64,000 bases of DNA from Anthoceros angustus (taxonomy: Eukaryota; Plantae; Anthocerotophyta). A model generated the notes under the pieces. It made no database searches, was not told the origin of the DNA, and was given only the letters and a program-made list of their open reading frames with translations. Below, in pieces: positions 1-64,000 of the stretch. Every line of letters begins with the position of its first letter. Position 1 is the stretch's first letter. Made by a program: the position numbers and the translations under genes. Location of the stretch: contig VJWM01000025.1 in assembly GCA_010909165.1 (NCBI GenBank), positions 2,666,001 through 2,730,000 on the forward strand. Direction: 5' to 3'.

Positions 1-2031
1 CGAGGATCCTGCTGCGTCCTCATCCTCTCCCCGGTCACTTGTTACGGTATTCTCCGGATGCTTGCGCATTTCCTCCTGCAACATCTCGGTCACCTCCGGA
101 CTCGTCCGTGGAAGCTAACGTCGCCGTCGCGGAGGCACCGTTCCTTCTCCACATCTGCGGAGAACTTCCTTGGGTAATCCCTCGGCGTGCTGCCGTCCAG
201 CCCTCCTTCGCCATCGGATCCTCTGCTGGTATTCCGTTTGATTGCCTTCCTCGGCGTCGTGGCCTTCCTCGATCTTGTTCTTCTTCAATGGCGCCTTTCT
301 CGTCGCTCCTTCCTTGACTGTAGACACCTCAAGATTTCCTCCCAACTCCTTCCTTTCGACACCCCCGTACCTTCTTGTTCTTTCCATCTCGCGTACCTCT
401 GGGAATCTCTTCCCACTCCGCCAACTGAGCATCTTCGACTTGCCGTACGGTAACAGTCTTAGGAGGTGGCGTTGGTGGTCGGGGTTCTCCGCTTGGTGTG
501 GCATATCGTACCGTCCTTGTGCGGGGGTTGGGACATAGCGTACTGCCTGTCATATGCCCAGCCTGCTTGCAGTCGCCACACAGCCGCTCGAAGTCCCCAT
601 TACCCTGCCTCGTTGGGTACGGACACGCGTTGGAGTAATGGCCAGGATTCCCGCAGTTCCAAGACCACGGTGTCGGAGGATACGAAGGGCTCCCATGCGG
701 TCTTTGCATCGGTGGGGCCCGTTGTATTGACGGACCTCGGTTGGCGGATACATGGTTTTGGGATATCGCGGCCCGGAGGGGCTTCACATGCACGATAGGC
801 CTCTTCCCATTGCTCCTCGGCCTCCTCCTCGTATTCGTAGTCCACTTGATGCACCGGCCTTGAGGCGGTTGGATTCGAATGGCCGTGTTCGGCACCGGCA
901 CACAGATCGTTCGCCGTGGTCGGTGTTTTCCGCGCTCTCGGTCCTTTTTGGTTTATCGCGGTCCTCTACTCTCTTTATCACTTTTCCGGTCCTCCGGACA
1001 CCTGCCTCCTTTGAGGGAGTCGGGTCCGTGGAGCTTCTCGGACGGTCTTGGTGTCACCACCTCCTTCTTACCACCTTCTTTTTGGCGGGCCTTTCTTGCT
1101 CTTCTTCTTGCGGGATACTCTTCCTCGCTAGAGACCTCCGTCTCTTCTTGGACTGCTCCTCCTCAAGACACCTCGATTGGTCTTCCTCCTCCTCAGACTC
1201 TTCCTCCTCAGTCGAACCCCGTTTCTTCTTCTTCTTCTTGCCTCCTTGAGCGGATTTCTTTATCCTCGATGTAGCGATTCCTCGTAGTTTTCGGCCGCTC
1301 GACCGCCTTGCCCGTCCTTCTCGGCGGCGGGGCGTGCACAGCCATGGGTTTGGCTAGACCGGCGAACCACCGTCACCGCTTGCATCGTGGTATGGGTTGG
1401 ATGCCGATCCCTCGGGGCGGAACGCTCGATGTCTGAGCCCTTCTCCTTCTTCCTCGCTTGATTTTCCAACTTTGATAATACATACCCCTCACGGTGATCC
1501 CTCGAAACCGTTCTAAGAAGGCATTTTCAAAGCTTCAAGCGAGGCGGGTGGGGCATTCTCCGGTGGTCGGTACTTTCTCCGATACCATTGAGCGGTCCTC
1601 GGAGAACCCCTTGGAAAATTTGGATGAGCGTCGACTCCCTCTCCGTTGAAGTTGGCTTTGGACACGAAGTCCTCCACAAAGGTCTCGCATCCGCTCCTTC
1701 TTCCCTCCGAATATAGATGCGCTTGTTTGGTCGAGGTAGGGGCCATGGCTGCCATCGATGGGTTAGGCGTGGTACCTACCTTCTTCCGTTGGCGTCCTCG
1801 TACCCGTACTCGTCTTGGTCCGACAATTCGACCACGTTCTCCCTCCTCGATCGGCGGTGCTCTCTCGTTGGGTTTGGCGTCTCTCCTCTCACGGCTCGGA
1901 GAGCACGCGAGGTGACCACGTCCGATCCTCCCGAGTTCACTCTTGGCCGTCGCTCGCCACGCATTCACTTACCTTCTCTTCCTAAGGGCTGCGGCTGCGG
2001 ACCGATTTCATTCCCGGCAGCGGCGCCAAAA
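1..2031 (-). mobile_element. Ty3/gypsy LTR retrotransposon (Athila/Tat-like), 5' internal region with degenerate gag; runs off the window start
   Basis: ORF 329..901(-) has a degenerate CCHC knuckle (SWNCGNPGHYSNACP, first Cys replaced) and a second knuckle-like motif (CGDCKQAGHMTGSTLCP). Lys/Arg/Glu-rich gag-like segments lie upstream. Frameshifted. Begins at a PBS. Confidence 0.8.
2011..2028 (-). promoter_or_regulatory. Primer binding site (tRNA-Asp type) next to the inner end of the 5' LTR
   Basis: Minus strand reads ...cacgccaCA ttt TGGCGCCGCTGCCGGGAA, close to the Athila-type PBS TGGCGCCGTTGCCGGGGA. The LTR-terminal CA is at 2033-2032. Confidence 0.8.
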
Positions 2032-3200
2032 TGTGGCGTGACTTTGATAGCTGGCGCGCCAATCCGTGTCGTTGTAGGAAGAAGTCCGTTCCCAAAGGGA
2101 ATGATAGGCCCGTTCGCGTTTGGTGATTCTTACCGTCCTTAGCGCTCGTTCGTCTCAACACACACATACTCCTAACTACTCAGCGTTCACCGTCTGGCCG
2201 GTAAGCGTTTAGACCCGTTCGCGTCCGTATCGTTCACATCCTCACGCATCATCCTTTCCTCTCTCCTCTCACGCTACACTCTTGATCTTAGAAAAAAGCC
2301 GCGGTTCTGTGATCCGGACCTCCTCGTCGTTCGCGGGCCTCTCCGTCCGGGCTCTACACACCTCCGAGTTCCTCCGGCTCACGCGTTCGATCGTCGGTGT
2401 CGGACGCGGCTCGACGAACCGCGGATCACGGTCACCCTTCCCCGCACACACCACAGCGTTAAGTCCGTCACGGGACCTTGATCAATCTCCCGGGTAGTGC
2501 ACCTTTCGGTGACTCGGGACTCACGTTAGCAAGAAGACTCACAAAGGTGCAGAGCGGCATCAACACCAAGAGAAAGATGCTTTACTAGGCGACCTCGGCC
2601 CCTCTTATCTGCGCCCAAGGTGGCGTCTTTATTACACCCCTATTACGGGCGTGCTTCGGTATACCCTAATCGGCCTACCACCCTATCCCCTATCTCCCTT
2701 AGGTAGGGAAGGTCCAGCCCGCCTCGGAATGGGTGGTCAATCCCCGTCACGGCGGTTGTGGTGCACCCAATCGGATGATCCGTGAGGCGGGCCCTCCTCT
2801 CCCGGAATCACATCGGGTTGGGCTCTGGCGGTCGACAGCCGTTACCGGCGTCATCCTCCCAGGCCTCACAGGTCGCCCGGGGTGGGGCCACCGGCTATCG
2901 GCTCCCCTAAGCGTAAGTCGAAGGGGCTCCTCCTTCTTGCCCGGCCTCGAGGTCCGGACTTGGTCCGACTGTGGTCCGGACTTGGTCCGGACTTGGTCCG
3001 GACTGTGGTCCGGACTTGGTCCGGACTTGGTCCGGACCTCGGTCCGGACCTCGGGGTCCGGACTTGGTCCGGACTTACGAGGTCCGGACTTGGTCCGGAC
3101 TTATTCATCGGACTTGGTCCGGACTTATCTGGGTCCGGACTTGAGTCGGACTTGGTCCGGACTTGAGTCCCTCCTCTGGGTCCGGACAAAGTCCGACTCA
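2032..3200 (-). mobile_element. Probable LTR; inner end at 2032, outer end unresolved (~2870-3200)
   Basis: Directly upstream of the PBS, ends in CA, has AATAAA on the minus strand near 2630. No second LTR in the window to fix the boundary. Confidence 0.5.
2950..3200. repeat. Tandem array of an ~11-bp unit GGTCCGGACTT containing the palindrome GTCCGGAC
   Basis: Roughly 20 imperfect copies are directly visible. Confidence 0.95.
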
Positions 3201-6075
3201 CGCCCACCCGGTTTCCTCCCTCACGGACTCCTCGTGGCTCTCTCCTCAAGTCCTCCCCATTCCCGATCGCCCGGTGACTCGCCGTTGGCCCTCCTTCCAT
3301 GGTGAGGTGCGGGTGCTTACCTCAGCGCATCCGCTCGTTACGCTCCTCGGTTGCTCCTCTCGCGCTCCGTCATCTCAAGCAGGGCCACTAGGGTCCCTGT
3401 CATCCCGTGGCCTTCATCTCCTTGAGCCTTCCAGTCCGTCCGTCTGCGGCGTCGAGAGGCTTCGCCTTGAGCTCGCGTGGTAATAGGCAAAGTCCGAATC
3501 GACTTGTTGAATTGCCTCTTCCACGTGTGCGGGAGCACCCGATACTCCCTCCGCCATAAGTGTTGGAGGGGCGTCTTTGCCGGCTTGTTGGGCCACCTCT
3601 CCTGCCCGGTTGTGGTGGGCCGGGCGTATCACGCGAGGCTACAAGGCGGCCTCGGTCACCTCCTGCAGGCTGCTCCGCTCGCTCCGTTTCCTTCCATTGC
3701 CCGCTTACCGCCATAGCGCGGCGTTCCCTTCCGCCTTTCTCGTGGACGGCGGCTTCTTTTTCCGATTGCTCGCGCTCCCGTTCATTACGGCCTTTAGCTC
3801 GCCGGCTCCTCTCAGGCGGTCGGATACCTCCGTCCAGGCTCGGACTTCCTCCGGCTCACCTTCCAGCAGCGTCCAACTCCTTGGATAGTCGCCGATTTTC
3901 CTCCGTCTTGACGGAGCCGAGGCACTGCTTCGTGCTCGGTCGTGGATTCTCTCGTTGAGAATCACTGCGCTCCGCATCTTGGGTTGTAGCTCCAGTGTCC
4001 TTGTCCTCCATCTGCCGCCTCCTTCTACCTCCTGCGGTGTGCTCGGAGATCCTCTATCTCCCGAGTCTCACCCTCTTGGCCTCTAACTCCTTTGTGCGGC
4101 CAGTTATCACTGTGACTCTCTCCACGGTTCGATCACGTCAGAGTGATCCGGTCGCTCTTCACGACCAGGCTCCTTCGCCGCCTTTACAGGCCTCGCCCAT
4201 TGGCGCTCTGGCGGGCCGCCTCCGCCCGGTCCGAGCTCTCTCTGCTTGTGCCGGGCCTCTTCCGCCTCTGCTGCGCTTCCCCTCTTTCGCTGCAAGGTCC
4301 TCCGCCCGCGCTTGGCCTCCCAGCTTGCTTGGTGTTGGTGAAGAACCTTAAGTCTGTGAACCGCCGGGCCTCGCTCCGCCACCGTTTCCCTTCCTCGATC
4401 CGAGGGACTCCGCCTTTCCTTTGCCCTCGGCCGCCTTCACTTGCTCTTGGGTTCCACCATCCTCCTCGGGTGGCCTCCACTTCAGGTCTTCTCTGTACCA
4501 CAGAGACCCCAAAGCATTCCGTCCATGGCAGTGGCAGACTCGCCGTGTTTCTTCCACGGCCACAGTGAGGCCCCACAAAGTCCGTAGTGAGCCGGCATTT
4601 CTCGGTCCGCCAAGGACCTCCACGATCCGGGAAGTCGGTGGGTTCTCGGACCTAATCGGGACCCTCGGTCACAGTGGTGAGGTCCGAGTCTCACCCTCTT
4701 GGCCCTCTTGGCCTCTAACTCCTTTGTGCCCTCTTTCTCACAGGGCTCGGAGGAGGTGAGGGGTCGGGAGCAAGCTCTTTTGCCCCTTCACATCGGGGCA
4801 GGCCGGCTCGAGGTGGGGCTGCGCGGTGACCTCCTGCTCCTTGGGCCACGTCCTTCTCTCCTTACGCCTCTTGACCTCTTGCCACTCAGGTGGCGGGGGT
4901 AAGTCTGCTCGAGGTCTTTGCGTTGGTAAGCGGCACCGTCTTCCGCCTCTTGGCTCCCGAGTTCGTCGGGGCTCGGCGTGTCGTGGTTGTTGGTACATCG
5001 GTCGAGCCGCCAGCGCCCTCGGCATCGGCTCCCTCACTGCTGCTCGGAGGGCACCAAAAGGAGGAAGGGGAATCGCCTCCCAAACTTCCACAGGTGGTGA
5101 GGGGTTCGCTCAGGGTGGAGTCAGGAATCCTCCCGATCGTCCTCCTCCAGTCCGCTTGGTCTTGAAGGGCGACCCCCACCTCGCGCCCTTGCACGCTCTG
5201 CCAGCGGCCTCCGGCCCTTCCGGGCGCCGCTCAAGCTCTCCCTCCAGGGCTCGAAATGTCCCCATACATGAATCGGTATGGGGTCACCGATGGCGAGGCT
5301 TCTCGCTCCTTAGCTTGCGTGCCTCTGGACAGGCGAAGATAATCCTTCCCCGGTCCGCTCTCTTCCCAGCGCATGCGAATACCAGGTTATCACCAAGGTG
5401 ATCCACCTTGGTGAGTTCAATGGACAATGATCCGGCTACCGCCCTTACTCGGCGGATCGGATATCAACCATCCGTTGGTTGTCCTGCGTTCGAGCCTCTC
5501 GCGCGTGTGGCCCTATCTTCCCCGCCTTAAGGGGCTCGGCACCACGCCCCTTCTTCCTCCTTGAGCGGTTGTAGGCCATCCTCGGGACCTCAAGGTCCAT
5601 CGCCTCGGGTCCTCCGGAGGTTCTTGGATCGGACCTCCTTGTTGATCGCCGGCATCTTCGGGCAAACTCCGGACTAGAGTAGCGTTGTCAAAGGTCCGAC
5701 CATTTGGAACACGTCCGGATGCCACTCCTGCACCAATTCCCCAGCTTCCTCCGGCCGGGCGAAGTCCGGATAGCGCGGGTCACAATGTTGCGCTCCACGA
5801 GGTCCATGGCTCCCACTCCGTCGGCTTTTGGGTGCCATTGCTTTCTCCTCCTCTTGTTCTTGTAGGCTGCGGAGTCCGGCACGATGTTCCTCCTTGCCGC
5901 GTTCTGCTCCAACCCAGCGGTGCGCCACGCTCTAAGGCGGCGCCCAAAAGATAGCGCCAGAGAGCCGGATTGCGGGCGCAAGGGAGAGGGGAGGATGCGC
6001 GGCGACCTCCCTCCTTGGCGCTTGTGGAAATCTGGCGGAAGGCGCCTCTTCGTTGTCCGTAGCGCGAGTGCGCAT
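3200..6075 (-). pseudogene. Degenerate retrotransposon accessory ORF (env-position, coiled-coil-like), same sense as gag
   Basis: Chain of frameshifted Glu/Arg-rich minus-strand ORFs (5688..5981, 4886..5194, 4738..5091, 3338..3538) with the same composition as the adjacent element. Short internal duplication at ~4066-4097 and ~4689-4729. Confidence 0.45.
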
Positions 6076-6575
6076 GGCTTACTCGACCCTACGCTTCGCC
6101 TGCAGCCTTGGCGCGCCCGCGGGCGTGAATACCTGCCTGCGGCCTCGCAAGGTTACGGTCACCTCAGCATGCCCGACCTCCACTCGGGGCCGTCCACGTG
6201 GCGCCGCCTCGTGTCCTCACGCCTCGCTCCTAGGTTACTTTCCTGGCGTACTTATCCTATTTTGACACAGGTGGGTTCGGACTTATCCGTTACTCGGCGT
6301 AGTCGGAGCTTGCCATAGTGGGTCCGCATGGCTTACTCGACCCTACGCCCGCTTTCGCCTTACGCCGCTGCTGGGCGCGTGAATACCGCTATAACGGCCT
6401 CGCAAGGTTACGGCCCCGCCTACGCATGCCCGACCTCCACTGTGGCCGCCCACGTGGCGCCGCCTCGAGCCTCGTCCTCACGCCCGCCTCCTAGGTTACT
6501 TTCTCGATATCCTATTTTGACTGGAGTGGGTTCCGGACTTATCCGTTACTCGGCGTAGTCCGAGCTTGCCATAGT
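6072..6575. repeat. Two-copy tandem duplication, ~255-bp unit
   Basis: gcatggcttactcgaccctacgc ... ggacttatccgttactcggcgtagtc..agcttgccatagtgg occurs at ~6072-6320 and ~6326-6577. Confidence 0.9.
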
Positions 6576-7234
6576 GGTACCGGGTCCGTTGTTCACTCAG
6601 TCCGGAGTATACTCCGAGCCTCGTCCGGCGCTACCCCAATTTATTCCTCCTTTTCCTTATTTATCCTTCAATCCTAAAAAAAAAAAGCGAAACCCTACTT
6701 ATTTCCTAACTCCAGAAGTGCATAGCCCTGCTGTAGGCATCTGCACCCGTATGTTGGGTTATAAGGGATAGGCACAAGCATAGAGTCAAACAGCATGGCA
6801 AAATCCATTATTAATTCCGTGATCACGACCTCGCTTCAAGTCATCGCCGCTTCTTCCATCATCGTCCGATTGTCCAAGGATGTCGGGCAATGGTCCATCA
6901 TGCTCATCTTGGTTGTCCTCTTCCTCCGAGCTGCCCGAGAGGTCATCTCGTCATGCTTTAGGAGGGCTCCTCGTCTCGTGATGCTCATTTCTCTCCGGTG
7001 GTCCACGATAGACTGTGTGACAAAAGCACACAGTTGCTTATAGAAAGCCCTCCTAGCCTGTTGACACACAAAACTCATAAGCCAAAATACAGCTACATGC
7101 AGCAACAAGCGAAATGAAAAGCACAGTTCCGAATCACAATACAATGTCTGCCAACCCGTCCATACGTTTTGATTTTGTTTGGCCTCTCGGAAGGCAGTTG
7201 TCAGCACATCTGGGGAACACTTCTTCACCTTGAA

Positions 7235-10200
7235 CATCCCAAGGCCCACAGTGATAACCTTGAACTCCTCTGGCACTGGTCGAATTTCATCCAGTTGGTG
7301 TGGCTTGGTTGTAAGCAGTATCTCGAATTCAGGTTCCTGTTGCGACATATCCAGACTTGCCCATACAACCCAGCCAACTCTTGCTCGCTGATTTGGCTTA
7401 GCTGGTCCAAACCTCAGAACCCACGCCTGTATGGTGTCCATATGGTCAAGATCATCCAGCCTCGCTGCAAAACCACTCCTTCCCTAGACAATTCGCATCG
7501 ATTGAGTTAGTCGCACCGATGAGCATAGTTTCTTCCAAGTTGTATGGCAGATCGTTATGCTTTTCTTCCCTTCAAGCCTCCTTGTCTTTCGTGGCCGATC
7601 CGCCTCCCCGTAGCCGGCTTTTGAATTCCCGAGCTCGATTTCGCCGCCCCACCCACATCCTTGCTTGCCGATTTGGCTTAGCTGGTCCAAACTCAGAACC
7701 CACGCCTGTATGGTGTCCATATGGCCGTGATCATCCAACAGCCTTCCTCGCAAAACCACTCCTTCCTAGACAATTCTTTGCATCGAGTGAGTTGAGTTAG
7801 TGCCACCGAGGAGCATAGTTTCTTCCAAGTTGTATGGCGAAGGCACAGATCGCTTTTCTTCTTCCTTCAAGCCTTGTCTTTCGGCCCGATCCGCCTCCTG
7901 TGCCGGCTTTTTTCCAATTCTTGGTCCCGCCCCACCCACATCTTGCATGGGCCTCAGTCACATGTTGTCGTGCGGCCGCCACCCACTGGCACCACGCTTG
8001 GCCGCCATATCCGACTTCCTCCGTCCCTCGCCTCGAGTCGCCTTCTTCTTCTTCCGCCGCACAATGGTGGTTCGTAGGCGCGCTAGGTCCTTCTTGCTCG
8101 GAGACCCTCCCGATGCCATGATTTCCGCCACAAGAAAGGAAGACGCGCATCAAGGATCAAATCAAAGCGTTCTCACTTTGCGAGCAAGTTAGCAACGAAT
8201 TGGGGAGATACACACCTCCTTCCTTGCGTGGGAATGATCCTCAGCGGTCCTACGCGCATCCACTTGCAAGCGTCGAATTGCTCCCTCTTCTCGCCCGCTC
8301 GCAGGAGTCCGCAGCTGCAGTCACAGAGTTGAAGGGGACGTAAAACCCGTTTTGTGTTTGTGGACTGTGTGGGGAAATGGTTTTAAAAGACCTTATACGC
8401 CCGGACAAGAAGTCAGGGTTCCCCTTGTTTTGCCCGATTCCCAGCCGTATCGTCCATGGATTCGCAATCGTACATAATATATGTATTCCATTTTAGGATC
8501 CCGCTCGACCATACCTCTTATGGTGGTGTCGCTTTTGGGCGGAGGCGGCGCCATTATGGTCGCGCAGGCGCTGATTGTTTGCCGTTATAGGTCTACTACT
8601 TATTTGTTCTGATGTGTAGACCTAGTGCATCAGACAAGTTCAAGTTGGTGGCTTCAAGTTGGACATAATATGGCCATTTTCCCCTACCGGGGAACACATT
8701 TTTCGTCTGCAGGTTGCAGGTGGTGGCCCTGCTGCGGTCATGAATGTTACAGAGACTCACGTACCGTAGGCAGATGGTAGAAGGAGCGATCTTTGTTGTA
8801 TCCAATGCACATGCAATAATGTTCCATGGATGTTCTTCTCCTAGCAAAACTTCGTTTTCATGTTGCAGGAAGGGGAGGACTTGCTGCCATCGCAGTTCAA
8901 CCAAGAGTCGATGACTGCGAAAAAGGAAACGCAATGCCATTAAATTGGCTCCATCCTGCTATCCCCATGATGACGCGATCACACTACATCCCAAGGCCCA
9001 CGGTGATAACCTTGAACTCCTCGCACTTAATTTCATCCAGCTTGGTGTGGCTTTGTTGTAAGGAGGATCTCGAATTCAGTTCCTGCTATGACATATCCAA
9101 CTTGCCCATACAACCCAAATTAACTCTTGCTTGCCGATTTGGCTTAGCTGGTCCAAACTCAGAACCCACGCCTGTATGGTGTCCATATGGCCGTGATCAT
9201 CCAACAGCCTTCCTCGCAAAACCACTCCTTCCTAGACAATTCTTTGCATCGAGTGAGTTGAGTTAGTGCCACCGAGGAGCATAGTTTCTTCCAAGTTGTA
9301 TGGCGAAGGCACAGATCGCTTTTCTTCTTCCTTCAAGCCTTGTCTTTCGGCCCGATCCGCCTCCTGTGCCGGCTTTTTTCCAATTCTTGGTCCCGCCCCA
9401 CCCACATCTTGCATGGGCCTCAGTCACATGTTGTCGTGCGGCCGCCACCCACTGGCACCACGCTTGAGCCGCCATATCCAACTCCTCCGCCGCCTCGCCT
9501 CGAGCCGCTTCTTCTTCGCCGCACAATCAGCAGTGGATCAAAGTGAGGCGCCTAGGTCCTTCTTGCTCCGGAGAGCCCTCCCCGATGCCATGATTTCCTG
9601 CCACAAGAAAGGAAGACGCGCATCAAGGAGCTGAAATCAAACGAATTGGCGTTCTCACTTTGCGAGCAAGTTAGCAACGAATTGGGGAGATGCACACCTC
9701 CTTCCTTGCGTGGGAATGATCCTCAGCGGTCCTACGCACATCCACTTGCAAGCGTCGAATTGCTCCCTCTTCTCGCCCGCCGGGCAGGAGTCCGCAATGA
9801 CCACGAGTTGAAGGGGACGAAACCTGCTTTTGTGTGGGACTGTAAAATGGTTTTAAAAGACCTTATACGCCCGGACAAGAAGTTAGGGTTCCCCTTGTTT
9901 TGCCCGATTCCCAGCCGTATCGTCCATGGATTCGCAATCGTATATATATATGTATTCCATTTTAGGATCCTGTCTTGACTACACCTCTTAATGGTGGTGT
10001 CGCTTACGGCCGGAGGGCGCCATTATGGTCGCGCTGATTATTGCTTATAGGTCTACTACTTGAGGTGCGCAAACAACTGCTTTTCTAGTGCATTGGGACA
10101 AGTTCAAGTTGGTGGCTTCAAGTTGGACATAATATGGCCATTTTCCTACCGGGGAACACATTTTTGTCGGTGAAGTGGCATTACTGTCATGAATGTTGCA

Positions 10201-10436
10201 AGAGACTCACACAAACAGCAGATTGAAGTGAGCGATCTTTGTTGTATCCAATGCACTGTATGCAATAATGTTCCATGGATGTTCTTCTCCTAGCAAAACT
10301 TCGTGCCATGTTGCGGGGGAGGACTTGCCATCATAGCTTCAACCAAGAGTCGGACGCTGCAAGAAAAAGGAAACGCAATGCCAGATTAAATTCGTCCATT
10401 CCTGCTATCCCCATGATGACGCGCATCACACTACAG
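7235..10436. repeat. Nested tandem duplication, ~1.47-kb period, containing fragments of an unidentified minus-strand ORF
   Basis: 7662-8988 matches 9130-10436, and 7235-7550 matches 8988-9290. HMDTIQAWVL is encoded three times and the MQDVGGAGPRIGKK ORF twice. Confidence 0.9.
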
Positions 10437-10829
10437 TCCCCAAATGGTTTGTGGACAGTCGATGCATATGGTCAGTGTGGTAGTTCTGCGTACATTTCTG
10501 CTCCATGTCACGCCAATACCCGCGAAAGTGACCTCCTCGTGTCACCAAATGTCAAGTGTTGCGGTGAAGGTTGGAGGAGGCGGGTGCAAACCTCACCGAG
10601 GATCCCTCGGGGTGTTCCTCATACACCAAGGAACTTGAATCAGATTCACCATGAGTGAGTCCCAGTGCGCCATGAAGAAGCTGGATAATTCCCATGCATC
10701 ATCGTCGGGAGTGTTTCCAATAGAGGAAAGGGTCATGGAATTCCCGGCCGATGCACCTTTAGTGAGACAAAAGGAGCCGCCTCAAGGCTATCATTCCACC
10801 CCAAACCACTGAGCGAAACATTTGTGGCG

Positions 10830-12610
10830 CCTTGGGACATGCAATCCGTGGTTTAGAGAAGGCGGGCAAGTGGAGTTCCTTTGTCGAAAAGCGACTCCGA
10901 CGTCATCACAAATGGACTTCCGGCTACGTCATAGTCGCAATGCGTATACCAATGTCCAAGGCCAATTTCCATGAGCAATGTTATCGTTTTTTGAGAATGG
11001 GGAGGGCAGAGCAAGAGACATTTCTGCAGTCCCTCCTGGTCGTGGACTTACAGGCCACCGGACAAGGTCATCACGCATATAATGGGGCGCGCATTCGTGT
11101 TGTTTGCAAGCTTTTCAAGAGTATCGCATCGGCTCGTAGAGGTACGAGGAGTTGAAGAGGTGGTGTTATGCAATGCACCGTGGATGGGTCAAGAGTGAAT
11201 CCGACAACCATCTACACCCCGGGAGCCGCTGATGGATTAGCCAAGTGATGGCGGAAAGGCTTCCAAACGCTTGATGTGTTCCACCGCCGGACACGCTCTC
11301 AAAGTTGGAGATCCGGCCCAAGACCGGATATGACACGATCTAGTAAAGTCTGTGTCGATCCTATTTTCTCGACCTGAGGACCAACTTCCAAGGTTAGGAT
11401 TCCAAAAGTCTAATAGGTTTTCCACTTGCTCTTATGTGAGGGATCAAGCGCACCATCCGGAACACTTCCGGCAGAGCAAACCAAGGTTTGTTCTTCATAT
11501 CCTGCTGGGTAGTGCATAGTTTCTAAGGACCATTTTATGGAAGGATGCATGATCGCCTGCTTACATGTCCTGTACGGAGTGTATATGCATATGTGTCTTC
11601 TTAAAAAGGTGGGCCACCGCAGTTTGGCCTCCCGCAGAGGTGTGGCAATGTAGATACCAGCGTGCAATACTCACACAGGTTGCACCTAGGCGGAAGCGTG
11701 CTTCCATTGTACTGGGGCCAGCACCCTTCAAGATTGGACGGGCCTCGCCTCCGGAACCTTGACGGCCCCAAAGCTTTTCCATGTTGGTCCCAGCATGCCG
11801 CGCCGTAGCGTGGATTAACTTCACCCATGTTCATGTTATAGTTACATTGGTTGTGCAATAATACCGTCTAATGTAATACTCGTCTGGTCTCCATTTATGC
11901 AGAGGTTTATGAAGGAGCGTTGGCATCACACAGGGTGCGACTAAGCAATGAGAGAGACAAAGCAGCAAAACATCGGTCCAAAAGTTATAGTCAGCCCCAC
12001 AAGTATATGCAACTTGCTATTGATGGCATGGACCAGAAGAAGACAGAGCTCCCTCATTTCCTCCGATATCCCAAAGAGTTGGCAGAGGCATCACTTATTA
12101 ATGTTCATGTGGTGGGATGTATGATACATAATTACACTTTCAAGGCGAGGGCATATTTACACTACGCTAATCTGCACAACGACGCCAATCTCACTATCCA
12201 TATAATTCAGGATGTCATATTTTCTTACAAAGGGGTGCTTCCTAAAGTTCTTTACCTCCAGCTGGATAATACTTTAAAACAAGAATTGCTATTCGCATTC
12301 TAAATATGCTCATCGACCTCTGTGTTCGTTAAAATAAAGGTTGGGTTCCTATTGGTTGGTCATACCCATGATCGTTGATCAAATGTTTTCTTGTTCTCAA
12401 GCTTCTTAGGCACAAAGAAGCGTTTACTATTGATACACTTTCGGAGATTTTGACGCTTTCACCCCAACGCCTGGGTTAAAGTAATAACAGAGGCGATTTT
12501 CGGTCTTATGTATGGCCCATTAAGAAGGGACGAGAGGATATGCATACAAATGAACCGCTTGAATAATCTGTCCTTCCAACATCAATTTAAAATCACGAGA
12601 GGAAATGGTC
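10830..12610 (+). mobile_element. Sola-like (DUF7869-type) DDD transposase remnant, copy 1
   Basis: Motifs in order: EQCYRFLRMGRAEQETFL; KVRIPK/SNRFSTC (~11390-11430); LAIDGMDQKKT; LPKVLYLQLDNT; IKVGFLLVGHTH..DQMFS (~12335-12390). Frameshifted, with a probable intron ending at the acceptor near 11902. Confidence 0.7.
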
Positions 12611-12614
12611 AGAG

Positions 12615-14235
12615 GCTCTTGTTTTTGTTACGTGAGTGTCCCAAGGCCTACAAGTCGATAATCCGAACGAGTCCATTGTGCTTGCAAGGAGTGTCGTTTT
12701 CCTCGAACCACATGTTCCTTCCTCAGCTGTTGAATCTGTTATTATAGATCCCAATCTTGATGCTTCACTAGATACAGCTGTGGATTATCCTCTGGATGAC
12801 ACCGAACCTGATGCTCCTGGCCCTGTTGCAAGCAACCCTATACCTCATGTAGTTCCTATCCCACCTATACCAGGTGATGTTGATCTTGATGTGGATATTG
12901 ACTTAGATCCACCGGGTTCTGAAGCAGAGGGGGAAGATCAGCAACAGGATGCTAACGACGATCAGCATGAGTTTGAAGTCGATCAGTTTTTACCTGATAA
13001 TGTTGCCAATGCTGCTTCCGATCCGGAGGATGAAGACGAAGAGCCAGCTTCTATCTTGCGTCGATCCACTCGCCATCGACCACCTCCTGAAGAATGGAAT
13101 GAACCCCGCTATCAGTCCATAGACTTTCGTACTCACCTTGCAGACCCTTCTCTTCCTGATGAGCCAACCACTTTGACCCAAGCCTTCACTGGCCCACAGT
13201 CTGAGTAGTGGAAGGCTGCAATGGAGGACGAGTATCAATCTCTTGTGAAGAACAAGACATGGCAGCTCGCAGACCTCCCACAAGGACGGAAGGCCATATC
13301 CTGCAAATGGGTTTTCAAACTTAAGTTAAATGCCAAAGGTGAAGTTGCACACTATAAAGCACGGCTTGTTGCTCGTGGGTTCACGCAGGTGGAAGGCATT
13401 GATTATCAAGAGACATTCTCACCTGTTGTAAGAACCCAGTCTATTCGGATCCTTCTTGCTTACGCTACAGAGCACGACCTGGATCTTCAGCAGATGGACG
13501 TCTGCACAGCTTTCCTATATGGTGCTCTTGATGAGGAGTTGTACATGATCCAGCCTGAAGGTTACGAAGACCCTGCACACCCACATAAAGTGTTAAAACT
13601 TTTAAAGTGCATCTATGGCCTTAAGCAAAGTGGACGAGTATGGTATATCACCATGCACCTATATCTGCTGAGCATAAAGTTTGTTCAGAGTAATGCTGAC
13701 ACAAATGTGTATAAACTTACCCAAGGGTCTTCGATTGTCCTACTTGCCCTGTACGTCGATGACACGTCCTGCTTACCCTGTACGTCAAAGACATTGGTGA
13801 CCTCAAGTTCTGCTTGGGCATACAGCTATTACGAATTCAAGAAAAGGGGCTGATGTTCATACATCAATATAAATATGTTAACGAGATCCTCAAGAAGTTC
13901 CATCTTGACCAGGCCAGGCCAGCAACTACACCTTATGCCACAGGTACTAAGCTTACATGCTCCCAGTGCCCACAGACAAAAGAAGAAATCAAGGATATGC
14001 AAGACGTACCCTACAGGCACGCAGTCGGCAGCCTTTTGCTTGTTGCCAACTAGACCAGGCTAGACATACAATATGCAGTTAGCACAGCTTCCCAGTTTCT
14101 TGAGAACCCTGGAAGAATGCACTGGATTGCTATCAAGAGAGTATTTCGCTATCTGAAGGGCACAATGAAATATGGGCTTATGTACAAACGTAGTGGTGAG
14201 TCCAAGCTAACCCTCACCGGTTTCACAGCTTCTTT
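12615..14235 (+). mobile_element. Ty1/copia pol fragment (integrase C-terminal tail, acidic linker, reverse transcriptase); pseudogenised, no LTR seen
   Basis: WKAAMEDEYQSLVKNKTW, KAISCKWVFKLK, YKARLVARGFTQVEGIDYQETFSPV, QMDVCTAFL, YGLKQSGRVW, LALYVDD, PYRHAVGSLL, HWIAIKRVFRYLKGT. In-frame stops and a deletion after YVDD. Confidence 0.95.
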
Positions 14236-14339
14236 ATGCTAGAGCACCCGGATCTGGCCCTCCAAACACGTCCCTCCTACCGTGCACCGGCCTTGTCACT
14301 CCTTATTCACCCAAGACCCTGGCCTACTAGCATCGTCTT

Positions 14340-14880
14340 CTCTAATGTCACATCACAGTCTGGTTACGCATCAAATAAAATTTTGAGGTAGGAAATCACA
14401 GCATGGAATGGGTCTTGGCCTCACCTTGCAGCTATACATGTACATGAGATCCCGACATTCTTCCATCGCATTCCCTAACTTCACATCATAGTCTGGTTAC
14501 GCATCAGCTGAAAATTTGAGATAGGAAATAACAGCATGGAATGGGTCTCGGCCTTCCCTTGCAACTACTTGCAGTTGTACATGTACACGAGATACCCCGC
14601 CATGCTACTATCGCATTCTCTAACATCAAATCACACTAGCTAGTTACGCATCAAATAAAATTTTGAGGTAGGAAATCATGATTGGAACAGGTCTTGGCCT
14701 GACCTTGCAATGCTCTGCAAGAACAAGATCTGCTTGCGGTGTATACTTGATCCCGCCCTGCCACTATCCCTTCATCAACGTCATGTCACACTGGTTATGC
14801 ATCAGCTGAAAAATTGAGACTGGAAATCACTGCATGGAACGGGTCTCTACAATGAAATCACAGCATGGAACGGGCCTCCT
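14340..14880. repeat. Four-unit tandem repeat (~135-155 bp) with alternating variants
   Basis: Core gttacgcatca...ttgag..aggaaatcacagcatggaa.gggtct near 14360, 14495, 14640 and 14795. Confidence 0.85.
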
Positions 14881-14909
14881 CCTCTTCCTTTCACTCCCCC
14901 CCTCCTCCT

Positions 14910-16420
14910 CTGGCATCATTCCGGAGGTTGGCGTAGTGCAAAAACGCTCTGGCTTTGTGGGTGTAGTTGTGGATCATGCAACCGACCACGTGAACGGAAA
15001 TGCGACAGTCTTCATCTAGATTTTTTGGCCACCTCAACATGTGCGGTATCTCTGTCTTCTTCTGGTCCATGCCATCGATACATAGTAAAATATACTTATG
15101 TGGTTCCACATAACTCTTGCTCCGGTGTTTTGTCATCTTCACAGGCTCTGCTAAAAGTCGCTCGCGGTGGTCGTCCAATGCTGTTTGATATTTCTCTGCA
15201 TATAATATTCACACCATAGTATGTGAGTCCCTTTAAAGATGACAATTTCCAAGGTTAAAAAACACAGTAAGATGTACATCAATCAACGTTGCCATCATCA
15301 CCCTGCGGGATGTGCCTATGGCATTGACACCGCCAACTTCACCTTCCTCCCCACTCTCCCAATGACCGACCACAAAGGATCTAATGGGAGGAACATATTT
15401 GTCAGGCATTTCCAAATGCATGGAAGGCAGGATACAAGGGCTGGGCGTATCCGCCTTCCTCGTCGTCGGCAAAGAATGCTTTATAGGGGCGCCAGCCAGG
15501 CTCCCGAGGACATAACCTCATTACTTCAAGCTCAACAGATAATGTAAGTGTACATCGCATGGGGCCCAAGCAATGTGATAGGCACATGCATGGGTTCCCG
15601 GTCAGCAGACCGCCGGGCGCCTCATGACTGTGGGACCCGTCCACAAATAATGCTAAGGACGTATGGTATGAGACATATGGTGGGCGCCGGTCAGCCGGCG
15701 TCCACCACAGCATCTGACACTGGACGCGGGGGGCATATTGACATAGTGGACATAACATATTTTGGTGCCATTGAGGGTTTGGCCTACGCAGTTAACCACC
15801 CTCAGTATGCTGGAAAACATGGGATAGGGAAAAGAATGTTACTTACCTTGATCAACCTTTGAGATTGTAATTCGTATAGTTGTTTTCAATCCAGCGCAGA
15901 GCGAGCAAGTAGAGAATCTGTTGGACTTTGGAATCTTTACCGTTGAAGGGCGCCCATAGCTTCAAGAATCAGCGATGTCACATACCGTCCTCGCTTTGTT
16001 GACAATGCCGCCTATATTCACCCCAAATTTCTAGTTTTGTGTATGTGTCGGGGAGGTTGAAGACCTCGATATTTGGAAGTCTCTCAGCCATGTTCAGGAA
16101 AGCATTGTCCATCCACGCTATGGCACTTAAGGCATGGTGAGACTACTGTTTTGGATTCGGCCTTATAGCATCCCATGGTGCATTCAGTATGACTCTACTC
16201 TTCAACTCTTCATACCTGCTGTGGCCGAGGCAATACACTCTTCTGAAGACGCGCAAGCACCATCGGAAAGATCCGTCCCCAGAAGATGAGTAATAACTTT
16301 GGCATTCCCCAGCTCTTGTCGCACAACCTGTATCAAGGATTCCAAAAATGTTTCCTGCTCCTGCATCCCCATCCGTAAATAGCGATACCGTTGTTCACGA
16401 GGCGAGAGGCTGCCAAGCCG
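14910..16420 (-). mobile_element. Sola-like (DUF7869-type) transposase remnant, copy 2, 3'-truncated
   Basis: REQRYRYLRMGMQEQETFLESL (~16400-16335); TVKIPKSNRFSTCSLC (~15943-15896); intron ~15846-15197 with GTAAGT donor; KHRSKSYVEPHKYILLCIDGMDQKKTEIPH...VHVVGCMIHNYTHKARAFLHYANLRNDA, paralogous to copy 1. Confidence 0.7.
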
Positions 16421-19400
16421 TCACAGACCCTGAGCACTAGGGTTTTGGGCTCTGCTTGTAGGAAGAGGCGGTGCCTCTTGCCTAGCCGACCGTGCGGGAA
16501 AAGGAGATAGGCTGGAGACTAAGAGCAGAGGACCGGGAACTAACCCATGGGGAGGACTCGCAAAAGACATCGGGGTCCAGGCGCACCGCCCTAGAGATTT
16601 TGAGTTTGTCATGCCTGACTAAAGATCACATACAATATCAAACATTGTTACTATATGTTTCTCCGAACATTGAATGCGTCTTCAAATGAGGGTCTTACTT
16701 TAACGGTCAATTAGTTGTTTCACACCTCCTAAATGTGTTCCGCTACTGCATAAATAAAAAAGTTTTGGAGGTATTCTAGTGACTATTCCTCATATGATTA
16801 TTGCATCTTGAGCGTTAACTAATCCGAGTGTTTTCCAATTTAATGCTTGTTTCTCCATTACTAACTATTTTACCTACAATCCTTTAAGTTTCTCAACTTA
16901 ATAACTTCTTAGTTCTCCTGCATTATGTTACTTCTAGATTAACTTGTCAAAACTATCATGTAAAGCAGGCATGGCTATGCCCCACAATCAATACTCTTAC
17001 TAAACACGACCATTATTTCTTAAAACAATAGTCTCTTAAACAAAATCCTCAATATCATCTAAGCTGCAATCACAGTGTTCTAAGAAGCTACACAGACTTT
17101 GATTTCAAGTTGCCCGAGCTGTAATGTGAGCATCGTATATGGAAAGAAATCAATAATTAATATGTTGAAAAAAATAAACCAAATATATATGAAGAAAATA
17201 TCACTAACACATCAACTTATGTACCGAGAATAATATTTGTTTGGGTACATACTAGTATTTTTTTGTACTGGGTTGTCCACTTCGTATTGTATAATATCAA
17301 TAGACATGGGTATAAGCACACATTTATGCTCTCAGACAAAGGCCCTCCCTGATGAAGAAATTGCAATCTTCATCTTTCGAGTTTAAAAAACTTATATTTT
17401 TACTTTTTGATTAACAACCTTAAGGTTGTTAGGTAAAGTTTTATGAATCTGTACCTAGGTCTTTAACCATATGTGTGCATTAAGATGTCGTCTTGCATGC
17501 TTGTTATCGAGTGTCCTCATGAAGCACTTGGAATTCACCATTGCATTTTGATGAATATTACCTTTACTGGATAGTCATGCACATATATGTAGTGCACTTT
17601 CAACCTCAAGAGGCGTTGAAGATCACGAAAAATATAAAAGTTTCACAAACTTTGTTGGGCAGTAAAGTTATGTATGTTCGTAACTTGTTATCACAATGAT
17701 AACAAGTTATGTGTACAAGCTGTAAACATTCAAATCCCGAGTATATGCTCATGCATGCATTAATATCTAGCGAAAAGCTAAAGAGCTATGTGTCTCCAGG
17801 CCCAATAGACACACATATATAAGAACTCCATTTATCAAGCATCATGTGTTTTGATGGGGTGCCTAGAGGGGGTGGACGCCCTTGGTGCAAGTAGCTTGGG
17901 CACACCATGGTACAAGTTGTTAAGACCAAGTTCCATGACAAAAAAAATTCCATCCAAGTAAACTATAATAGACTCTTCTATAATGAAGTAGTTGCACTAG
18001 CATAGTGGTAAGTATTCCCCGCCTAGTGAGTGACCCGGTTGGATCTTGACGCTTGTAGTATAGTAGATTGGATTGATTATAAAAAGTAGTTGTTTGTAGT
18101 TGGACTACAAATTTCTTCCTTCTTCTTTCCATAAGTTGGTAACGTTTGGTGCGGCTAGGCCCCAGGCTCTTGGCCCTTTCATGGGTTGTCCCCTAAGTTC
18201 GGGGGTAGATGTAGCTGCACCCCTGGCTCTTGGCCCTCTAGTGGGTTGTGCCCCCTAGGTTCGGGGTAGATGGTTTTCCAATCTCTTCTTTTCAATCAAG
18301 TCTCCATTGTTACTATTTGGTGCAACTGAACGAGCCGGGAGGAGGCAGAGTGATCCGGGTAAAAGTAGCACATTATAGAACGTGAGAGAAACTGCGGCCC
18401 ATAACGTCACCCAGAGTTGTCTGTTTGTGACAAGATAAGACAGGTCTCGCACGGCCTTTGGAGGTCTAGTGGCTCGAGGATTGAAAAGCCAACTTCTGTC
18501 TACTGTGTCAAATCCATGCACACAGTACTGCTCCACGTCAGAAATGTCTGATCTGTGTCATGTCTCAGTTTCTGCTGTAAACTGTAGTCCCTGAGTGTCT
18601 CCAAATCCTTTATCCCGGTTAACTAAACGACGTCGATGATATCTATGCCTGTCAGTACATGGTGAGGTTACGTTGTGGATCAAGGACCAGTGACCAAGCA
18701 TCGGGATGGGGAAGAAGGGCGGGGAGCGAAATGAGTAGATTAAGGGCAGGATCCCAGAAAGCAGTCAGTTCAAACAGTTCTGGAACATTCTGAGCAGCTT
18801 TGTCGAACATTCGGGATCCGCGCCCGCAAAGTATGTATGGCCAAAAAAGATGCGTCGGAAAGTGCAATGAAGAGGGATGCAGCAGGTGTCGTCACGGCTA
18901 TGGAGGTTCAGAAAGCAAATCAGCACGCAAAGCAAACTTTTGTCCAATGTTTGTCAGAGCGGTGTCAGGGTTCTGCGTGTACGAGCTGCATCAGACTGGT
19001 CACACACGTCCATCACAGATGAGTGATGTACAGGTATGACGTCGTGTATGTATTATGTATGTCCTGACAGTGAGAGCAATGAGAGAAAGGTACGCCCTTC
19101 CTAGCCTAGCCTGCCTATGCCTAGCCTACTCTACCGAGTCCAGAGAATGGATCCTCCTGGGAACAAAAAAATGAACAACAATGCAATGACCCTCACGTCT
19201 CTCCACCGTGCAAGCAGAGGGCGCTGGGCAAAAAATGCCTGACCTAGCCTGAAGGAAGTGTGACTCTATCACCAAGCAGGGAGTGAGAAAAAAAAATGGG
19301 CAGTCAATATCCCCTGAGGATGAAGTGCGCGTCTGACTGCTCAGGGGATGTACTACACTCTGTCTGTCTGGTCCTGCGGAGGATCTGTGCAGGAGATTGA

Positions 19401-19827
19401 ATGGCTTGTCAAGTTCTAGTCACGGACTATGGACAGTGGGAAAGAAATGTAGGGAGGCCATGGCCCATTGGCCCCTGTGATGAATGCAGGCAGATGGAGT
19501 GCAGCTTCACGTCGAGATCACTAGCCTGGAACTCACTCCTTCCCTTCCCTTCCTTCCTTCATGGCAAACCTAACCTAATCAGGTACCTTCTCGTGCAGCT
19601 AGCTCCATTGTCAGCAGCTGGTGACGTTCGTCATCTCCACTGTTTGACGTGACCAGCCCATGGCCTAGGCCTGAGAGTCGACAATGCATGCATTAGGCTT
19701 GGAAAATCCCTCCGTCAAGCCTTGTGCTGTTGCCGGGAAAATGCAGCAGCAGTAGTGGTTGGAGAGTATGTAATCCGAATGGCATTGCAGCCATTGAGCT
19801 ATTCACAGACTGTATTTCATGCACAAG

Positions 19828-21411
19828 TCATAGGTCGTCCCACAGCTTGGGATCCGCAAAGGAATCGCCTCCAATGGCGTCGTCGAAGGCGTCCGCTCCT
19901 CCAGGCTGGTGCCCTCCCAGCTGCATCTGCTCCAGCGCCAAGGCCTGCCGGAGCTCCAGCTCGTCCAAATCCAGCTGCAAGCACGCGCCCGGCGCACTGC
20001 ACGTGCTGCTGCTCACCATAGCCCCTAGCGCTGCTCCTGTTCCGCTTCCCGCATTGGCATTGGCATTTGCAAAGCTCTGTCGCTGCTGTTGTTGCTGTTG
20101 TTGCTGGTGTTGCTGGTGTTGCTGGTGTTGCTGGTGTTGCTGGTGTTGCTGGTGTTGCTGGTGTTGCTGGTGTTGCTGGTGTTGCTGGTGTTGCTGGTGT
20201 TGCTGGTGTTGCTGTTGTTGCTGGTGTTGCTGTTGTTGCTGTTGTTGCCGCTGCTGCTGCTCCTGGACCTGGAACCAGTCGTGAGCCGTGGAGAGACGGG
20301 AGGATGTGGCTGTGGCTGCCGTGTCCCCGAGAGAGTCCAGAGCTGAATCCACGAGGTCCCCGGACAGCTCCCCCCGCGGGCTCATGCTCGCCCAGAACTG
20401 CGCGTCCGGATGCATCAGCATTTGCTGCTGCTGCTGGCGCTGCTGCTCCTGCTGCATCATCTCGTGCTGCAGCAGCTCCATTTCCATCTTCATCTCGTGC
20501 TGCCGCAGTATGTGCAGCTCCAGCTGCAGCTCCAGCTGCTGCTGCTGCTGCTCCAGCTGGAAGTGCCCCAATTCCGCCTGGCCGTGCCTCCTCTGCAGCT
20601 GCACCTCCATCTGCTGCTGCTGTGTCTGCAATCGTTGCTGCTGCAATTCCTGTTGCTGCTGTTGCTGCTGCAATTCCTGTTGCTGCTGTTGCTGCTGCAA
20701 TTCCTGTTGCTGCTGTTGCTGCAATTCCTGCTGCTCCTGCAATTCTTGAAGCTGCTGCTGCGGCTGGAAATGCTGGGACTGCTGCTGCTGGTGCTGCAAA
20801 TGTTGCGAATGCGAATGCGAGAGCGAGTGCGAGTGCGAGTGCGCCTGGGCCTGAGCCGCCCTGGCAGCAGCCGCCTGAATGGCCTTGGACGACAGCTTGC
20901 AGCTGGAGCTGGCAATGGGCGGCGGCTGCAACTCCGGCCTGGAGTCAGGAAAATTGAGCCACGCATTGGGACCCCGCAAACACACAGCCGCCATGTCGTA
21001 CGCCCTGGCCGCCATCTCCGGCGTGGCAAAAGAGCCCAGCCAAATCCTGGACCTCTTGTGCGGCTCCCGAATCTCCGACACCCACTTCCCCCACCGCCGC
21101 ATTCTCACGCCCCGGTACTGCTTCCCGGTTCCGCCATTCGCATTCGGCCCCAGCAGGCTGCTCACTTGCTGCTTCTTGCAGGGGCTCCCGCTCTGCCTGT
21201 CCACCATGGTCTTCCCGGATTCACCTTCCTCCGAATCCTCCTCCTCCAAATCCCCAAACTCCGCCTCCGCCTCCGCCTCCGCCTCCTCTCCTTCCCACGC
21301 TCCCAACCAAACCTCTCCCTCCCGCTGCTCCTCCTCCTTCTCCTCCTTCCCCGTCTCCTCCGATTCAGCGTCCGCTGGGCCTTTGCCTCTGCTGCCCTGC
21401 GGCCTGCTCAT
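19828..21411 (-). CDS. AP2/ERF transcription factor, DREB subfamily (TINY/A-4 or A-5-like), with long polyQ and (QQH)n tracts
   Basis: Intronless 527-aa ORF. AP2 domain [57 protein letters not shown] carries the DREB-type Val/Glu. Followed by [14 protein letters not shown] and a C-terminal DPKLWDDL. Confidence 0.95.
20090..20260. repeat. Coding 9-bp minisatellite (GCTGGTGTT)n encoding QQH repeats on the minus strand
   Basis: About a dozen perfect units plus flanking CAG/CAA codons. Confidence 0.95.
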
Positions 21412-22970
21412 TCATCCAATTCGGGCGCAGCGGGCCGGGCGGCCAATGGGGGCAGGATCGGGATCGGGGCCGTCACCTGGCACAGCAGCGCGCGCACACA
21501 TGGGCCGGGCGCCGAGCGCCGGGCAAGGCCGGGACGGGACGGGACTGGATTCCGCTGCCTCGATTCGACTCCGGACTCTGGCTGGCCGCTGGGCTGGATT
21601 GCTGATTGCTGATTGCTGGCTTGGATCGATGGATCGATGGATCGACAGGCGCCGCGGCCCGGCACTCCGGCTGTGAGGGGAAGTTGCAACTTGTGCTCGA
21701 CAGTTGGTGCTGGCTGGTCGGGACCATATATCTCACTCCTCCTGGCACCACGGGGGTACGTGGCGCAAAACCCACCCCCGGGCCCGCTCGCGCCGACGCG
21801 TGTCCCCGGGCCCGCCTGCTGACGACCCCAAATATCGCGCACGGTGTGCTCGGCCTCACCAAACCCCATACCCATACGTGGCCCAGCGATCGCGCGCGGA
21901 GTTTCACGACCCGCCACCTGCCCCCTGCCCACGAGCTGCCCGAATCAAAAACGCGCCCTCACTGCGGCCGCGGCCGCGGGTCCGGACCCGGGCGTGCAAC
22001 CTCATGGAATCAGGACGCGCGGCCCGCCCCGGTTCGCTGCAAACCAGCACGTGCCTCCGGCTCCGGCAAGCACAACGAGAAGATGGGGCCCGGCCTGGCG
22101 GCTTTCGCTTGGCTTCGCAGAATCGGACTCCCGGCTTCACAGACAGACACATGGACTCGCCCTTCCATTTCCGAGCGCGACCCTTCTTCCGTCTCCTGCA
22201 GCTCTGCTGCCGAGCCACAACCACACCCCGAAACGGTCCCACACACTTGCAACGACTCCTCCCAGCTCTCTGCAGGGCAGCCAGGAAAATGGATTCAATT
22301 CCTGCCTAGCAACGGCAGACGGAAGCGACCAAGGAGGAGGCGTTGGGATATTTTCCTCTTTCTGGCAGTTGTTTCGTCTCTCTGCACAAGCTACTGGACC
22401 ATTCAATGGAATTCAATGCAAAGCTTGACTTGACTGGAGCATTGGTTGTGTGTACATGTGGAAGTACTACTGGGCCTGCTTGTGTAGGAGAAACCCCCTG
22501 CATGATGAGCTCCGAGTACGGGTGGGGCACCAGCAGAGGGACAGGAGGGCGAGGGAGTGTCGCTTGCTCCATGGACGGGAGCAGCCTCCCTCCGACTCCC
22601 TCCTTCCAGCTTCCCCTCCACTCACTTGTGGGGGGTTTTTGTCCTGCTCTACTCCGGAAGGTGCTGCAGGCAGGACAAGGAGCAAGGAGGTGGCATTCAA
22701 TGGAAGTGTTGGCAAGGAATGTGACACAAAGCAGAATTCTGAAATGGGGAGGTGGATACCGGATCGGAGCGGCTGCTGCAGGACCCCTGTTCGACGGCGG
22801 GCTTCGACTCCGACCTGGACAAAGGAAGGCTCCTCGGAAAATAAGTTACTTGCTCCGGAGGGCTTCCCGGCTTCCTCTTCACTGCACATGGCTGCCTGGT
22901 GCTAAGAGATGCTGGGTAGGTGGGTGATAAAGTGATGTGGGCGCGCGCGCGTGTGTGTGTGTGTGCGTCT

Positions 22971-24544
22971 TCAGGTGGGGCTGGCGGTTGCCGCCTTGTA
23001 CTCTGGACTGTTGACATAAGTTAAAGCCTCCTCCAGCACCTGCTTCATCCTGTGCACAGATGGCCGCACGTCTTGGTGTTTCAGGTATATTTCCTTCACA
23101 GTGGCCCACCCCAGGTCTGCTATGCTCTGGGGATCCCTCAGCACCGGGTCATCCTGGTCGTACTTGTCGCTCAAGGAGCTCTCCGAGGGCTCGATCTTGT
23201 AGGGCAGGTAGTGGAGGCCCAGCTTGGTGGCAGGCTCGCCGTAGTAGGTCCATGCAGCCCAGTCTGTGCCCAGGGGAATGATTTGGATGAACACAGCCCC
23301 CGGCCTCATGAACAGGAAGTGCGTCATGGCAGCACCATGCACTCCCAGCATCACGTCGCAGGAGTCCAGCACCTTGTACATGTCACGCAGCTCCATCGTC
23401 GCATCTGGTATGAGGAGCCTGACAGCAAACCCTACTTGCTGTGCACCAGCTTCGATCTGCTCCAGGTTCATGATGATCCGGCTGTCGTTCCTGGCCAAAA
23501 TCACTAGCGTCGGTCTGCCTGGATGCATCTTCTTCATTTCATTCACTGCCGTGCTACTCTCCTCCGCCCCACCGCTGTACGCTCGGTCCAGAACAGCTCG
23601 AAATCCTCTGATGCTCTCCCCGCCAGGCATGAGCTCCGGCACCACAGCCAGCTCCTCGTGGAAGTGCACCCCGACCGTCACCTCAGGGAAGCAGTGCACT
23701 CTCCCGTCCCCTTCCAGATCGATCACCTCATGGTTGGTGAGCTGCCTCACCACATCCCGGTACTTGGTGAACCACCAGTCATGGTACTCCACGATGATGA
23801 ACACAACCTCCCCCTTCAGATGCTGCGAGGTCACGTACACAGGAATCAGTCCGTCGTTGAACTCGTGGTACACATTCCCAGTGTATCCCCCGGTAGTGAA
23901 CACCACGGCCGGAACTGTGTGATTCACATCGCACTCTGGAGCATGCTTCATCTCTTCTCCAGATCCCCTCACGCTCCTCAGCACCACCTCGTGCACAGAA
24001 TCCATGGTGCTCTGCTCCCACTTCCTCGTGTACGGCCTTATCCTCTCCTCCCCCAAGGAAGTGTTCTCCAGAGCTGTGTACAGCACGAACCTGCTCAGGC
24101 TTCCCACCATGCGCACATCCCCCTTCATCGTGCACACATCCGTCCTGTAGTGCGACCGATCGCAGGAGAAGACTTCACCTCTGTGCATTCCCGGCAGAAC
24201 CGGCACCCTCAGCCTCGCCTTCCCTGCGACAAGACGCGAATTAGGGTTGCTGCATCAAGAACGTCAGATTCCTTCCAACTGCAACTGCAAGCGAGCTCTG
24301 CGCCTGCGACAAGGGAAGCAGGCAAGCCCTGCTATGCTACGCTTCATCCACCTGGGAGTAAGCCGGGAAGCGAAGCCCGCATATTGAGCAGAGCAGTGAG
24401 GAGGACCACCATGATCAACACCAGCGCACCCACCAGCCGGAGTTGCATCCCCTTCCTGGGCTGCTGCGCGAGACGGGATCGGAATCCCGGCATGTTGGAA
24501 GCGACTCTGAAAGCGAACGCGGGGCTGTCCCGCCCTTTCCTCAT
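22971..24544 (-). CDS. Glycosyltransferase family 61 (DUF563; xylan arabinosyl/xylosyltransferase-like), 2 coding exons
   Basis: CDRSHYRTDVC, IRPYTRKWE, PAVVFTTGGYTGNVYHEFNDG, VMLGVHGAAMTHFLF, type II TM segment LVGALVLIMVVLLTALL. Intron 24351-24224 (GT-AG) keeps the frame. Start codon uncertain. Confidence 0.93.
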
Positions 24545-24917
24545 TGCGAGCTCACCAGCCAGTCCAAGTCCGGGGAGCCGGTCCAAGGGACATCGCCGTT
24601 CGCATCCGATCTCACCGATTGCCTGCACCCATCGGATGCGATGCGAAGGATCCCCGAAGGATCCGACGACACGCAACCGAGCTGTCAGCCTTCGGCACAT
24701 CCGGCTTTCAGGAAAGTAAAGTTCTAGTAACTGCCTTCTCACCTGCTCCTCCGCAGACGCACGCGAGCTGCTATTTGCGTGTTTTGCTTTGGGAAGCATG
24801 CCCTTCACACGTTTTCATTCGTCTGGCTGGATTTGTACGTTTCTCTGCTGTGCAAAGTTTGCCATACTCTCGACACCATGGATGGGAGGCATCCCAGGAA
24901 GACGGACACAAGTGTTT

Positions 24918-27565
24918 CTACATGGGGACATTTCCTCGAGGGTGTCCTAACACTAGCCTGAGCACTTGACTCCACATCTGTGTTCTTGCTTTCAGAGCCT
25001 TGGGATTGGAGAGAAGATTTCCCTTGAAGTCTGCATCCTGCAACAGAGAGGCAGCAGCAGCAGAAGCGAGTGGTTGGTACCTGGTAGGTTGGTTTGATGG
25101 AAGAGCAGAGATTGATGGGCAGCTGCTTCCTTGAAAAGCATGGTGGAGGGGTTTGGTTTAGAGTGGCAGTGGTACCTCTGTGAGAAGTTCATCCAGGGCT
25201 GCAACCAGAGCATCCTTCCTGTTCAGGATCCACCTGGTGTCTTCGTAGCCGAGGAAGCCCAGCTGCCAGGGCCACCAGTGACATCAGACAGGGATGGTTC
25301 TGGAGAGGATAAGAGGACGTGAGCTGCAGACAGAGGACTTACCATCACGGTGTCCCACAGGCAGACGTTTGGATCCGGGTCATACCTTTGCCCACCCCTG
25401 CAGGCCGGGTGGAAGAGGGTTAGTGACGAACCAACCAGACCAGGGGTCTGTTGATTGCTGGATCACTTAAAGCATGAGCTGTTTATGCTACTTTCCTACC
25501 TTCAAGTATCACACTGAAGAGCAGGCAGTGTGCGGCTGGGAGAGGATGGAGGGATTGTGAGGTCTGTGCATCAAATGTGCCAACAAAACTCAGTGCTAGG
25601 ACTTTCTGCCAAGTACCGCGGTAATCGGAAGACTTGGTCACCAAAGACGCCCACAGAAACTGAGATGCACCGCACAAAGTCAGCTTTCATCTTCTGGGCC
25701 TCACTTTCAGTTAGAGCATGATTCCTGCGGCAACAGAGAATTGTTGAAAATCATATTAGCACGCCAGCGTTGGTCTTCTCAAAGTATGTGAGCTGGATGT
25801 GCTTCGGAAAGCACGTGACATACCTTCTCATTTCATTATTGAGCCAGTTCTTGACAGGTAGGAAGAAGTTCTCAGTGCCACCCCTCCGTAAGGCCAGAAA
25901 CCTCAACACAAATTCTCTGTCCCGCATTCTGCACCAGAGAGTCAATGTGACAAAGGCTGCTGCAGCTGCGATTCACACCATGCTCTAGGACTCACAGGTA
26001 GACCTTTTATGGGGTACTTCTTGACGAAACGCTTTCAGCATGGCCGGAATCAGAACTAGTTCTTCCAAAAGATCATTGTATCTGCACAAACACACAACCA
26101 AAAACTTAAAGAGGAAGCTTCCCACCGGCTCACAGTGCGTTTCCTGTACAGACGAGATGCCCCACCTGCCTTGAAACACACAGTTGCGCAATTCCTGCTC
26201 GTTCAACTGTGCCAGAAAACCGAGAAAAATAAATAAGCCATGCTTGTGACCAAACATTAGTGAGTTCTTCAAATTTTCCACACCAGTCTGACAAACTTCA
26301 GGAAGAGGACATACCTGTGTGGATCCCATGTTGAGCCGCTCGAAGACCTGGTGCACGAAGGATAGAATGTAAGCAGACAGGCAGCAGATGAGTCAAGCCA
26401 GGAACTGGAGAGATGCACACCTCAAAGACGACATCATCGTCAGAATGACGTGAGATTGTGTGCACATTGAGAGCAAAGTCTTGCATTGCCTGGAACTCCG
26501 GCACACGAACATTAGCGAGGCAGAGCAGTCCAGCTGCCACCAAAATCGCAACAAACAAAACGGGTATCTTCACACCTCTCGTAAGGGTTCATCAAGGCTT
26601 GAGTATCTCTTTCCATTGAGCTGCACATACAGTGAGAAACAAGTCAAACACACTCCAGTCTGGGAAACAGTATATAGTTTATGCCATGCCCAACTTAGCA
26701 ACAAGGACGAACTTAGTACCTGGTCAAGAACCTCCAGTCCAACCAGGGCAAAATCAGAACCGTCTGGAAACTTTTCTGTTTCCATGAAAGACCTGCAAAG
26801 CAGACTTGCTTTATTGTGCCTTCCAGCAAGTCCAGTCCAGAAAAGGGAACAGACGCCAGCCAGCAGCTCACCAGATGCTGGTCAGACGTTGCTTTCCGTC
26901 CACTACCTCCAGTTGACCCCTAAGACAAGCCACATCAAGCCGTTGAAGGGCAAAACCAATCCAACCAATCGGATTTTCATCACAGGTATATATTCATATG
27001 CATCGCTGCTGCAAGTGTCATACTGGTTTCTTTCGTGAAAGAACATGGTCGGCAGAGGTATGTTGAGCAGGACGGATTCAATGAGCTTGCTTGCTGTCCT
27101 CTTGTCCCAGACATAGTCTCGCTGCACGCAGCATCACAGACAGTTTAAGGGCAGCTTCGTGCCACCCAACATCACACCGAGGGCTGCCACGGAGGTGAAT
27201 CATCAAGTCACCTGATACGACGGTCTCAAGTCCAATCTACCACGACGGATTTTATCCAGAACAGAACTGACGGTGTAATCTGGCCCAAAAACCCAACATT
27301 TCCATCAGACAGGGATGTGCCAGGACCCATCCCCTCAACAGGAACCGCATTCGTGAAGTGCAATACCCGCTTTGGTAATCTGAAGAACCCTCTCGCCCGA
27401 GACCATTCGGCGCTCCACCATCTTGGGCGCAGGAGCCTCGGATTGGTACCCATCTTCATCCTCAGCCTCGGAATCCTCCTCCTCAGCGGACACAGGAGCC
27501 ACTTTCTTCCTCCTCCCCCTCCGTGGCGGGGGCACTGCATCCACCTCCTCAGTCCCTTCACCCAT
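24918..27565 (-). CDS. DUF262 domain protein (GmrSD N-terminal/SspE-type, ParB/Srx fold), 15 exons, ~408 aa
   Basis: Manual splicing gives exons 27565-27367, 27279-27212, 27121-27024, 26919-26872, 26792-26720, 26620-26576, 26489-26421, 26347-26315, 26206-26166, 26081-26004, 25928-25824, 25724-25617, 25397-25343, 25262-25176, 25037-24918 (1227 nt, all GT-AG, one open frame). Contains the three DUF262 motifs LRPSYQRDYVWD, VVDGKQRLTSI and VFERLNMG, then LNEQELRN. The start codon could lie further upstream. Confidence 0.9.
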
Positions 27566-28135
27566 GGACGAGGAAACAGCGGAAACAGCGAAAACAGCGG
27601 AAACAGCTACTCTGTTGCCGCCCACTAGCCCGTTCGGACCCCAAGCCCCTCCACACATGCTGCCGTGGTGGCATTGCCGGGACCCAACTGCTACAACAGG
27701 AGAAGGAATCTTCCTCCGTCTCCATCCCCAGTCGGTCCTTGAGCACAAATCTGCCCAGACTTGCGCACGGCTTAAGTCTGGCAGCGGGAATGTTGCAATC
27801 CAAGCTGTCATTGTGGTTCCCAGTGATGTGATCCTGAAGTCACCTACGCGTCGTGACCAGACCCATCGCCCACAAACATCCAGCAGCCCGTCTTTTGTCT
27901 CCAGTCTCGGACAAGCTGCTCTCCCAGACTCACGTCTCGCTGACTACGTTATCTACTATATATGTTAACATTTACATATTTAGTTTATATATAGTCCCGT
28001 GCTCCGCATCGTGAACTGACGGAGGCTTGTTCAATGACAACGGGGTTTATCCCGGGTTTAGGGCCGACTGATGAGAATTTTTGAGCGAGCGGGCATGGAC
28101 GTTGCGGTTCGAGAATTTTGAGACGTCGCTGAGCC

Positions 28136-31100
28136 ATGGCAGTGGCCGGGGCAGGGCCGGGAGGCCACTCCCAAAAGCACAAGCAGCATAGGGTGCCTAA
28201 GGCGGGGCCTGGTGCTGAGAAGAAGGCTGTTGTTGATAAGAAGAAGCGAGGACTGTCTACAGCCAAGTCCAATCCCAAGGTGTGTGCAAAATGGGTGTTT
28301 TGGATGGCTTGCACAATACGGGGATTCGCTTGCGTTGGTCATGTACGCTCGGTGCTTGCTGGTGAATTCTTGTGATTGCTTGCTGATTGGGAATCTCCGT
28401 GTGACTCCCGGTGGCAGGCTTTTACATTCAATGCTGCCAAGAAAGCGAAGCGCCTTCAGGCTCGAAGTGCTGAGAAGGATCAGCGCAGGCTGCATGTGCC
28501 GATTGTCGACAGAACTTCTGGGGACCCCGCTCCCTTCATCATTGTGGTGCAAGGACCTCCACAGGTGAAGTGAGCTAACGTTTAGGGCAAGTTTTGAATT
28601 GGTGATTTGATTGATGGCTGAAAATGTTGAGGTTGATTCCACCGTGTTTCATGCATGACATGGAAATTCAGGTGGGGAAGACGTTGTTGATTCAGTCTCT
28701 TATCAAGCATTATACCAAGCACAACCTCTCTGATGTCCGAGGACCCATAACTGTGATATCAGGTTGGTGCAGTCCTGTCCTCTGTTGGCCCTGGGTGTAT
28801 ATTCTGCATCCTAGCTTGCTGTCGAGCTGCCTTGCTAGCACAGACTGCTCTGCTCATTTGCACATGATTGCTCCTGCCAGGAAAACATAGGCGCCTCCAG
28901 TTCATGGAATGTGCAAATGATGTCAATGCGATGGTTGACTGTGCAAAGGTTGCGGATCTTGTACTGCTTTTGGTGGATGGGAGCTACGGCTTTGAAATGG
29001 TAGGTGCTGCACAATGACTTCTGCAGCTTCTGGGCGAGGCTCAAGAGGATTGCATGTCCAGGAACAAGAGGCTTAGAGTAACCATCTTTGGAGCCTGTAC
29101 CGGTGACTTAGCCTGTGTTTGCTGCAGTACTCAATGTTCTTTTCTGCTTGTTTTGTGGACAGGAAACGTTCGAGTTCTTGAACATCCTTCAAGTTCATGG
29201 ATTCCCAAAAGTGATGGGAGTACTCACTCATTTAGACCAATTTAAGGATGCCAAGAAGTTGCGCAAGACGAAGAAGCAACTGAAGAACCGCTTCTGGACA
29301 GAAATATATGATGGTGCCAAACTCTTTTATCTGTCTGGCCTCATTTATGGGAGGTAGGAGCTGTTGGAATCATAGTTTCTGTCCTTCTACATAATATGTG
29401 CTGTTACTGAGCATACATTCTGATAGATTCCTGTCGTTGCGACAAATCTTCAGGTATCCAAAACGAGAGGTACTCAACTTAGCACGGTTTATCTCAGTTG
29501 CTAAATTCAGGCCTCTGACATGGCGTGTAAGCCACCCCTACATTCTGGCTGACCGGTTGGAGGACGTGACCCCTCCTGATAGGATCCATGCAGATCCATT
29601 GTGTGATCGCAGTGTCACTCTGTATGGATATTTAAGAGGAAGCAATCTCAAGCTAGGGATGAAAGTGAGTTCCTGTTCCATGGCGGGTGTTATGGTGATC
29701 ATTCATGCTCTCTTATTGACAGTGAAGATTCAGTTTTATTGGAGGTTTAATATAATGCTGTGTATGCAGGTTCACATTGCAGGAGTAGGAGACTGCAAAC
29801 CTGCTAGTATTGCTGCTCTCCCTGATCCATGCCCTCTTCCATCCGCAGCCAAAAAGCGTGGGTTGCGGGAGAAAGAGAAGCTGTTGTATGCTCCTATGTC
29901 TGATGTTGGAGAAATGCTGTATGATAAGGATGCGGTCTACATCAACATCCATGATCATCTAGTGCAGTTCTCAAAGCCTTCTGGTGAAGATGGCGTTGCA
30001 GAATCGGCTCCAGGTGGTTTGACATTCGTTTTTTCGCCCTCTCTCATTTCTTGCTAGTGCACACTAGCATTTAATACAAGTACGCATATTCTTGCAGGAA
30101 AAGGTAATACAGATGTTGGAGAAACCATGGTGAAAAATCTTCAAGCAACAAGATACTCGATTAATGAGAAGCTTGAGCAAAGCTTCATTCAGCTGTTTAG
30201 AGACAGGGCCCCCATAAACTCAATGGACGAGGGATCAGAAAGAGGTGAGCACATTGAGGAGGAAAATAAGCCAGAGGAGGATGGCAATGAGGGTATTGAT
30301 GACAGAGATAATAAGCCAGAGGAGGATGGCGATGAGGATACTGATGACGAAGAGAAGCCAGAGGAAGATGGCGATGAGGATACTGATGACGAAGATGAGC
30401 CAGAGGAGGATGGCGAGGAAGCAGCTGATGATTTGCAGGAAGATGCCTCGGAGCCAAAAGCAACTATCAAACTGGAAGCTGGTAGATACCAATCGAATGG
30501 CAAGAGAGCACAAGCCCAGGCTGACTTTGAACAGAGTGGGCATGATTCAGAATCAGGAGATTCCAGTGATGACGATGGAAGTGCTTCAGACGATAGTGAT
30601 GTGGGAAGGTTATTCAAACGTAGAGCTGCTGCCAATGGCACTGGTGGGAATGGACTCCACTTGAAGGCCAATCATCATGTGAAAACTCCACATGTGAGTG
30701 GGGAGGGTGTTACGGAAGTGAGAGAAGTTATTGATGGGAGGTTGAGGAGAAGAGCTGTGTTTCACGAGGACCATCTTGGAGGACAGGAAGGTGGGAATGC
30801 AGACCCTATGGACACGAGTGATGACGACGAAGAATATGGCTCAAGTGACGATGATCAGGTGCAGAGATGGGTACTTTGGGGTCTCCAGCTTGCATGTGCA
30901 AGCACTCCTTTGGCGCCCTTGACTGCAGTTGTGTTATGTGTAACAGGTTGCTGTCGTTTGATGCTTCAGGGTGACCATGACATTGATGGTGATGGGCAAA
31001 GCTCAGAAGGACACAAGGATGACACCAACTTGCAAAATGTAAAGGGACCAACCAGAGAAGATCTGGAGAAAGTAGAGGCAGATACACTTGGCAGCGATGG

Positions 31101-33874
31101 TGGTCTTGCTGCTGGTACCTTTTGTTTGAAGCAAAATTGTGGTCTTATACAGTTTTCACCTGAGGTGATTGACTCGTTGGTTGAATATGACTTGTAGACA
31201 AGGAATTGGGAGATGCAGCAAGATGGAAGAGGAATTTGTGGGCCCGCGCAGAAGCAGCATCTAAGAACAAAGTGAACCTCATGAAGCTCGTATATGGGCA
31301 AGAAGGGGCCATCCCCATCGCAGCTGAAAGCAAGCAATTTGGGGGGGAATCAGAAGACAGTGAAGAGGAAGAGCTTTTCAAATTGCGAAAGAACTCCCAC
31401 AAGGTGAGTTGAAGAGCTCTGTTCTGCTAATTTTCAGTGAACAGAACTATCTACATGCAATTGTTAATGGGCATGAGATTGTTGCAGAGGGCCCAAACAA
31501 GTGGTGCAGATCTTGACGATCTGGATGCTGAAGACACTTCCAAGTTGCTGGTGGATTTTGTGGATCTATCCTTGGGGTCCAATCCCGAGAAAGTTGAGTC
31601 AATGAGAGAGAGATTTGTCCCAGAAGGCTGGTCCAAGTATGGGAGGCGTAAGAAAGGGAAGGTTGATGGAGAGGAAAGTGATGAGGATGCAGATGAGAAT
31701 GGGGATGGGGATGATGAGGATGAGGTATATGGAGATTTTGAAGATCTGGAGACTGGAGAGCAGCATGTAGGTGGTAATGGCATTTCAGCCCTCGCCAAAT
31801 CACAGACAACTGCAACTGAAGAAGAGGAAAGAAGGCTGAAGAAACTTGCGCTCCGTGCGAAGTTCGATAGCCAATACGATGGCTCGGATGTTATGGACGA
31901 CAATGGTACTGGAGCGAAAGAAGGGAAAGTGCATCATGGAGACAAAGGTGGAAATGACGAGAAGGATTATTTTGACAAGGTGCAGAAACCTGTCACAGCT
32001 TCAGTCGTATTTATGTTCTCCATGAGAACTGTGCATCATCTTGGGCATGTCTCATCTAGTTGGAAGCTGGTATTGTCATTTTAACCAATAGTATGCTGTT
32101 GTTTAGGTCAAGGATGAGCTTGAGCTGAGAAAGCAACGAAACATTGCTGAGCTTGATGAGCTTGATGAGGCTACAAGGTTGGAGATGGAAGGTTATAGAG
32201 GTGGCACTTACCTTCGTCTGGAGCTGCATGGAATGCCCTATGAGATGGTGCATCACTTTAATCCGCGGCACCCTGTGCTCGTTGGTGGGATCCCAAATGC
32301 AGAAGAAGGTGTTGGGTACATGCAGGTATGTGTAGCAGCATAGCAAGGTAGCAATTTGTAGTATATTCCAAGGTTGGTGGCTTGAGACATGGGTCATTTG
32401 TGCAGGTGCGATTCAAAAGACATCGATGGCACAGGAAGGTCTTGAAAAACCGTGATCCAATAGTTGTTTCAGTAGGATGGCGTCGGTATCAGACCCTCCC
32501 GGTTTTCTCCATAGAGGACAAGGGTGGAAGGCATCGGATGCTGAAGTACACTCCTGAACATATGCACTGCCTAGCAACTTTTTGGGGTCCCCTAGCGCCA
32601 CCAAATGCTGGCTTGGTGGCGTTCCAGAATCTTTCAAACAATCAGGTTTGTGGCTAGTTGAACGTAGCTGCACGGTGTTTGCAGGGAGATGTCCCGTTGT
32701 CCTCTAATCTTTTGTGATTCTATGGTTTCCATCTCAGGCTACGTTTCGCATCACTGCAACAGGAGTTGTTTTGGAGCTTGATCAATCAGTCCAGATTATG
32801 AAGAAGCTAAAACTGGTGGGCACACCTTTTAAGATATACAAGAAGACAGCATTCATCAAGGATATGTTCACCAGCACCTTAGAGGTGTCTCGTTTTGAAG
32901 GAGCTGCTGTCAGGACTGTGAGTGGCATCAGAGGCCAGTTAAAGAAGGTCGGGAGTCCCATCTTTGATCTCTTCCTGTTTCATGCAATCACGTCTGCTCC
33001 CTGAATGACTCTCACTTGCTCACATTATCTTGGTATTTGCCTATGGTTCTCAGGCTGTAACTGGCGTTGACAAGAAACCAGTTAGAGAGGGCACAGTGAG
33101 GTGTACGTTTGAGGATAAGATCCTAATGAGTGATATTGTCTTCCTGCGCGCTTGGATAAGAGTGGACGTACCGAAGTTCTTCAATCCTGTATCATCCCTA
33201 CTTCAGTCAGGAGATCAAGTTTGGAAGGGCATGAAGACAGTTGCAGAGTTGCGCAGAGAGCAAGGGCTTGCCATCCCCGTGAACAAGGACTCTCTCTACA
33301 AGGTGCCACTTGCAGGAAACCCTCGTCTTCTTTCGCGCTTCACTATGTGTTGCAGAAGCGTTCTGTGGTAAAGATTTGTTTCTAAGATTGTTTTGTCGGT
33401 AACTGCAGCCTATTGAGAGACAACCTCGGCACTTCAACACTCTGAAGATCCCGAAGACACTGCAAGCCGCCCTACCATTTGCATCCAAGCCTAAAAACTT
33501 GCAGAAACGTTCCAAGCCCACCCTTGAGACCAAGCGGGCAGTGGTTATGGAGCCAAAGGAGCGGAAAACGCATACTCTAGTACAGCAGCTTAGAGCCATA
33601 AATAATGATAAGGTACTCCTGAGATCTCTTTCCTCCGTCTCTAGGACATCTATTCGCCTTTCTGCTTACCGTCAGACAACGACTTGTTTTGCAGGCGAAG
33701 AAACGAAAGCTTCAGCAAGGACAGAAAAGGAAAGCATATGAGTTGAAGCAGGCGCAACAGGAAGCTGTAAGCAAAAAGAGGCGGAGAGAGGAGATTCGAG
33801 AGCGCCATAGAGGAGAAGCTCGCGCTAGTAAGAAAGAAGATGGTGGTAGAGTGCGCAAAAAAGCACGTACTTAA
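28136..33874 (+). CDS. BMS1: Ribosome biogenesis GTPase BMS1, multi-exon
   Basis: [64 protein letters not shown], acidic middle region, [58 protein letters not shown]. Confidence 0.97.
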
Positions 33875-35048
33875 GTACGTGCACGGGTGATGAGACCACC
33901 TTCAAAGCTAGATGGAGGCGTGCCTTGCACCATGGGCAAGGGCTGCGTGCAAAGTGGTACACTGTGAAAGCATGCTGCTTGGGCATCTGCTATGGCCGTC
34001 TCTTCGAAGCCCTTCCCTCCTGCTGTCAGGATAAGTCCATGCAAGACTTTATGCCGAGGAGCAGGCCGAGGTGCCCCGCATTTGAAGAGAGTCTTGGACC
34101 GCAACCCCGCAAGCTATGGTATGATGACTCCACAGCATGCTTGAGCAGCACCGCAAAATCTATGGATCTCGAATGCACAAATATGAGCCTGTTAGGTGCA
34201 GGTTTTGGGTGACTTTGGAAGTCCAGAACATGGCCCGATGGCACTGTGCATACAGGCTGGTCTGCGGTATGCGGTATCAGGACAGCTCATGGAAAGTGGC
34301 CATTACATGGTTTTGGCCTGCAAACCGAGGACAACCAGAAACCACGGAGTCTGAAGTCTCCTAATTTATTGTACCAAAGAAAACACCTACACGTGTTTAG
34401 GTCTTGTCTCCTTTAATAACAAAAGTTAACACACGAGCTTGTAGTCTCCCTTCGATGTAAGGAAACAACACACTCGAGCTGGCGTGCTGTCATTTCTCAA
34501 ATCTTTGATTTCAAGGTCAGAACATTTCACTTGCAAGACCTGGCACCCGCCGCGCTGAGAAATTGCACAATTCAAGCGAGAGGGATGTTTTCCTAGGAAC
34601 GTGAATGCAACTTCAATGTTCCTTTGCACCCGACGCCTCCGACTGATATCCTTGAGGCTCAGCGAACTCGTCTCCGAACAGCCGGTGCTCCATCTGCCAA
34701 GCTCTCAGGTCCCTCTCCAGCCAGCCCTCTGCTTGGGTCGTATTTCTGTGTTGTTGGAGCGTTGTTTCTTCGCTGCCGGTGTTGTTTCCGCAGCTGTGGT
34801 TGCCTTGCTGATTTGCCCGTGTTGTTCCTGCTTTTTGGGTTATGATCGCTTGTCGTTGTTGGTTGATCTCGGTGCCGGGCCGTTGTCTTGGCCAACTGAT
34901 GTGCTGCTATGTTGGGTTTAGCGTTTTTTCTGGTTCCCGCGCCGTTGTGCTTGACGTTGTCTTTGGCGCTCCGGTGCCTGGCCGAGTGGACTGTTGTTTT
35001 TCTTACAGCCTCTGACCCTCGTTTTCGCAGGTGTGAGCTCTTTCCAAG

Positions 35049-35381
35049 ATGGCCAAGCATCATCCTGATTTGATCATGTGCAGGAAGCAACCAGGAATTG
35101 CAATTGGGAGACTTTGCGAGAAGTGCGATGGGAAGTGTGTGATTTGTGATTCCTACGTCCGCCCGTGCACGCTCGTCAGAGTTTGTGATGAGTGCAACTA
35201 TGGATCTTATCAAGGGAGGTGTGTCATTTGTGGAGGAGTGGGGATCTCAGATGCATACTATTGCAAGGAGTGTACTCAACAAGAGAAAGATAGAGATGGT
35301 TGCCCTAAGATTGTCAACCTTGGATCTGCCAAAACCGACCTCTTTTACGAACGCAAGAAGTATGGGTTCAAGAAAAGGTAG
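35049..35381 (+). CDS. PHF5A: PHD finger-like domain protein 5A (SF3b14b/Rds3), spliceosomal
   Basis: Canonical 110-aa sequence [39 protein letters not shown]...[10 protein letters not shown]. 5'UTR intron acceptor at ~35030. Confidence 0.99.
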
Positions 35382-35871
35382 TATGGAGCAGGAAAAGGTG
35401 GTCTGCATTTTTTTTGAGCCTAGTTGTCCGTGGACATCTGCAGTGCATGTCTGCAACAATATCATTGGAATATGTGAACTACAAAATAGCACTTCAAAGT
35501 AATGCGGGATGGTTGCCCTAAGATCATTAACTTCCAAAGCCCACCTCTTCTGTAAACGCAAGAACTATGGGTTGAAGACAAGGTCTATGAGTTTCTTCGT
35601 CAGCTCTAGTTGTCCATGGATATCTGCATTACATGTCTGCAACACCAAGGACAATGGAATACCAGTTTTACTGTCCCCTACAACGAGGACATCGGAGTAC
35701 CGGTGGCACTGCTGTATGAGTGACTCCTCCCTATCACACGATTGATTCCGTGATACAGAAATAGGTTTGTCATAAATCAACGTCACCCAGTGACATCCGA
35801 ATCTTAAACAGAAACGGACTGCACTTTCTGCCACGGAGCTGATTGTTACAAGTTTGAAGGTCAGCAGCTGG

Positions 35872-37997
35872 TTACACGATCAGACAGCTTTCGAAAGCCA
35901 ACCTAAATTTGTTCTTGTCCAGATTTCTGCCTGCAATAAAGTAACCAACGGCCTGTCAATCATGTCCCGCTAGCAGCAGTCCAGATTAAAGTGTTTAGGT
36001 CGTTAGAGCATAGTATGTATAGAAGGGTCACAACACCCAAGCACAGTTCACGACTTCGCTCTTCACGGCATCAGGAGGCGTGAAAGTTACCTATGAAGAC
36101 GATGCGGTTTAAGCGCTTATCATCTTGCTTCCACTGAGAACCAGGAACTATCTCGTAAAGTTCTCGAACAACCTGTACGCACAGATTCCGGGGTAACACC
36201 TCGCATTGACCAGCTCACCGATGGTGAACAGAGCGAGTTCCTGAATAGATCCAGACTAAAATGGTCTCATCAAAGTTCACTGCACAGACTGCATCACACC
36301 CATACCTGAAGCATGTGCATATCATTGGACCCCTGTATGTGAAGTATTCCTTTCATTCGGAAGATCTCCACATCATCATTCTCCTCCCACAGCAACAGTC
36401 CAAGCCAGTCTTGAACCTGCACTTTTTGCAAAACTCTGCATAAGACAAATTTATTAAAGCTATTGCACCATGTCAGATCTGACTTAGTCAGGGATTAGCT
36501 CTTCTTTCGTTTTACCTTGCTCAGATCTGCTGGGCCTTCCACAGTGATGCTTACTGTGCGTACACTATGATCATGTCCATGGTCATCTTCTTCATTCGGC
36601 TCTTTCGAATGAAGTGCTTGTAGATTGACAGAATGCTGAAACAACCAGGCAGTTAACAGGTAATCCAGCAAGCTTTGCTTTCGACAGACCCAACGACAGG
36701 ATGGCATTCAAAAATGTCAGCCGCTGGCTTACCTTGCTATCATAAGCTCTAGTGTCAAAAATATTCTCGAGATCTACTTGGCAACGGGTCGTAGGGATTA
36801 TCCTCGCTAATGAATTTATGCTCCGAATGTCTTTCTCCACATCAGCCACCGTTTGAGTCTCACCAACCAGGTCCACTTTGTTGAGAATCACTATGTCCTG
36901 TGCCACCACAAATTCATGAGAAGCCAAAACCATTCCTTATGATATCTTTGGAGCATAACAAGTGAAACAAGAAACACCCAAAAATGGCCAAAATAGATAT
37001 CAAAATTGGGATGTTGCATTGGGAATGAGTGCAGACTGCGTAGGCAATCTGGTGATGCGCTTCTGTGGCACAACCAGGCTCACGGGGCTCTCTGAGCTGT
37101 CGCTGTAGATTCCTTGCATCCACAACCTGCCAAAACAAGCAGTTGATACCAGCTATCCATGAACAGGTTAAAAGGAAAAACTGAAGAGATGTGAAGTGGT
37201 CCACGCACTGTCACAATGGAGTCCAGACGAATAGGAGACTCCAGCTGATCATCGATCCAAAGAATAGAGGCCACTGGCCCAGGATTGGCCAGACCTGTGG
37301 TCTCCAGCAAGATGTGGTCGAACCTGCAGATGTATGTATATCAGAATCAGAGTGACCAATCCTTACCACAGACCTGCACCCAAACCCCACCAATGTTTCT
37401 CAAAGTAGCTTACTTGTCCCTCCGCAGCATGAGCTGCTCCAGAGCCTGGACAAAGCTGTGCTTCACGCTGCAGCAGACACATCCATTGGCTAGTTCGACC
37501 CATTCTTCCACGAGTGCTCCATCGCTGCCATCGTTTACCATTGCTTTCTCAATGCCTATCTCCTCCCCAAACTCATTAAGAATCACGGCTATTCTCTTAC
37601 CGTGCTTTTCAAGCAAGATGTGGTTCACTAGCTGCACCCGACATGGACAGGGACAGGGGGCAAGCCATGGCAGGGAAAAACTGTTCAGATCCAGATCGAT
37701 CTACGGTTTATGCTCAAAATCACGACCCAAGAAATGCTAATTCCTTACCGTTGTCTTGCCTGCACCTAAGTATCCAGTGATGATAGTTACACCTACAGGC
37801 GTAATTCCTTCCGCTGCTATGGCCTCTGCGTCTACCGCATCTAAGGCTTCCATCTGCTGCGTGATCTGCAGTCCTGAGACTTCCTGCGCGTCGTCTGGAC
37901 CTTCTCGCTTGGCCTCATAGCTACTTAAAATGCTCTCCATCGTCTCCTTGGTTAGTGAGTTCAATCGGAGAGGCGGGGCTACGCCTAGTCCTTCCAT
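35872..37997 (-). CDS. CobW/COG0523 zinc metallochaperone GTPase (ZNG1/CBWD-like), multi-exon
   Basis: [14 protein letters not shown] (Walker A), [19 protein letters not shown] (CxCC), [19 protein letters not shown], and CobW_C exons (IFRMKGIL; NRIVFIGRNLD) ending at TAA 35872. Confidence 0.92.
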
Positions 37998-38642
37998 GCT
38001 GACTTCAAGATTCCTTCTTTCACAGCTGATGGAAGCTCCTGCTCTTTCTGCTGGATGTGGGACTCAGCATCTCCGGTCCACCCACTACTTCTCCTCACAG
38101 TCTGAAGAAAGGAAACTGCAACAATGACAGCCCTGTCACATGTCTCACATCAGCACCTAGACATACGACTGAGTCTGAATTGGCTGGGAAGGGACTCCGC
38201 AATGTGACCAACCCGCCACCCACCAGCGACACCAATCTAGAATATCAAGAGTCATCCACGATCAACATGTCACTTCTTTCGGATGGTTTCATGCATGCCG
38301 ACAAAATCACTGTTAAAACACATGCCACTGGAGCTAAGGATGGAATTTTAGTCAGTTTTAGCCCTAACCGAGCTTCCGTAACATTGTCAAAGCTTCGGAA
38401 TCTCGAGCAAAGCAAGTTACGTATTGATTGCAGAATCTCCCGGAACCTCTCGGAAGAAACCAGGGTGCGCTCCGCACTGTAACCATTTCTGGTTTAGCCA
38501 AAGTCCTGCTGGGTCATCGTCGTGGTCACAGCTTGGCAGACACTATCTCTGGAGCAGCATCTGATACAGGTATCTGGGATGAAGCACATTTCTCCAGGCT
38601 TTGAGAGCTGCCGGGTTGGGCGATTTTGAAGGTGAAGACATC

Positions 38643-40781
38643 ATGGATTCGGAGCAGGGTACGGGGAAGCGTTTTGTGGTGCACATCCCATCCTACTCTG
38701 AGGTCTTGGAGCACGACCGTCCCCGGCCTCCTCCCAACTTTTTCCGGCCCTCGACATCATCTCAGCAAGATGGGATTCAACGGATCTCAGATCTTCCAGC
38801 AGCTCAGCCGAGCGCAACAACTGCCTCGAGCTCCCAAGGAGTTCAAGCAAGTGCTGCAGGGGGGCAGCCTAATTCGTTCACTGAGGCATTTTCCTTCGTG
38901 AAGAACACAAAATTCTACGCTGCGCCTCCGGTTCTTCCTCCCCAAGTGCCAGCCACTCCTCCTGTGCAATGGGGCAATATGGGTGCAGAGAGTGTCTCCA
39001 AGCTGGAGTAAGTTTCCTGCATTTCGGATAGGGGTCCAGCACTTTGGTGGACGTCAGTATTTCAGCGTATAGCTTGTCAGCAACTTCTTTCCCCAACCTG
39101 TTATGCTTGGGTGTGCAGACCAGCGTCAGCGCATCAGTCCCGAAATGCCATTGTGGTGAACAAACGGCAGGTATGTCTCCAAATCCTTGGCGCTGAATCT
39201 AGTGCTTTCTCTATGGTAGGGATGTTGCTTATTTACTTTTTGGGGGTGTGGCGGCTGTTAGATTCAATTTTCTCTATTGGCAAAATGCAGCAAGGGAATC
39301 CTGTACTCAAGCACATAAGGAATGTCCGATGGGTCTTCGGAGATGTGGTGCCAGACTACTTATTGGGTCAATATTCATGTGCTCTCTATATAAGGTGCAA
39401 GTTTCTGTTCACAGTTTGAGGCGTTCTCCTGAAGTGCAGTGCAAACTCCTTCCATTCTTTGGAATGATATACGAGTACAGTAACATAAGGCACTTGCTTC
39501 TTACCAACAGCTTGCGATACCACTTGCTGCATCCAGACTATCTCTTTTTCCGAATTCGAGAATTACAGAAGAGCTATCGGTTGAGGGTAGTGCTATGCCA
39601 TGTTGATCTTGTGAGTAGCAGATTCACTATTCCAGGCAGTTTTATGGCTCCTGTAGTATAGTGGGATTTTTAAACAGCAGTGCTCTTGCTTTGATTTGCA
39701 GGAGGATGTGATCAAGCCATTGCATGAGATCACAAAAACAGCCCTACTTAACGATTGCAGCCTTATATGTGCTTGGAGGTGATTGTCTGACCTTAGACTC
39801 TACTTCAGGTTGCTACTGCAGACTGCAAGTAGGAGCATTGAGCCTTCCTTTTCGCTGAGTGTGGGTGGTACTTTACTGGGAGACATCAGGTTGGAAGAAC
39901 CAAGATTCCATGTCATTGACTGAAGTTCTCGGAAAATTTTCAGTTTAGAGGAATGTGCAAGGTACTTGGAGACTCTGAAGATGTATGAAAACAAGCCCGC
40001 CGATGCTATTCAGGAGCGAACTGATAATGACTATCTGTCCAAGGTAAGCTGCGTCTATTGTGTCATTCCTTTCACTCTGTCCAGCTTAATGTGTGGGCCT
40101 GTCCCGACAGATCCAGTGCTGTTGTGCAGCTGACTAGCGCATTGACAACAGTGAGGCACATCAACAAAACGGACGTGGTCACACTCGGTTCCTCATTCGG
40201 GGTTAGCATCTTCCTTTGCTCATTGAAGGATATCATATTTCGCGTACACCAACATGAGCTGTGACATGGTCCATGTGCAGACTCTTGCAGCAGTCGTTGG
40301 TGGTTCCATGGAGGACTTTGCTCGATGTCCAGGGATCGGAGAAAGGAAGGTGAAACGGTTGTATGATGCTTTCAATGAACCTTTCCGACGAGTTCCAAAA
40401 CAAATGCGGCCAAGTGATGTTGGTACAATTTTGGTTACTACTAGTCAGGAGAAGGTGTCTGAGGATGCCTCAGAAAAAGGAGTCGTCAAGCCAGCAACAT
40501 CCAAATTGCTCACGATGCCGGATGACTCTCTTCGTGAGGCTTTGAGTGCAGCTCGCAGGAAGTCTGCATCGAAGGGCCCTGTAGACCAGTCATCGGAGGA
40601 AGCAGTCAGGCTCGGACCTGAAAGTAGGGTGGAGCAGCCAGTGGAAGATGGCAGCGATGTTGTTGTGTGTACACAGAGACCATCCAGAGAAAGCTTGCAG
40701 GGCCACGATAAGCCAGTGGAGGAGAAAGGATGTCCTTCGGGAGTTGAAATGGCTGATGACGATTTTGTGTCTTTGGAGTAG
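38643..40781 (+). CDS. ERCC1: DNA excision repair protein ERCC1, multi-exon
   Basis: NAIVVNKRQ/QGNPVLKHIRNVRWVFGDVVPDYLLG, SLRYHLLHPDYL, ECARYLETLKMYENKPADAIQE, and HhH region LTTVRHINKTDVVTL...ARCPGIGERKVKRLYDAF. Confidence 0.96.
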
Positions 40782-41548
40782 ATGACTTGTATATATCTGC
40801 TGAACGTAAGTCAACAGATTCAGAGGTGCCACAATAGTATACTGCCCGTGAATATTTCAACTCTCAAAAACACGGATACACATGGAGCTAAGATTCCAAG
40901 AAACTGCAGCTTTGCAGGAATGAATTATAAATTGCGGCCTGCCAGCCCTCGCCGAATACTGTAGCTGTACACTTAACAAGGTCTGGATCTTTCTCCAGCC
41001 CCAAAGAAGGCACAGTATCGTGCTTGACAAAACGACCAATCAGAGATGCGCCTCAAACGAAGTTGCGTACTGCCTCCACTCTCAAAGAGAAGACCACGGA
41101 GGTGGCCAACTAAGAATGCGGCTTGTTATCGATTGGCAAGTTGTTGTTGAGGCCCATCGCCCAGAGGTCTTCACATGTGAATGGTTCTTCCCAGATGAAT
41201 GGTTCTGTGGTAGATGCATACAAAGGTGTCACACTGTGTCAGACCTAGCCAAAGTAGACATCGTGCCTACAGCGTTGACGACATCGAGGTTCAGACAAAA
41301 GGAAGCGAAGAAACTAGAACCTCTACAAACATGAAACTATGAGTGTCTACAAACCCTGCAGACCCTTCACCCACATGTTTGAAGTGACTTCAGAGGCCAA
41401 ACGTCACAGCAAGTTGTCACCCCTGGGACACAGCCCCAACAAACAGTGGAAATAGGCAGGATACTACCTAGAAAGAATCACTTTTCATTCAAAGAATTCC
41501 CATCCCCCTGAGCTACTGCTGGCCTAAACCTCAGGTGACGGATGTTTG

Positions 41549-42067
41549 CTAGCCCTGGCCACCCTCTACAAACGAGCCTTCAGGCCCATTCACATTCAGA
41601 CCAGATTGAGAGGGACCTGATAGAGTGGCCGCGGAAGGTGCTCCCTGTTGAAGATCTAAGACTAGACCTCGAACGGTCTTGCTCAACTGCTCAAGACGGG
41701 TCGCACTCAGAGGAGCTACTCCCTGCTTGTGTGTCCCTTCCTCTGTCATTTTGGCGAGCTTCGAAGCAATAGGGCCCGTTGCTTCATCGATTATACACTC
41801 AGAACACATCCTCTGCCTCACAGACTCCTGCAAATGAAGACACGGACTGTGGTCAACTTGAAGGCTGGGAGGATAGCTGTGCCACCGCTGCTCACAAGAA
41901 TTGATACAAACCCCCGGTGCCCTGGGTTGTATCAATTGTTGTGAGCAGCAATTCGCAGAGCGGTAAAAACTCACTAAAATCTCCTGCGCCCGGTCACAAG
42001 CAAAATAGAACAGCTGCTCGTTGTTGGCGTACAACTCCAAAGCCGCTCGAACCCTGGCAGTAGACAT
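41549..42067 (-). CDS. Hypothetical protein (unrecognised, Cys-containing)
   Basis: ~170-codon open frame from ATG 42067 in gene-like sequence. No family recognised. Confidence 0.3.
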   Translation of the reverse strand: MSTARVRAALELYANNEQLFYFACDRAQEILVSFYRSANCCSQQLIQPRAPGVCINSCEQRWHSYPPSLQVDHSPCLHLQESVRQRMCSECIIDEATGPIASKLAKMTEEGTHKQGVAPLSATRLEQLSKTVRGLVLDLQQGAPSAATLSGPSQSGLNVNGPEGSFVEGGQG

Positions 42068-42712
42068 CGTTTGTATCAGCAAGCTGCAACAAGACGCTGC
42101 CTTGACACACGATAGCAAACACCGGGCCAGAACGGATGTCAGCACACATACTGAGTTTCCGATTGCGCATCTCTAGCTTCCGCAACAGCTAACGCCGAGG
42201 CCATCAGCGCCTGCTCAAAAGAAAAGGTCTTGTGAGCTCTACAACAAGACGAGGAGAACAACAACACGCCATTCACCACAACGCCCAACATCGAAGGTCT
42301 TCTCCATGTTCTGCACTAGCTCCTCCATCTTCCCAAGCCACAGCCGCACGAAGACAGCCTACTTCAACACAAAGCTTGCTCATCTGTGTGCCGGACCAGA
42401 CTGTGCGGTTGCTTAACCTATACTAGAACTCGGGAAATGAGCCACCTCGACGACACCAGTCGAATATGCGAGGGTTCTCGATGAGAGAAATTGGGAACGG
42501 AACTCGTTCATAGATATGTAGGTGAGGTGCAATTGCCATTCCCACATAGGCTGCCTATACAAGTCCTGTCCTCACAAAGAGACCAGAGTAGAGTCGACAA
42601 AATAGGTATGATTTAGAAAATGGCTATCTACTTTACAGAGGGGTGAGGGATGGCCTCTGCTGCTGTTGAGCAGGCAGGCTCCCAATCGAAGCCCACACTA
42701 TTCACGGCTAGC

Positions 42713-43252
42713 TCACAATGAGAGGCCCGAGTCATCATCTCCCTCCGGAAGGCCAGATGAGTACACAAAGTAAAGGGACCAGATGAGAGTGGTGACTCCG
42801 ACCAAGATCCATCCCAGCTTGGAGTTGCTCAGGCCCAGGGACAGGCCGGTTCCCTCGGTGGAGAGTCTCTCATCGACCAGAGCCACGGCGGGGTGAGCAG
42901 CGGCAAGATACGCTGCGCTGGACGCGGCAGCGGCAATCTTGGAGAAGCCGTCGAATTTCTCATCCTTCCTCTCCGCGGAGCACACAATGCGTGCCCGTTG
43001 CAGGACCGGCAGGCCTGCAGAGGGAAACCGTTCAGGACATTCTTTCCAGCAAAAAATGCAATCCGATCCGGCTGCAATTCAATCGGCCAGGCATCGGGTC
43101 TCAAGGACTAGATCAGCGGCTACGAAATAGATTGCCGTGCAGAACTCACCGACTACGGGCGCGACAACGGCGCGCTGGCTGGTGGAGCTCAGCGGCTTCT
43201 GAACGAAGCAGGTGGCAGCAGCAGCGCATGAGGTAGCAGCGACGGCAGCCAT
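42713..43252 (-). CDS. PSBW: Photosystem II reaction centre W protein, chloroplast precursor, 2 exons
   Basis: [40 protein letters not shown]...DDDSGLSL. Ala/Ser-rich transit peptide exon from ATG 43252; intron ~43149-43015. Confidence 0.96.
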
Positions 43253-43413
43253 GGTGACGACTAGGGTTAGGCACGCCCTCCGGCTTGTTCAGCGTGCGGA
43301 AAGGGACGACGACGACTAACTTCGGCTCCGGCAACTGAAGATATCACGGCGCTGAAATCGAATGAAGACCCGACGCTTTGGCCGCGGAAAGCCATCCCAG
43401 GCTTCATGAAGCA

Positions 43414-43459
43414 GATAAGGGTGCAATCCGATGACGGGCTGTCACACCTGCCACGTGGC
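43414..43459. promoter_or_regulatory. I-box (GATAAG) and palindromic G-box (GCCACGTGGC) upstream of PSBW
   Basis: GATAAG at 43414-43419 and GCCACGTGGC at 43450-43459, 160-210 bp upstream of the ATG. Confidence 0.65.
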
Positions 43460-43850
43460 GCCTGCGATCCTAGCCCCCTTCCAAACGTCCAAACGGGAAC
43501 AAGCTTGGACTTCCTTGAATTTTGCGATAAATCCGAAAGGCAATGTCAATACGAATTAACGTTCGTGACTTCTTATCGTACCATTTGAAGAGCTTGGAGG
43601 AAATAGTCGACCTAGAATTGCGTATGTATCAAATCAAGAGCCCGGGCAGTATACCTAGTAGAGCTAAACCTAGCTATATGCATCTAAAGATTTAATTAAA
43701 AAATATAATAATTTATTTTATTTTAAATATTTATTAATATGGTATGATAAATGTTGGATAAAATTTATGAATAAATATGTTTACAAGTTAGTCAAGTCAC
43801 CTTAAAAAATTAATAGACATCAACATAGATCCATACATCTCAACAAGTAA

Positions 43851-44128
43851 TGTCTTTAGCTGTCCAAATAATTAAGTTGTATTTGCACTAGCTAGGCCAA
43901 AGGTATGACCTTGGTAACGAGAAAAAGCACAATCAATTCAGGACATGTCTTTACCTATCCAAATAAGTAGTTGTACTTCCACTAGCTGAGACGATGGTAT
44001 GACCTTGGCGAGCAAGAAAGAGCACAGTCAATTCAGGACATGTCTTTACCTATCCAAATAAGTAGTTGTACTTCCACTAGCTGAGACGATGGTATGACCT
44101 TGGCGAGCAAGAAAGAGCACAGTCAATT
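43851..44128. repeat. 95-bp tandem repeat, ~3 copies
   Basis: tgtcttta.ct.tccaaata...ggtatgaccttgg units start at 43851, 43946 and 44041. The last two are essentially identical. Confidence 0.93.
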
Positions 44129-44231
44129 TAACATTCTCACCGTTGGTTAGTCACTTGAGATCATAGCGCTAGCAAAGGGCTAACATAAAAATGCAGAACA
44201 CCGTAATGCAAAACAATGGAGGTAGAGACCC

Positions 44232-44620
44232 TTGCTTCCACTCTATCTCCGCAACTATGTGTCTTTCAACCTTAGGATATTTACACGTCATTTTCGTGTG
44301 GGGTCTCACCGTCTCGGGATTAAGATTGATAGATGGCTGCATCCCAAGCCACACACAGAGACCAAAATATGCAAGTTATGCAACAGGGAAGTTGAGACAG
44401 AGGAACACTTTGTTTTCGTTTGCCCCATCTACGAGGATATCAGGATTGCTTTTATCACCTTATTCATAGCACCTTGATCTTCGCTCCGAAGTTTCTTCTG
44501 TTTTCCTCACCTTGTTCATAGCACCTCGATCTTCGCTCTGAAGTTTCTTCTGTGTTCTTGACCCTGTTCTTAGAGGTGTTTGCTTGTAAGAAATGTGGGA
44601 TTATAGGGCAGAATGTATAC
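44232..44620 (+). mobile_element. 5'-truncated non-LTR retrotransposon (LINE) ORF2 3' end
   Basis: FRVGSHRLGIKIDRW...ICKLCNREVETEEHFVFVCPIYEDIR, the C-terminal CCHC region typical of LINE ORF2. Followed by a ~53-bp tandem duplication. Confidence 0.75.
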
Positions 44621-45322
44621 AGTCTTTCAACCTGCTAGATATTTGATTTACTTCACACCACTAGTACTTAGGAAATTTAGAATAGCAGTTAAACTTCAAT
44701 ACTTTTCTGTATATCTATTTTTCAGTCCCATGACGGAAATTCCATCCTTAGTGGACTTTAATACACTTCTTCATTCTTCTTCTTATGGATGTTGGGACGA
44801 GGCTACTCCTCCTTCTCCCCATGCCCTTGTCGAAAGATCTCTCTTCCCTTAGGGCGGATTCGCATGTGGGCACCTTCGCTTCCGGAATGACATTTTGGCG
44901 GAAAAGGGCCCGCCATGAGACCATCTTTAGTATACGGAAGGCCTGCCCTATGTTTATGGTAGGGGGGCTTTTTTTAGGTGGTTGTAACCGCCCGCTTAAA
45001 GAAGAAGGGGTCGCATCGTCCCCGGGTATAATGGTGTTCATTTTTGGACTTCAACACTGAGATCTGCAAATTCACATCTCGCGAGGAGCTCCTGTCTCGC
45101 GAGTCTTGCGATTTTGAGAGGAGCTTATGACTTGCACCAATTCTTCTTGATAACCTAGGAGTGGAAGGTGGAGCGACCACAAGGATTTGCTTCTTCCTCC
45201 ACAATATTACCGGACTGGTCATCAAAGGCATTGTTTGTGGTGCCTTCTCCTATGCCGTGTACTGCCCCACAGATTTCTGCCATTGGAGGTCAAGCTCCTC
45301 TCAAGAAGAGAGTGAACTAGAC

Positions 45323-45991
45323 ATGAACTGGATAGAGCCGGAACTCTGTATCTTGCAAGCTGCAAAACGTGAAGACTTTGATCGACACCAAGCAGGTGGC
45401 ACCAAGGAAAGGACCAAGACAGCAGCAGTCCGTTGGGCTGCCATTGTAGCTTCTTGTGCAAAACATGGGGTCAACAGGTCTGCCCGCCAGTGTCAGGAGA
45501 AGTGGGACTCTCTGTACTCTGATTTTAAGAAGATAAATGATTACCAGAAAGCGATTCCATCTGGCCAAGATGGATATTGGAGCATGGACAAGAAGTGTCG
45601 AACACAAGCTAGCCTCCCTGCAAAGTTTTTCTACCAGATTTTCGAACACATGCAGTCATGGCTCCAGCAAAGCAGAGTTGTGAATCCAGGCGGGTTGATC
45701 TTAGATTCAGGAGAGATGAACAATGCAGGTACAGCCACTCCAAGCTACAAATCATGAATTGAGTTGAATTTCCTTGTTTGTGGTTAGATTTGATTGGCTT
45801 TCGTTGTGCGCAGTTGTTGACAATTTTGGCATATCTTCAAGCGGTTGAGTACAAAGGGATGAAAACTTTGATTTATTTGGACACCAGAATCCTACTGTAT
45901 TTGAAGGAATGCCGAGCAGTTGTAGTCAACACACTGATGAGGACATGGACCCAAGGAACCATGGGACACCAGAACCTACTAGGACACCAAA
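45323..45991 (+). pseudogene. Harbinger ORF1, Myb/SANT (trihelix-like) DNA-binding protein, 3'-truncated
   Basis: WIEPELCILQAAKRE...RWAAIVASCAKHGVNRSARQCQEKWDSLYSDFKKINDYQ...YWSM. The second exon has a stop and is cut by the nested element. Confidence 0.85.
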
Positions 45992-48968
45992 CAGCGTCTG
46001 TTCAGAAAGGGGTTTCTCCTGTCAAAAAGGGTTTTGGAAAAAATCCCAACCCTATTTCGCCGGAAACTGAAGTTGCTTTGGTTTTTGTTGGTTTTTGTAG
46101 ATGTTCATCCATCGGTTCCGCATTCTCGGCTCGCACCACTGTCGAGTCATTTACACCGCATTGGCGCCTTGTACTCGTGTTCATGGCGATTTAGTCGGTG
46201 TGATGAAGGGCTAGTGACCTCATTGTTCCATAATTTCGTCATGTCCGTAGTTTCTGCATTTTGTGTGGTTGTGTATGTTTTTGTATACCAGGGGGGCCTA
46301 GGTGCGCATAAGTGCGCGTCTAAACAACGCTTATGCGCAAACTTGTGCACGACTGCAAAAAGAACGCGAAAAATAATCTTCTAATGGGACACATGTCCTT
46401 TGAGGTCCGAGGATGTCTTGGAACTCCCAACAAAATAACAAGTAGTAGACATCGGCGGAGGTTCACCTAGACCGCTCTCATATATCTATCCTATGCCCTA
46501 ATGCGATGAAGAACACCCTATCCCTTTTATCCTTTACGGTGTTTAGTCTCTTTCGGTGACCTAGTACCGGTTATCATCAAACATGTTAGGGGCCAACGGG
46601 TGAACAAGTGCATGTACCGGGGGCCTAGGCGCGCATAAGTGCGCGCACTGGGGCCAGGCAGGGGCCAGGGGGCCTAGGTGCGCATAAGTGCGCGTCTAAA
46701 CAACGCTTATGCAAACTTGTGCACGCACCAAGGTCAAGAAGGGCCTAGGAGCATGAACCCATATGGTTCATGCCTCCTAGTGCATTCAGACAGTTCATCC
46801 AAAGAAAAAGAGCAAAAGTCTAAAAACCCTTAAAACCCTAAAAAATCACAAAAAGTCCAGTTTTTGGCAGCGACTTGCCCTAAAATTTGACAATTTTTGA
46901 ATTGTTTTGTATACCGGGGGCCTAGGTGCGCATAAGTGCGCGTCTAAACAACGCTTATGCGCAAACTTGTGCACGACTGCAAAAAGAACGCGAAAAATAA
47001 TCTTCTAATGGGACACATGTCCTTTTGGAGGTCCGAGGATGCCGAACTCCCAACAAAATAACAAGTAGTAGACATCGGAGGTTCACCTAGACCGCTCTCA
47101 TATATCTATCCTATGCCCTAATGCGATGAAGAACACCCTATCCCTTTTATCCTTTACGGTGTTTAGTCTCTTTCGGTGACCTAGTACCGGTTATCATCAA
47201 ACATGTTAGGGGCCAACGGGTGAACAAGTGCATGTACCGGGGGCCTAGGCGCGCATAAGTGCGCGCACTGTGGGGCCAGGGGCTGGGGCCAGGGGCCAGG
47301 GGCTGGGGCCAGGGGCCAGGGGCCAGGGGCTGGGGCCAGACTTGTGCGCGCATAAGTTTGCGCACTGTGCAGGCCCAGTGCACGCACCCAAGGTCAAGAA
47401 GGGCCTAGGAGCATGAACCCATATGGTTCATGCCTCCTAGTGCATTCCTGCATTCATCCAAAGAAAAAGAGCAAAAGTCTAAAAACCCTTAAAACCCTAA
47501 AAATCACAAAAAGTCCAGTTTTTAGGCAAGTGCGCGCACTTGCCCTAAAATTTTTGACAATTTTTGAATTGTTTTGTATACCGGGGGCCTAGCATAAGTG
47601 CGCGTCTAAACAACGCTTATGCGCAAACTTGTGCACGACTGCAAAAAGAACGCGAAAAATAATCTTCTAATGGGACACATGTCCTTTTGGAGGTCCGAGG
47701 ATGCCGAACTCCCAACAAAATAACAAGTAGTAGACATCGGCGGAGTTTCACCTAGACCGCTCTCATATATCTATCCTATGCCCTAATGCGATGAAGAACA
47801 CCTATCCCTTTTATCCTTTACGGTGTTTCCGCCTCTTTCGGTGACCTAGTACCGGTTATCATCAAACATGTTAGGGGCCAGGGTGAACAAGTGCATGTAC
47901 CGGGGGCCTAGGCGCGCATAAGTGCGCGCACTGGGGCCAGGGGCTGGGGCAGGGGCCGAGGCAGGGGCCGAGGCAGGGGCCGAGGCAGGGGCCGGGGCTG
48001 GGGCTGGGGCCAGACTTGTGCGCGCACTGTGGGCAGGAGGCCCAGTGCACGCACCCAAGGTCAAGAAGGGCCTAGGAGCATGAACCCATATGGTTCATGC
48101 CTCCTAGTGCATTCAGACAGTTCATCCAAAGAAAAAGAGCAAAAGTCTAAAAACCCTTAAAACCCTAAAAATCACAAAAAGTCCAGTTTTTAGGCAAGTG
48201 CAAAGTGCAGACTTGCCCTAAAATTTTGACAATTTTTTGAATTGTTTTTGTATTTGTTTTGATATTTTTTTTGTTTTAAAGGGTTCCTTTCGACGTTTTC
48301 AACCTTTTTTGTGCACCTCCCTAATGTGGATATGTTCTTACCTCATCTTTTTTCTAGTGGTTAAAACTTTGAACTAGTAGTGAGAACCTTTTGCAACTTT
48401 TGAATCTTGAGACGTTTGGCGTGGGCCCAGCTCCAAGTGCAGACCATGCCACTCTTATTCTCGCACTGCATGTGGATCAAGAACATTAGGTCAATGAAGA
48501 TATTATTGTCCCAATGTCTAAGAAACAAAGTCCTGTAAAATTCTTAGAGCGAGAGTATAGTCTTAGGATTGAGTTGTATGAATGAAAGGTTGGTGCGCAA
48601 ACAAGTTTGCGCACGTAATCAACAAGAAGCCCTAAAAACTCTAAACGTTAGTATCGCTCAACACCGCAATGATTGCCGATGTTGGAGACTGCTTAGATGT
48701 GCGCGCATAAGTTTGCGCGGAATCTGGTCTAGTTTGAAAGAAAAAGCCGAGCGAGAATGGGACTTTAGGTTTTGCCACGCATTTGCAATCTACAATCTCA
48801 AATAACGTGTATCAAAACAATTATTCAAAAGGTTGCGGGTGACATGTCTACAGAGAAATACCAAAAAGGCTGATTATAGTGCGGATTTTTTCAAGTGCAA
48901 AAAGGGGTCCGGCCACGTCCGTGTGCAAAAAGGGGTTTCAGGAGAAACTCCTTTCTAAACAGACGCTG
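45992..48968. mobile_element. Nested non-autonomous TIR element containing three ~620-670-bp tandem units
   Basis: ~29-bp imperfect TIR CAGCGTCTGTT(C/T)AGAAAGG(G/A)GTTTCTCCTG at both ends. Internal repeat anchors at 46353, 46977 and 47639. No credible ORF. Confidence 0.85.
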
Positions 48969-50260
48969 TTGATTCTTCAGCATTGTCTCCTTCGTGCCTT
49001 TCACCTTGCATGTGCACTCTTCTCAACATATCCTTCCAACAGCCTGCAGTACTCAGGCTCACCATATTGAAGACGTATGTTGTGCAAAATGCAACAGGCA
49101 TATGTCACTTCAGCGAAATATTCAGCTGAACCCCTCCATACTTTTTGTCCGAGTATATGCCAGATGCATTTAAGTTGACCAAAGGCTCCCTCCACTATCA
49201 TGCGAGTGGAGGACTGCTTGAAATTAAAAGAATCCCATTGAGCTGATAGCTGCCTTCCGGGATATGGTGTGACAACCCAAGGCATGTCGGGATACCCGGC
49301 ATCCGCCACAATGTATTCCCGAACCACACCTGTACTGAGTTGTAAGACTGGACCGTTCAGGCGTCATCCTGAACATGCATTAGCATACAACGAACTGTTT
49401 CGGAAAATTCTACTATCTGTGGCATTTCAAGGCCACCCAGTGACTACATCAAGGAAAGCTTTGTCGGGACCTACAACTGCCTGCATACCCATGGTGTAGG
49501 TGCCATACCTACCATACCAATCCGTGCTTAGCGAGCCTGCAGGCAATTCGATGGTGAAATGAGTGGTGTCAATTGCACCACAACAATTCACAAATCCATG
49601 TTGAAGTTGAAAGCCTTGCTTGATCTCTGTGAACCTTGGAGCAGTTGGCCATTGTAGGTGATGTTTGCCACGCTGCAAAATAGAAGTCACGAACCGACGA
49701 CAAACATTGAAGGCCGTGGACGAATCTACACCAAATAACTCACTGAGGGTGCGGTAAGAATCCCCAGTTGCAAGTCTTCGGAGAGAGATTCTAACTTGCT
49801 TCTCAACTGGTAAAATCCTCCCTCGGATATTTCGGAAGCCAAGAATTTATGTGGGTTGGAGGTCCATTGCAACCAGCGAACACAAGTAATCGAAAGAATC
49901 AGGCTTGAAGCGGTAGAACATAGCAAACCTAAGCGGATCCTCTCTTGCAACCAGCTTGTGGTGAAGGGAAAAAAGCCCATCCACACTCGGCTTAATGTAA
50001 TATTCACCGTACTGCACCCCATGAAGCATTCGGTGAGAGATTCCTGATATACGCTGCAAGTGAGCTAGAAGCATTGTGATATCAGACTGTAAAGAGTGCA
50101 ACACGGTCTCTAATTCTTCGAATTGGGCATCTACATCAAGTGGAGAAGAACCATTTGTTGACCGTCGCCTGCAATTACAACGATGAGGCCTCAAAGCAAT
50201 GGCATTAAAGGAATCAATTACTGCAAGGACACCTCCAAGCAATGGTAGTGTACTCTCCAT
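48969..50260 (-). pseudogene. Harbinger DDE transposase (DDE_Tnp_4/HARBI1-like), disrupted
   Basis: NCCGAIDTTHF, MQAVVGPDKAFLDVVTGWP*, YIVADAGYP, FNFKQSSTRMIVEGAFGQLK, ACCILHNI. Stops and frameshifts. Confidence 0.93.
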
Positions 50261-51359
50261 TTGAAACAGCAGCCGAGAATGCTGCTTATGTCTTAGTCCG
50301 TGTGTGAAGACACCGGAGACCTGCTGCGAAAAGTTCCGGGTTCGGTTTGCCACTTTACATGCGGACGTCCTGCCACGTTAAAAAACTTACGGAACAGAGC
50401 TGGAAGCAAGTTCATGCGAATCCGCCCTTACATAAAATTCTTCTTCTTCTTCTTACAGGCATGAAAAGTTACAGGGAATGTGGAGACTCCATAAAAAGAA
50501 CGAGATTGGGAAATCCCATTTACCTTGAGGTGAAGGGATGTCGACAACCCACGACGGGCACCAGGCCAGGGGGCGTGCCCCCGCACTAATTAATGTACTC
50601 TGTAACCCCCAAGGTGTCGCCGTCCATAGGGAAGGGCCTACTTAGTACTTACCACTGGTGCGGGGAAGGGCCTACTTACCACTGGTGCGGCCGATGCCGC
50701 GTCTCCAGCGCTCGTCAGTTCCAGAGGTCTATATGTACTTCGTAAAATGTATGGCCAAGACCGGTTGTGCAAGCGACTTCCTGGCGGCGGTGTCGGCCTT
50801 TCGTGACGACGCATCGGTTTGGTGAGTAGGTACAATCGAAGTTCACATATGTGCAATAGGGGGTTTCAAACTTAGGATGTCGACAACAGTATCCGCCCTA
50901 TTTGAGGTTGCCTACCCCGCATATGAACCTCGCAATACGGGCCAGTCGGTTTCAATCTTAACTCCCGTCTGAAATCGGGGCCGGGTTGTGGCGTATTTGT
51001 TTGTACCATTGTTTCCGCCTTGCTTCCCATTTCATGTCCCGATTCGTTGCTCTTGCCCACACGTCCCTCCTCCCCGCTTCCCTCCTTCCTCGCCTCGCCC
51101 CACTTGAGACCGTTCGCGGTGGTAACCCTTTGCCTATCCGTCACGGCCGGGGTGCATTCTGTAATTTGTCTTGTTGGCTTGTGGCTGTTGTGCTCTTATT
51201 AAGAGATATCGAGCGAGGCAGTGGGTGTAGGGTTTAGGGTGAGTGGTGTCCACTGCACAGGGGATCTTGTAGCATACACATCCGTGAGGCGGCACACCGC
51301 CATCTCTTCCTGCTGCATCTGCTTTGGCTCGAAATGACACAATCTGCCTCTCCACGAAA

Positions 51360-52640
51360 ATGGCGAATTAAGCGTGCAGCCCTCGAGGCGTGTGTATAGC
51401 CGTTGTCACTTCAAGGAAGAAGAAAAGTAACCTTCTGTTGGGAAGAAACCAAATTTGCGAGAGAAGATTATGAGCATATTGTCACTTGGCTAGAGCATCC
51501 GCCCACCACGCATGCTTTGGTGGCGGACAAGTGTTGGTGAGCCACTACGCAATTCGTGAAGGGCTTGATGTCTTTGGCGGATGTGGTAAGCAAAGGCGGG
51601 CGCTTATGTCTTGGTGCGAAAAGCATGAAGGAAAGATTTGCTACTTACAAGGCAAGGTACATGAAGGCGAGAGGCAAGGGACAAGACAGTTTTGGTGTGT
51701 TTGTAGAGGACCGGAAAAATGGTATTTTATCGCATAAATTGGACACCATGTGTGCTGGTTTGAACGCATGGACTCTTTGTTTGGAGCCAAAGCAAATGTG
51801 GAGCCATTATTTGAGCTAGACTGGATCGCAATGCAACAGGAGGCCAACGCAAGCTCCTTTAATTGGAGAATTCCTACCTCGCCATCGCAAGTATTCAAGA
51901 TCCTGACACCTCCCTTGGTTTAACTGAAGGAGACTCACAGTGTCCAAACGACGATGAATCTCAAATTCCTGAAGAATGTGAATCACAACCTCAAGATTAC
52001 GAACTTAGATGAGGACAATGCTTTCCCAAGTGAAGTCCCTAATGGTGGGAGGCTTTCCATATTAGGCATGAGATGAACTTAAATGAGGCGGCTCGCCAAG
52101 TGAAGTCGTTGATGGTGGGAGGCTTTCCATATCGGAAGAAGAAACAACGTTGAGACCGCCGCTTCTCCATTTGTACAGAAGCGTGTGCGAACAACACCTA
52201 CTGATGAGTGCAAGGCACCTCCAAAGCTGGATGCTGGGCCTAGCGTGGGGGCATCCAGAAATGCTTTTGCTGCTGCCTATCGTGATGCTACAATTACGAA
52301 AACTGAATGTAAGTCGTTACTAGCTACCAACAAATACATGCAAGAAGCAATGTTTTGTTTGCCAGAGTGTGCTCTTAACTGGTCTTCGCTATCGCAGGCA
52401 AGCGTCGTACTGATTCAGAGAAAATGGAGCTCTCTAGGGAGGAAAGTCAATCTAAACTACAGTGGGAGAAGGAAAAATGGGAGATGGAGAGGGCAGATCG
52501 GAAAGAGGAGCAAGCATTATTGCGGCAACAACGTAAGGAGGAGACTGATGAGCGTTTGAGGATACAAAACTGTTGCTCATTCAGACGGCCGTGGAAAAGG
52601 GCTACGACAGCGAGCAATTGGAGCATATGCTAAAGTTCAT
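51360..52640 (+). pseudogene. Accessory ORF of the Pangu-like element, frameshifted
   Basis: EDYEHIVTWLEH, SMKERFATYKARY, KLDTMC/RMDSLFGAKANVEP, acidic linker, coiled-coil tail KLQWEKEKWEMERADRKEEQ. Confidence 0.65.
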
Positions 52641-52899
52641 TTGATTGGCAGAAATATAGCTTCCCTTCTAGGTGTTTGAGGACAACAAAACCAAGTAAGG
52701 CTTGCAAACGTTGTGGCAAATGATATCTTCATGCTTCTGGTCGACGAGACAAAGGAAGAACTCCACGTTCGTAATTTGTCTGAAGAGTAATCATCTTGAG
52801 ACTCACAAAACTCTCGTGAATGGTACTAGCCCCAACAACTTCACCAAGACTCTACTTGGTCACCTTCCTCCAAGCATGTCATCCATGTATCACCAAGGC

Positions 52900-53979
52900 G
52901 AGCTAACATGTTATGAAGAACACAACATGCTGCAACCCAGCGGACTACCTCCCGCATATCCCGAGGACATTTTATCTGCTGCCTCATTTCTCAAAGGGAG
53001 GCCCAACAAGATTTCAAAATACCTATGCAGGGCTCATTCCTAACTCTACTTTTGGCAAGGCAAAATTGAATTCGTGATTTTCCAAAGACATTTGAAGGGA
53101 GCCTTGTACGCAGTAGCTGGTAGACAAACCGTAGGCGTAATGCAAGTATGTACTCCCCGAAAAGTGAGTTTGCGGATCCTTGTACGCATCCGGTGGAACA
53201 CAAACGAGTCGACACCGACGACAACCCACATGCGGGTGATTCGTTTGTCAACATCGCAAACCACTTGCATGTTGATGGAATACCTGGCAAAGAGAGGTAG
53301 TGCAAGCTTAGTACTGTGTCTTGGGTTGCAAGCCCTCAAAACACATATTGTAGCATACCTTCTTTACGATCAAAGTACACGCCGCCATCCACACCGGTTT
53401 TTGTGATAGTGGTAATGTGGTGCCGTCTATAAAACCCACATGACTGGAAACCTTCCTCTTGCATGACACGTCCAAGCTTCGACGCCTTCCCAGCAGCCAC
53501 TCTAGCCAACCATCAAATTGAGCAAGTATAGCTTCTATCACTCGGTAAAAACAATTCGCCCAACCCCAAATATGGCTTGCATCTTGCCGACGCTAGCTCC
53601 ATTGCCATTAGCACCCAACCTACATAGGGTCAAAGCCAATGCCGTGCTTGGGAACACTGAGAACCATTGTTGAAAACTGGATGACCCTCAAGGACTGTGA
53701 AGAGTGACACGAAGCCCCGACGGGAGGTGCGAAATAGTTGCCTAAATTCCTCGTCAGCAATCATGGAGAAAGAATCGAGAAAGAAGTGCACAGGACGATG
53801 TCTAGGCTCTCGAGCAGACAAATAGCGAGAGGCACAAGAAAAAAAGAAAAGGTCAACAGCCTCATCTCCATCAGACGATTCGGAGGATGACGATTCGAAG
53901 GATGAGTCCTCAACAGAGGCGAACGCATTCCACCTGGAAAGGTCGCTCAAAAACTCTTGCCTCTCAGACTTGTAAGGCA
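52900..53979 (-). pseudogene. DDE_Tnp_4-type transposase of the Pangu-like element, frameshifted
   Basis: MPYKSERQ..., EEFRQLFRTSRRGF, RLGANGNGASVG, VGFIDGTTLPLSQKP, YSINMQVVCDVDKRIT, ENHEFN/AKSRVRNEPCIGILK. Confidence 0.88.
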
Positions 53980-54262
53980 TGGTTGTTCTCCTTTGTTCCG
54001 CAGCGACCACAACCCAGACTTGGGTTTCTGGTTGAAGCGTGCGTGCAAGCTGTCCCAGCAAACGGGATTGCAGTTGCCCGTCTCGGCAATGCCAGCTGAT
54101 ATCGTGAGCCGTCCAGGGATGATATACAAATCCAGCAGGTGCGACCCTGCTGGATATGATTTCTCGATATCAGCTCGCATTTCCTTACGAATACTCGTCG
54201 GATACATCTGGGTTCGTATTTCCATATCAGCTCCATTTTGCACAAGTTTGAAACCCCCTAAT

Positions 54263-55706
54263 CTCTGCTTATTGGTGCAAAGGAGCAGCAGTAAGGTTGT
54301 CACCCGGGCATGCAGGTGTGCTAACTCACATACATCCTGAGCCATGTTACGACATCTCCTTGCCACATGCTCCCTGGCAGACAAAATTTCATCAAAATAG
54401 GAGGCACTGGCAGCAGTCATGGCACAGGTGCGAGTCTGCGGCTGGCTTCCCAGCCCGGGCATGGTCTGTTCCAGAAACTCCCTCTGTAGAGGCGTGGCTT
54501 GGCACAGGAGCTTGGCGAGGCAAACGGGCTCGGCGAGGGGAGGGACGGAGGGCTGATAACTCAGCAACAGAGAGTACTCGGCGAGCCAATGCAGCATATA
54601 GTTATACACGCTGTACATACTCAGGTCATGTTACAGGAAATCGTCGTGCCCTTGCCGCCATAGCCATCATCGCAAGGGGAGCTTCATTCCCCGTCTCCAC
54701 CAGGTTCTTGATGCTGTTGCAGAGTTTTCCACGCTCCACCGGGAAGTATTCCCGGGCCGACATCAAGCCCCGCGTCAAGAACTCGACTGGATGGCCAGCA
54801 GCGGGGACCCGCACGCTATGGCGTGCTTGGAACTCACGGCCACGCGTGGCCCCGCAGAAAAGCATGAATCGTTGCTCGCACTGCCGCGCCACGCTCGAGC
54901 TCTTGAACCCCGTGACGAACTCATGACCCCAGTCTTGGACGTAGACGTGCGCGGGATTGCTAGACTGATTGCAAAGAAGGAGCTCTTCCCTGACGGGAGC
55001 GACATGCGGGTTCCCCCGCCAGTAGGCGAACGGGTCCCGGTCCTCCTACGGCGTCTCGCCCTCGCCCTGGAAGATGGCGTCTCGCTCCTGCGTCCAGGGT
55101 TTGAGACGCGTCTCGGGCCAGCCCCAGAAGGACCAGTCGGGAAAGGGGGATGTCGAGGCGTTCGTCCGAGCTGCAGTAGCGGAAGAGCGCGGGCATGCCG
55201 TGCCCCGGATCCGCCTTGCTGAAGTGCGGCTGATCCATGCAGTCGAACATGAGATCGAGGTCGGGGACCTGGCCGGGGAATCGATCCAGCAGCAGGAGGA
55301 GAGACCAAATGGTGAAGAGCCCGGGGCTCTGCACGCAGCGGTAGTAGTGCTCCACGTACAAGCGGCTATGGAGGATCACAACGCGGAAGGCAGCGAATTT
55401 TTTTGCGGCCGCGTCCTGGCGCCGGCACTGGGCTGAGCACCACAGCAGCTGCGCGTTTCTCCGCAGCTTCCCGATCCCCCAAAGTTACGTGCTCCGGGAA
55501 GGATGCTGGGGCGTGGGGAGGGGGTTGTCCCCGGCCGCTGTGGCCGCCAGCCATGGCACTCGACCTTTGATCAGCTGCAATCCGAGCACCAGCGCGAGCA
55601 GGAGGAGGCACAGGGTGAGCAGGAGGCTGCACCGCTTGCACTGCTGCGAGAGGAGAGCGTTCCAGCGGTGGTAGAGAGCGCGCGAGGGGGTGCCCCGTGG
55701 CCTCAT
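54263..55706 (-). pseudogene. Glycosyltransferase family 90 (CAP10/DUF821, rumi-like) pseudogene
   Basis: N-terminal TM segment; FRVVIL..RLYVE.Y..CVQS, PGQVPDLDLMFDCMDQP, LFRYCS, FPDWSFWGWPE, AYWRGNP, MYSVYNYMLHWLAEYS. Several frameshifts, stops and a probable internal deletion. Confidence 0.85.
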
Positions 55707-55926
55707 GGTGCGGGCGCGGGAATTCTCTGAGGCACGCACCGAGTGGCGGACCTGCCTAGGGATCAGATCCCGCCTGCTGCAGGATTTGTCAGGGCAGGCC
55801 ATGACGCCATGGGATTAGTTAGTGACGCGCATAGCAGCGATGATGGTGGGTTAAAATAGGGGTGAGGGGACTCGGAATCCTTTATGTAGACCTACTTTAG
55901 CAGTGAGTACAATATTTTTTCAACTA

Positions 55927-56000
55927 GTCTGGGTGGTGTAGTTGGTCATCACGCTAGTCTCACACACTAGAGGTCCCCGGTTCGAACCCGGGCTCAGACA
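55927..56000 (+). tRNA. tRNA-Val (anticodon CAC)
   Basis: GTCTGGG/CTCAGAC acceptor stem, anticodon arm CTAGT-CTCACAC-ACTAG, GGTTCGAACC T-arm, upstream CAA, TTTTT Pol III terminator directly after. Confidence 0.97.
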
Positions 56001-57581
56001 TTTTTAAACAGAGATATTCTAGATAGTGAACCAAAGTGGATAGTGATTTTTCAACTTCAAGACGACTAACAGATACAGAAAGGGATACAAGCCAGTAGTT
56101 GAATAAGACCTGGAGCGAAAAAAGGGATACAAGACAGTAGTTGAATAATACCTGGAGCAAGGAAAGGAGGAGAGCGAGGAACGGAGGAGGAATCAAAGAC
56201 GAGGAGCACGTCGCCCCGCGCTGAGAATGTTACTACCACGGCTGGTGGAGGGCAGGATCGCTGTGCTTGGTGACGGAAGGGTCTCCGTGCGTACCTCGCT
56301 TAGGTGACGGGCTTGATTTAGGCTGGAGTGTGGGGAGGCAAGAAATTAGGGTTGTAGTTGAGGATGGTGTGCATGGATGCCCGCCCAGCCTGGATGCATT
56401 TGAGGACATAGGAGAGGTAGTTATCAGCGTCAGCGGGTGGTGCTATTTCTGGTGGAGAAGAACTTGTTCGAGAGGGTTTTCAGGGATGCTGATGGAAGCC
56501 GAGCTGCCCCTACCCTGCTGAGGCGATGGGTCTGCAGACTTCACAAGAACAATCACGCTGTCGACTACCGTGTGCCAGTTGGTTCGGAGCGCAGGTTTGA
56601 ACACTTTTGCGACACATTCCGCACCGGTTTCAGCGTGTGAAGGACAGTGGTGGAACACCCCTGAACACCAAGTTCGATGTGTGAAAGGCGAAGTTTGAGC
56701 GTTTCACGTACCTAAGAAACGCAAGGCGTGTCTGGCTTTAATGTTCCAATCACGGTTGAGCCCTTGGTGAATCGTTGGCGGGAGTTTAAAATTTTCCCCC
56801 CATCCCGCTAACGAAATCAGTCACGACTCCCACGGCGATGAAAGCCATTAGCATTTCCTTCTCATCCAGTCCACATTGCCAGCTAAGGACATAGGCTTCA
56901 AAAATGTCAGGCTTCAGGGGGGGCGATTCACAGTCTTCTCGCTATGCGCGGGTTCAAGGTGACGGAGACCCGGGTTTGGTTCAAACCAAGTAGACAATGA
57001 AACGCCACGCGTAGCCGGTGATGTATCCGGCAAAGAGGAGCGTATGGGGAGGGGAAAGAGGGGGAGGGCCATGCTCACCATGCCATGCTGGTGGCGGGGC
57101 CCGCGTCCGGCCAGCTGATCTCTTACCTTCAGCCGGAGGCTGGAGCAAGGGATGGAGATGGAGAGAGAGTCCAAATGGCCCCGGCCAAATGACACACATT
57201 CATAAGAACGCCATTATTAAGCATCTTGCGCTTCGATTGATACTTAGATGGGGTGCTTAAAAGGGAGTGGATGCCCTGAGTCCAAGTAGCGTAGTTGTTA
57301 AGTACCAAGTCCATGATTTGAAAATTCTTTCCAAGTGGACTAAAAAATATTCGTCTATTTTTCTACTAAAATTAAATAAGAATAAAAAATAATAATAAAA
57401 AAGGTTTTTATTGAGGTAAAAAACTGATGGGAAAAGCCCATCCAGAATGTAGGTACTAGACAATGTAGGTACTAGACAATACTCGGTAGACTAGTCGCAC
57501 ATTGCATTTACATATTTATGACCAATGAGGAGAGTCCTGGAACGGGTTGCACCAATCAGGCGCTCCGGCCCTTTGAGGAAA

Positions 57582-57603
57582 CCAATGAGCAGCGCCCACG
57601 TCA
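57582..57603 (+). promoter_or_regulatory. ER stress response element (CCAAT-N9-CCACG) overlapping a UPRE (CCACGTCA) in the calnexin promoter
   Basis: CCAAT gagcagcgc CCACG TCA. Two more CCAAT boxes at ~57522 and ~57552. Confidence 0.85.
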
Positions 57604-57905
57604 CCATTGTATACGTGGGGAAGGCCGGGTGCGAATGGGGACATAATAAGAAGCCCCCAGAACGGGACCGGCGACAGACACCCTAATTAGTTAGTCAACC
57701 CAAGGCAAGTTTTTGGGGCCCTTTCTCGCCACAGCTGCTTGTGCTGAGAAGCAGTGTCTAGGGTCGGTAGTGGGTTGAGTCAGGCGCAGCAGCGAGCAGC
57801 AGCATCAGCGGCACAGCGATCAGCTGCGCAGCGGAGCTTTGATGCGGATTTTGAGGCTTGGCAATTGCCGCTGGTAATTTCTTTCTGCACATCAAGAAAG
57901 GAGCG

Positions 57906-60227
57906 ATGGAGCGGCGGCTGCTTGTGCAGCTGGTGCTGGCGGCTTTGCTGCTGTGTTCTGCGGCTGTGCGTGCCTCTGAGGTGAGTGATGCAGCTCACAT
58001 CTCATTCTTGTGAGCTTCCCTCCCTCTGCCTGCTTCTTTCGATGTCGGATTGGTGTTTCTTGACGGATTAGGTCATCCGCACCTCCGCGACGAGGTAGAT
58101 CCTTGCTTGCCGGTTCTTCTGCGCTGCGGCTCTCCGCTGTGTCTCCCCCCCGCAAGCGTGTGCTGAGGCTTGCTTGCTTGATGCAGGTTTTCTACGACTC
58201 CTTCGACGAGACGTGGGAGGGCCGGTGGATCGCTTCCGAGAGAGCTGATTATCAGGGTATGTTGATGGCCTGGTTGCGCCTTGCTCGTGAGGAGCTGGAT
58301 CCGGTTGATTGTCTCGTGATGCCTTTGTGCAAGATCTGCGGCAGCTGTGGATGCGGTAGGGTTAAAGAAGGGTGTTTGAGGAGTTAAGGTTTGTTGTGGC
58401 AGGGACGTGGAAGCACGAGGTTAGTAAAGGGCATACCGACCACGGGCTTTTGGCCAGTGAGAAGGCGCGGAAGTATGGTATAGCTGTAGATCTGCCTGAG
58501 AAGGTGGAGTTGGGAGACGGCACCGTGGTTTTGCAGTACGATCTGAGACTGCAGAGCGGTTTGGAGTGTGGTGGGGCCTACTTGAAGTTCTTGGTTCCGC
58601 AAGAAGCCGGCTGGACCCCTAGCCAGTTCGACAATGAGTCCCCCTACTCCATCATGTTCGGGCCCGACAAGTGCGGGGCGACCAACAAGGTCCATTTCAT
58701 CTTCAAGCACAAGAATCCGAAGACGGGAGCCCTTGTGGAGCATCACCTGAAGAGCCCTCCGACTCCGGTCAATGACAAGCTCTCTCATGTCTACACAGCT
58801 GTGCTCCATCCCAACAACTCGGTGAGCATTCTTGTAGATGGAGAGGTGAAGAAGACCGCCGATCTGTTGTCCAACGATTTTGAGCCCACGGTGATTCCTC
58901 CGACCACCATTCCTGATTCTGAAGACAAGAAGCCGGAGGATTGGGACGAGAGGGCTAAAATCCCTGATCCTGAGGCGACGAAGCCTGATGACTGGGATGA
59001 GACAGCTCCTCGGGAAATTGAGGATGCTGAGGCTGTTAAGCCCGAAGGTTGGCTGGATGATGAGCCTGACGAAGTTGACGACCCGGAAGCAGAGAAGCCT
59101 GAGGACTGGGATGATGAGGAGGACGGCGAATGGGAGGCACCGAAGATCCCCAACCCCAAGTGTGACGAGGCCCCTGGTTGCGGTGAATGGAAGCGGCCCA
59201 CGAAGAAGAATCCGGCATACAAGGGGAAATGGAGCGCAGCTTTGATCGATAACCCAGCGTACAAGGGAATATGGGCGCCCAGGCAGATTCCCAACCCAGA
59301 CTACTTTAAGCTGGAGAAACCCGAGTTGTTACCCATTGGAGCTATCGGCATCGAGATCTGGACCATGCAAGACGGAATCCTGTTTGACAACGTCCTTGTT
59401 GCCCGTGATGAGGAGACAGCGAAGAAGTACAGAGACGAAAAGTGGAAGCCAAAGTTCGACGTTGAGAAGGAGTCGCAAGATGAGGACGATGAGGACGAAG
59501 AGGGTGAGAAGAAGTCCGCACTGGATGTTGATGCCATCAAGGTACCTAATCGCAGAACCCCTACCTCTCTTCTAGGCTTTTTTCAGTCTCGCCTCTGGAT
59601 GTCTGCCATAACTGGGTTATATGCTGTTGCAGGAAAAGTTGTTCCAACAACTGCACAAGGTGGCTGAGGTCCCAGCCTTGGCTCCATACAAGCACCATCT
59701 GAAGGTATGCCCAGAGTTTTGTTGACATGTGTAATGTTTCTTTGGTAGCATGGATCCGAGGGAGGTGTGGTTTGGCCATGTGAGAGGCCGGTCCCCCGGC
59801 CTTCATTGTCAAGCAAAAACGCTAAGATGCTGCTCCTCGTAACATGTTCAGGACCTTATTAAGAAGGGTGAGGAGAATTCAACCTTGACCCTCGTTATTT
59901 TTGGATCAATTCCAGTCATCCTCTTCCTGGTAGTATTGAGGACCTTGTTCGGTGGAAAGAAGCCTTCTTCGGTAAGTCACGAGCCCCCTGCATTTGTCCA
60001 CTTTGCGGTTTGATGTGTAGGGTGTACCCTCACGGTATGGCACGTGGTGTCTGCAGGGTGTTGCCAAGTCAAAGAAAGAGGACATCACGTCACCAGATGA
60101 TGTGACTGACAAGGCCAAAGACGAGTCGGCGGAAGGAACCGTCGAGAAGGAGGCGTCTGGTGAAATAGAAAAGGAAAACGAGGAGGTTGCGGGGGCGCGA
60201 CAGAGGCGACCCCGGAGAGAGACATGA
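57906..60227 (+). CDS. CNX1: Calnexin, multi-exon
   Basis: Signal peptide exon; [19 protein letters not shown]-domain repeats [27 protein letters not shown]; TM exon; C-terminal RQRRPRRET*. Confidence 0.97.
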
Positions 60228-60639
60228 TTTGCATGCTTAACTGTAGGGATCTTGAAAGGGCGGCGTGTTCCCCAGCCCTGCCCTCCAAGTTTTGTCATTA
60301 GAGTTGTGGAGTGGAAAGATTTTAGTGCTGCAGGTGAAATCGAGCAGACTAGGTTATTACAGTAGGTAGGTCTTTATAGGACTTCCTGCAGCTCGTGTCT
60401 TGGGTATTCCCAACGTTAGTTTGTTGGGCCGCCCGTCAACTGTGGGATACGCTGCCCTGCAGGCTTGCTTTGTCTCCATTTTAATACTATATTTCCCTGC
60501 TACTAGGTTTTTTGACAAGTTGCACGATGCTGAAAAGATGAATTCCAAAGCCGATGCACGGTTAACATTTATGATCCGAAGCCGGTATGCTATGCCGACA
60601 TGGGAAGTGTCTCACGCACCCGGCATGCTATGCTGATAT

Positions 60640-62420
60640 GGGAGATTCCTGGTGGGTGTCAGAATTCAGGGAGACTCAGATTCCGTTTCTAGAGCCGGCA
60701 AATCGTCCAGCCTCCGAGACAGCATCACCAGCGGGCTTCCCCGGCCAGCTTCAGAGCGGGAGATCCTTCCCCGAAGTCTCCAAATGGTGCTACTCCCTGC
60801 CCGTCACCAGGACCTCAACTACCTCATCCGAGCCGGATTTGTGCACGGCAATTTCGACGGCCTCCAGTCCTCCACCATCCACATCCAGGTCATGCCAGAT
60901 GTCTCGTTCCATCTTCAACTTCAGCCGCAGCCATCTTCAAGTTTCGAATCAGATCCGATTCTGATGGGCGGGAATGTCAGATCGCTGAATGGACAGTTGT
61001 GTCGAACAATCTGCTGAATGGAACCCTCCCAACAACGCTGCTCACGTTGCAATCAAACTTCAGGGTTTATTCATATATGTGGATGGTATAATGCTGCAAG
61101 TCCGAGTCATCATATCAGCAAGTTTGATGAGATAACCAGTGCTTCTCAGGTATTCGGGGAATCTGACATGTTGCCAACAAGCAACGTTGTGCGCCCTGTA
61201 ATAATATCTCCGGTTCTGCCACCATATACACCAAACAACAACAAGAGCAAGAGCGGTTCCTCCGTTGGCCCTACAGTAGGTGGCGTCGTTGTTGTGGTGT
61301 GCATTGTTGCTGGAGTAGCCATCTGGTGACCAGTCCAGGACCAGACATGATCGCAGACCGCGTAGTACTGCTTTACAGGAGACTATCAGCACATGGTACT
61401 TGTCCACCTAAGAACAACAATGCTCGATTGTCATTGAAGAGAACACTTTGTCAGGTTTCCACTGACACGAAGATGGGGGGTTATGGACTGCATGTGCAGA
61501 TGGTGAACCAGGCTAGGTTCTGCTCAGCCTCACGGCAAGGAAGCAGCTGTGCTGACTTAAGACGCTGTCGGAACTGCCACAAGAAACTACGCTCAGCTGG
61601 GGGGGGAAGGGTGAAAATCTATTCCACGGCCAGTTCCACAACCAAGTGGTGGCCGTCAAGTCTGGTGAGCAGTCTTCTTCCCAGTTCTTGATCCGCCAGG
61701 TAAAACACCTTGTGCTCGTCCTACTGCCCAGTGTCCTCGACCTAGGCCGGACTGTCTCTGAAGCTGGTGTGTGCATCAGGTTGAACTCCTCTCCACAATC
61801 CACCACAGGAACCTGGTTTCTCTGGTTGACTACTGCAACGGTCTGTTGGAGTATGTCCGTGTTCACAGTTCTCTCAGTGAGAAGGACACAGCATGAGGTC
61901 CACTGACACACGATTGTGTATTGAATGGTTGTCTAGGTGACGCTGCGTCACCTCCTCCGAACTGGCAACAACGATGCACTTCTCACCGTCAAGAGTGACA
62001 TCGACAGCTTCGGGGTGGTGCTCATGGAGATCATCCGTGGGCAGCCAATATTCGCAGCGGAAGGATCAGCCCAAGCTCGCTACATTGTGCGGCGGGTGAG
62101 AAACAGGCCATTCCCCTCAACTTTCCACTAAATGGAATCTGGAGCCAGTAATTTTGCGACTGCGTGTGTGGCAGGTACACAATGCCATCAAAACAGGGAG
62201 AGTGCGTACACAGTGGTGGTCCCAGCTCTTGGAGAAGATTACTCCAAGGAGTCACTGTGGCGGGTAGCACAGATTGCCATGGTGTGCACAAATCCCAATG
62301 GCACCGCTAGGCCTGGCATAGCCGGCCGGCTGGGTGGTGAATGAGCTGTCCAAGGCTCTTCAGGAAGACATTGCATCCCGCCACGCCCTTCTAATCAATC
62401 ACCAGATAGGATATGGCATC
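60640..62420 (+). pseudogene. Collapsed malectin-like receptor kinase pseudogene
   Basis: 60650-60890 resembles 63170-63400 (SKWCYSLPVT, YLIRAGFVHGNFDGLQS). Then a TM segment VGGVVVVVCIVAGVAIW* and kinase remnants (VAVKS, SDIDSFGVVLMEII, YSKESLWRVAQIA...RP) with large deletions. Confidence 0.8.
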
Positions 62421-62873
62421 TAAGGTTACCTCAACCAAACCGTCCAGGGTGAACTTTCCGTCGTCGTCGTCGACACACAAGTATCCATAGCCTGTCCAGT
62501 GAGCATCCGGGATGCACACTGGACATTATCCGAGATATGTGCGTGTCAGGAAGGGTATTTCTTCCCGTATTTGGATAATAAATTTATATATATATATATT
62601 TATGGATATGGACATGGACATGGACATGAGCTATGGCATGGATGTGGTGACGACCATGGACACCGAAACCTCCGCGTCCCTGCACAATGTGACTGATTCC
62701 ACGAAGCGTGAAGAGGGTGGCCCCACCAGAGACAAATTGGTTACAATTAATAATAATAAAATTCCGACGCACGTGGTGGGTTGAAAGTTGTCACGCATGT
62801 ACATAGCAAGTTGACCTTTGGGATCGTGCAGTGCGTCTGTGAGCGAGAGGAGAAGGCCTAGGCGGCGAGATCG

Positions 62874-64000
62874 ATGGGGTGGCGGTCGAGCGCCGCTGTC
62901 GCTGTCTGCTTGCTGCTCGCTTGCATCTGTGTCTTCGTCCGACAGGCTTGGGCGCAGCAAGGTGAACGCCAGCTACGTAGGCAGTATGGGATAAATGCAT
63001 GAGCCGCATTCCGTGTTGTGGAGGTGCAGGAAGCACGATACTCCGACTCACTCGAAATGGCGTGCTCTGGAATGTGTGAATCGCAGAGCTTGGGAATAGG
63101 CTGTTCCTCAGCCTGGACTGCGGGGGAAGCGGAACCACCAGCTACCCGGACGCATCCGTGCCGGACCTCAGGTGGCAGGCGGACTCAAATTTCGTCCCGG
63201 GAGCCGGCAAATCGTCCGGCCTCCGAAACACCGCCACCTACGGGCTTCCCCAGCAGCTGCAGAGTGTCAGATCCTTCGCCAAGGGCTCCAAATGGTGCTA
63301 CTCCCTGCCCGTCACCCAGTACTACACCTACCTCATCCGAGCCGGATTCGTGTACGGCAATTTCGACGGCCTGCAGTCAGCCACCGTCCAGTTCCAGGTC
63401 ATTCCATCCCCTTCCTTTCCCATGAGCGCATTCCAACTTCAGCATCAGCTGCAGCTTTTCAAGCTCTGCGCTAGATCTGATTCTGGTGGGCGGGAACGTC
63501 AGATCTCTGTTAACAGCACAGTTTGGGACGACATTACCGTGGTGGGATCCAGCACCCAGGCTGCCTACTACGAGATCATCACCGCCCCAGCAGCAGCCAC
63601 CGGGAATGTGAGCGTGTGCCTCATCAGGACCGTCCCCCAGGCTCCCGGTGTCACCGACCCCTTCATCAACACGCTGGAGCTCCGCGAGATAAACAAGCTC
63701 AACTCCTACTCCAGCCTCTTCCTCCCGGAGCGGGTGCTGCTCCGGCTGGGCAGCAGAGTGAACTTCGGAGCCTTCTCCACTCTCCGGTAACCAGCAGCCC
63801 ACCAGCTGCCTCTTTCCTGCTTGTTTCCAGGCTTTGCAATGGGCGCCCAGTGCAGGCTGGGGGCTCACGGATCAGCATTCCCGCAGGTACCCGGACGACC
63901 CCATCGACAGGATATGGCCCGCGGACGCGGATGTTTTTCCGGGCCTGGGGACGACCGCCATCGCCGCACCCACAGGCTCCGTGATCAACAACACCCGCAA
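62874..64000 (+). CDS. Malectin-like domain receptor-like kinase (LRR-I/SYMRK-type ectodomain), 5' part; continues beyond the window
   Basis: Signal peptide exon from ATG 62874; FLSLDCGG, SVRSF...CYSLPV..YLIRAGFVYGNFDG, VSVCLIRT..PFINTLELR, RVNFGA, RYPDDPIDRIW. Confidence 0.88.

Follow-up and report, generated by a model that had tools for sequence, protein, structure and literature searches.

The bacterial anti-phage system Menshen has a proposed DNA sensor, NsnA, which is defined by a ParB-DUF262 domain combined with a helical DNA-binding ParBDB domain (PMC12065111). DUF262 domains are also found in stand-alone DUF262-HNH proteins (~450 aa, mostly cyanobacterial), in GmrSD enzymes such as BrxU (PDB 7P9K), which carry a C-terminal DUF1524 His-Me nuclease, and at the N-terminus of SspE (PDB 6JIV, 7DRR), a phosphorothioate-sensing nickase, while the ParB/Srx nucleotide-binding fold is shared more widely with sulfiredoxin and the CTP-switch clamps ParB, Noc and KorB. 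A survey of GmrSD counted three eukaryotes only (PMC4619093). Eukaryotes retain some bacterial defence domains, which are now actively catalogued, and the DUF262/NsnA type in plants is not described in the literature we searched; a search that included the Marchantia locus Mp5g12430 returned no paper on this family in plants or algae. Orthologs are present in UniRef and NCBI under automatic, Pfam-derived names, so in database terms the family is no surprise.

Here we describe a member of this family in a 64,000-nucleotide window of hornwort DNA, the whole stretch that was analysed. We consider it likely that the locus functions as a nuclear gene, present in one copy, in a land plant of hornwort type, as part of an explanation that also covers the architecture and descent set out below. 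The locus is nuclear plant DNA. Contamination was considered and rejected on the strength of the introns, the plant genes on either side and a species-tree-like phylogeny, in agreement with a preliminary description of this DNA, which had argued the same from the introns and the position between GT61 and BMS1.

Gene structure and splicing

The gene was rebuilt from the window on the minus strand as 15 exons and 14 introns, all GT..AG, running from an ATG at 27565 to a TAG at 24920-24918 (Table 1). The coding sequence from this ATG comprises 1227 nt (408 codons plus TAG) with the frame open throughout, and it contains the three DUF262 motifs: motif I (QRxxxW) as YQ|RDYVW, which intron 2 splits, motif II (DGxQR) as VVDGKQRL and motif III (FxRLN) as FERLN. 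The intact 15-exon, 408-aa frame and the three motifs given in the preliminary description are both recovered in this model.

Table 1 Positions of gene features and neighbouring genes in the window
Feature	Position	Strand	Basis
Exon 1, probable 5' extension (82 codons in frame, ATG 27811 onward)	27566-27811	minus	open frame; contigs collinear in 4/4 runs
Exon 1 from ATG 27565: basic cluster RRGRRKK, acidic patch, start of conserved core	27367-27565	minus	model; contig joint 27279/27367
Exon 2, ends ...RPSYQ (motif I, first half)	27212-27279	minus	model; contigs
Exon 3, RDYVW... (motif I, DUF262 core starts)	27024-27121	minus	model; contigs; Pfam GmrSD_N
Exon 4, VVDGKQRL (motif II, DGxQR nucleotide-binding motif)	26872-26919	minus	model; contigs; conserved columns
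Exon 5	26720-26792	minus	model; contigs
Exon 6	26576-26620	minus	model; intron-6 joint 26488/26575 in 4/4 runs
Exon 7	26421-26489	minus	model; contigs
Exon 8, VFERLNMGSTQ (motif III)	26315-26347	minus	model; contigs; conserved columns
Exon 9, DUF262 domain ends	26166-26206	minus	model; contigs
Exon 10, helical ParBDB-type domain starts	26004-26081	minus	model; contigs; AlphaFold model of ortholog
Exon 11	25824-25928	minus	model; contigs
Exon 12, productive form, donor GTACTT at 25616	25617-25724	minus	model; gapless homolog alignment; contig breaks
Segment kept with alternative intron-12 donor, 117 nt, in frame, two stops	25500-25616	minus	contig joint 25396/25499; translation
Exon 13	25343-25397	minus	model; contigs
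Exon 14	25176-25262	minus	model; contigs
Exon 15, coding part, TAG 24920-24918	24918-25037	minus	model; contigs; homologs
3' UTR up to contig limit (X1 contig starts 24810)	24810-24917	minus	contigs
GT61 (neighbour gene)	22974-24206	minus	
AP2 gene (neighbour gene)	19831-21411		
BMS1-type gene, AARP2CN domain (neighbour gene)	29398-30054		
Calreticulin (window gene)	58372-59664		

Spliced contigs were available from four public runs, belonging to four studies, one of which (X1) is 100% identical to the window while the other three come from ~95%-identical relatives. Among the joints listed for the four runs, contigs reproduce 13 of the 14 modelled introns with base precision, which largely supports the junctions of the preliminary description, with intron 12 deviating. 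For intron 5, the joint listed in the three relatives (26622 to 26723/26724) lies a few letters off the model, and none is listed for X1.

In intron 12 the splice site differs: instead of the donor at 25617/25616, contigs from each of the four runs use one at 25499/25498, which lies 118 nt further on. The segment thereby retained (25616-25500) is 117 nt long and in frame, and on translation it shows a TGA at 25573-25571 and ends in another stop. The productive junction, 25617|25397, is absent from the contig joints listed, all four runs showing the stop-containing form; it is crossed gaplessly by homologs, including an ORF from a transcript of the hornwort Nothoceros aenigmaticus (P0118). Contigs from X1 and X7 are interrupted at 25616, where their ends overlap by 30 nt; this is the pattern expected of an assembly graph forking at the model's donor, and the breaks fit a second splice path. 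From the contig break, homology and the Nothoceros transcript, we infer that the productive junction is also used in this species, and we take the donor at 25499 to yield, alongside the productive mRNA, an alternative and unproductive transcript that stops early.

The opposite reading, in which the locus is decaying or regulatory only, its main transcript ending early and yielding little or no full-length protein, would account for the use of donor 25499 in all four runs and for the TGA that it introduces. We regard this as highly improbable. Exons 13-15, which lie past the stop, remain open and collinear with homologs to the last helix, keep invariant residues including R386, and diverge far less than the 3' UTR. 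Moreover, the relatives have one extra nucleotide at 25541 in the retained segment, which is hence noncoding, and both the gapless junction in homologs, found in the Nothoceros transcript itself, and the contig breaks at 25616 favour an unproductive form that coexists with a productive one. If the productive junction were never used, the product would be truncated to 336 aa (from ATG 27565) or 418 aa (from ATG 27811). A microexon at 25499-25512 was also considered and dropped, as a 219-nt intron fits the homologs instead.

Domain architecture and comparison with bacterial systems

The model was searched against Pfam exon by exon, and statements about the whole protein rest on orthologs and local alignment. 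Exon 3 alone matches PF03235 GmrSD_N (E 6.8e-6, 26.8 bits), its score falling under the 33.2-bit cut-off only because the fragment is 32 aa, while the other nine exons compared with Pfam gave nothing significant, the pieces being too short. On GmrSD_N, the orthologs with 77% identity to the model reach 107-109 bits, and no further Pfam domain is seen in them. The DUF262 family assignment proposed earlier is thus upheld, although its GmrSD/SspE-type label is not, given that the orthologs lack a nuclease domain and match the NsnA profile over their whole length. In PADLOC, NsnA (PDLC03877) is by far the best profile, at 273 bits for Marchantia, 291 for Chara and 257 for Mantoniella, and covers ~34-382 of 385 profile positions in the orthologs (34-359 being given for the 273-bit match). 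PD-T4-2_A comes next (~140 bits), and the SspE profiles give 20-23 bits over ~20 residues.

Like NsnA, the product combines ParB-DUF262 and ParBDB without a nuclease, and the bacterial proteins are of similar size (~380 aa). In contrast to NsnA, the hornwort gene is eukaryotic and intron-rich and probably encodes a long N-terminal presequence, and the plant and algal proteins form a clade of their own apart from the sampled bacteria. Neither nsnB (an ABC ATPase with DUF3696) nor nsnC (inPIN plus effector) flanks the gene within the window.

Among bacterial sequences, the nearest are the DUF262-HNH proteins, sampled from Nostoc, Leptolyngbya, Halomicronema and Oscillatoria (loci L001-L007), which are 41-45% identical to the Chara ortholog over ~93% of the query. 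They differ in ending with a PF01844 HNH domain, at residues 397-454 (about 400-455) in P0176, P0204 and P0163, whereas the plant proteins stop just ahead of it and the domain is absent from all eukaryotic members scanned. In the alignment, exon 15 likewise stops at the point where the HNH domain of the bacterial relatives begins. Pfam detected no nuclease domain in the six eukaryotic orthologs scanned, with which the model is collinear to its last residues, and tblastn found no leftover HNH domain in the window.

Structural comparison was based on an AlphaFold model of the Marchantia ortholog, the core of which has a pLDDT of 90.4. The best structural match is BrxU, aligned over residues 1-420 with Z 9.7 and thus over DUF262 and a helical middle domain; the fold match ends at residue 420, ahead of the BrxU nuclease. 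GmrSD enzymes share the DUF262 motifs but have the C-terminal DUF1524 domain that is lacking here, and sequence identity to them is ~15-17%. The likeness to SspE is confined to its N-terminal NTPase domain (Z 7.5 for the Marchantia model, 7.2-7.5 overall, ~140 residues), as there is no DUF1524 domain and the neighbours are GT61 and BMS1-type genes rather than sspABCD partners. ParB-type CTPase folds and sulfiredoxin align with Z 5-6 (~6 for the CTPase folds), and DndI with Z 5.3. The ParB group is the source of the NTP-switch analogy developed below, but the product lacks both an HTH and the C-terminal dimerisation domain of ParB, it has no ParA partner, and its motifs are of DUF262 type, not a GERR box. 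A PDB sequence search with the family profile gave weak DUF262 matches only (7P9K at E 1.4e-4), look-alikes of the family in the ESM Atlas were generic bacterial GmrSD_N clusters only, and a homodimer prediction for the Marchantia core scored 0.01, a value that weighs in neither direction. Taken as part of the likely explanation above, the product would consist of a ParB/Srx-fold DUF262 nucleotide-binding domain followed by a helical ParBDB-type domain (NsnA-C / GmrSD-M), without a nuclease.

These comparisons bear on the function first suggested for the gene, that of a domesticated GmrSD/SspE-type module acting as a nuclear sensor of modified DNA or nucleotides (5mC, 5hmC, 6mA or phosphorothioate). 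The DUF262 fold and the motifs common to GmrSD, BrxU and SspE are compatible with such a sensor, but neither DUF1524 nor an HNH nuclease is present, and the NsnA profile outscores SspE by 273 bits to 20. Together with the N-terminal evidence discussed below, this leaves the nuclear sensor an unlikely candidate.

Distribution, descent and conservation

Full-length relatives were gathered by a search with exon 3, and more were added by a second search. The closest is the Nothoceros Trinity ORF, 86% identical over residues 115-408, followed by liverwort orthologs at 77% (Marchantia, Riccia, Calypogeia). Orthologs were also found in ferns (Adiantum, Pteridium, Ceratopteris) and in algae (Chara, at 64.5%, Spirogloea, Mesostigma, Mantoniella, Bathycoccus and Cymbomonas). 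No seed plant, moss or lycophyte is named among the best 120 matches of one search, which extend down to 38% identity; for flowering plants this accords with the preliminary description, which did not know the family as a standard gene there.

In two trees, the smaller of which was a quick tree of 44 rows, the eukaryotic sequences group together as a single clade (SH-aLRT 100) in which the window sequence is sister to Nothoceros (99) and Mesostigma, streptophytes and prasinophytes branch according to the species tree. A single clade with this branching suggests one ancient acquisition, vertical descent and losses. Accordingly, our favoured explanation, which we think has good odds as a whole, places one acquisition before the chlorophyte-streptophyte split, followed by vertical inheritance and, apparently, loss in seed plants. 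Of the two origins considered earlier, patchy algal inheritance is the better, while a recent or lineage-specific transfer is at odds with a Viridiplantae-wide clade that follows the species tree. The larger tree places the mostly cyanobacterial DUF262-HNH proteins next to the plant clade as its sister group (SH-aLRT 92), and the smaller one does not settle the sister group; since the relation holds in the larger tree only, we name no bacterial donor.

Sequence comparisons point to purifying selection, in line with the selection claimed in the preliminary description. Nine of the 14 listed coding differences from the relatives are synonymous, and each of the five replacements either affects one of the two terminal tails or exchanges L for V. 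Exon 3 shows no differences in 102 nt, a contig covering intron 2 shows 10 differences plus 2 gaps in 147 nt, and in the 3' UTR the relatives differ by 10 substitutions and indels between 24848 and 24903. Across 70 homologs, 53 columns reach at least 90% conservation, and the model retains them all, among them Q88 R89, D128 G129 Q131 R132 and F201 R203 L204 N205. In motif II, streptophytes have DGKQR where bacteria have DGQQR.

Given its likeness to NsnA, the product might instead be an antiviral immune sensor that detects invading DNA, for example that of giant viruses infecting green algae and spore plants, and signals to an unlinked ABC ATPase and effector, with loss in seed plants. The full-length NsnA-type architecture favours this, as does the defence-island setting of one proteobacterial relative, the gene of which lies beside a fusion of an Eco57I/MmeI-type methylase and Schlafen and beside a serine recombinase. 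The hosts also include prasinophytes that large DNA viruses are known to attack. However, the clade is single-copy, evolves slowly and matches the species tree, which sets it apart from immune genes that diversify quickly; the hornwort gene has no nsnB or nsnC nearby, and the genes of the cyanobacterial relatives stand alone among housekeeping genes, also without nsnB or nsnC. We consider an immune sensor less likely even than the nuclear sensor of modified DNA.

Probable N-terminal presequence and proposed function

The frame of exon 1 is open upstream of the ATG at 27565 as far as an ATG at 27811, which would add 82 residues and give a protein of 490 aa. In each of the four runs, contigs stay collinear with the window between 27367 and 27800 and then continue for ~87-216 nt, and the ATG at 27565 would therefore sit behind a leader of more than 250 nt. 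The 82-residue extension has only three D/E residues and is rich in S, A, V, R and G. Relative to the related sequences, four of its five listed differences affect the third base of a codon, and an 18-nt indel preserves the frame. These features suggest that translation probably begins at ATG 27811 and produces a 490-aa precursor composed of a presequence, an acidic patch and the conserved core. A 9-nt tandem repeat lies near 27570-27600, within the 5' extension, and short out-of-frame uORFs (ATG 27879 and 27866) may precede ATG 27811.

Long N-termini of this kind are common to the family. In the 52 eukaryotic members, a median of 134 residues precedes the core, compared with ~35 in bacteria, and the first 40 residues of these members contain a median of one D/E against 5.8 expected. 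This is the make-up of organelle presequences, and as judged by composition only, the product is probably located in an organelle; the plastid as its destination is a guess. As the orthologs begin with sequences of the kind that usually direct import into organelles, a role in the nucleus is doubtful, which counts further against the nuclear sensor of modified DNA. That reading would gain if translation instead started at 27565, leaving the basic, NLS-like cluster RRGRRKK close to the N-terminus.

Our best inference is that the product is an NTP-switched DNA binder, probably organellar. In the proposed mechanism, the 490-aa precursor would be imported into the organelle by means of its N-terminal presequence, the helical domain would hold DNA, and binding and hydrolysis of NTP at a pocket formed by the QR, DGxQR and FxRLN motifs would switch its grip on that DNA, by analogy with ParB, SspE and BrxU. 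With neither an effector of its own nor linked partners, the protein may serve as a DNA-bound switch or sensor rather than as a restriction enzyme. A fuller version, that a bacterial, perhaps cyanobacterial, ParB/DUF262 switch was stripped of its HNH domain and imported into the plastid or mitochondrion to read or organise organelle DNA, a function with which seed plants dispensed, is offered tentatively; we rate its chances as low, if somewhat above those of the two sensor readings.

Because the family is old, single-copy and well conserved, and occurs in the transformable Marchantia (MPTK1_5g12430) and in Anthoceros-type hornworts, its role is directly testable. As a natural nuclease-free DUF262 sensor, it could show what the NTP switch does alone, and if targeted to an organelle, it would represent a new kind of factor for organelle genome biology. 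Reading of organelle DNA might, for example, consist in telling marked from unmarked organelle genomes or in guarding against foreign DNA.

Amino-terminal region of the DUF262 gene

The putative presequence of the DUF262 gene contains a 9-nt tandem repeat, at which 18 nt are missing, relative to the window, in three related species; an extra 6 nt is found in these species, in frame, in the acidic patch of exon 1. In Mamiellophyceae-type chlorophyte orthologs (e.g. proteins P0110, P0122 and P0200), the motif LLGD(E/D)QDKELW is conserved immediately after the presequence and may mark the mature N-terminus.

Intron handling

Two transcript isoforms represent the ortholog in the hornwort Nothoceros aenigmaticus (P0118 and P0156). 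The shorter matches the window model no further than residue 369, where exon 14 ends, a pattern suggesting that intron 14 is processed in more than one way in this species. Introns 2 and 10 each have an unspliced contig in X1, the public run whose contigs are identical to the window; these contigs stem from pre-mRNA, from transcripts that retain the intron, or from carried-over DNA.

Setting of a bacterial relative

In a proteobacterial MAG (locus L008), a DUF262-HNH relative is flanked by a large serine recombinase and by an Eco57I/MmeI-type methyltransferase of 1296 aa fused to a Schlafen AlbA_2 domain, surroundings that look like a mobile defence island.

Other features of the window

The calreticulin ORF lacks introns, whereas neighbouring genes in the same genome are intron-rich; it may be a retrocopy. 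Two segments have 58-64% G+C and a strongly negative AT skew (-0.25 to -0.36), from which the remainder of the window differs.

Coordinates of features in the window and at locus L008
Feature	Position	Strand	Description
Calreticulin ORF	58372-59664	+	431 aa, intronless; Pfam PF00262, 466 bits
AP2/ERF-domain ORF	19831-21411	-	527 aa, single exon; PF00847, 49.8 bits
Tandem repeat	27570-27600	-	
6-nt difference	27450		
Intron 2 contig	27095-27241		
Intron 10 contig	25901-26033		
Skewed segments	1-6000; 20001-22000		
Methyltransferase-Schlafen fusion	L008:99-3986		
Serine recombinase	L008:5850-8045
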